IMG/VR virus record: IMGVR_UViG_3300045988_134081
Source: a virus
Length of the DNA stretch: 39,335 bases
Direction: 5' to 3' (one strand)
This document shows positions 1-39,335 of the stretch, piece after piece. The position numbers were made by a program, and so were the translations under genes. Every line of letters starts with the position of its first letter. Within the stretch, counting starts at the first letter, position 1. The notes under the pieces were generated by a model. That model searched no databases, was not told the origin of the DNA, and worked only from the letters and a program-made list of their open reading frames with translations.

Positions 1-55
1 TTTTGCTTTTTGTGCCGCCAACAACACCGGTTTCTCTGCTGAGCTCACCTACCAC
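1..55. repeat. Left copy of an exact 55-bp terminal direct repeat (circular-assembly overlap or terminal redundancy).
   Basis: ttttgctttttgtgccgccaacaacaccggtttctctgctgagctcacctaccac is identical to 39281-39335. Confidence 0.97.
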
Positions 56-3000
56 AGTGCCGTTGCCCTCTGCTCTGTACCACAAGTATGGAGTGTATTC
101 GGCATATTTTTTAAGGTCAACCCGCCACATTCCGCCGGCTGATGCTATTGCAACATTTTTGGTACCGAAATAAGCATTAGCCGTTGGGAATGCGGCAAAC
201 TGTTTTATCATTGCTCCGGGATTCAGCAGAAGTGCTGCACCCATATAGTTACCTTGCATGCGAGTCAACAAGTTATTGTCAATTGTGTCCTTTGACTTTT
301 GCAGGTCTCCCATAAGCTTATCAATATAATGCTCTGCAGCCTTACCGTATTTATCAATAATAGCCTCATGCAAAGTTGTTCCGTTAAGACTATTAGTATT
401 TATCCAGTTATACACTTTCTTAAAGTTCTCAATTGGTGTCGTCAATCCGCACCATTCGGCAACAGAGCTTGTGTGCCTGTTAAAGACTCTGAAAACATCG
501 TCAATAACAATAGGAGCAGACGAGCTTTCTCGGCGTTTCACAAAGCCTCTGCTTTTCATTCTAACGTCGTTAAACTCGGCAGAAAAGTCCTTTTCATATG
601 CGGCACCGTCACCGTACACGGAAATAGGAAAATAGTTCCTAACGGTAGCAATCAGCATACCATATTTTGACATGCTTACTTTGTTAATTTCCTGCTGGAG
701 TTCGTTATTAAGGACTTCGCTAATTGCTCCTGAAATTTCTCTGAGCATTTTATTGCTCTCAACATATCTCTTGATGTGTTGTAAATCCTCGAAAGTAAAT
801 CTAATCTTGTGACTGTTTTCAGACTTAGCTTTTTCCTGCTTGCTATGTCTGCGACTGTTAGCACTATCCAAATCGGGGAGTACGGTATAATGATTAAGTC
901 TATCGGCAAGCAAATGTCGTCTGCCTGATGATTGTTGATCTGTAAGATAGATTGACATTATAATGCCCTGACTGACCTTAACCCTTTCGCCTGTTTCGGT
1001 ATCTCTGAAATCAAATTCCTTAACATCATCCTTTTGTATTTTGGATAAATCTTTTTTGGAATACTGATAAGCAACACTTTGAACCTTGGTATAGGCTTTC
1101 TGCATTATCTTCTCACGCTTAACATCTCCGTCATGCAGATCCCTGAAAAGTTTCGCAACAATGCTGTCATCATTATATCCACTCAGAAATCTGCCGTATC
1201 TTACCGGGTCAAGGCTTGTTGCAACGAATCTATTACTTAACTCTTTCATATCCGATAATGCGGCATTGATTTTATTGCCGACAGTGTTTTTACTTAATAC
1301 ATTGATTTTCACCCCCTTGTTGTAATTTACATTTGAGACTTCATCAAGTGCTTTTGCCGCTGCGCTTGCAATGGATTCTCTTTGACCGCTAACGATAATT
1401 TCTGTAGCTTGTGTTAAAGAGGCTTCAAGGGCTGTCATTGTGTCATAGAGTAGCCTTAAATCAGATGAATCCAAATCGAAAATGTTTTTATATCCTACTT
1501 TGATAGGCTTGCCGTCTTCATCGTATATTGTTTCACCGTTTTCGTCGGTTGCATACTCAGCAAATTGATCTGTAATTATTTCAAGCATTTGGGCGGTTTG
1601 CTCATTGTACGCAATCGAGTTAATGTCAATGTATGAGTACTGCATACCTTCATGTGTGGATTTATCTTTGCCGGAAGATTCAGGTGCTAAAGACTTGTAC
1701 TCTTCATACAAGTTTCTTACCTGTTCACCGATTTCAGCAACATTGTTCCATGCTCCGAAATATTTCGGTATAGTTTTTTTGCCACCATTCTTATATTGTC
1801 CGGGGTCAGCAGATTCTTTAAAACCTATCAATACATTAAGTATAGGTCTTTTGAGGGATTCGGGGATATTCTCGGTATTTTTTGACTTGGCGTCAAACTT
1901 TTTAACCAATTTGTCAAACTTTCTGCCGAGCATTTGCATATATTTTGTTTGCTCTCTTTTTTCGGTATATTGAGCCCTAAAGGTATCTTTGACGGTCTTA
2001 ATAATGGCTTTTTGGTTTTTACTTAACTCTTCAAGCTCGTGGATTTTATCACGATACCTTTTTGCTTCTTCTGATTTTTTATCTTTCAAAGCATTATATG
2101 CCTGACGGTATTTTTCGCGCTGTTCGTTGTATTTTGCTTTCTGCTCGGCAATGTCAGTTTTATAATTTTCAATAGTTTTTTGATTCAGCGCAGTCTTAGC
2201 TTTTTCAGCCTGTCTCAATGCCTTGTTAATATCTCTAAGTTTTCGCTTGTCAATATTATTCTGCATTACTGCCGCTTTTCCCTGCTGTTTGAGGTATTCC
2301 GCTGTAGTATCAAACGCCATTTGAATAGCCGCCGCATCAATCGTGCTTTCGCTTTCAAACTCACCGTCATATGTTGCCACATACTGCGGTGCTAATACAT
2401 AATTCATAATATGGTCAAGCATACGATAACCGCTGTCGCTGTCCCAGTCAAAGCCGTCCTCTATCATAAGTGACCTGCCCCCGATATTTTCAAGGTGAGA
2501 GCCGATATCTTCAATGTATGAACCAACTGCATTACCGTTAATTCCTTTTGCATTATGCTCTAATTTTACGTTGATTTTGCCAAACAAGGCTTTTTTGTAT
2601 TTTCCAACGCTGCCGTAATTTTCTTTGATTGTGTCAATTGCGTTCTCGGGGATAAGCAGAGTGGTGCCTTTTAATTCGTCGCGAATTTCTTTGGCCCACG
2701 CTTCATGCTGTTCGTCAAGCTGTGTCGAGTATCTAAAGGTATCGCGACACTTCAAGACAAAATCCTCAAAGGCATCAGTAAAGTTTGACTTATCGTTTTG
2801 TACAGCGTCAATGAATGTATTCAAGGCATCCACATACTCGGTAACAAGCGAGTCCGTTTCAGCATTAGGATTAATGTGGTAGCTTCTCATTACAGACTTA
2901 ACCATATTATAGATTTTCTTCTGCTCAGGCTTAATGCCCTTGCCGGCAAGTAAACCCTCTTTAACATTGCGTGCCGAGTGATGGTATATCTGCTCAATCG

Positions 3001-6000
3001 TCAATTCAGGGTTGTTCTTGTCAACTGCCTTGTCAAAATCAATGTGCTGTTCGTCATTGTCATTAAAATCAAATAAGTCATCGTATTCATCGTCAATTGA
3101 AAAATTCAGCGTATCGTGTATTGCACCGGCTTTTTCATCTGTAAAATCATAATCTTCATCAAGGCTGTAGCGAATATCAGGGTTGTTGCCGTCAAATGTT
3201 CCGATATTGTCTGTTGCAGATTTAACCTGAGTATTTTCAAATGCTATGAATGTTTTTGTGCTTCTTCCAAAACTGCCGACATCATTATTAACGATAACAC
3301 CGTCATAATTGCTGTTTTTGAAATAATCATCTATCAAGGCTTTAGCGTTATGGCTTGCTTCATTAACCTTATTTTCCCATTCTTCCATAATTTCATCAAG
3401 TGCATCTCTTGATATGGATTTTTGGTACTCTTCTTCAGATATTTCACCGTTCTTTTTCGCATTCCACAGCTTTTGATATTCCTCGTTTTCTCTTTTCATC
3501 TCCTCGTTGAATTTAGCCTTGTATTCCTTATTAACGCTGTCTATCGCACTTTTAGCTTTCGTATATCCCTGTACATTCTTATCGTAAAATTTAACAAGTT
3601 CGCTTCTGTTGTTGACAATGAGGGGATTTTTAATAGAGGCATACAACGGCATTTGAATATTTCCGCCAACTCCGATATCGTTGTTTGTCGGTTTCATAAA
3701 TATACCCGTCGGCATTTCGCTGTCAAATTCTCCCGAACCTTTTTGTTTTGTATCAAAGGTTGTAAACTCTTTTCCTGTTTGGTGGTACAAAACAAGCGGT
3801 TCACCGTTGTTGTCTACCGCTTTACTTGCTTTTGCAGGGCTATTCTGCCAATCACCGAACCATCTGATAAATTGTTTGCTTTGAGTAATATTATTGATTT
3901 TTTTATTGACATTATCATCAAATTTCGCTTGTACTATGTTGTCGGTACTTCCTATTGAATATTTCTCAACATCAATCTTCTCACCGTTCTGAACCTCTGT
4001 TTGCTCGGTGATGTTTTCTTTTGCGGTGTCTGCCGCCTCTGAAAATTTTTGAGCGAGTTTTTCAAGAGCTTCAAGGTCTTTGGCAAAGGCCTTGGCTCCG
4101 TAGTTTTGGCTTTTGCCGATGAGCCAATCCTTTACTTTTGCAATCAAAGATTTAATTGCCGCTGCAATTCTTGATTTATTCTGCTTCGTTCTGAGGGCAA
4201 TATTGAGAGCCTTTTCATCTGAGGCAATGCTCATAAGTGTGTCGCATACCATTTCTTCCAGTGCGGCATCTCTTGTGTTTTCGTGTTCATCGGCCTGCAG
4301 TCGGTTGCCGTACCTCTCAATAGTGCGGTCAATCATCTTGTTAAGGTCAACACCCTTGCGTACAAGGTAGTCTGACACAAAGTCACTCAATGTTCTCCAT
4401 TCGGTCGGGTTGGTTTTCTTAATCATATGTCCGGCTTCGTGTAAAGCTGTGGCAAGGATTTTCTGACTGCTGATTTCCGAACTAAGGATAATATTACCGT
4501 CACTTGCAACACCGTTCACTCCGTCTGCAAGGCGGTCTGAAATAATAATGTTTCTGCCCGTCTTTGTCGCAAGGTTGCCGAGTGTATTAATAAGCTCCTG
4601 CGGAATGTGCGAGACTTCTGTTCCGCTGTCTGCATACACGCCCACACCGCTTGTGTCTGCTCTGCCGTTGCGGTTGATTAACTCGGTCAGTCTGTTGGCA
4701 TGGTGTTGAGTGTTAATGTCAACATCTCTTCTGCCGGTGCTCAATGCCTGACTTACAATCTGTTCACCGAGAATATTTTTAAGGATTTTATATTCAGAGG
4801 TTTCTTTTAAAGAATCAAGTTTAACACCCTCTCTGCCGTAGTTGTATGCGGCTGAATAAGCATTATTATACTTATACAGCTGTTCTTCGTCACTCATTTT
4901 CTGCGCCTGCGGACTTTCACTCCACTCTTCAAAGTTTGAAATATAGTTTCTTGCACCGTATGTATCAAATTCGTTTGCACTGTGAACAATTGTATCAAGC
5001 TTGCTGTTTGAAAATGTTATACTGTCGGCATTAACCTGTTTGCCGTCATTTGTATTGAACACAAGTGTATTTTCGTCGTCATTGCGATTGATTTTAGCCG
5101 AGCTTTCAAGGCTCTTTAGTGCAATCTTGACAACCTTGCCTGTTGAAGTATCTGTTGCGATAATGCCGTTTGGGTGCTTCTTGCCAAATGCATATGCACC
5201 GTACATTTTGCCGATAGCCTCTGTATCGGCTTTTTTTGTTGCGTTGATTGCAGTGCTTGCCTGTGCCTGTTCTGCGTTCTGCTGTCCGTTCTGAGCCGTG
5301 TTCTGCTGTGTAGGGTTCTGTTCGTTCTGAACATTAACAGTCTGATTGCCTTGCTCTTGTGTATTCTGCTTTTTAACCTGAGCTATTCTGTTTACAAGTT
5401 CGGGATTTTTGGCAACCTCTCTGTTGATAAGATACATAAGGTTGCCGACATCTCCGGCACTGATTTTTCCCTCGTTATCGGTTTCAACGAGTTTCTGCAT
5501 TTTTTTAGCATAATTGTATGCTCTATCATTTTTGTCGGTTGCAAGACCTTGACTGATGAGCAAATCAAGGTCAAAGTTTTCATCGGCCATAACAGCTTTA
5601 CCGATTTGAATGTTGCTCTCTTTATTTTGTGCCATATCAATTTTTGCACCTGCAAGATTGACACCTGCGGTAGCAAGGTTAAGCACACCGCCCGATATTG
5701 CACCGCCGGCAAAATCAAGTCCGACGCTCTTCCAAAAGTGCCAGCTTGCGGCATTCTCCGCCTCAGCCTCATTCATTCCCTGTTCCATATAATTCTTCTT
5801 AGCAAGGTTGTATGAAGATAGGTCCTTGTTAATTGCGTCATCTGTCAATCTGTTTGCAAGGTCGGTAAAGGCCTCTTCCGAGCCTTCAGTAAATGCACCT
5901 TTAAGCACATTACCAACAGCAGCTCGAAATGTGCTTTTACCGCTTGCTTTAAACGCTGAGAGCTGTTCAAGAGAAACCTTTTCAAAAAGGGTTTCTGCAA

Positions 6001-7579
6001 TACCTGATGCAATACCGGTCTTTACCGCATTGTCAATTGTACCGCCATTGTTGATTACATCATTCGCTGCACCGACTCCGGCACTTGTGCCCATAATGCC
6101 GAGTGACAAAGCCTGTCCGCCCGGAACGGCATTGAGCGGTAACAAAGAGGCAAAGTCGGCCATACTCATTCCTGTGTTGTAAAGGAATGAACCGAAATCA
6201 TTGTTAATGTTTTCAGATACCTTTGCACGCATAGCGTCAGATATAGCCGTACCTGTTTCCTCGGGGTTAATATATCCGTCACCGCCGTTATATTTCTTAT
6301 CAAGGTCGGTTGAGATATATTTTATCGCATCGGGAACAGCACCACCGAGCCTTGCTCCTACACTTGCAATTGAACCGAGTATAGGATGTTCATCAGCATA
6401 CTCTGTACTTATTCTTGTAGTTTCCGCTGCTTTTTCTGCATCTCTTTCTCTTTCATACCATTTATATAATGATTCGGTGTCATAACCTTCCTTTTTCAGA
6501 TTCTTAAAATTCTTTTCAATCTGTGTACGCTCTTTGTCGGACAACTTGTTAATGTAGTTATAATCATCAAGAGTCACCTGATTTTTTATGCTGTCAGTAT
6601 CGTGTCCTGTACTTGCAAGCATATGCTTGGTATCATCATAGTGTTGTAAAGCATAGTACTTTTGCATTACAGTTTTGAGTATAACATTCTCATCAACTAT
6701 ATCGTCATACTCTCTTTTTTTCTGTTCAGAAAGTTTAGCTCTATTGATGTATGTATCAATTTTATCCTGTTCATCTTCAATATTCCTGCGTCTTGCTTCT
6801 TTGTTTTCGTCTGTACCTGTTGTTCCTCTGTCATACAGATTTTCGTATTCTTTGCTCAGTTCTTTTTTGTATTCTTCCAACTCCTTACTTGATGAGTTGT
6901 CATACATATGCTTGTTCAGCCAGTCAAGCTCTTCTGTTGTTGCGTGTATGCGTGCATTTTTCCTCTGTTCAAGCGTAGAGTTTTTGTATTTATCTGCATA
7001 CTTCTGTTCTTTCTCTGCCTGTTCTGCAAGTTTTGCGTTTTCAGCTTCTGCAATTTCGACATTCTGTCGGTTTATTTCCGTCTGCTTATTAACCCTGTCG
7101 GCAAGCTCGTCATATTCTTTCTGCATTTTCTCGGCTGTTTTGGTGTCACCTGTTGCAACCGCCGCGTTATACATGTATGTAAGTCCTTTGACTCTATCAT
7201 TCAAAGACTTGTTCGGGTTTTTAATTGTCTCCTTAAAATCCTCTGCAGAGCTATTCGCCTTATTCAAATTTCCGTTAAAAAAGGATTTAATATCCGAGCC
7301 TGTACTTGAAGAAGTATTGTTGCTGTTTTTCTTTCGGTTAATGATATTAAACATTTCGTTAACAGTCATTCTCGAACTTGTTTTTCCTGTGTCATTGTTG
7401 CCGGTAGTATCTTCTGTTTCACCGCTGACAATTTTACGGATAGTCATTTCAGAATTATGCTGAGGTTCAAGATTTCTTCCTATAAAATCTCCGCTTCTTG
7501 CTCCCAAATTGCTGAAATTATCCTTGCGGTATTTTTTACTGCTCTGCCTGCCTGTGATTATATCTTTTAATTCACCCAT
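1..7579 (-). CDS. Giant polyvalent-type virion (probably ejected) protein, N-terminal part. It continues across the circular junction into 39335..37671 for about 3,062 aa in total. It is absent from the supplied ORF track.
   Basis: ATG at 7579-7577 with AAGGAG 9 nt upstream and an in-frame TAA just upstream (7586-7588). Hand translation starts MGELKDIITGRQSSKKYRKDNFSNLGARSGDF. The frame (codon starts = 2 mod 3) was checked base by base and is open for the first 66 codons, at 56-322 and at 662-721. The track lists stop-terminated ORFs >=60 aa but none in this frame between 1 and 7579, which requires that no stop occurs before position 1. The codon at 53-55 is in phase with ORF 37671..39335. 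Contains ATALHEAGHM (HExxH at 4441..4427). Confidence 0.88.
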   Translation of the reverse strand, partial: MGELKDIITGRQSSKKYRKDNFSNLGARSGDFIGRNLEPQHNSEMTIRKIVSGETEDTTGNNDTGKTSSRMTVNEMFNIINRKKNSNNTSSSTGSDIKSFFNGNLNKANSSAEDFKETIKNPNKSLNDRVKGLTYMYNAAVATGDTKTAEKMQKEYDELADRVNKQTEINRQNVEIAEAENAKLAEQAEKEQKYADKYKNSTLEQRKNARIHATTEELDWLNKHMYDNSSSKELEEYKKELSKEYENLYDRGTTGTDENKEARRRNIEDEQDKIDTYINRAKLSEQKKREYDDIVDENVILKTVMQKYYALQHYDDTKHMLASTGHDTDSIKNQVTLDDYNYINKLSDKERTQIEKNFKNLKKEGYDTESLYKWYERERDAEKAAETTRISTEYADEHPILGSIASVGARLGGAVPDAIKYISTDLDKKYNGGDGYINPEETGTAISDAMRAKVSENINNDFGSFLYNTGMSMADFASLLPLNAVPGGQALSLGIMGTSAGVGAANDVINNGGTIDNAVKTGIASGIAETLFEKVSLEQLSAFKASGKSTFRAAVGNVLKGAFTEGSEEAFTDLANRLTDDAINKDLSSYNLAKKNYMEQGMNEAEAENAASWHFWKSVGLDFAGGAISGGVLNLATAGVNLAGAKIDMAQNKESNIQIGKAVMADENFDLDLLISQGLATDKNDRAYNYAKKMQKLVETDNEGKISAGDVGNLMYLINREVAKNPELVNRIAQVKKQNTQEQGNQTVNVQNEQNPTQQNTAQNGQQNAEQAQASTAINATKKADTEAIGKMYGAYAFGKKHPNGIIATDTSTGKVVKIALKSLESSAKINRNDDENTLVFNTNDGKQVNADSITFSNSKLDTIVHSANEFDTYGARNYISNFEEWSESPQAQKMSDEEQLYKYNNAYSAAYNYGREGVKLDSLKETSEYKILKNILGEQIVSQALSTGRRDVDINTQHHANRLTELINRNGRADTSGVGVYADSGTEVSHIPQELINTLGNLATKTGRNIIISDRLADGVNGVASDGNIILSSEISSQKILATALHEAGHMIKKTNPTEWRTLSDFVSDYLVRKGVDLNKMIDRTIERYGNRLQADEHENTRDAALEEMVCDTLMSIASDEKALNIALRTKQNKSRIAAAIKSLIAKVKDWLIGKSQNYGAKAFAKDLEALEKLAQKFSEAADTAKENITEQTEVQNGEKIDVEKYSIGSTDNIVQAKFDDNVNKKINNITQSKQFIRWFGDWQNSPAKASKAVDNNGEPLVLYHQTGKEFTTFDTKQKGSGEFDSEMPTGIFMKPTNNDIGVGGNIQMPLYASIKNPLIVNNRSELVKFYDKNVQGYTKAKSAIDSVNKEYKAKFNEEMKRENEEYQKLWNAKKNGEISEEEYQKSISRDALDEIMEEWENKVNEASHNAKALIDDYFKNSNYDGVIVNNDVGSFGRSTKTFIAFENTQVKSATDNIGTFDGNNPDIRYSLDEDYDFTDEKAGAIHDTLNFSIDDEYDDLFDFNDNDEQHIDFDKAVDKNNPELTIEQIYHHSARNVKEGLLAGKGIKPEQKKIYNMVKSVMRSYHINPNAETDSLVTEYVDALNTFIDAVQNDKSNFTDAFEDFVLKCRDTFRYSTQLDEQHEAWAKEIRDELKGTTLLIPENAIDTIKENYGSVGKYKKALFGKINVKLEHNAKGINGNAVGSYIEDIGSHLENIGGRSLMIEDGFDWDSDSGYRMLDHIMNYVLAPQYVATYDGEFESESTIDAAAIQMAFDTTAEYLKQQGKAAVMQNNIDKRKLRDINKALRQAEKAKTALNQKTIENYKTDIAEQKAKYNEQREKYRQAYNALKDKKSEEAKRYRDKIHELEELSKNQKAIIKTVKDTFRAQYTEKREQTKYMQMLGRKFDKLVKKFDAKSKNTENIPESLKRPILNVLIGFKESADPGQYKNGGKKTIPKYFGAWNNVAEIGEQVRNLYEEYKSLAPESSGKDKSTHEGMQYSYIDINSIAYNEQTAQMLEIITDQFAEYATDENGETIYDEDGKPIKVGYKNIFDLDSSDLRLLYDTMTALEASLTQATEIIVSGQRESIASAAAKALDEVSNVNYNKGVKINVLSKNTVGNKINAALSDMKELSNRFVATSLDPVRYGRFLSGYNDDSIVAKLFRDLHDGDVKREKIMQKAYTKVQSVAYQYSKKDLSKIQKDDVKEFDFRDTETGERVKVSQGIIMSIYLTDQQSSGRRHLLADRLNHYTVLPDLDSANSRRHSKQEKAKSENSHKIRFTFEDLQHIKRYVESNKMLREISGAISEVLNNELQQEINKVSMSKYGMLIATVRNYFPISVYGDGAAYEKDFSAEFNDVRMKSRGFVKRRESSSAPIVIDDVFRVFNRHTSSVAEWCGLTTPIENFKKVYNWINTNSLNGTTLHEAIIDKYGKAAEHYIDKLMGDLQKSKDTIDNNLLTRMQGNYMGAALLLNPGAMIKQFAAFPTANAYFGTKNVAIASAGGMWRVDLKKYAEYTPYLWYRAEGNGTVVGELSRETGVVGGTKSK

Positions 7580-7601
7580 ATAGTTTTACTCCTTAATCGT
7601 C

Positions 7602-8849
7602 TTAATCGTCAAGTGACAGTCCGTATTTCGCTGAGAGGTATGCAACATCTGCCGCACTCAACTGTCCCATATTGTGTCCCTGAATTAAGCTGCCTCTGAT
7701 AAACTTCTTATTCTTCTGCTTATCAAGTCCCATTGTTGTTGCAAAGCTGTCGGCAAGTTCGCTGTTATACTTGCTTCCGTCGCTTGTTATGCCGATTTTC
7801 TTGTATAGATAATCCCTTTCGTCATCGTTGATATAGCCCTCACGATACTTTTCGTCAATATATGTCTGAGCGTACACGGTGTAATTGACTGCACCGCCTT
7901 CTTTGTATAATGCTCCGTCCTCTTTGTTGCCCGTGCCCTTTTTAAAATCATTTTTCGTAACGCCCATTGAGGCAAATACAGCATTTGCATTTTCGGTTTT
8001 GCCTTTGTTTTTCTCAGCCTTTGCTTTTGCTTTTTCTGCCGCTGTCTGTGCTTTAACATAAGCAGTATAAGCCGCCTTATTTCTTTCATACTCAATCTTC
8101 TGAGCATTTTCTCTTTCTGCCTGTGCATTTTGTGCAAGCTGATTTGCGCTTACCGTGTCATACAAATAGCGTTGACTGTCTGCTGCTCTTGCTGATGAGA
8201 GATTATTTACTGCTCCATTAAGTTTTGTGGAGTAAACATCATTGTTAGCGCTGTCAAGGTTTGTGTCTGCCTGTCTGTCGGTTGAGTACCTGCTTGCAAG
8301 AAGATTAAGATAGTTCTTGTAGTCTCCTACCGTGTCACGATTACGGCTGTAATCCGTACCCTCAAGCGTGTTATAGAGGTTAAGTACATTTGCGTTTTTC
8401 TCCTGTTTTGCTTGATAGTCCTGTTGTGCAAGCCCCTTAAATGTGCTTTCTGCGTCGCTTATATTTCCCATACGGCCATTGTAAACCTCGTCTGCGACAG
8501 TATCGGCATAGGTAGGATTGTAACCGCCTGCAAGCTGATTAGCTGTATTACGGCTTGTATCTCGTGCCATAGCGGCATTCTGCGCAAATTCCTTGCGGTA
8601 CTGCTGATATGCTTTATCCTGCATCGGATCATATTCAAATCCTCTGCCTGTCAGATAGTTGCTTATAGCGTCATCTAACTTACCGCTGTAAGTGCTTTTG
8701 TAATCGCCTGTTTGATTTGCCGCTGCTGATTCTGCACCCGCAAGAGCGGTGGCACTCTGCTTAGTGTCACCGCTCACCGTCTGATTCGGTACTTCATTCA
8801 TAAGGTCATTATAAATCTTTTCTTCACTGTTCACGCTCAATGTTCTCAC
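7602..8849 (-). CDS. Q/N/Y/A-rich virion protein (putative internal/ejection protein), paralog of 8851..9660.
   Basis: 415-aa ORF tightly packed between structural genes. It shares the motifs Y-x-S-x-Y-x-G-x-[IL]-D, F-[DE]-[WY]-x-P, Q-Q-[AY]-[KR]-x-[KE]-[YF] and GGY-x-x-TY with the upstream gene. Confidence 0.75.
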   Translation of the reverse strand: MRTLSVNSEEKIYNDLMNEVPNQTVSGDTKQSATALAGAESAAANQTGDYKSTYSGKLDDAISNYLTGRGFEYDPMQDKAYQQYRKEFAQNAAMARDTSRNTANQLAGGYNPTYADTVADEVYNGRMGNISDAESTFKGLAQQDYQAKQEKNANVLNLYNTLEGTDYSRNRDTVGDYKNYLNLLASRYSTDRQADTNLDSANNDVYSTKLNGAVNNLSSARAADSQRYLYDTVSANQLAQNAQAERENAQKIEYERNKAAYTAYVKAQTAAEKAKAKAEKNKGKTENANAVFASMGVTKNDFKKGTGNKEDGALYKEGGAVNYTVYAQTYIDEKYREGYINDDERDYLYKKIGITSDGSKYNSELADSFATTMGLDKQKNKKFIRGSLIQGHNMGQLSAADVAYLSAKYGLSLDD

Positions 8850-8850
8850 C

Positions 8851-9660
8851 TCACTTTATTTTTACCTGACTGTTCAGATAATTGTAATAAGCATCCGACT
8901 GTCTGCGCTGGCTGTCAATACTTGACCTTGTGTCGGCACTCAATGTGTTGTGTTCATACTGTGCCTCGGCAAGACTTCTGATGTCTGAAAGATTACTCTG
9001 TGCCGCTGACATTTGTGTCTGCCAGTGAGCAAGTTCGTTCTGAAAGTTACTCATATCAAGGCCTTTGCTTGTGCCGTACTTATTCTCGTAGTAGTTCATA
9101 AAGTCGTAATCATCCGTTACGCTGTCCCTGTATTTCTGATACTGCGTGTTATCAAGGTTCTGCAATACGCCGATTCTGTTCAGCGTATCTTCCTGCTGTT
9201 GCTGATAACTCTTGTAGGCTTCATTTTTAAGTGTGGGTACTTTGTTTGCAAGCTCGTCCATATACTCGCCGAATGCCTTTTGTCCTGCAGCCTGTGAATA
9301 TGTATTGCTGTAACCGCCTGTGTTGCCGGCATAACTTCCCTGCACATTCTCCTGTGCAACCTTGCCCTCACGGGTATATTTTTCTTTTGCTTGCTGATAT
9401 TCCGTAGAATTTTCGGGTGTCCAGTCAAATTTATTTTTTTGGTATTGATTGGCAAGCTCGTCAATTGTACCCTTGTACTTGCTCGTGTATCCCTTATTGA
9501 TTTTATCTGTGTAGGAATTAGCGTAGTTGTCAGCCTGCTGACGAGCCTGTCTTGTGTCGTAGCTGTCAGCATATGTCGGAGCTGATGAGGCAACACGGTT
9601 GTAGTTATTAACCGCATTGTCAACATCGCCTGTTCCATAAACCTTGTATGTATAAGCCAT
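8851..9660 (-). CDS. Q/N/Y-rich virion protein (putative internal/ejection protein), paralog of 7602..8849.
   Basis: 269-aa ORF. Its stop lies 2 nt before the next start. Composition and motifs are shared with 7602..8849. Confidence 0.75.
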   Translation of the reverse strand: MAYTYKVYGTGDVDNAVNNYNRVASSAPTYADSYDTRQARQQADNYANSYTDKINKGYTSKYKGTIDELANQYQKNKFDWTPENSTEYQQAKEKYTREGKVAQENVQGSYAGNTGGYSNTYSQAAGQKAFGEYMDELANKVPTLKNEAYKSYQQQQEDTLNRIGVLQNLDNTQYQKYRDSVTDDYDFMNYYENKYGTSKGLDMSNFQNELAHWQTQMSAAQSNLSDIRSLAEAQYEHNTLSADTRSSIDSQRRQSDAYYNYLNSQVKIK

Positions 9661-9869
9661 TATTTTTCACTTCCTTTTTGTGACTGTCCGATTGCAGAAA
9701 GAAAATTATCTGTTATGTTGTCGCTGTCAATGTTGCTTAAAACAAAAGCTAACTGTTCGTACATATCGTTTAGATAGTTCCGCATCTCCCCTATATCGTT
9801 GGTTGATGGAGGTGGATCAAGTTTAAATGTAGCCACGCTTATCACTTCCTCTGCTGTGCTCAATATCAA
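9660..9869 (-). CDS. Small hypothetical structural-module protein. The start may be the GTG at 9836, giving 58 aa.
   Basis: 69-aa ORF. GAGGAAG lies upstream of the GTG at 9836. Its stop overlaps the start of the next gene at 9660. Confidence 0.5.
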   Translation of the reverse strand: MILSTAEEVISVATFKLDPPPSTNDIGEMRNYLNDMYEQLAFVLSNIDSDNITDNFLSAIGQSQKGSEK

Positions 9870-11844
9870 TTCCGTATATTTCGACCTGTCCCGTTCCTAC
9901 AAGTTTAAGCCTTAAATATTCCGCTCTGCGTAAAGCTACGGCGAATACTCTCGCCTTTTTCTCGCTGTACAGCATTTTGCTGACTTTCCGCCATTCGCCG
10001 TTGTCCTTGTATTGTACAAACAAGCTGACCTTTGTTCCCTTTTCAGCTTTAATGCCGATTCGGATTTTTCCGATATTCTTCACGTTTAATTCGCTGTCGT
10101 AAAGGTCGCCTGTTTCTGCGGACCATTCAAAGTAATCTTCCTGTTGATACTCATATTTCGTATTGTCAACAAGAAGATTGTCCGCTTTATCAGGACACAT
10201 AATGTTTTCTTTTGTTTCATCAAGCCAATACAGCACACCGTTGTATGTGGTGCAGTCAATCATCTTTGTGTCATCTTCCTTGTGCCACAAGCCTTTATCA
10301 GTGTCGTACACAAGCAGTTCCTGTTCTCCGTCATCTCTTTCGGCAGATATGTAGTATTTATTTCCGTGTCTGCCGCCGACTGCGTTCTTATAAGTATGCC
10401 CCCACAAAGATTCTTCGCTTATGAGTGCCGGCAGGCTACCGCTCTGATAGGCATATACACCGTTATGGCCAAGATAAAATAAGGTTGAGTTAATGTTTAC
10501 AAGGCTCTTTTCGCTTCCAATTTTGACTCCCGGCACATTGTATTCTGCAAGGGTAAAGTTACTCGGCTTTGTTCCGTAGATTTTTAGTGCGTAGTTTTCT
10601 TTGAAGAAAATAACGCTGTCGCCCCGTGTTGCAATCCCTGTAAACTTTCCTTCTTTACCGCAGGTCATAGCCCAGCTGTCTGTACTGATTCCGTCACTGT
10701 ATGCCTGCCAGTTGCGCTCATCACCTTGTTTACAACAATATATTTCGTTTGTGTCTGAGGAGCAACACCACAAGCGGTTTTGCATTTCCACGATTTTTCC
10801 CTCATCAAAATCGGGAGAGATTCTTTCGACTGTGACTGTACCTGTGTACGGCACGCTTGATTCCAATTCGCACTTGATTACAAGCTCATTTCTTGAAACG
10901 TAATAAACCTTGAAAGTTTTACCGTTAAGGTTTTCTACATAAGTCTTATTGGCGTAGCTTTCGGCATCTGTGCTGACAAGAGAGTCAGTTAATCCGCTTA
11001 TCTTCACAAAATCTCCAACTTCAATATGCAATCCAATGTTTTTGGCTCTTATTGTCGTATAACTAAACTTTTGGGGCAACTTTTTGAATTTCAAAAGCCT
11101 ATTCTTTTTATAGGTACTGTCGCTCTTTTCAATTCCGACAACAGAATAAAAGTTGTTATAACTTTCAATTACCATGCCTATCCTAATATCATCTAAGTTG
11201 AATATATCAACCATGTCTTTATTACTTGTCAATTGATATTTTGTGTCTGTTAAATCGTTGCTGGTATATAAAGTTATGCTCGGTCGATAATTTTTGTTCG
11301 CACTTGCGTCATAATGTGACCGTGTAATTGAACATAACAAATATGCGTAATCATATGTCAAGGCATCAAGTTGCAAATTACTCTTTGTTTCTACTCGTGT
11401 GCTCAAATCTTTGTTCCGGCAATCAATCATAGTCACCTTTTTGTTGCTCATATTGACCGAGAATTTCTCGGGGAATACTACAACCTTATTACCGTATAAA
11501 ACAATATGGTGCTGTTTGGCCGCATCAATCTCATCAATCTTTGTAACCTCTGCCCCGATATGCAGATTTTTGTCAGAGTCAATATAAATCAAACCTGAGT
11601 TAGCCGACAACAGATTTGAAATGATTTTGATTTTGTCGTCCGAAGTTATTCGAGAACGGTTTGCTCTCGGTGCAAGCTGTGGGTATTTATCAGAAGTCAT
11701 ATTTTTTAAATCTTTGAACTCTGTGTAAATACTGCTTGACGAGCTTGAAACCCTTGAAAAGCCTGTGTTCGGACTTCTGTTTAATCCTCTGAACACGCTG
11801 ATACTCGTTGTATCTCTCCTCGGTATGTTTAATTCGGGTAGCAT
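9823..11844 (-). CDS. Large virion structural protein, putative tail tubular/nozzle-like protein.
   Basis: 673-aa ORF directly after the connector-like gene. The C-terminal half has repeated G/W/Y-containing beta-strand-like blocks (YLGHNGVYAYQSG, KYYISAERDDG, LLVYDTDKGLWHKED, NGVLYWLD). The function is assigned by position only. Confidence 0.45.
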   Translation of the reverse strand: MLPELNIPRRDTTSISVFRGLNRSPNTGFSRVSSSSSSIYTEFKDLKNMTSDKYPQLAPRANRSRITSDDKIKIISNLLSANSGLIYIDSDKNLHIGAEVTKIDEIDAAKQHHIVLYGNKVVVFPEKFSVNMSNKKVTMIDCRNKDLSTRVETKSNLQLDALTYDYAYLLCSITRSHYDASANKNYRPSITLYTSNDLTDTKYQLTSNKDMVDIFNLDDIRIGMVIESYNNFYSVVGIEKSDSTYKKNRLLKFKKLPQKFSYTTIRAKNIGLHIEVGDFVKISGLTDSLVSTDAESYANKTYVENLNGKTFKVYYVSRNELVIKCELESSVPYTGTVTVERISPDFDEGKIVEMQNRLWCCSSDTNEIYCCKQGDERNWQAYSDGISTDSWAMTCGKEGKFTGIATRGDSVIFFKENYALKIYGTKPSNFTLAEYNVPGVKIGSEKSLVNINSTLFYLGHNGVYAYQSGSLPALISEESLWGHTYKNAVGGRHGNKYYISAERDDGEQELLVYDTDKGLWHKEDDTKMIDCTTYNGVLYWLDETKENIMCPDKADNLLVDNTKYEYQQEDYFEWSAETGDLYDSELNVKNIGKIRIGIKAEKGTKVSLFVQYKDNGEWRKVSKMLYSEKKARVFAVALRRAEYLRLKLVGTGQVEIYGIDIEHSRGSDKRGYI

Positions 11845-11855
11845 ATTGTCACCTC

Positions 11856-12239
11856 TTAACCAATGTGAAAGTTATACCTTTTCTTTTGTGGGTGCGTTCT
11901 GTACCAAAACACTCCAAAATCCTGCCTCAGCTGATTATATACGCTCATATCAACGGAATATCTTTCAGCCTCTTCGTAGGCCCTGTCAATCTGTGCCGCA
12001 CAATAAACCTCGTACATTCTGTCGTATGGAGCAGGGGCAAGCAGTTCAAAGTCACGGTCCGTATCAATCAGATAGTTTCCGTATGTTCCAACAATGCAAT
12101 TATCACCTTCGCGATTACTTATTACATTGCTGATGATTTCCATTTCTACCTCATTAATATAACTTATAATGTCCTCATCGGACACATCATATCCGCTTTT
12201 AAGATTCCTCACTCTTTCAATTACCTTGTCAAGTGTCAT
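11856..12239 (-). CDS. Putative head-tail connector/adaptor protein (gp6-like).
   Basis: 127-aa ORF after the capsid genes. The N-terminus LDKVIERVRNLKSGYDVSDEDIISYINEVEMEI resembles the gp6-like connector pattern as I recall it. Confidence 0.45.
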   Translation of the reverse strand: MTLDKVIERVRNLKSGYDVSDEDIISYINEVEMEIISNVISNREGDNCIVGTYGNYLIDTDRDFELLAPAPYDRMYEVYCAAQIDRAYEEAERYSVDMSVYNQLRQDFGVFWYRTHPQKKRYNFHIG

Positions 12240-12273
12240 ATAATCAAATCACCTCTCAAATATTATTGTACGC

Positions 12274-12294
12274 AAAAAGGCGGAAGCTACCGCC
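12274..12294 (-). terminator. Intrinsic terminator after the capsid gene block.
   Basis: Minus strand reads GGCGG-TAGCTT-CCGCC followed by TTTTT, in a GC-rich context, about 55 nt after the stop at 12349. Confidence 0.6.
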
Positions 12295-12348
12295 CCCGCC
12301 CTTCTGCGAATTTTCTGTAAGGAGTACAATTTATTCCTTGTTATTGAA

Positions 12349-12807
12349 TTAGATTCTGCCCTCGGCAATAGCCTGCTGGGCAATCTCGGCAGCCTTGTCC
12401 TGCACGCCCTGTGCAAATTCAGCCTGCTTAATTGAGTTGTCAATAATCTCCGCAACCTTGCGGGGAATGTTCGTCTTAACACCTCTCGGCACGGTGTACT
12501 GCACGCCGTTAATATTGACCTCAATATTCTTGTTTGACTTCATCGAGCCTGTTGGAGCGATGTACTCAACAAGTTCTTCACTTTCCTTGTTTGCCTTTTC
12601 AATCATTTTAGCAAGTTCCTTGTCCTGCTTGATTTTTTCCGCCTTGCGGTCAATCGGCATACTCTTCTTGATTTCCTGAAGTTCATCATACATTCCAAGG
12701 AGCTTATCAAGCTGAGATTTTTCAATTGTTACGGTATCGGCAGTAGTTTCCGCTGCCGATACTTCTGTATTTTCTGCCGTCTCTGCGGCTTTCTTTGTTG
12801 TTGCCAT
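12349..12807 (-). CDS. Hypothetical head-associated protein (decoration or auxiliary scaffold?).
   Basis: 152-aa ORF immediately after the major capsid gene. It is K/E-rich and followed by a terminator. Confidence 0.6.
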   Translation of the reverse strand: MATTKKAAETAENTEVSAAETTADTVTIEKSQLDKLLGMYDELQEIKKSMPIDRKAEKIKQDKELAKMIEKANKESEELVEYIAPTGSMKSNKNIEVNINGVQYTVPRGVKTNIPRKVAEIIDNSIKQAEFAQGVQDKAAEIAQQAIAEGRI

Positions 12808-12823
12808 AGGTTATACCTCCCGA

Positions 12824-13912
12824 TTATGCTACAGCCGGAGAAGCTGTCTGTGCTACGGTGTTGAGAGATGAGGCTGATTCGATACGAACCATTCTTGTCT
12901 GACCGATAATGCCTACACCGTGAGTCGTTTTCCAACCCTGTGTAGCTCTCTGGTTAAGAGGATCAGATGTTCCGCCCGAACCAAAGCCCTTAACGATTGT
13001 CTGAGTGCCTTCGCCCTCAATCTCAACGGTAACATATGCGTCCTTGCCGAACACAAGAGTTGAGTAAACATCAATCTTGTTTGCGCCTGCGCCCTTGAAC
13101 ACTTTCGCAAAGTTTGACTGTACAAACTTAACATTACCGATTGTACCGATTTCACCTTTGAAGATTCTGTCAGCGTGAGCATACTTTACAACGCTGATAA
13201 AATCCTTGTCGCTGATAATGTCATACTTGACATTCGGGTGAACAACAGCGACATAGTTTTCGCCGATAGGTTCTGCGTTCTGACAATCAAGGTAATTTGT
13301 TGCTCTGAAAACAGTATCAACTCTGAACTTGCTGTTTGTTGTAATTGCCGCACGGCTTGCAACCTCTGTAACCGTACCGTCAGAGCCTACAGCCGGTGCA
13401 TAGATTACGCTTGTTCCGGCATTAAGAGCCTCACGGTCAATCTCTTCAATTGAGCGTCCTGCCTGTGAAGCAAGCTCCTCACTGTCCTTGGTCATAACAT
13501 CATCACGGCTACAGAAACTTGCCCAGTCTGTAATCGGTGTATATGCGCCGTACTGATTCACGGCAATCTCAACATAATAGAAGCTCATCTGATTACCAAC
13601 GGGAGTAACACCTTCCTGCAACGGTGTTGTTACTGTCGGATACGGTGAAAGCCCTCTCTTGTTGTAGATATTGCCCGACTGTTTCGGAATTATGTCATGC
13701 TCACCGAACTGACCGTGAACGCATTTCGCTGTCAGGTTCTTGAGAAACACTTTGTGATAGAATGTAGCCTTTTCGGGAGTCCAATCATTTCCCGATGTTG
13801 ATGTTGTGTTGCCGTAAGCATTGTAAACATAGCCGTTTGATTTGTTTACACCGCCTGCGTCAACCGTATTATCGTGAATATTGATAATAAGCTTAATAAT
13901 CTTGCTTTTCAT
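12824..13912 (-). CDS. Major capsid protein.
   Basis: 362-aa ORF directly after the scaffold gene, with RBS AAAGGAAGG. Size and position are typical. Its N-terminal MKSKIIKLIINIHD motif is shared with the scaffold. Confidence 0.72.
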   Translation of the reverse strand: MKSKIIKLIINIHDNTVDAGGVNKSNGYVYNAYGNTTSTSGNDWTPEKATFYHKVFLKNLTAKCVHGQFGEHDIIPKQSGNIYNKRGLSPYPTVTTPLQEGVTPVGNQMSFYYVEIAVNQYGAYTPITDWASFCSRDDVMTKDSEELASQAGRSIEEIDREALNAGTSVIYAPAVGSDGTVTEVASRAAITTNSKFRVDTVFRATNYLDCQNAEPIGENYVAVVHPNVKYDIISDKDFISVVKYAHADRIFKGEIGTIGNVKFVQSNFAKVFKGAGANKIDVYSTLVFGKDAYVTVEIEGEGTQTIVKGFGSGGTSDPLNQRATQGWKTTHGVGIIGQTRMVRIESASSLNTVAQTASPAVA

Positions 13913-13936
13913 ATGTACCTTCCTTTCGGCAAGGCA

Positions 13937-14977
13937 TTAGAGGTGTGCCTCGCCTCGCCTTACTTTTTCGTAAAAGGCATCAAATTCAGCGTCAGACATA
14001 TCTTCCACGCTCTTTCTCTGCGTGGTTGTACCGCTTTTCTTGACCGCATTTTCGGTTGGTCGTCTTGCACCACTCTGAATTGACTGTGCTGCCGCACTTA
14101 TGGCGGCAGAGCTTGAACGCTTGACAAGGTCTTTCTGCAATTCATCAAAATGCGCCATTTTATAAGCAGTTGTCAAATCGTAAATTTCATCATTACGACC
14201 TGTCTTTTCGTTCTGTTCATTTTTCTGCTGAGCAATAAAGTCAAGAGCTGTGCGAAATGACGGATTCTGAAATTCCTCTTCAAGGTTGAAGTTTGGAAAT
14301 TCCTTCTGCGTTTCAGCCGCAATTGTTCTCAAATGTGTGTCAAGTTCTCTTGCGGCTTTTTCTCTTCGGAGGGTTTCGAGTTCTTCTTCCTGTGCATTTG
14401 TTTTCTGCTGATTGAAAAAGTCGTTGCGTGCCTCTTCTGTTGTCACTCCGGCGGCAAGAGCCTTTTCGGCAAACAAATCCTTGTCCTCTGTTACGGCTTT
14501 GAGGAGACCGTCGAGGTCATCGGGCTGTACATTGTACTTGTTTGCGATAAGGGCAAAAATCTGATTGCCGGTGCTTTCTCTTTTCTGCATATCTGAAATC
14601 TGCTTGTTTTTGGTTGACATTCTGTCCTTAAACAAAGACTGCGCTCTGTTCTGATACACATTTTTGAATTTACCTTTAATCAGCTTTTCAAACTCTTCTT
14701 CTAAGTTTTCTTCGTCGTCTGTGTCTGTGCTGTTGTTTTCGCCTTCTGCGTTATTATTCTGATTCTGATTGCCGCTGCCGAAAGCCTTGTTATAATCGTC
14801 GATAAGGTCGTCACCTATGCCGATTCTCTCAGCTCTCTCTCTCGTTTCACGGCTTATGTTGTTTTCGGTGCTTGTGGCTTCTGCACCGTGCTCACCGTTT
14901 CCGTCTCCGCCGTCAGCTGCGCCTGCTGAGTCGCCGTCATGCAGATTTACGATAAGATCTAAAAATTTGTCGTTCAT
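13937..14977 (-). CDS. Scaffolding protein; start re-assigned to the ATG at 14977.
   Basis: Acidic, coiled-coil-rich 346-aa product between the portal/Prp genes and the capsid gene. GGAGG lies 5 nt before the ATG at 14977. The track start at 15052 is a GTG with a weak RBS. The N-terminus MNDKFLDLIVNLHD aligns residue for residue with the capsid N-terminus. Confidence 0.75.
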   Translation of the reverse strand: MNDKFLDLIVNLHDGDSAGAADGGDGNGEHGAEATSTENNISRETRERAERIGIGDDLIDDYNKAFGSGNQNQNNNAEGENNSTDTDDEENLEEEFEKLIKGKFKNVYQNRAQSLFKDRMSTKNKQISDMQKRESTGNQIFALIANKYNVQPDDLDGLLKAVTEDKDLFAEKALAAGVTTEEARNDFFNQQKTNAQEEELETLRREKAARELDTHLRTIAAETQKEFPNFNLEEEFQNPSFRTALDFIAQQKNEQNEKTGRNDEIYDLTTAYKMAHFDELQKDLVKRSSSAAISAAAQSIQSGARRPTENAVKKSGTTTQRKSVEDMSDAEFDAFYEKVRRGEAHL

Positions 14978-15072
14978 AAGAACCTCCGTCTCGCGTCTAT
15001 CCGCGGTGTCTCTCTCGTCTTTCCGAGGTGTCAGGTCTTTATGCAGTCCCACTACTGCGACCTTATATTTTA

Positions 15073-15109
15073 ATTATATCAACCTTAATTTTTCAAAAAA
15101 AGTTAAAAC
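15073..15109 (-). promoter_or_regulatory. Putative late promoter (scaffold/capsid operon): GTTTTAAC-TTTTTT(T)-N-TATAAT.
   Basis: In gene orientation, GTTTTAAC (15109-15102) is followed by 23 nt and then TATAAT (15078-15073). The exact 14-mer AAAAAAGTTAAAAC (plus strand) is shared with 19509-19522 and 37618-37631. Confidence 0.55.
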
Positions 15110-15127
15110 TCTTGTTGATTTTAAACT

Positions 15128-15445
15128 TTATTTCGGGTTGCCGTCATCATAGTTAAGCTCTATTTCATCGGGATAATTCTTGGCGTAGAGTTCAAGCCCT
15201 GTCCATATTGCTTTTATGCCGTGACGGATTTCATCTGCATCGTAAATAAAAAATTCCGATTCCGTGTGACCGTTTTCATAGGTTTCTTTGAGTATGTCAA
15301 TATCACATTCGTCCTGCATTTCACGCACGTATTGCAAAAATGTAGAACATAAAGCACTCACGGCAACACACACATCATGTGAGCCGTGTCCTTTGCTTTC
15401 AAAATATATCAGATTTCCGCAGTCAATCAATGTTATTTCAATCAC
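15128..15445 (-). CDS. Prp-like cysteine protease (ribosomal-processing protease / YsxB family homolog).
   Basis: 105 aa. FESKGHGSHDVCVAVSAL matches the Prp His...Cys signature (GH-x(n)-D-[IV]-V-C-A-A-V-S-A). It lies between the portal and scaffold genes. Confidence 0.65.
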   Translation of the reverse strand: MIEITLIDCGNLIYFESKGHGSHDVCVAVSALCSTFLQYVREMQDECDIDILKETYENGHTESEFFIYDADEIRHGIKAIWTGLELYAKNYPDEIELNYDDGNPK

Positions 15446-17385
15446 ATTGCCGCCTCGCTTTCTGTCTGTGGCGGTGTCTGCTGTGCGTTTTCGCTCGGCA
15501 TAGCATTCTGCACATCTGCCGCTGTTCTGCTTGCATTCATTGCTTCCAACATCTGTACTTTGTTTGAAAGTTCCTGTACAGCCTGTGACAAGGTCTGATT
15601 CTGCTTGATTTTCTCAATCAGTTTTTCTTTGCCTTCAAAGGTCATTCCGTCAAGCATTACAAGCGTAGCGTCTGCAGCCTGCGGATTGAAAGCGCCCATC
15701 TGGAACAGATTCATCATCATTTCGTTTTGTGCCGCTGTGGCAAACGGGCTTGCCTTTTGCGCCTTCACGTCAATATCGAAAATCGGCAGTCGTTCAAGTA
15801 TGTTGCCGTCCTCGTCGGTATAATTTACCGTCTGACCGTCTGTGTCTGTATAGGTCAACGGCTGTTTTCTGAGGTCTGTATTGTCAAACTCCTCATATGT
15901 AGTCTGATTGTTTTCACCCGTGATTCTGAAAATTCTCGGCAAGTTATAGAACTGCCTCATCAGTTCAATTTCAAGTTGTGCAAGCTCCGTCATTGCTTCC
16001 TGTGCCAGCTTGTTTGAGTCACGGCTTACCTTTCCGCCTGCTTCCTGCAATGCCGCAATTGCCGAACCGCTTGTAACACCTGCCGCACTCGCTCCATTAC
16101 TTGCGTCATTCGTAGCAGAAGTTTCTTTGATTTCATTCGACAATCTGTCGTACAAGCTCCATGCGCCTGAGGCAAGCTCCTTTGATTCGACGGGGGCAAT
16201 GTTGCCCTGTAACTGTCCGTTGACCTCAATTACCGTTTTGTCAAGGTCTGTCATATCGTCATTGTTCACTCCGACAGCTGTATTTGAGTAAATTCTCGGC
16301 TGTGAATTGACTTTGATATTCACAAGCATATCGTGTTTGAGCTCGTCAAGCTGATTCTGCGGTGCTCTCACAACATCCATAAAACCGAAACCCACGGGAG
16401 TATCCCGCAGGCGAAACATCGGTTCAAGTACAAACGGATATTTACCGTGGTTGTAAATCGGCTTACCCTCATTTTCAGATGAGTAGAGAATGTGTTCACC
16501 GACGAATTTACAGAGGTGCAGTTCGCCGTTCTTTTTGTAGTACCAGTCAAGTAAGATGACTTTATCATTGGATTTATTACTGTTGTCGTAGGTTTCGTGT
16601 TCCACAAGTCCGAGCGATGCAGTCGAAACGCTTTCAAGTTCGGGATATACCTTTCTGATTCCTTCTTCATCGTAATATCGGGCAAAGAATACATTGGAGC
16701 TGTCCTGTATATTCTCAATATGCGGTTCCCAAAAGAGATTGAGAATATCGACACGGCTAATAGCAATATCACCCAGTCCGTTTTCTGCGGTCTTGTCCCA
16801 TAGCACGGCATAGCAACCGCAACCGCCTACGAACTTATCAAGCTGTTCATCAGAGTAGGTCCTTATAAATCCGTTGCGCTTATGTATGCAAGGAATAACG
16901 CTGTTGAGTGTCTTTGCCGCCTGTTCGTCGTCCTGTGCTCGAGGCAGACAAATGATTTCGGGGTAGTTATCCATAGCGTCAGCATGCTTGTTCATGATTA
17001 CATTAAGGGCCTGTGCACCTTTGCGTTTCGGTACAAGCACCTTTCGAGGCCTGCCGTTATCGTCAGTTTTAATCTGCGGTGCAGTCGCCTCTGTGTAAAG
17101 CAAGTTATATTCTCTGAAAGCCTGCTTAAATCTTTCATCATACTGCTTTTTGCTGTTCTGATATTTGCGGAAGGTCTGCATAGCCTCGTGTATTTCGTCA
17201 AGTCCGATAGGCTTGCCGCTGCTCTCGTTCTCTTTTTCTGCCTGTTCGGTTGATTTCGGCTCTTCATCAGTCTTATCACCTGTACCGTAAACATTGCTCA
17301 GCTTTGATTTATCGGAGGTCAGCGCTGGATATGTGCTTTTAACCGGCATAATCACTCCGTTTTCATCTCGTTTAACTTTGCTCAT
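15442..17385 (-). CDS. Portal protein.
   Basis: 647-aa ORF immediately downstream of terL. Size and position are typical, and it overlaps the next gene by 4 nt. Confidence 0.75.
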   Translation of the reverse strand: MSKVKRDENGVIMPVKSTYPALTSDKSKLSNVYGTGDKTDEEPKSTEQAEKENESSGKPIGLDEIHEAMQTFRKYQNSKKQYDERFKQAFREYNLLYTEATAPQIKTDDNGRPRKVLVPKRKGAQALNVIMNKHADAMDNYPEIICLPRAQDDEQAAKTLNSVIPCIHKRNGFIRTYSDEQLDKFVGGCGCYAVLWDKTAENGLGDIAISRVDILNLFWEPHIENIQDSSNVFFARYYDEEGIRKVYPELESVSTASLGLVEHETYDNSNKSNDKVILLDWYYKKNGELHLCKFVGEHILYSSENEGKPIYNHGKYPFVLEPMFRLRDTPVGFGFMDVVRAPQNQLDELKHDMLVNIKVNSQPRIYSNTAVGVNNDDMTDLDKTVIEVNGQLQGNIAPVESKELASGAWSLYDRLSNEIKETSATNDASNGASAAGVTSGSAIAALQEAGGKVSRDSNKLAQEAMTELAQLEIELMRQFYNLPRIFRITGENNQTTYEEFDNTDLRKQPLTYTDTDGQTVNYTDEDGNILERLPIFDIDVKAQKASPFATAAQNEMMMNLFQMGAFNPQAADATLVMLDGMTFEGKEKLIEKIKQNQTLSQAVQELSNKVQMLEAMNASRTAADVQNAMPSENAQQTPPQTESEAAM

Positions 17386-17396
17386 TTTGTAATCTC

Positions 17397-18851
17397 CTAT
17401 CTGTTGTAATATCGTGTCTGATTTATATTTAGCGGATCAAATACCCTTGCGTTACGGAGTACAACCTCTTTTGGTGTAATTATCGAGGTCATAAAGCCGT
17501 ATCGCTGTTCGTCATAAATATGATCTTCGCCCTCAGTGTCAATATCTTCGGTGTCTATCTGAGAATAAACAAGGTTCGGAATTGTTCTGATGAAGTTAGT
17601 GCAAGTGTTGAAACACTGGAACATCGGATAGCCTTCTTCATCAAACGCGAGCCGTGAATGAAACTGCATTTTTCCGGCAAGTCTTGCATTATCGCCCTTA
17701 TTCCAGAACACACCCAACTGTGCGTGTGTTGCGGCTTGACTTTTTCCGCTGCCTTGTTCTGCAAAGATAGCCGGATCAGCAACACCATAAATCTGTCTGC
17801 CCTTAATCTGAGGGTCATTGTTTTCAATTGCAAGAATTTCTTGTGCCACCTTTTCGATCGGCCAGCGTACACCTGTATTCGGCTGATTCTTCTTGCAGCC
17901 GTATAATTCTCTGATTCGGTAAAATCTGCCGTCTTGGTCAACGGCAGTCCAACCGACTGAAAACGGTCTTGTATAGCCCCAGTCGTATGATCTGATAATT
18001 CGCCAACTTTGCGGAATTTTGAACGGCTCAATAACATGAGTCCACCGTCTGTCCTTGTAATGCTCTCTATTGTCAATCCACTCAGTAAAAACCTGTCCTT
18101 CAAAACTATCCCACGAGCCGTAGAGCAGGGCATTCCGCTCCGCTTCGGGCAGCTGTGCCAGTCGCTTTACATAATCGGGGTCGTTATTCATCAGAGCGTT
18201 GTTGTCAAACACGCTTGCCGTGATAAAGACTTTACTGCTCCAATAGTTTTTGGTACTGCCGTCAGGCATAATTACTTTGTCGCTGAGCCATATAGTTTCG
18301 CCCGGTGTGCCGGCAGTCACAAAATACTGCTTAACCCAGCCGTGGCCAACACCGCCGGGGTTAGCGGTTGACCGCATATACACCTTCGTAGCCTTACAGT
18401 TACCACGATTTCGGGACTTTAAATAACTGTACTCGTCAAAAGTAAACTGCGTTAATTCGTCAAATCCGATAAAATCGTACTGTTGGCCTTGGTATTTATA
18501 TTTTTCATTCGTGCGGAATAAAGAACCGAGCTTAATTTGTGCGTCACTTGAAAAGGTCCACACTCTTGTTGTTGCGTTGTACCTTGCTCCCCTGTCTATT
18601 GACGGATAAATCGCCCTTGTTTGGTCAATAATTCGTGCGAGGTCAGGAACAGCTCTTCGCAGTATCAGCCCTCTGTACTCGGGGATATTTACCTGTCTTG
18701 CCGCCTCGACTACAAGATAATCGGTCTTGCCTCCGCCTGCCGCACCGCCGTATAACATCTCATCTTCGCCACGGCTCAACGCTATTTTCTGCTTAGGCTG
18801 AGGAGTCCATATGACCTTCTTACTCAACGCTTTCACCGTCCTGCTCATCAT
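17397..18851 (-). CDS. terL: Terminase large subunit; start re-assigned to the ATG at 18851.
   Basis: Walker A-like GGAAGGGKTD, Walker B-like FIGFDELTQF and a C-terminal nuclease-type acidic motif DTEGEDHIYDEQRY. The 44-codon N-terminal extension in the track overlaps terS and looks non-coding. Confidence 0.9.
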   Translation of the reverse strand: MMSRTVKALSKKVIWTPQPKQKIALSRGEDEMLYGGAAGGGKTDYLVVEAARQVNIPEYRGLILRRAVPDLARIIDQTRAIYPSIDRGARYNATTRVWTFSSDAQIKLGSLFRTNEKYKYQGQQYDFIGFDELTQFTFDEYSYLKSRNRGNCKATKVYMRSTANPGGVGHGWVKQYFVTAGTPGETIWLSDKVIMPDGSTKNYWSSKVFITASVFDNNALMNNDPDYVKRLAQLPEAERNALLYGSWDSFEGQVFTEWIDNREHYKDRRWTHVIEPFKIPQSWRIIRSYDWGYTRPFSVGWTAVDQDGRFYRIRELYGCKKNQPNTGVRWPIEKVAQEILAIENNDPQIKGRQIYGVADPAIFAEQGSGKSQAATHAQLGVFWNKGDNARLAGKMQFHSRLAFDEEGYPMFQCFNTCTNFIRTIPNLVYSQIDTEDIDTEGEDHIYDEQRYGFMTSIITPKEVVLRNARVFDPLNINQTRYYNR

Positions 18852-19449
18852 CTTCGGGCGGTTGCATAACTTCCTGCATCGGGATTTCGATAATGCCGAG
18901 AGCGTTCTCTTCGTCCTGTTCCGTTGTATAATCTGCGAGGATATCACGAACATTGAGCAGACTCTTTGAAATTTCCGCTGCACGCTTTGTGTTTACAAGT
19001 GTTTTTCGCTTTGCATAATCGTAGCTGTATTCCTCTTCCGCTGTTGCGGTTTTCTCATCTTCGCTTTTTTCGGCTTTAACCGTTACTTTCTTTTTGATAA
19101 GCTCCTCGTCCTTGTCAAGCTCATTAACGGCTCTGTTCAGCTTTGTGATGAGTTTTGAGGCAACGGCCACAACCCTGTCAATCTCTCTGACGGTTTTCTT
19201 CACTTTCTCTGTGTTGATTTTCTCGGCTATTTTGTTTGCCGTTTCACTCTGATTCTGCTTTCTCAGCTCCTGCCAGCGTTCTTTTCCCGACCTTTTTCGT
19301 ATGGCATACACGCTCACTCCGTACTTTTCGGCAAGTTTTGAAGCGGACATTGTGCCGCTGATATACTCAGCTTTAATTTGCACCCAGTCAATTGCTTTTT
19401 GCTCATTTAATTCTGTCTGCTGTCCTTTCAAGTCTTTTTTTTGACTCAT
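18820..19449 (-). CDS. terS: Terminase small subunit.
   Basis: 209 aa with an N-terminal HTH-like MSASKLAEKYGVSVYAIRKRSGKERW and an acidic tail. It lies directly upstream of, and overlaps, terL. Confidence 0.72.
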   Translation of the reverse strand: MSQKKDLKGQQTELNEQKAIDWVQIKAEYISGTMSASKLAEKYGVSVYAIRKRSGKERWQELRKQNQSETANKIAEKINTEKVKKTVREIDRVVAVASKLITKLNRAVNELDKDEELIKKKVTVKAEKSEDEKTATAEEEYSYDYAKRKTLVNTKRAAEISKSLLNVRDILADYTTEQDEENALGIIEIPMQEVMQPPEDDEQDGESVE

Positions 19450-19485
19450 GAACTCACCGCCTTTTTGTACATGTTTCGTGTTTTA

Positions 19486-19522
19486 ATTTTAGCTTTTTTC
19501 TTTCACGCAAAAAAGTTAAAAC
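19486..19522 (-). promoter_or_regulatory. Putative late promoter (terminase/portal operon).
   Basis: In gene orientation, GTTTTAAC (19522-19515) is followed by 23 nt and then TAAAAT (19491-19486). It carries the same exact 14-mer as the other two sites and lies ~37 nt upstream of the terS ATG. Confidence 0.55.
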
Positions 19523-19570
19523 TTTAATACCAAATTTGTACACTTTTTTCCAAGGCTAATATTTGTATGC

Positions 19571-19603
19571 AAAAACACGGTTTCACCGAAAGGCAAAACC
19601 GTG
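19571..19603 (-). terminator. Intrinsic terminator ending the early/replication operon.
   Basis: Minus strand reads CACGGTTT-(TGCCTTTCGGTG)-AAACCGTG followed by TTTTT. It lies downstream of the stop at 19669. Confidence 0.65.
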
Positions 19604-19668
19604 ACGAAAGTGAAATTTTTGAATTGATTTAAAATTTTCGCATATTATGTTTTTAAAAGATTGATATT

Positions 19669-19911
19669 TTACAAATCTTTGCTGATCGACTGAGCAAGCG
19701 GACAGCCTCGCCAACAATAGCTACCGCAAAAATCGTTGAAGTGATTTTCTTTGTCCTGCGGTGAATCAAAAAACAGCGTTGTACTCTTGCTCTTGTACAC
19801 CGCCCCGAAACAGCAAATCTTACTTTGGCTGTCGTAAGAATAGAACGGACATTTGGCTTTGTTTTCTTTCAAATTTATCTCTCCTTTGATTTTGTATCTA
19901 TTCCGCTGCAT
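19669..19911 (-). CDS. Small Cys-rich hypothetical protein.
   Basis: 80-aa ORF containing 7 Cys (CPFY...CCFG...CGSYCWRGC), downstream of rep. Confidence 0.55.
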   Translation of the reverse strand: MQRNRYKIKGEINLKENKAKCPFYSYDSQSKICCFGAVYKSKSTTLFFDSPQDKENHFNDFCGSYCWRGCPLAQSISKDL

Positions 19912-19970
19912 ACTTCATTTTTGTGCAACCCCAAAAGACCGTACATCGCACGGTCTGAATTTACCATTAT

Positions 19971-20723
19971 TTACCATTTCCGCCTCTGCGTAATCGGCAG
20001 AAAACAAAAATACCATTTTGCACCGCCGATATCCGAGTAGTTCATTGAGTAATCGTCCTCAATGAGATAATGACCCTCGGGCGCTTCAATCATTTCGCCA
20101 CGTTCAAGCGCTCTGATTTCTTTTCTTTTCGCCTTTCTTGTGACCGATTCAGGCTTTGTAAGATTGCGACTTGTCATCATCCGCTTTTGTGCGGCATCAA
20201 CATCTTCTTTACCTGTCAAGTCTTTTGTTATGTACTCAGCTAACTTTTTAAAATTCTCGTTTTTGTAGAGCGGAGTAAAGTTCTGACCATTTTCATATGG
20301 CCATTGTTCAGACAGCAGTTCCCTGTCCTCTTTGCTTACGATAATGTGGATATGCCAGTTCTTACCCGACTTACCGCACTCAATAAACGCTATGTACTTC
20401 AATCTGCCCTTGCCCTGCTTTTTCAGGCGGTAATTTATTCTGTAAAGCCATTTACCTACCTCTTTGCGAAACTCTTCTTCTGTTTCATATGTTCCGTAGG
20501 ACGCAGAAAAGCGACAGAAGAAATCACCGCTTCCAAAGTTTGCGTTGATGAGCCTCTGCATATGCTTAACCGCACGGAGCTTGTTTGCCGTCCTCATCTT
20601 GGCCGAGCTTAAAGAATTATTTGATTTCCTTCCGCCATAGTTTTTGCCTATTTTTCGGATTGATTGATAGTATTCAACTTCAATCATATCTCCGCTTTTG
20701 ATTGTTCTCTTATATGTGTACAT
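19971..20723 (-). CDS. HUH-superfamily rolling-circle replication initiator (Rep).
   Basis: Motifs occur in canonical order: FFCRFSAS (motif 1-like), WHIHIIV (HUH; His codons at 20352-20354 and 20346-20348) and AEYITKD (YxxK; Tyr codon at 20232-20234), with ~38 aa between the HUH motif and the Tyr. Confidence 0.7.
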   Translation of the reverse strand: MYTYKRTIKSGDMIEVEYYQSIRKIGKNYGGRKSNNSLSSAKMRTANKLRAVKHMQRLINANFGSGDFFCRFSASYGTYETEEEFRKEVGKWLYRINYRLKKQGKGRLKYIAFIECGKSGKNWHIHIIVSKEDRELLSEQWPYENGQNFTPLYKNENFKKLAEYITKDLTGKEDVDAAQKRMMTSRNLTKPESVTRKAKRKEIRALERGEMIEAPEGHYLIEDDYSMNYSDIGGAKWYFCFLPITQRRKW

Positions 20724-21108
20724 AGCATAACCTTTTATTATAGTGTATTTTTCCTGTTTTCCGTGTTTAAATAATCATTTGAGCAGGATTCAAAAGGAGC
20801 ATTTCAGCTCCTTTAATTATGACTGATTATTATTCTGTTTTAGAATATTGATGCTGATAGATATAACTAAGCAGTAGCCCAACCTGACCCCTTGAGCTAC
20901 TGCTTTTGCAAACCTTGCCACTGCAATTGTGTGTTCTTATTTTATTGCAATATGTTGAGCCGTTGCCTCGGCTTTTTTTGTAACAGCTAAAATCAAAAAA
21001 AGAAGTCATTGTTTTTTGATTTTAGTTTTTGAATATGAAAACTGTGAATTTTGTTTGATTTCTTGATTTTAAAATTGGATTTCGCATGTAGCAAGGGAGT
21101 TGCCTTGA
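20724..21108. promoter_or_regulatory. 385-bp non-coding, AT-rich, highly structured region upstream of rep: putative origin and promoter region.
   Basis: Perfect 14-bp inverted repeat 20987-21000 / 21012-21025 (CTAAAATCAAAAAA / TTTTTTGATTTTAG). 10-bp stem 20869-20878 / 20895-20904. 8-bp stem 20793-20800 / 20807-20814. Small hairpin + T-run at 20958-20979. TTGATTT-type repeats at 21016-21023, 21054-21061 and 21062-21070. Confidence 0.5.
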
Positions 21109-21498
21109 TTATTTTTCTGCCGGATCTGACTCTCTTACCGTGTCAGCCGTCTCATCGGGCTGAGATTCAGCCTTCTTAATAGGCTCATACACCGAGAGCT
21201 TACCTGCCATAAGAGCGTTGACCTCAGCCAGCTTTGTGATGTTTTCATTCAGCACTCTGTTGTACTTCATTTCTTCCTCTCTTGTACACAAAAGATTTCC
21301 GATGTTGTCCTCGAGCATCTGATTTTCTGCTCTTAATCTTCTGTTTTCTTCCCTGAGCTTTTTGCAGCCTCTTTCAGCATTGAGTAATTTAAGCTGAAGA
21401 TAATCAACCTGCATAAGTACCGTCGCAAAACGCTCGTGTGCGGATTCTTTTAAGTTTTCAATCTGAGCGTTTAAAAATTCTTTATCTGCTCTTCTCAT
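21109..21498 (-). CDS. Coiled-coil hypothetical protein; start re-assigned to the ATG at 21498.
   Basis: The ORF has heptad-like LKLLNAERGCKKLREENRRLRAENQMLEDNIGNLL. GAAAGGTGA lies 6 nt upstream of the ATG at 21498. Confidence 0.7.
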   Translation of the reverse strand: MRRADKEFLNAQIENLKESAHERFATVLMQVDYLQLKLLNAERGCKKLREENRRLRAENQMLEDNIGNLLCTREEEMKYNRVLNENITKLAEVNALMAGKLSVYEPIKKAESQPDETADTVRESDPAEK

Positions 21499-21585
21499 AT
21501 GTATAGTCACCTTTCATTTTTTATAAAACAACTGCAAGGATAATCCCTGCTTCTGCTTGCGCAGAACTTGTACCCTCGGCATTCC

Positions 21586-21708
21586 TTACAAGAGCGGCAG
21601 GTCAATGTCTCTTTTGTCTCGGTACTTACTTTTGATTTTTCCCATGCCGACGAGTGCTGTATATTCGCCGTAACTGTATGATGTTCCGTGTTCTTCATTG
21701 TATTTCAT
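21586..21708 (-). CDS. Possible 40-aa protein (MKYNEEHGTSYSYGEYTALVGMGKIKSKYRDKRDIDLPLL). Uncertain: it competes with the overlapping 63-aa ORF 21507..21698.
   Basis: The ATG at 21708 is preceded by GAGGAG. It corresponds to the C-terminal part of track ORF 21586..21918, whose N-terminal part overlaps 21734..22144. Confidence 0.3.
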   Translation of the reverse strand: MKYNEEHGTSYSYGEYTALVGMGKIKSKYRDKRDIDLPLL

Positions 21709-21733
21709 TAACTCCTCGCAAATAAGGTCAATG

Positions 21734-22144
21734 TTATCCTTCTTCCTCTTTGTCCTCGGCTTCGGGTTCAGATTCGGATTCACAGTCTTCTCCCAATGTA
21801 GCTTTCTCGCTGTTGATGGCTGCTCTGATAACTGCCTTGAGCTTTGCTTTTTCTTCTTCGCTAATTTTGATTTCTTGGTCATATCCATATTTCCTTTCGT
21901 ATTTTCTTCCGTCTGCAAAGCCGTTCGTATAGCTCTTATTGCAACGCTTATTAGTGATGTCCCAGTTTTGATTGATTGTTCGACCTTGCTTTTGATTCTC
22001 TTTCAAAAGGCGGTCGTTTTCTTCCTTCTCAACTTTATAAAGGTCACGATAAAAGTTAATGTTTTCCCTCATCCAAATAAGCGTTAAAATAAACGCTACT
22101 ATAAGGATTAAAAACACAATAAGCATTGTTGTTCCTGCTGACAT
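21734..22144 (-). CDS. Membrane-anchored hypothetical protein with an acidic tail.
   Basis: 136 aa with an N-terminal TM helix (MLIVFLILIVAFILTLIWM). RBS AGAGGTG lies 8 nt upstream. Confidence 0.7.
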   Translation of the reverse strand: MSAGTTMLIVFLILIVAFILTLIWMRENINFYRDLYKVEKEENDRLLKENQKQGRTINQNWDITNKRCNKSYTNGFADGRKYERKYGYDQEIKISEEEKAKLKAVIRAAINSEKATLGEDCESESEPEAEDKEEEG

Positions 22145-22149
22145 TATTT

Positions 22150-22398
22150 TTACACCTCTTTACTTATAAAATCCGTGGCACGATATAGCGTCACGTAATC
22201 CCCCTCAAGGTCATCATCGTAATACTGTGCAGTCTCATCGCTCATCGCTTTAATTATCACGGCGTAGTAATCTTCTTCCCATTCTTTCGCCGCTTCAATT
22301 ATTTCGTCGAGCGTAAACTTGCCTTTAGCTTTTTTAATCTTCAAATGCCAGCGCCCCTCGGCATCATATCCGCTTTCAACTGTTGTCCCTTTTTTCAT
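22150..22398 (-). CDS. Hypothetical early protein.
   Basis: AAGGAG precedes the ATG at 22398 by 10 nt; the track start at 22407 is a GTG too close to the RBS. The product is acidic and globular-looking. Confidence 0.65.
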   Translation of the reverse strand: MKKGTTVESGYDAEGRWHLKIKKAKGKFTLDEIIEAAKEWEEDYYAVIIKAMSDETAQYYDDDLEGDYVTLYRATDFISKEV

Positions 22399-22612
22399 TA
22401 TTTTCACTCTCCTTTAAAAATCCGTCTTTTGTAAAAGTGCGTCCACATCTGCCACATTTTACACATACAGCTCCATAACTATCTGAGTTTATACAGTCAT
22501 CACTTACTTGATAATCAACAAGCAATTTTTTTACATTACTGTTTTTTCTTAATTTTTCAAGTTCTTTTTCTTGACGAGAGAGTTTTTCAAACTCAAAATC
22601 TATTATCTTCAT
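22376..22612 (-). CDS. Small zinc-ribbon-like protein.
   Basis: 78 aa with CVKCGRCGR. ATGA overlap with the upstream gene. Confidence 0.6.
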   Translation of the reverse strand: MKIIDFEFEKLSRQEKELEKLRKNSNVKKLLVDYQVSDDCINSDSYGAVCVKCGRCGRTFTKDGFLKESENNEKRDNS

Positions 22613-22884
22613 ATCCGTTTTGCACCGCAGTAGGGGCAGTAATTGTATGTTGATAATACAGCTTCTTTACAATGCGGACACGAGCTGTCAAGGCAAATCA
22701 CCTTTGTACTGTTGGCATCTCTTGTTACACACATCGTATGATTACCGTCATCTAAGATAATGCGTTTGACTGCTTCGGCTTTTTTTTGAGAGTTAAAATA
22801 TATCGTATTAAAACTCATATCCTCGAACAGTATATCTAACGCATACTCACCGCATACCTCACGAATTTTTAATTTATTATCCAT
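22609..22884 (-). CDS. Small zinc-ribbon protein.
   Basis: 91 aa with CPHC...CPYC. RBS GAGGTGA lies 7 nt upstream. Confidence 0.65.
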   Translation of the reverse strand: MDNKLKIREVCGEYALDILFEDMSFNTIYFNSQKKAEAVKRIILDDGNHTMCVTRDANSTKVICLDSSCPHCKEAVLSTYNYCPYCGAKRI

Positions 22885-22896
22885 TTTCTTTTCACC

Positions 22897-23099
22897 TCAT
22901 TTCAGCAGTTCGTCTGTCGTAACATTAAATAGATTTGAAATATCTATTATAGTTTTAATATCAGGCTCAAATTTTCCTTGCTCATAGTAAGATATACTTG
23001 TTCTGCTCAAGCAGAGCTTTTCGCCTAATTCTTCCTGCGTTAATTTATGTTTTTAGTCCTTAACGCTTTTAATTTCTCAGGAATGCCGTTTACAACCAA
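22897..23099 (-). pseudogene. Frameshifted XRE-type HTH gene (one-nucleotide frame break in an A-run).
   Basis: Frame A reads (TTG)VVNGIPEKLKALRTKNIN*. The -1 frame continues HKLTQEELGEKLCLSRTSISYYEQGKFEPDIKTIIDISNLFNVTTDELLK*. Joined at ACTAAAAACATAAA (23045-23057), the two give a canonical ~65-aa HTH_XRE domain. Confidence 0.6.
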
Positions 23100-23956
23100 T
23101 CCTCTCCGTCAAAACTTAATTGTCCAGGCAAAACACCATCCTGCATCCACCAGTGATAAACCTCAAGTCCATTAGCGTGTTGTGTAGCTTTGCCTCTTTG
23201 CTTTCTCACTTCAAGCATCTTGTCGAATGCTCTTATATACAAATTTCGGTACTTGGGATATCGTGCAAATTCCGCAAATCTCTTCTTACTTGCCATTGGA
23301 CAGCCAATGCATCCAACACGGTCAAATCCACAACTGTATAACGGATTAAGATTAATGTGTTCTTGGTTGATGTACTCCCTAACATCACTATCCGACCAAT
23401 CACAAATAGGGTTGAAGATTATCTTCCCTTGTAACTGACAATGCTCAACTATCTGCCTCTTATCGTCATTGTCATTGTTAAGGACAATTCTATTTGACAG
23501 ATTAGAAGAATAAGTTTCGATTATTCCCTTCGACCGTCTTTTCGTGCTTTCGGCTCTTCGCACTCCTGTGGCAATAGCACGATTCTTACCGCCTGTTTCT
23601 TTCAGAATTGCACAACAATATCTTACTAACCTTGTGGGTGGAATACCTTTTTGCACTATCAGTGACCACATAGATGTCGGCTTGCCCTTGTATCTTGGCA
23701 TATCAATGTTGCATTTTATGCCTTTAGATTCCAACTCCTTAAATTTATTGCGTATGTGGTAAACTGTTTCGGGAGCATCAGCCGTTGTGTGACTATGTTG
23801 AGCTTCAAAGTCTATACCCGATTTAATCGCTAAATCTAAAATAATGTCGCTATCTTTGCCACCTGAGTAACAAAGCATAAGCGGTTTTTTATAATAGCGT
23901 TTACTTATTTCTGCTCCGTCACGAAGTCGCATTATAGCAACCTTTTCTAAGTCCAT
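23090..23956 (-). CDS. PAPS-reductase-family (PP-loop ATP pyrophosphatase, IbrA/DndC-like) protein.
   Basis: PP-loop motif CYSGGKDSD and a C-terminal Cys cluster (CDW...CGFDRVGCIGCPMA). Start re-assigned to the ATG at 23956 (AAGGAG upstream); the track start at 23995 is a GTG inside a hairpin. Confidence 0.8.
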   Translation of the reverse strand: MDLEKVAIMRLRDGAEISKRYYKKPLMLCYSGGKDSDIILDLAIKSGIDFEAQHSHTTADAPETVYHIRNKFKELESKGIKCNIDMPRYKGKPTSMWSLIVQKGIPPTRLVRYCCAILKETGGKNRAIATGVRRAESTKRRSKGIIETYSSNLSNRIVLNNDNDDKRQIVEHCQLQGKIIFNPICDWSDSDVREYINQEHINLNPLYSCGFDRVGCIGCPMASKKRFAEFARYPKYRNLYIRAFDKMLEVRKQRGKATQHANGLEVYHWWMQDGVLPGQLSFDGEDWL

Positions 23957-23978
23957 TATATTTTTGCTCCTTAAAACC

Positions 23979-24006
23979 ATCTCAGACAGCTGCACCTGTC
24001 TGAGAT
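23979..24006 (-). promoter_or_regulatory. Perfect 11-bp stem-loop between the ParB-like and PAPS-reductase-like genes (attenuator or processing site?).
   Basis: ATCTCAGACAG-GTGCAG-CTGTCTGAGAT on the minus strand, followed by GGTTTTAAGGAG. Confidence 0.45.
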
Positions 24007-24096
24007 ATGTAAACGGTAATATTCAGAAAAGTAGGTATAGGTATAAAATGAGATATATATAATCTCGCTGTGCAGAGCGTGATTAACTTATTTAGT

Positions 24097-25416
24097 TTAT
24101 TTTACTTCACCGGAGGTAAAAATCGGATGTGTGCCGTCACGGAGCTGAATTTCTTCGTCACTCATCACATAGCCGAGCTTGACGAGTAGATTATAAAATC
24201 TGTTGAGTTCGGGGTTGATGTTACGAGTAATACCCTCATAGTATGAAAAATCAATATAGCTACTATCGTAAAAGCCGCTGAAAAACGCATAGGCCATAGC
24301 CATAAGCGTTTTACCTGTGTCTGCAAGACAATCGTCAAGGTTTATACATTCGCCTTCATCGTATTTAAGACCGGCAATTTTAAGCAGAGCACCCTCTTCA
24401 TATCCGCTGCTCGCAGACATTGCATACATTATGTATGCAATCAAATTTTGTTTACTGTCATTGTCATTGAAATTTGCGGACAGCATAAAATCCTCTCTAA
24501 GAGCTTTACAGCGATTGTCAATTTCATTTCCCTGCGCCCGCAGTTCATTGAGCGTCTGCCTTTCGGATTCTCTTTTGGCGGCTTCCTCGTCGGCTTTTAT
24601 TTTATCGTCTTTTGTAATTTCAACATAAATGATAATATCATTGCTGTACGCCGACATATAGTACATACGCTTTTTGCCGTCATCAAAAGATTTATCTTTA
24701 AGCGTTGAGAGGTTGTGATATCCCTCGTATTTATATCCTTTCGGTGCACCGCTCGTTTCGCATTCAAGTAATCCTTTATCGCTACATACTTTCTTGATTT
24801 CACCACGAGTATGTTTGCGCTCCTGTTTTGCTTCTGCGGCATAAATTGCACTGTTAAAATTATTTGTGCCGATAGTTTTTAATAAGGCGTTGCGTTCTTC
24901 TATATCTTCGATTTTGTTGAGCCTGTCATAATCCTGCAATGTCGGCTGTCGGATCTGACTTTCCTTGAATGCCTCTTCGTCAAGCTCACAGAGCTTTACT
25001 CTCCGCCTTATTTTGCTTTCGGAAAAGCCTGTCTTTTCGGCAACCTCTGCGACCGTATCACCGAGGTCGAGCAACAGCTGACAGCCCTTTGCTTCTTCAT
25101 AAACTGTCAAATCTGACCTCTGCATATTTTCGGTTAACATTGTAGATAACTGCTCCTTTTCAGTCATCTCAACAACCGCACATGGCAGTTCAGTTAATCC
25201 CGCCTGCTTGGCCGCTGCTAATCTTCTGTGTCCGATAATTACTGTAAACTCCGTCCAATCGTCATTCATCGGCACCACCGTGAGGTTTTGAAGGATTCCA
25301 CTTGCCTTAATGCTTTCGGCAAGCTCATCAACGTCCCCGAGAACCTTACGAGGGTTGTCGGGGTGCGGATGAAGTTTGTCAATTGCAATTGTAGTCAATG
25401 TCGGTTTTCTTTCCAT
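24097..25416 (-). CDS. ParB N-terminal (ParB/Srx nuclease-like) domain protein with a long C-terminal extension.
   Basis: IAIDKLHPHPDNPRK and GHRRLAAAKQAGL are classic ParB-N motifs. There is an HTH-like segment (VAEKTGFSESKIRRRV), and ~250 aa of the C-terminus are unassigned. Confidence 0.82.
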   Translation of the reverse strand: MERKPTLTTIAIDKLHPHPDNPRKVLGDVDELAESIKASGILQNLTVVPMNDDWTEFTVIIGHRRLAAAKQAGLTELPCAVVEMTEKEQLSTMLTENMQRSDLTVYEEAKGCQLLLDLGDTVAEVAEKTGFSESKIRRRVKLCELDEEAFKESQIRQPTLQDYDRLNKIEDIEERNALLKTIGTNNFNSAIYAAEAKQERKHTRGEIKKVCSDKGLLECETSGAPKGYKYEGYHNLSTLKDKSFDDGKKRMYYMSAYSNDIIIYVEITKDDKIKADEEAAKRESERQTLNELRAQGNEIDNRCKALREDFMLSANFNDNDSKQNLIAYIMYAMSASSGYEEGALLKIAGLKYDEGECINLDDCLADTGKTLMAMAYAFFSGFYDSSYIDFSYYEGITRNINPELNRFYNLLVKLGYVMSDEEIQLRDGTHPIFTSGEVK

Positions 25417-25625
25417 TACTTTTCACGCTCCTTTTTTTCGGCAATAACATGCAGGCCTTTGAAACAATCATCACATAGATGTATTTTAATTTTGCTCTTG
25501 CATTCAACAGGAATTGCAATCCCTCTAAAGTAATCAGTATCAACCCCTAAATAGAATTCCTTCATTTTAACTGTGTACGGATCTGAGATAACTTTGTTAC
25601 AACAATCGCACTGATAAACTTTCAT
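25416..25625 (-). CDS. Small zinc-ribbon protein.
   Basis: 69 aa with CDCC...CDDC. Its stop overlaps the ParB-like start. Confidence 0.6.
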   Translation of the reverse strand: MKVYQCDCCNKVISDPYTVKMKEFYLGVDTDYFRGIAIPVECKSKIKIHLCDDCFKGLHVIAEKKEREK

Positions 25626-25646
25626 TTACTTCCATTCTCCTTACAA

Positions 25647-25883
25647 TCAAATAACCGATACTCCGACACACTCAAAGCCCTGTGTCAGATTTTCCGCTTT
25701 GAGCCTCTCAATTTCGGCTTTGAGTTCGTTGTTCTCTGCCTTGAGTCGGTCAATAATTCCGAGCTGGATGGCTTCAACATTTTCTGAGTCATCAATTCTT
25801 TCATTAAGTCTGTTGATGTCTTGTTCCTGCTTAGCACAATTAGCTTTGTACTCACCCTTGCTCTTCCAATTTCTGAAAATCAT
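25647..25883 (-). CDS. Small coiled-coil protein.
   Basis: 78 aa with the repeat RLKAENNELKAEIERLKAEN. Confidence 0.6.
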   Translation of the reverse strand: MIFRNWKSKGEYKANCAKQEQDINRLNERIDDSENVEAIQLGIIDRLKAENNELKAEIERLKAENLTQGFECVGVSVI

Positions 25884-25886
25884 TTT

Positions 25887-26174
25887 TTACTCCTTATAGC
25901 TTGCACAAATATAATCCTCTGCTGTTTCTTCAATTTCGATATGCCCTTTATCTGCGAGACTTTCTTCAATCAGTTTCAAATCAAACGGCAAAGGCAAATT
26001 GTTCTTTTCACAAAGTTCATTAAAGCCATTGAAAGCTCTAACAATTCTGTCTCTTAAATATCTGACATCGTTATGTGCGTCAATAAGTTCAATTTTTGTT
26101 GAAGCTAATCTTACTTGCACATCTTCAAGCTGTCTCTTGCAACGCTTGTATTTCTTTCTTGATACAAAAATCAT
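25887..26174 (-). CDS. Hypothetical early protein.
   Basis: 95-aa ORF with a 4-nt overlap with the upstream gene. Confidence 0.6.
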   Translation of the reverse strand: MIFVSRKKYKRCKRQLEDVQVRLASTKIELIDAHNDVRYLRDRIVRAFNGFNELCEKNNLPLPFDLKLIEESLADKGHIEIEETAEDYICASYKE

Positions 26175-26881
26175 TTTTCGACACCCTCCTTTACAATTTT
26201 TTTGGCTCTCACGCCATAATGTTTGCTCATTGACTCAAGCTCACCTTTTGCGTTACCGTCTTTGACCGGCAACTGCTGTCTTGCCTTTGTAGGATAGTCA
26301 TCGCCTGTCAATTGTTCCCACATCTCTCTGCGGTTGTCTTTAAGGCAAGTGTTGAGATATGACATAACAACCTGCTCAAACGGCACTTTACTGCCGAACC
26401 TGTCAATAAGCTCATCAACAATCTTGCTCATATGCCGTCTTGCGTAATCTTTCGGCTTCTTGTATGCTCTGACCGAGTTCCACAGCTTGATATGTACATT
26501 CTCATGTGTCAGTTCATCAATTGCCTTTGCCTGCAACTCGCACAGCTTAACGAGGTCAACCTCATCTTTGCCGTATTCCTTGCAGACTTCCGAAAGCGTT
26601 ACACTTGCACTCCTCACCGAGTCGATCTGCTGTTCCTGTTGTACCAGCAAATGTTCCGTCTTGAGCTTCAGTTCACGATACTCCTGAAAGAATTTTAATT
26701 TATATGCGGCAGTGTATTTTTCACTGAGCAAACCAACCTTGCACATAGAATAGGCATTAGCAAGTTCCAGTACTAATAACCTATCAAATAGCTTCAATGA
26801 TACAACTTCAAGATGATTGACCTCTCCGTCAATCCACCTTTTCGCCATGTCATTGAGTTCGTCAAGTGCTTTGTCATTCAT
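26171..26881 (-). CDS. Hypothetical early protein.
   Basis: 236-aa ORF, translationally coupled on both sides. No motif recognised. Confidence 0.7.
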   Translation of the reverse strand: MNDKALDELNDMAKRWIDGEVNHLEVVSLKLFDRLLVLELANAYSMCKVGLLSEKYTAAYKLKFFQEYRELKLKTEHLLVQQEQQIDSVRSASVTLSEVCKEYGKDEVDLVKLCELQAKAIDELTHENVHIKLWNSVRAYKKPKDYARRHMSKIVDELIDRFGSKVPFEQVVMSYLNTCLKDNRREMWEQLTGDDYPTKARQQLPVKDGNAKGELESMSKHYGVRAKKIVKEGVEK

Positions 26882-27129
26882 TCATCACACACCACCCTTA
26901 CCTTGAAAAGGTTCTGAATAGGTATGCCAAATTTGTTGGCAAGCCTCGACAGCTCTTCCACCGTAAAAGTACCCGGATCTTTAATTCTTTTCCTGTAGGT
27001 GCCCTCAGAGCAATGTGCCACAAGAGCCTGTCCTTCACGGTCAATACTTCTGATTTCTGCCTCATACTGTATATTGGCAATCAACTGCCTTTTCATTTGG
27101 TCCTCTGGCTTAGCTAATTTTCTCGGCAT
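26878..27129 (-). CDS. Small putative DNA-binding (HTH-like) protein; start re-assigned to the ATG at 27129.
   Basis: GGGTGAG lies 4 nt upstream of the ATG at 27129. The C-terminal FTVEELSRLANKFGIPIQNLF is HTH-like. Confidence 0.55.
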   Translation of the reverse strand: MPRKLAKPEDQMKRQLIANIQYEAEIRSIDREGQALVAHCSEGTYRKRIKDPGTFTVEELSRLANKFGIPIQNLFKVRVVCDE

Positions 27130-27178
27130 TCTTCTCACCCTTTCGTTATTTAGTCCTGTAATCTGATATCGACTTTTG

Positions 27179-27373
27179 CTAGTCGCTTTCATAAACTTCC
27201 GAAAAAATTTCACTCAGATGATATGCAGGCATCAGATTTATCCTTTTTGGACAATTCTCTTCTGGATCTGCAACACCTTCTTCAATTTCGAGCAAGACTT
27301 TTTCTGCGCCGTCCTTTTTAAGTTCGTTAAGCTGATTGATTAGGTCATCAATCCTTACTGTAATTCGGTTCAT
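27179..27373 (-). CDS. Small acidic hypothetical protein.
   Basis: 64-aa ORF with a 4-nt overlap with the GIY-YIG gene stop. Confidence 0.55.
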   Translation of the reverse strand: MNRITVRIDDLINQLNELKKDGAEKVLLEIEEGVADPEENCPKRINLMPAYHLSEIFSEVYESD

Positions 27374-28221
27374 TTTCTCTCCTCAAGCACACAGCGAAAA
27401 TCCTTATCTGCATCAAGGTCAATATTAGCTAAGCTCATATTTGCGGTACACATAATATTAAGAGATTTTTCAGGATTATCCCTATAAAATTTCTGAATCC
27501 AATATTTTTCCCGTTCCAGTATATTACAACCAAGAGGAACAATTTCAATGACCTCAAATTGATAATCTGTGATATTCTCTATTGGGAATCTTTCGGTTTT
27601 GAGATGTTGCCCCCAGCGAAAAACAGGAGCATACATTGTTTGTCCTATGTAAAATTCACCAGTTGATTTTTTGGATATTTTATATATGTATCCTGATACT
27701 TTCTCCGAAAACATATCTTTGGTGATATAAAATTCTTCATCATCGTTAGGTCTTATCTTGTTACGTTCTCTGCTCTCATATACTTGCTTACACTTATGGG
27801 AACAAAAGCGTTTTTCAGCATAATCTTCAATTCCGTAAAAATAGTTTCTAACTTCATAATCAGAAAAATGTATCGGTTTTCCATAGTATGTTTCAACGGT
27901 CGCACCACAACAGTCGCAAGTAAAAGTTACCTTATTAAAGTATTTTTCGGTTGAATAGCAATGCTCACCAATAATCACGCAGTACAAATCACCAGGACGA
28001 AGTTTTCTGGAGTAGCGAAATGAAATACCATTTCCATATTCGTCTTTTATGATTTTTTTGAACTCTTCTCGACTTTCACAAATAAGGCAATCCATAACAA
28101 GTTCATTGTTTTGAGATTTACTTATTGATGAGTAAAGGTCAAATTCAAAATCTTTCTCTGCATTTTTCTTGGCTGTTTTTTCATCTGCGACTTCATAAAT
28201 TCGATAAACAATTTCTACCAA
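27370..28221 (-). CDS. GIY-YIG nuclease-domain protein with an N-terminal Cys4 zinc-ribbon-like region (TTG start).
   Basis: The C-terminal GYIYKI...FYIGQT...RWGQH...EREKYWI matches GIY-YIG motif order. The central region has CDCC...CSHKC. The TTG start at 28221 sits at the same position as the ATG of the homologous leader at 28997. Confidence 0.75.
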   Translation of the reverse strand: MVEIVYRIYEVADEKTAKKNAEKDFEFDLYSSISKSQNNELVMDCLICESREEFKKIIKDEYGNGISFRYSRKLRPGDLYCVIIGEHCYSTEKYFNKVTFTCDCCGATVETYYGKPIHFSDYEVRNYFYGIEDYAEKRFCSHKCKQVYESRERNKIRPNDDEEFYITKDMFSEKVSGYIYKISKKSTGEFYIGQTMYAPVFRWGQHLKTERFPIENITDYQFEVIEIVPLGCNILEREKYWIQKFYRDNPEKSLNIMCTANMSLANIDLDADKDFRCVLEERK

Positions 28222-28230
28222 TAACTCTCA

Positions 28231-28266
28231 CCCCCTTGCAGTTATTTCCCTGTAATGTGGTATCGG
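28231..28266 (-). repeat. Conserved 5-prime leader element, copy a (36 nt), upstream of the GIY-YIG gene.
   Basis: 35/36 identical to 29006-29041. The 18-nt core CCGATACCACATTACAGG (gene orientation) is also found at 32129-32146. Confidence 0.9.
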
Positions 28267-28278
28267 GTTTGACCGTTA

Positions 28279-28287
28279 TGTTATAAT
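28279..28287 (+). promoter_or_regulatory. Extended -10 promoter (TGtTATAAT) for the plus-strand gene 28310..28687.
   Basis: TGTTATAAT lies 23 nt upstream of the ATG. No canonical -35 element. Confidence 0.45.
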
Positions 28288-28309
28288 CAAACCGAAAGGT
28301 GGTTTAATT

Positions 28310-28687
28310 ATGGTAGTTTATCAATTTGACAAACCGACAGAAACAATATTCAGATATGTATGCGAAAATCCTAAAGCAAACCTCATAATGCTTGAATGTC
28401 TGCATAATGATTATTACAATCCTAAAAAGTCAAAAGCTAACGATAATCCTAAACTCTATGGTGACTATGCTAAGTCCTGTACAGATTATCTCGTTGACTG
28501 CGGATTGATTTTTTCAAAAAAAGAAGGTATCTACACATTCTTTTTTCCGTCTGCCAAAGGTATTGCATACGCAAAGTTCAGAAGAAGAAATTGGATTTTA
28601 CAATATTTGCCTTACTTTATATCTTCTGTGTCCTTTGTTATGTCTGTTATAACTTTTATTCTGTCTGTTCTTGCATTGATTAAATAA
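28310..28687 (+). CDS. Opposite-strand moron-like gene: small protein with a C-terminal TM anchor.
   Basis: 125 aa with RBS AAAGGTGG 7 nt upstream and a C-terminal hydrophobic helix (YLPYFISSVSFVMSVITFILSVLALI). It has its own promoter-like and terminator-like signals. Confidence 0.7.
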   Translation: MVVYQFDKPTETIFRYVCENPKANLIMLECLHNDYYNPKKSKANDNPKLYGDYAKSCTDYLVDCGLIFSKKEGIYTFFFPSAKGIAYAKFRRRNWILQYLPYFISSVSFVMSVITFILSVLALIK

Positions 28688-28695
28688 TCCGATTC

Positions 28696-28725
28696 AGCCT
28701 TCCGTTTTCGGGAGGCTATTCTTTT
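28696..28725 (+). terminator. Intrinsic terminator between convergent genes.
   Basis: AGCCTTCCG-TTTT-CGGGAGGCT (one G-U pair) followed by ATTCTTTT. Confidence 0.55.
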
Positions 28726-28997
28726 GGGTCATACTCAAAGACATAAATCATTCTGCCGTTATCTCTTTTGATATTCTCTTCAAAGTCTGCCACAAACTTT
28801 TTAAACATTATGATAAAGGCATGTGCTTCTTCGGGACCTTCAAAATTTCCGATCAGTAATCTCATGCGTCCGTTTGTGTATAAGTGTTCAGGATATTTTT
28901 TCTCTGCTTTTTCGGTATAGTCAAGCGAACACAAAACATCCCATGTGGCTGTCTTGGCAATGTTGTATATCTCCTTACGCTTTTTTAACTTAAACAT
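28716..28997 (-). CDS. Hypothetical early protein; start re-assigned to the ATG at 28997 (93 aa).
   Basis: GGGGGGGAGAG RBS directly upstream of the ATG at 28997. The 22 extra codons in the track translate the conserved leader repeat. Confidence 0.65.
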   Translation of the reverse strand: MFKLKKRKEIYNIAKTATWDVLCSLDYTEKAEKKYPEHLYTNGRMRLLIGNFEGPEEAHAFIIMFKKFVADFEENIKRDNGRMIYVFEYDPKE

Positions 28998-29005
28998 TTC
29001 TCTCC

Positions 29006-29041
29006 CCCCCTTGCAGTTATTTTCCTGTAATGTGGTATCGG
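29006..29041 (-). repeat. Conserved 5-prime leader element, copy b (36 nt).
   Basis: 35/36 identical to 28231-28266. It fills the gap between the cro-like stop (29045) and the next start (28997). Confidence 0.9.
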
Positions 29042-29044
29042 TTC

Positions 29045-29263
29045 TTATGCGGTTTTCTGACAATAAAACAGTTGTGGGTTAATCTCTAAATCAAGTAAAG
29101 CACAAAGAGTAATCATTTCATCAGCTAACATATTACTCTTACCTGATAAGATTCTAGATAACCTGTCCTGTGTTATGTTCATCTTCTCAGCAATGTACTT
29201 CTGCTTAATTCCTAACTCGTAAATTCGTTCGTTAAAAATGTCGAGAATGTTATGTCTTATCAT
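29045..29263 (-). CDS. Cro-like XRE-family HTH regulator (first gene of the early operon).
   Basis: 72 aa with IKQKYIAEKMNITQDRLSRILSG, an HTH_XRE pattern. It is divergent from the CI-like gene. Confidence 0.75.
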   Translation of the reverse strand: MIRHNILDIFNERIYELGIKQKYIAEKMNITQDRLSRILSGKSNMLADEMITLCALLDLEINPQLFYCQKTA

Positions 29264-29288
29264 TTATGTCACCGCCTTTCTTAATTTC

Positions 29289-29383
29289 AAGATTGTAACT
29301 ATAATATACTCTTAACTCTTAAGATTGTCAAGCATTTTTTAAAATAATTTTCTTAGAAATTAATAATTGTGTCTTGACAATCT
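29289..29383. promoter_or_regulatory. Operator set of the genetic switch: three copies of the motif T[GT]ACAATCT.
   Basis: aagattgtaac at 29289-29299 and aagattgtcaag at 29321-29332 are in the same orientation. cttgacaatct at 29373-29383 is inverted. Two copies overlap the -35 hexamers of the divergent promoters and one lies just downstream of the lytic -10. Confidence 0.55.
29303..29331 (-). promoter_or_regulatory. Early (lytic) promoter: TTGACA-17 nt-TATATT.
   Basis: -35 TTGACA (29331-29326) and -10 TATATT (29308-29303) on the minus strand, upstream of the cro-like gene. Confidence 0.6.
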
Positions 29384-29402
29384 CGACATCTGAAAATATA
29401 AC
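29374..29402 (+). promoter_or_regulatory. Repressor (lysogenic) promoter: TTGACA-17 nt-TATAAC.
   Basis: -35 at 29374-29379 and -10 at 29397-29402. AAGGAG lies 8 nt before the ATG at 29440. Confidence 0.6.
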
Positions 29403-29439
29403 ATATTTGTAATGATAATTCAGATAAGGAGATAAACCA

Positions 29440-29895
29440 ATGTCAAGAGAATATATTGCCTCAGTCTTAAAAAGATTGAGAGCGGAACAAGGTATGACCG
29501 CTGATGAAGTCGGTGAAATCATTGGAAAGAGTGGAAAGACCGTGAGCGGTTGGGAAAATGCCAGAAGTCAACCTGATGCCGATTTACTTCTAAAGTTGTG
29601 TGAAATCTATAAGGTTGAAAATATCTTAGATACATTTTCCGAAATTAAGAGGAATGTCAAACCAATAGAAAGCAAAGATGATACACAAAAGCTATTGCAT
29701 AATTACCATTTGCTTAATGATAGTGGAAAAGAAAAATTGCTTGAATATTCAGATGATTTGATTTGTAGCGGTAATTACAATAAAGTTTACAAAATAAAAA
29801 CCGCCGCCCGAGACGGAAGTTATAAGGAAACAACCGTGACAGACGACGATCTGCAAAAACTTATGGATTTACCTGATGTTGATGATTTAAAATAA
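29440..29895 (+). CDS. CI-like XRE-family repressor.
   Basis: 151 aa with N-terminal HTH_XRE (LKRLRAEQGMTADEVGEIIGKSGKTVSGWENARSQPD) and a C-terminal oligomerisation-type extension. Confidence 0.8.
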   Translation: MSREYIASVLKRLRAEQGMTADEVGEIIGKSGKTVSGWENARSQPDADLLLKLCEIYKVENILDTFSEIKRNVKPIESKDDTQKLLHNYHLLNDSGKEKLLEYSDDLICSGNYNKVYKIKTAARDGSYKETTVTDDDLQKLMDLPDVDDLK

Positions 29896-30430
29896 ATTCT
29901 TGAAATTGATTGAAAACTTCCCGTTCAAGCGGAGCAACTAAAAACTTGTTCCGCTTGTAGAGTTCCTGCATTCGTTGCCAGCGGTATTCCGCTGCTGTTA
30001 GACTTATGTCACATATCTGAGCTATTTCATCAGCACTTTTGACCTTTAATCCCCATAGTACACACGCAGGTGCAAGTAGCCTGCTTGCGAAAACATTCGT
30101 TTCCTGCTCAATTGGGTTGTCAGTTGGTGAGATTTCTCGGTTGACAAGCTCATACTTTCCGACATGACCGAGTAGTATATGGCCAAGCTCGTGCGCAATG
30201 GTAAAGCGTTTCCGCTGTCTGCTACATTCTTGCCGTACAAGTATTATAGGTTGTTTGTTTATGACCGTACATTTACCGTCATTGCCTTGCTCCAACTTAT
30301 CATAATACTTAACAGCGATGCCAAGCTTGTGACACAACTCAACAATGTTTACCGGAAGTTCCTTTATATTTTCCTTTACAAGGATTTCCCATGACATATT
30401 TCTTGATTTTTGGTACTGTTTGTAATCCAT
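29861..30430 (-). CDS. immA: ImmA/IrrE-family zinc metalloprotease (putative anti-repressor protease).
   Basis: HELGHILLGH motif, 189 aa. It lies adjacent to the XRE repressor but is convergent with it, with a 35-nt 3-prime overlap. Confidence 0.82.
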   Translation of the reverse strand: MDYKQYQKSRNMSWEILVKENIKELPVNIVELCHKLGIAVKYYDKLEQGNDGKCTVINKQPIILVRQECSRQRKRFTIAHELGHILLGHVGKYELVNREISPTDNPIEQETNVFASRLLAPACVLWGLKVKSADEIAQICDISLTAAEYRWQRMQELYKRNKFLVAPLEREVFNQFQEFILNHQHQVNP

Positions 30431-30465
30431 AATAAAATCACCTCATACATATTATGGATTACAAA
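30419..30465 (-). promoter_or_regulatory. 16-bp perfect stem-loop enclosing the immA RBS (loop) and start codon (3-prime arm).
   Basis: 30419-30434 is the exact reverse complement of 30450-30465. The loop on the minus strand reads TGTATGAGGTGATTT. The 3-prime arm ATTATGGATTACAAA contains the ATG and codons 2-4 of immA. Confidence 0.6.
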
Positions 30466-30476
30466 ATCGAATATAT

Positions 30477-30510
30477 AAAAAAACCGCCTGTTGTTCGCAC
30501 CAACAGACGG
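30477..30510 (-). terminator. Intrinsic terminator located upstream of immA (leader terminator, or the end of a small RNA).
   Basis: Minus strand reads CCGTCTGTTG-GTGCGAA-CAACAGGCGG (one mismatch) followed by TTTTTTT. Confidence 0.6.
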
Positions 30511-30556
30511 CTTATAAAAAATAGGGATGAGAGATAAATTAAATATCCTCAATGTT

Positions 30557-30586
30557 ATTTTATATCAATTGACATATATTTGTCAA
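30557..30586 (-). promoter_or_regulatory. Sigma-A-type promoter on the minus strand: TTGACA-16/18 nt-TATAAA/TAAAAT.
   Basis: -35 at 30586-30581 and -10 within 30564-30557. It would start a transcript ~40 nt before the terminator hairpin. Confidence 0.5.
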
Positions 30587-30602
30587 TAAAATGAGGATGT
30601 TT

Positions 30603-32054
30603 ATGGACAAAGAATTATTTTTACCCTTAGCTTTTTTAGGTGTCGTGCTACTTATTATAGTTATAATTTTAGTGAAGGTATTGGCAACTAAAATTAAAAG
30701 CACATATATTAGAAGAAAATACAAACTTTCTAATGAACAAATATATGGTCAAGACAAAGCTACTGAAAAATTGATTGCTCTTCAAAATTCAGTTGACGAA
30801 TTGTATAAAAAAATAGATAAGCGATATGAGCAGTTTTTGCCAAATCTTTATGATGTAAATTCATTAAGTGAGACCAATATTAAACTTTTAAAGATTGAAA
30901 AAAGCATTAAATATCTCAGTTCTCGCTTGGACGATAAGACCAATTTAGAGTATGAAAAATTGAAAAGAAAGTATGCTCAGGTTGATGAACTAATAAAATC
31001 TATCAATCCATCCGGAAACCGTGCCAGCAAAATACTATCAGATATTATAAGCGATGCTGACTATGTTAAACAAATTATACTACTAAAAAATAAAATTTCC
31101 TTTTTGGAATCTGCACAATCAAATTTGACAGCAATTCCGTATATGACCAAAATAGTAGCTGATTATGAAACTTACGGACTTGAACATTTAGCTAAAGAAC
31201 TTGACTGGGGATATAATCAACAACGGATGAAAAAAGTTAAATCCATTCGTGATATTCGTCACGACGCAAAAGCTATGGTTGAAAAAAATAAAGAAGCGTT
31301 ATACCAATTATCGTACCTACTCAATCTATTTCCCTCGTTACAAGATGTTATTGAAACGGATTATAATGATTTGCCGATTATAGATGTCAATGAATTACCC
31401 GATTATGATCCAACTCGTGACTATTTGTCTAAAGAAGAATATAACAGTTTATCTACCGTGGAAAGAAATCAATTGGCTTTAGACCGTTATAAAGCATCTC
31501 ATAAAAAATCAAAATGGCAAATTGGTCGTGATTATGAATTGTATATTGGATATAGATATTCACAGTCAGGATACTCTGTTGATTATTTCGGTTCATATAT
31601 GGGATTAGAGGATTTAGGTCGTGATTTGATATGTAAAAAAGGTAATAAAGTTTTGATAGTTCAATGTAAATATTGGAGTTCAAAAAAAGAAATACATGAA
31701 AAACATATAACTCAACTATATGGTACTATGGCAAGTTATTGCATTGAGCACAATTGCCCTAAAGAAAATGTTAAGGGAGTTTTAATAACAAATATTCAAC
31801 TATCTCCTATGGCTAAGAAAATGGCAAAATACTTAGGTATAAAATTCAGAGAAAATATTGAAGTTGATGATTACCCATGTATAAAATGTAATATTGGTCG
31901 TGATATGTATGGTGAAACAAAAATATATCATTTGCCTTTCGACCAACAATATGATTCTACTAAAATCAGCAAGAAAGGGGAATTCTACGCAATGACGGTG
32001 GCTGAAGCAGAAGAAGCAGGATTTAGACGAGCCTTTAAATGGTTTGGTAATTAA
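30603..32054 (+). CDS. Membrane-anchored, coiled-coil, Mrr-type (PD-(D/E)xK) restriction-endonuclease-domain protein with a C-terminal small DNA-binding-like module.
   Basis: TM helix LPLAFLGVVLLIIVIILVKVL, then ~250 aa predicted coiled coil. Mrr_cat-like GRDYELYIGYRYSQSGYSV...EDLGRDLICKKGNKVLIVQCKYW. C-terminal KIYHLPFDQQYDSTKI...GEFYAMTVAEAEEAGFRRA. Start set at the third ATG (30603), which has GAGGA 5 nt upstream; the track start is 30591. Confidence 0.75.
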   Translation: MDKELFLPLAFLGVVLLIIVIILVKVLATKIKSTYIRRKYKLSNEQIYGQDKATEKLIALQNSVDELYKKIDKRYEQFLPNLYDVNSLSETNIKLLKIEKSIKYLSSRLDDKTNLEYEKLKRKYAQVDELIKSINPSGNRASKILSDIISDADYVKQIILLKNKISFLESAQSNLTAIPYMTKIVADYETYGLEHLAKELDWGYNQQRMKKVKSIRDIRHDAKAMVEKNKEALYQLSYLLNLFPSLQDVIETDYNDLPIIDVNELPDYDPTRDYLSKEEYNSLSTVERNQLALDRYKASHKKSKWQIGRDYELYIGYRYSQSGYSVDYFGSYMGLEDLGRDLICKKGNKVLIVQCKYWSSKKEIHEKHITQLYGTMASYCIEHNCPKENVKGVLITNIQLSPMAKKMAKYLGIKFRENIEVDDYPCIKCNIGRDMYGETKIYHLPFDQQYDSTKISKKGEFYAMTVAEAEEAGFRRAFKWFGN

Positions 32055-32128
32055 AAAATCCCCGTACTGCTGGAACAGTACGAGGAAAATTGAAAGGGTG
32101 TCGGCATTTTTACTTGGTGGAACAAGAG

Positions 32129-32146
32129 CCGATACCACATTACAGG
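32129..32146 (+). repeat. Conserved leader element, copy c (18-nt core), 10 nt upstream of the integrase ATG.
   Basis: CCGATACCACATTACAGG is the exact reverse complement of 28249-28266 and 29024-29041, so it has the same orientation relative to its downstream gene. Confidence 0.9.
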
Positions 32147-32156
32147 AGATGATATT

Positions 32157-33194
32157 ATGGCAAAAGCCAAAAAACTGAAATCGGGCAACTATCGTGTTTT
32201 AGTTTCCGACTACAAAGACGAAAACGGTAAATGGCACTACAAGTCATTTACCGCCCCGACCAAAAAAGAGGCAGAATATACCGCTGCAGAATTTACACAC
32301 AACCGTGAAAATCGGGAATTGTCATACAGTAATATGACCCTTGTTCAGGCATACCGCAGATACATTGACAGTAAATCCGCTGTTCTTTCCTCATCAACTG
32401 TTGACGGATATGAAAAGAACCTACGAAACGATTTTAAAGCACTTATGCCGATGAAGCTTGACAACATTACTCAGGAGCATATTCAGTTGGCTGTCAACGA
32501 AATGTCCGCAAAGTACTCACCCAAGACCGTGAGGAACTCACACGGACTGCTTTCGGCAGTTTTCAAAGCGTATCGCCCCGGGTTTATTATAACAACAAGA
32601 CTTCCGCAAAAGGTTGAGCCTAAATACATAATCCCGACAACCGCCGAGATTAACATTTTGCTAAATAACGCAAATGATTTTATTCGTGTGCCAATCCTGC
32701 TTGCAAGCTCGGGCAGTCTTCGCCGTTCCGAAATTTGTGCCTTAACTACCGATGATATTACAGATATAGGTATCACCGTGAACAAGGCCGCTGTCTATGA
32801 CAAAGAAAATAATGTTGTTATTAAACCGCCAAAAACAAATGCCGGAAACAGATTCATTCCGCTTCCCCCGCATATCCTAAAAGAAGTGAGAGAATGGAAA
32901 TATTTTGGTTGTTCGCCTGCCACGCTGTACGGTCAGTTTCGTAGGCTTGTTGAGAAATGCGATGTACCTCACATAACCTTCCACAAACTCCGCCACTACT
33001 TTGCCTCAGAACTTCATGCTAAAGGTATTCCCGATAAACACATAGCACAAATAGGCGGTTGGAAATCTGTGTCAGTTCTGCAAAATATTTATCAACACAC
33101 CCTAAGAGACAAGCAAGAAGAAATGAATACCAAAATTATTAACATTTTTGAAAGTAATTTTTCAGAAGAAAGCCTCTCACAAAAGCAAGCCTGA
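32157..33194 (+). CDS. int: Tyrosine integrase.
   Basis: 345 aa with RRSEICALT (Arg I), HKLRHYFAS (H-x-x-R) and GGWKSVSVLQNIYQH (catalytic Tyr region), plus an N-terminal SAM-like domain. Confidence 0.9.
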   Translation: MAKAKKLKSGNYRVLVSDYKDENGKWHYKSFTAPTKKEAEYTAAEFTHNRENRELSYSNMTLVQAYRRYIDSKSAVLSSSTVDGYEKNLRNDFKALMPMKLDNITQEHIQLAVNEMSAKYSPKTVRNSHGLLSAVFKAYRPGFIITTRLPQKVEPKYIIPTTAEINILLNNANDFIRVPILLASSGSLRRSEICALTTDDITDIGITVNKAAVYDKENNVVIKPPKTNAGNRFIPLPPHILKEVREWKYFGCSPATLYGQFRRLVEKCDVPHITFHKLRHYFASELHAKGIPDKHIAQIGGWKSVSVLQNIYQHTLRDKQEEMNTKIINIFESNFSEESLSQKQA

Positions 33195-33197
33195 TAT

Positions 33198-33220
33198 CGT
33201 GTTGGATTTCGTGTTGGATT
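33198..33220 (+). repeat. 23-nt direct repeat, left copy (itself a tandem of CGTGTTGGATT): putative integrase arm-type sites.
   Basis: cgtgttggatttcgtgttggatt is identical to 33415-33437. Confidence 0.85.
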
Positions 33221-33286
33221 TTAAAACAGAATAATGATTTTTAGTACAAAATAACGCATTTTAAAACAAAATATTGATTATCAAAA

Positions 33287-33338
33287 GTCAGCAAATAAGC
33301 CGATAAACACTGAATATGGCTTGTTTGCTGACTTTTTT
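33287..33338 (+). terminator. Bidirectional intrinsic terminator after int (and, on the other strand, after the lysis operon).
   Basis: GTCAGCAAATAAGCC-(16 nt)-GGCTTGTTTGCTGAC followed by TTTTTT. On the minus strand the same stem is followed by TTTT. Confidence 0.7.
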
Positions 33339-33341
33339 ATG

Positions 33342-33369
33342 TGGTGGAGATGAGGGGAATCGAACCCAC
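33342..33369 (-). other. tRNA 3-prime-end fragment: putative attP core.
   Basis: Minus strand reads GTGGGTTCGATTCCCCTCATCTCCACCA, i.e. T-loop GGTTCGATTCC, 3-prime acceptor strand CATCTCC, discriminator A and CCA. No matching 5-prime acceptor strand (GGAGATG) is found within 100 nt, so it is not a complete tRNA. Confidence 0.7.
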
Positions 33370-33414
33370 TATTTTAATCTTATTATGCTGATAAATACTG
33401 ACTTTTTATTTAAC

Positions 33415-33437
33415 CGTGTTGGATTTCGTGTTGGATT
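33415..33437 (+). repeat. 23-nt direct repeat, right copy (putative arm-type sites); overlaps the endolysin stop.
   Basis: Identical to 33198-33220. Confidence 0.85.
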
Positions 33438-34428
33438 AAGCACACAAACTTCTGAATGTGTTACCGCCTGCAATTCCGTCGGCAGTCAAGCCGTGAGCCT
33501 GCTGATATGATGTAACTGCGGATTCTGTACCGTTACCGTAAATTCCGTCAAAACCATTCGGATCATATCCGTTGCAGATAAGCAATCCCTGTAAAACTTT
33601 GGTAATATTTCCTCTGCAGCCTTTTGATATAACAACAATTGCATTATGAGTGCCCACACCGTAAATTCCGTCAACAACAAGGTTCATTCCAAACTGACGG
33701 TTAAGTTCTTCCTGCAACTTCATAACCAAATGTTTTTTCGTGTCAGAGCCGTAGATTCCGTCAACTGTTGTTCCAACCCACGCCTGTACAGCTTTAGTGC
33801 CGTAGTATTTCGGTGGTGTACTCGTTGTTGCTGAACTGCCCTTATAGTCAGCATTAAATATAATGTCGGTATCAACATTACCATTAATTCCGTTGACCTT
33901 TCCGCTGTCGGAGCATTGCCAAATGTCGCAAGTACGACACGGAGAGTCTGTTTCCCATTGAGCAAGCCAAATTGCATATTGCTTTTTAAGTTTTTCGTAA
34001 TTGAGATAACTTGCAAACCAGCTTGCACTTGCATAAACGCCGGCTGAATAGCCATGAACTTTAACACACTCACAAAATGCTACTGTCATTGCTGTTAAGG
34101 AATCTTTGCCGAGTTTGGTCTGTGAGCCAAGTTCCAAATCATAAAACACTGGTAAATCAAGTTTTCTGCCATTTAAGCAATAGAGGCAAGCACTTGCTTC
34201 CTTTTTCGCCTCGGCAACGCTGTACGCATACGAAAACCAATATACACCGACTTTCAGTCCTGCGGATTTTGCTTTCCTATAATGCTCTTCAAACTGTGCA
34301 TCTTTTTGGTAAGTTTCACGGCCAAAGCCGGCACGAATAATAACCGTGTCTATACCGTCAGCCTTAACTTTGTTGTAGTCAACATTGGTCTGACAAAAGC
34401 TAACATCAACAGCAGTTACTCTGTTCAT
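33436..34428 (-). CDS. Endolysin: GH25 muramidase + two PG_binding_1-type repeats; start re-assigned to the ATG at 34428.
   Basis: N-terminal VDVSFCQTNVDYNKVKADGIDTVIIRAGFG...GVYWFSYA (GH25 pattern). The C-terminus has two VDGIYG / DGIYG...ADGIAG repeats. AAGGAG lies 8 nt before the ATG at 34428. Confidence 0.88.
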   Translation of the reverse strand: MNRVTAVDVSFCQTNVDYNKVKADGIDTVIIRAGFGRETYQKDAQFEEHYRKAKSAGLKVGVYWFSYAYSVAEAKKEASACLYCLNGRKLDLPVFYDLELGSQTKLGKDSLTAMTVAFCECVKVHGYSAGVYASASWFASYLNYEKLKKQYAIWLAQWETDSPCRTCDIWQCSDSGKVNGINGNVDTDIIFNADYKGSSATTSTPPKYYGTKAVQAWVGTTVDGIYGSDTKKHLVMKLQEELNRQFGMNLVVDGIYGVGTHNAIVVISKGCRGNITKVLQGLLICNGYDPNGFDGIYGNGTESAVTSYQQAHGLTADGIAGGNTFRSLCA

Positions 34429-35149
34429 TTTTGTTCTCCTTTTCAAGACTTATTTTTTCGATTGTTGCTCTTAATTCAAGGGCATTAAGATATCCTTTCA
34501 TATGCACAAACTGTTCGTAGAGTAATTCATACGAACAGTTTGGCTGGAACGGCAGTTTTCCTGCTTTGTAGGATTCAAGCATTCTCTGTAAACCGGTTAT
34601 TCTGATAAGCAACTGTTCATATTCTGCTTTAAACCTTTCCTTGAAATCCGTACTCTTCATAAGTAACGCCGTATCGTTCAGAAGGTTCTTTCCCTTTTCA
34701 AGAAATGTGTTTTCAAAATCTTCTTTGGGCGGCCACGACTCGTGACCGTCAGCGTGCTTAACATGATAACCTTCATCATCCGGATTTTCGTCCGTAGGTA
34801 TCTGCCAGCCTCTGTATGTATTATAATCGCCTCTTGTCATCGGATCGGCTTCAATTTTTTTAACTCCGATATAAGGTTTCATTGCTGTTTCCTCTCTTTC
34901 GTAAAGCTGTTTTGCAAGGACATATCCTTCAAGTTCCCACAATTTGTTTTCAATTTTGGCCATACAGATTTCTGTACCGATTTTTTCATCATAGTTTGCT
35001 GGATCAACTGCTCCGCTTGCCTCGGTTATAACAAATCCGTTTGGCAGTTTACAGTTTACGATTGTTACTTTATCGTAAACTGTTTCGACCTTAATTTCTG
35101 ATTTTTCAAGTAATTCGTCAATCTGTCGTTTGGTAACGATATTCTTCAT
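34406..35149 (-). CDS. Multi-domain hypothetical protein with an N-terminal Gp49-like domain, embedded in the lysis cassette.
   Basis: VTIVNCKLPNGFVITEASGAVDPANYDEKIGTEICMAKIENKLWELEGYVL resembles the N4 gp49/Sf6 gp66-type family pattern as I recall it. The remainder is unassigned. Confidence 0.5.
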   Translation of the reverse strand: MKNIVTKRQIDELLEKSEIKVETVYDKVTIVNCKLPNGFVITEASGAVDPANYDEKIGTEICMAKIENKLWELEGYVLAKQLYEREETAMKPYIGVKKIEADPMTRGDYNTYRGWQIPTDENPDDEGYHVKHADGHESWPPKEDFENTFLEKGKNLLNDTALLMKSTDFKERFKAEYEQLLIRITGLQRMLESYKAGKLPFQPNCSYELLYEQFVHMKGYLNALELRATIEKISLEKENKNEQSNCC

Positions 35150-35151
35150 AA

Positions 35152-35373
35152 TTATTCCTCGCTTTCTTTAACTTCCGGCAAGCCGCCGACACTTGTAAGC
35201 ATCGAGAGTATTCCGGCAAGAAGTGTTGAACTTGCAACCATTACCCAGTTCACATCGCTCATTACCACCGCAACCGAGAGTGTTGCCGCTGCTGTCTGTG
35301 CCATTGTCTTTGCGGCTCTGATGAGTGCCGCAACCGCCCATTTCTTAATTTTCTGCTTATTCATTATTTTCAT
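35152..35373 (-). CDS. Putative holin.
   Basis: 73 aa with two hydrophobic segments (AVAALIRAAKTMAQTAAATLSVAVV; VMVASSTLLAGILSMLTSVGG) and a charged C-terminus. It lies upstream of the endolysin. Confidence 0.55.
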   Translation of the reverse strand: MKIMNKQKIKKWAVAALIRAAKTMAQTAAATLSVAVVMSDVNWVMVASSTLLAGILSMLTSVGGLPEVKESEE

Positions 35374-35677
35374 CCTTTCTTATAGGGTTAGTCGGTAAGT
35401 CCATGACCTTCTCGTGCATATCGTCCATTGTGCCGTTTTGCCCGAGGTGATGATATGACTGATAGCACTTGTCATATGCATCCTTTGCATAGACCTCAAT
35501 CCACCCTCTTTCAATGTATTTTTCACCCGAGCGGATAAGTTCCGCTCTGAGCAATGACTGTGTACCTTTGCCAATTGCCCTGATTTTGGTCCACTCGGTT
35601 TTTATTATTGCAACGATAGCGCCGAGTATAATACCGAAAAGAGCCTGCACCCAATATTGTATAATCCAATCCCACAT
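35357..35677 (-). CDS. Membrane protein, putative second holin or holin partner.
   Basis: 106 aa with an N-terminal TM (YWVQALFGIILGAIVAII) and a hydrophilic C-terminal domain. It overlaps the next gene. Confidence 0.45.
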   Translation of the reverse strand: MWDWIIQYWVQALFGIILGAIVAIIKTEWTKIRAIGKGTQSLLRAELIRSGEKYIERGWIEVYAKDAYDKCYQSYHHLGQNGTMDDMHEKVMDLPTNPIRKDENNE

Positions 35678-35686
35678 TTACATCAC

Positions 35687-37567
35687 CTAAAACACAAAAT
35701 CAAAATTTAATTCATCACCATCAGAAAAAATAAAATCTTTATCCGCCAATAAAGTGATGGAAAACCAATTTTTTCCCTCACCTATCAAACCCTTAAACAA
35801 GTCCCCTGTTGAGCAAATACCTATTGTTATTATTCGCTCTTTTGTGTTATTGAAGGGTAAATCAATAAGATGCAGTGACTTATGTTTTCCTAAAGTAGAT
35901 GCATTCATACTTAAACAAATATGAGCCGCACATACATTACCTACTTTAAGGTACCTACATGTTGCCGATTTAACAAAATCGGACTGTGTCGAGTATGGAT
36001 TAAGTTTTGCGTTTCCTGTTATCATGTCAAAAACTGTATCTAAAGCTCGCACGTGAGCATTTTTCATATTTATGGGCAAAAAATCCACACTAATATAACC
36101 GTCTCCATCTTGACCTAAATTGTCAAAATTGCAACCAATAACATCTGCTTTCCATTCATTATTGGTCATTTTAGTTCCTGTTCCTCTATTTGTTGACTTA
36201 TAATTGGGCGTATCTGAGGCAGTTGCAAAGTACGTAAGGTACGGAATACCAAAAGTCTCTAAATTATTTTTATAAACTTGATTATATCCGTTAAGACAGT
36301 TATTAATTAACGCTCTGCCGGCGTTGAAAAATTTAAACCCATATTTGGTAGAGTCTATCATGCATTGACTATAAGTGGCAACACCGCCCCAAACCGTAAA
36401 AGAAGTGGAATGACTCATAATGTTTGTGTTATATGCACACCACGCGTGACACTTATTGAAATGATTGTCCGCTCCACCGCTTAAAAAACCGCATTCAAAG
36501 TCTACTGAAATAGAGTCTGTCACATAGGTGTCAGCACAACCGAGAAACAACATCGTTGAAAGAAGCCTTTCGTCACCCTTTACATAACCGCTTGTTATTA
36601 TGTCTTTGGCAGCCCCACTTATGCCACTTCTCGTACCGTTAATAAAGCTGAAAGTAGCTTCATTTCCGCCATAACTTCTGACCCCGTACAGCGCAGGATT
36701 CCTTACCATAATATGAGCGTAATTTGTTTTCCCTTCGTTTTCAATTTTAAGTCCGTGTTTGGTAAGTCCGTTGTTGCAATCTATTATTAGGTTCTTAAAC
36801 GAGCCGATATTGTATTTCGCATTATTATCCGACTTTACATTAACTGTAATAACCGAGTTCAAACGCCATAGTCCCACTACTTTCGGCTCAGAACCGTAAT
36901 ATGTTTCATCCTGTTTTTTACAACTGTCAGATACTTTGATTGTTGAAAAATTGCCATCAAAATTTGCTCTATCAACATCATATCTAAGCGTGTTACTAAC
37001 TAAATATGTTTTATTGTTGCCAAGTTTAATCGCTTGATTATTTATCCCAGCTTGACTAAGCATTTGTTGCAGTGCGACCGTATCGTCTGTTACTCCATCC
37101 CCCTTAGCACCGAACATTTCAGGCGTAAAATAATTGTTTAACTGTTCAACAAGTTTCGAGGTCTTATTGTAAAAACTAAGTATTTTTTCATACAATCCAA
37201 AGCCTACGGTTTCACTCGGCAACATACCTTTCTGCCTGTTAATTCCGACAAGGTTGGTATTGAGTGTTACTGTATTGCCATTGCTATCTGCATAACTACC
37301 GGTCAGGCTGAAATAGACTTTATCCCCCTCAAGCTCTGACGGTATGTCAAACACTGCGGTTTTGTCATCAGCTGTAAGGCTCACTGTACTTTTAACGATA
37401 TTATCTTTTTCGCTCATAAAGTTTGCCGTAACAAGAGCGCAGTTGTCCCAGTCGGATTCCATAAAGTAGCATTTGATTTTAGTGTATTTCTTTTCACCGA
37501 GAACCGGATTAAATCCATCTCTGCGTTTCAGGGTATTTTTATATACCTCAAATTTTAAAGTATTCAT
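35687..37567 (-). CDS. Tailspike / depolymerase with a pectate-lyase-type right-handed beta-helix domain.
   Basis: FTPEMFGAKGDGVTDDTVALQQML is the hallmark N-terminal motif of Pectate_lyase_3 / glycoside-hydrolase tailspikes. 626 aa, with its own promoter. Confidence 0.75.
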   Translation of the reverse strand: MNTLKFEVYKNTLKRRDGFNPVLGEKKYTKIKCYFMESDWDNCALVTANFMSEKDNIVKSTVSLTADDKTAVFDIPSELEGDKVYFSLTGSYADSNGNTVTLNTNLVGINRQKGMLPSETVGFGLYEKILSFYNKTSKLVEQLNNYFTPEMFGAKGDGVTDDTVALQQMLSQAGINNQAIKLGNNKTYLVSNTLRYDVDRANFDGNFSTIKVSDSCKKQDETYYGSEPKVVGLWRLNSVITVNVKSDNNAKYNIGSFKNLIIDCNNGLTKHGLKIENEGKTNYAHIMVRNPALYGVRSYGGNEATFSFINGTRSGISGAAKDIITSGYVKGDERLLSTMLFLGCADTYVTDSISVDFECGFLSGGADNHFNKCHAWCAYNTNIMSHSTSFTVWGGVATYSQCMIDSTKYGFKFFNAGRALINNCLNGYNQVYKNNLETFGIPYLTYFATASDTPNYKSTNRGTGTKMTNNEWKADVIGCNFDNLGQDGDGYISVDFLPINMKNAHVRALDTVFDMITGNAKLNPYSTQSDFVKSATCRYLKVGNVCAAHICLSMNASTLGKHKSLHLIDLPFNNTKERIITIGICSTGDLFKGLIGEGKNWFSITLLADKDFIFSDGDELNFDFVF

Positions 37568-37594
37568 AATGCCGCCCCCTATCTCGTTAATTAC

Positions 37595-37631
37595 ATTATA
37601 TAGTTTTCTGCCGGCTCAAAAAAGTTAAAAC
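37595..37631 (-). promoter_or_regulatory. Putative late promoter (tailspike-lysis operon).
   Basis: In gene orientation, GTTTTAAC (37631-37624) is followed by 23 nt and then TATAAT (37600-37595), 28 nt upstream of the ATG at 37567. It carries the same exact 14-mer as the other two sites. Confidence 0.55.
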
Positions 37632-37635
37632 CCAC

Positions 37636-37661
37636 AAAAAAGGACAGCGTTTCCGCTGCCC
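37636..37661 (-). terminator. Intrinsic terminator after the giant gene.
   Basis: Minus strand reads GGGCAGCG-GAAA-CGCTGTCC (one G-U pair) followed by TTTTTT, 10 nt after the stop at 37671. Confidence 0.7.
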
Positions 37662-37670
37662 TCAATTTGT

Positions 37671-39335
37671 TTATTTACTTTGTTGCTTTTTGATTTTATC
37701 CTGATATTTTCTGAGAGCAGATTTAAACTTGCTTTCAGTACCGTAGATATTCAGTAACTGTCTGTACAATGTGTGCGTTGTATCTGCATCATTGCTCTTA
37801 CTTGCATGAATGTACTGCTCAAACATCGGATCAGTTCGGCTTGCACTCTGCATCAGCTTTTTCATTTGATTCTTTGTCTTACCTTTATGCTCCATAAGGT
37901 ATTTTTCAACCTTTTCATAGTTTTCAGTATCGCCGTTCTTCAAATATTCAAAAGCATCAGTGTACTTATACATTAGAGTGTCATCGTTACCGGTAGAGTC
38001 AAAAATACTTTCTTCTGATTTTTCATCATCTGTCGATGACGACATTTTCTTCCAAATGTATTCTGCCCCCTGCTCCGTAAAGCCTTGGTTGTCCACAAGG
38101 TCAGACTTTGCGGCATCTTCGTCTGTTATGCCCTCTTTTTTCATATTAGCAATAATATTACTTATAACCTTGTCAGAGGCCTTAATCACATCATCCTTGC
38201 CGAATCCATAGGAAGAGACCTTGTTAATAAAGCTTTCATAAGCGTTAAGGTCACCGTTAGCTCTTGCTACTGCCGCCTTTTCAACATCATCATTATTCTT
38301 TGATAACGCTTTTATGACTTTCTGCTCAAGCATATCACGAGCCTCTTTTTCGGTTTTACCCTTTGTATTCATTATTGTGTTGACATACAGCTGCTCGTAA
38401 TATTGAGCTTTGTTGGCATCTCCGTCAATCGTAGCGTTAATCATCAACGGCACAAGCACAGTTGTATTAATGTTACCCTTATTGTCGGATATAATCTCAC
38501 CTCTGCCTTTTGTCAGGTCGGTAAAGTATGAGGTTAAGCTGAGGGCCATTCTCTTAATATTACTTGCCGGCAAGCCAAAACAATCACCTAACAAAGTAGC
38601 TGCTAAGATATACTTGCCATTTGAAATGTTTTCAACGAAATTATTAACATTATCAAGGCTCATAGAGTCCAAACCGTAAAACGGTCTATCATTATCAATC
38701 TTATGTGCAATTGCACTATATGCTGTATCGCCGAAAGTAAAAGTGCCGGCAAATGATTCCATGCTGTAATCAAGAATACTTTTGAAAATGTTTTCAGCTG
38801 TCACATTTCCCTTGTCATCTCTTTCATCGTCCCACTTATGCCACAGAAGCATATTAACTAAAGTGGTTAAACCGCCTATAAGTAAAGCTGATTCTGTTGC
38901 GCCAATAAGAGCTTTAGCAAATTTTTTCATTGCCACTTTTTTTGCACTCTTATTTTCAGCAGATTTTGACAATTTATAGTCATTGCTTCTTGTACGGTAT
39001 TCCATGTACGAATCAATTATAGTGTTGCCGATTGCCATTGTTTGAGAGCGAAAAGCATTCATCGAAAGAATTTTCAAAACATTGTTTCTAATGAATTGCG
39101 GCTTGGAAGTTACCATATTATTAGGCTGAGTTTCATCAACACATTTTTCAAATTGTCTGACAACTTCTTTATAAAAAGCATCACTACCTTTCTTTAGATT
39201 TGTTGTTTGTTCAACATGCAACTCTGCAGCTTTAAGCAGGCAACCTACAATATATCTATCAACCTTGCCCATAATGTCCATTTTGCTTTTTGTGCCGCCA
39301 ACAACACCGGTTTCTCTGCTGAGCTCACCTACCAC
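37671..39335 (-). CDS. C-terminal 554 aa of the same giant protein; the ORF is open at the right window edge.
   Basis: The track ORF has no real start (first codon GTG at the window edge). The last 55 nt are identical to 1-55 and the reading frames match (cac at 39333-39335 = cac at 53-55). The TAA stop at 37671-37673 is followed by an intrinsic terminator. Confidence 0.88.
   Translation of the reverse strand: MVGELSRETGVVGGTKSKMDIMGKVDRYIVGCLLKAAELHVEQTTNLKKGSDAFYKEVVRQFEKCVDETQPNNMVTSKPQFIRNNVLKILSMNAFRSQTMAIGNTIIDSYMEYRTRSNDYKLSKSAENKSAKKVAMKKFAKALIGATESALLIGGLTTLVNMLLWHKWDDERDDKGNVTAENIFKSILDYSMESFAGTFTFGDTAYSAIAHKIDNDRPFYGLDSMSLDNVNNFVENISNGKYILAATLLGDCFGLPASNIKRMALSLTSYFTDLTKGRGEIISDNKGNINTTVLVPLMINATIDGDANKAQYYEQLYVNTIMNTKGKTEKEARDMLEQKVIKALSKNNDDVEKAAVARANGDLNAYESFINKVSSYGFGKDDVIKASDKVISNIIANMKKEGITDEDAAKSDLVDNQGFTEQGAEYIWKKMSSSTDDEKSEESIFDSTGNDDTLMYKYTDAFEYLKNGDTENYEKVEKYLMEHKGKTKNQMKKLMQSASRTDPMFEQYIHASKSNDADTTHTLYRQLLNIYGTESKFKSALRKYQDKIKKQQSK
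39281..39335. repeat. Right copy of the 55-bp terminal direct repeat.
   Basis: Exact identity with 1-55. Confidence 0.97.

Follow-up and report, generated by a model that had tools for sequence, protein, structure and literature searches.

Genome organization and transcription units

The window, i.e., the whole stretch of 39,335 nucleotides analyzed here (IMG/VR record IMGVR_UViG_3300045988_134081), closes into a circle, its ends overlapping by 55 bp, and corresponds to a phage genome of 39,280 bp. The phage is temperate, encodes a portal of the P22 type (PF16510) and belongs to a clade of widespread, uncultured temperate gut and rumen phages characterized by this portal and by a giant polyvalent protein. 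GenBank phages yielded no close or annotated relative. A near-identical terS gene is present in a metagenome-assembled genome (MAG) of a Ruminococcus sp. from the rumen, and this match suggests a Ruminococcus-type, i.e., Gram-positive Clostridia-type host.

An early/middle operon occupies the minus strand from about 30.4 kb to 19.67 kb and comprises ImmA/cI/cro-type genes, ParB, a PAPS-reductase-like gene, a rolling-circle Rep, a small Cys-rich gene and many small ORFs. It is followed by three late units on the same strand, each headed by one of three closely similar sites, which we term P1, P2 and P3. The relevant features are as follows:

19971-20723, minus strand: rolling-circle Rep (HUH endonuclease; PF23343, phrog_3584), neighbour of the Cys4 gene
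19669-19911, minus strand: Cys4 (zinc-type) protein, candidate regulator, the last gene before the terminator and P1
19603-19576, minus strand: intrinsic-terminator-like hairpin with a 12 bp stem followed by a T run, ending the early/middle operon just upstream of P1
19486-19522, minus strand: putative late promoter P1, with the box at 19522-19509 and the -10 hexamer TAAAAT at 19491-19486
15073-15109, minus strand: putative late promoter P2, with the box GTTTTAACTTTTTT at 15109-15096 and the -10 hexamer TATAAT at 15078-15073
14978-15066, minus strand: predicted 5' leader from P2, with a 5' stem-loop and two 22-nt hairpin units in tandem (15032-15011 and 15010-14989) ahead of the scaffold start codon
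37663-37640, minus strand: intrinsic-terminator-like hairpin, ending the unit from the scaffold to the giant gene just upstream of P3
37595-37631, minus strand: putative late promoter P3, with the box at 37631-37618 and the -10 hexamer TATAAT at 37600-37595

The P1 unit contains terS (19449-18820), terL, the portal gene and a Prp-like gene, and P1 lies ~30 nt upstream of the terS start at 19449. The P2 unit runs from the scaffold gene (ATG at 14977) through the capsid and further virion genes to a gene of 3,062 aa that spans the junction of the window. Since the window is circular, P3 comes after the end of this giant gene, about 21 nt upstream of the start (37567) of a 626-aa fibre-like gene; two predicted small holin-like membrane proteins and a putative endolysin (33436-34446) complete the P3 unit. 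The initial annotation had placed two of the sites just downstream of intrinsic terminators, and the hairpins at 19603-19576 and 37663-37640 bear this out for P1 and P3. No terminator lies ahead of P2, which would therefore act as an internal booster promoter. Taken together, this arrangement provides a working transcription map of three late units, each with a defined promoter.

Several further elements surround these units. The two hairpin units of the P2 leader read GACACC-TCGG-AAAGAC-GAGA-GA and GACACC-GCGG-ATAGAC-GCGA-GA, and each folds into a small hairpin whose loop is of the GAAAGA type. In one close relative there are three 22-nt units. Such units are also found upstream of the scaffold genes in the diverged lineages L113, L114, L118, L133 and L196, where they are kept with compensatory stem changes (CTCG/CGAG, CGCG/CGCG, CACG/CGTG, GCGG/CCGC). 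The leader hairpins could be a translational operator or a protein-binding RNA for the scaffold-capsid operon. Between the stop codon of the Cys4 gene and the terminator, at about 19632-19662 on the minus strand, lies the element TTTTAAAAACATAATATGCGAAAATTTTAAA, whose core AAACATA[ACT]ATATGC[AG]AAA is kept in L111, L112, L113, L133 and L196 despite their differing late-promoter boxes. This element may serve the neighbouring rolling-circle Rep as nick site or origin, or else be a packaging signal. Just upstream of Rep, three small genes (21109-22144, minus strand) form a block that is shared as a whole by the window group, the L113 lineage and the L116/L197 lineage. One encodes a 136-aa protein whose N-terminus bears a hydrophobic stretch, another a Cys-rich protein of 63 aa and the third a coiled-coil protein of 133 aa, which also occurs in L112; the block may form a “middle” module.

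Three sites with a common box and identical geometry

The 14-mer AAAAAAGTTAAAAC occurs on the plus strand of the window in exactly three copies, at 15096-15109, 19509-19522 and 37618-37631, as the initial annotation had reported. It is absent from 100 dinucleotide-preserving shuffles of the window, and hence its chance expectation is 0. The geometry is likewise as claimed, with 23 nt separating the 8-mer from TATAAT (P2), TAAAAT (P1) and TATAAT (P3). On the minus strand GTTTTAAC-N23-TAnAAT matches only at 15109-15073, 19522-19486 and 37631-37595, and the longer pattern GTTTTAACTTTTTT-N17-TAnAAT yields three minus-strand matches and no other in the window, with a chance expectation of 0. A motif common inside coding regions would have spoken against a promoter role. 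The 8-mer GTTTTAAC by itself is found three times in the window, always at P1, P2 or P3, and copies of the 14-mer with 2-3 mismatches are no more frequent than expected by chance. The sole 1-mismatch copy (31243-31230) was rejected as a promoter, since it is intragenic and has no -10 at the right distance.

In agreement with the earlier description, all three sites are intergenic and located 5' of minus-strand late genes (terS at 19449, the scaffold gene at 14977, the fibre-like gene at 37567). Each lies 20-90 nt upstream of the start codon at the head of a late gene block, and a purine-rich, Shine-Dalgarno-like stretch precedes that start codon. The position where a -35 hexamer would be expected reads TTTTTT at P1, P2 and P3 and does not match the host -35 consensus. 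Early promoters of the same phage are built differently, with TTGACA-17/18-TAnAnT at 30586-30557 and 29331-29303. The host sigma factor thus uses a normal -35, and the missing -35 at the late sites is a real and meaningful difference. While the absence of TTGACA noted initially holds, the T run is not simply an empty -35 but part of a longer conserved block. With the -10 hexamer numbered -12 to -7, the functional block consists of the box (G/C)TTTTAACTTTT(T/A)T at about -43 to -30 plus TAnAAT; the box is 14 bp long and asymmetric. The -10 of P2 is preceded by TGa and is therefore an extended -10 (TGaTATAAT), whereas P1 and P3 have no TG extension.

Conservation of the box in close relatives

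An exact-pattern scan of IMG/VR retrieved more than 100 loci, mostly from close relatives, with up to three sites each. Because such a scan is biased by its own pattern, relatives were fetched by protein instead, and the motif was left unused: loci for P1 and P2 were collected via the portal protein, and those for P3 via the N-terminus of the fibre protein. At P1, GTTTTAACTTT...TAAAAT is kept in all 15 portal-fetched loci, across two distinct flanking/spacer haplotypes, with TTTTAT in place of TTTTTT in six of them. At P2, [G/C]TTTTAACTTTTTTT...TATAAT is retained in 18/18 portal-fetched loci, two of which have C at the first position. The 14-mer of P3 is present in each of the 33 fibre-fetched relatives with an invariant box and -10, and nearly all variation among them falls into the spacer just downstream of the box. 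Flanks and spacer thus vary among the protein-fetched relatives, while the box and the -10 stay the same.

Box replacement in diverged lineages

In distant relatives (portal 37-62 % identical) the gene order is kept and the box is different. Within one genome, terS and the scaffold gene are preceded by a common box, with TAnAAT 16-21 nt downstream of it. The boxes and the gaps to the -10 in the diverged lineages are:

L112: box GTTG[AT]TACTGCAAAA, gap N16
L113: box GGGTAGGTAGAA, gap N18/19
L114/115/116/117/197: box CGGTGGGGTTG, gap N19-21
L118: box TTTT[GC]ACTGACAC, gap N20
L133: box TTGTGCCGCC, gap N19
L196: box GAGGGAGAAAT, gap N16
L173: box TCCAGCGGGAGAAAT, gap N17
L182: box GCTTAGGGTGGGAGACA, gap N17
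L179: box TGTTACATG, gap N16

GTTGWTACTGCAAAA is likewise an example of a distinct box at homologous positions, 16-21 nt upstream of TAnAAT. In the CGGTGGGGTTG lineage a third site also carries the box, after the giant gene and before the homologue of the fibre gene. Box sharing was controlled by scoring 12-mers with at least 11 matches together with TAnnnT at a matching distance. By this measure both regions of one genome share a box in 8/10 lineages, as compared to only 2 of the 90 pairs of regions from different lineages, and one of these two pairs reflects the truly related box of L196 and L173. No box pairs were detected in about a dozen distant loci bearing the Cys4 gene, and the architecture is therefore firmly shown for about 10 lineages only.

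Some boxes are partly alike. L173 and L196 share GGGAGAAAT; the window and L112, when aligned on the -10, have G-T-T at -31 to -29 and A-C-T at -25 to -23 in common (counted from the first base of the hexamer); and L113 and L196, aligned in the same way, share AGGnAGAA. Such partial identity between neighbouring lineages looks like the gradual divergence of one recognition system. Otherwise, box similarity tracks the overall phylogeny of the phages and, as a consequence, does not pick out any single protein. The -35 region in the other lineages is GC-rich and unlike TTGACA. Promoter specificity is swapped as a set between lineages. A constant primary-sigma -10, together with a box that is replaced in step at all late promoters of a genome, is the hallmark of a specificity factor that is encoded by the phage and cooperates with the host polymerase.

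The slot between the Cys4 gene and the terS promoter is not constant in content. In L110 it holds a reverse-strand cassette at about 5580-7570, including an HTH_3 gene, and in L113 a reverse-strand cassette of small ORFs at about 6530-7470. Accordingly, this slot tolerates accessory (moron-like) insertions.

Proposed mechanism and alternative explanations

These observations make us confident that P1-P3 are late promoters with a sigma-A-type -10 and no usable -35, which depend on a phage-encoded box-binding factor. Based on the sequence comparisons, it is most likely a phage-encoded, lineage-specific factor that switches them on. We infer that transcription initiates at P1-P3, that the control is positive and which protein might exert it; positive control is preferred over repression because no lineage has a usable -35. 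In the proposed scheme, host RNA polymerase with its primary sigma factor would read the near-consensus TAnAAT -10, and a sequence-specific phage factor made from the early/middle operon would bind the 14-bp box. The factor would replace the missing -35 contact, acting either as a class-II-type activator or as a substitute for, or appropriator of, sigma region 4. The genes for packaging, for the head and the giant protein, and for the fibre and lysis would in this way be turned on together, and the terminators would block read-through from earlier units into the late units. Owing to its extended -10, P2 may be partly independent of the factor. The dedicated late factor postulated at the outset is thus supported by the conservation of the box and the -10, by the in-step replacement of the box and by the canonical -35 of the early promoters, with the refinement that the recognized block spans -43 to -30 rather than -43 to -36.

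Alternatively, the reader of the box might be a complete alternative sigma factor or polymerase specificity subunit, encoded by the phage, that recognizes both promoter halves. Its position at -43 to -30 overlaps the location of sigma region 4, and an asymmetric, lineage-specific box would suit a monomeric reader. Yet, the -10 remains the primary-sigma consensus TAnAAT in all lineages while the box changes completely, and the window proteins scanned contain no Sigma70_r2 or r4 signatures, which renders an alternative sigma very unlikely. Hardly more attractive, and slightly less probable still, is the notion that the promoters are constitutive, with a strong -10 and AT-rich upstream DNA, and that the box is the operator of a phage repressor silencing late genes in early infection or lysogeny. 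The box does overlap the -35 region, a classic operator position, and the extended -10 of P2 could work without a -35. However, P1 and P3 do not have the TG extension, and the -35 region of other lineages is GC-rich and unlike TTGACA, so that unaided promoter activity is unlikely; moreover, the box is absent from the cI/cro switch region and from the rest of the genome.

We consider it extremely improbable that the repeats are sites for DNA packaging, for replication by the neighbouring rolling-circle Rep or for recombination rather than transcription signals, even though the genes for a DNA-binding terS and for an HUH Rep lie next to P1. Neither the fixed distance to TAnAAT and the orientation toward downstream genes, nor the placement after terminators and at three operon heads in several lineages, has a rationale for a pac site or an origin. 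Furthermore, Rep occurs in unrelated phages, and no copy was found ahead of the packaging genes in L173, although this lineage has a box pair. Activator-dependent late promoters thus remain our preferred reading of P1-P3.

Candidate regulators

The initial annotation stated that no regulator was recognizable among the early proteins. For known families this is correct: scans against Pfam, PHROGs and NCBIfam revealed no member of the sigma, DUF1492/ArpU/RinA, Mor/C, Ogr/Delta or MotA families among the window proteins scanned. Nevertheless, the conserved Cys4 protein encoded upstream of P1 qualifies as a candidate. Across the diverged lineages Rep and the Cys4 protein are the only two non-structural window proteins that are always present, and all-against-all clustering combined with an HMM search marks the Cys4 gene as the non-structural gene with the broadest conservation upstream of the terminase genes (23/32 loci), mostly within about 1 kb of terS. 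Also in favour of the candidate, two sister lineages without the Cys4 gene feature an ORF no more than ~1 kb upstream of terL with sub-threshold matches to DUF1492 or Sigma70_r4, as in late activators of the Ltr type. The family has four invariant Cys and, at 50% identity, falls into about 1,600 clusters, almost all of stand-alone proteins of ~70 aa. As a rare fused form, L140 harbours a 411-aa ORF (5343-6575) containing a Cys4-family domain, besides a stand-alone copy. The gene in the window has an annotated ATG at 19911, and a start-type codon at 19872 would give ~67 aa. In several close relatives the conserved part is preceded by a stop codon, and the family starts ~10 residues ahead of a CPFY motif; 19872 is thus probably the true start.

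The AlphaFold model of the Cys4 protein (pLDDT 88) displays a beta3-alpha2 topology with three strands and two helices. The protein has no Pfam, PHROG, NCBIfam or PDB-sequence match, and the fold search returned no significant match to a solved structure and no known DNA-binding relative, only uncharacterized gut-phage proteins. On the grounds of its position it is the best candidate for the late-promoter factor, an assignment we regard as possible, though tentative. It might bind the box itself or serve as an RNA-polymerase-binding partner of another reader. Somewhat more doubtful is the wider proposal that the Cys4 family constitutes a new class of phage late-transcription factors, by which the host sigma-A polymerase would be directed to the lineage-specific boxes at -43 to -30.

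Several findings argue against the candidate. The charge of the family is near-neutral (median pI 7.6), and the orthologue in L111, which serves the same box as the window, has a pI of 5.0. The comparison of L173 and L196 is the sole case able to separate a Cys4-box link from phylogeny: these lineages share GGGAGAAAT, but their Cys4 proteins are dissimilar. Among the L173 proteins none was found to be unusually similar to its L196 counterpart. The dozen or so distant Cys4-bearing loci in which no box pair was detected also count against it.

Other early proteins are less suitable. The HUH and YxxK motifs of Rep (19971-20723) are invariant, indicating a true nickase; as a regulator it was rejected, since it is a mobile replication gene that occurs in unrelated HK97-type phages without a Cys4 gene and was not detected ahead of the packaging genes in L173. 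The HTH protein at 26878-27213 is an unlikely regulator as well, given that a 75-78% identical copy is present in the CGGTGGGGTTG lineage, whose box differs completely. A 236-aa protein (26171-26881) was considered as a hidden sigma factor and discarded, as neither family nor PDB searches gave a signal for it. No copy turned up in the L116/L117 lineage; the L110 locus stops short of the corresponding region.

Comparison with known late-transcription systems

With a -10, no -35 and a shared upstream box, P1-P3 belong to the generic class of activator-dependent phage late promoters, and the box changes in step at the late promoters in a manner specific to the phage lineage. Phage Mu employs the activator C at its late promoters Plys, PI, PP and Pmom, and Mor at Pm; the C and Mor sites are dyad-symmetric and bound by dimeric proteins of the Mor/C family. 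Similar to Mu, the window phage possesses several late promoters with a -10 and without a -35, a shared site over the -35 region and a -10 fit for host polymerase with its primary sigma. The Mu activator site is centred near -43, and the box of the window extends from about -43 to -30. In contrast to the Mu sites, this box is asymmetric, Pfam scans produced no Mor/C-family match, and the putative host is of the Gram-positive Clostridia type.

P2 Ogr and P4 Delta are proteins of ~70 aa with four zinc-type Cys, which activate several late promoters without a -35 from TGT-N12-ACA dyads centred near -55. The Cys4 candidate would parallel these activators in size and in its four Cys. Unlike their sites, however, the box of the window is located at -43 to -30, and the Cys spacing of the Cys4 protein is different; neither this protein nor 100 relatives matched Ogr_Delta in Pfam. 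The middle promoters of the lytic phage T4, whose host is Gram-negative, carry a MotA box with its centre at -30 and depend on the co-factor AsiA as well. As in the MotA/AsiA system, a phage box appears to replace the -35 while sigma still reads the -10, yet no relative of MotA or AsiA was detected in the window.

The Ltr superfamily (RinA, ArpU, LtrA-C) comprises late activators of phages of Gram-positive hosts; they are encoded directly upstream of terS, the genes for packaging, morphogenesis and lysis depend on them, and the whole late region of these phages is driven from one promoter in front of terS (PMC3753634, PMC3152322). The window phage resembles them in being temperate and in its likely Gram-positive host. 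It differs by its three late promoters and by the terminator that separates the second unit from the third, and no DUF1492, ArpU, RinA or sigma70_r4-like protein is found among the window proteins scanned. The slot that an Ltr gene would occupy yields sub-threshold matches in some sister lineages only.

The lineage-specific boxes can help in the annotation of late operons and in assigning these phages to regulatory types, and the search for the regulator is narrowed to very few conserved early genes, chiefly the uncharacterized Cys4 family. Activator-dependent late promoters without a -35 are an already familiar mechanism, and by analogy the regulatory logic of the window phage would be of the Mu C, RinA or MotA type, of which the box, the clade and the factor would be new instances.
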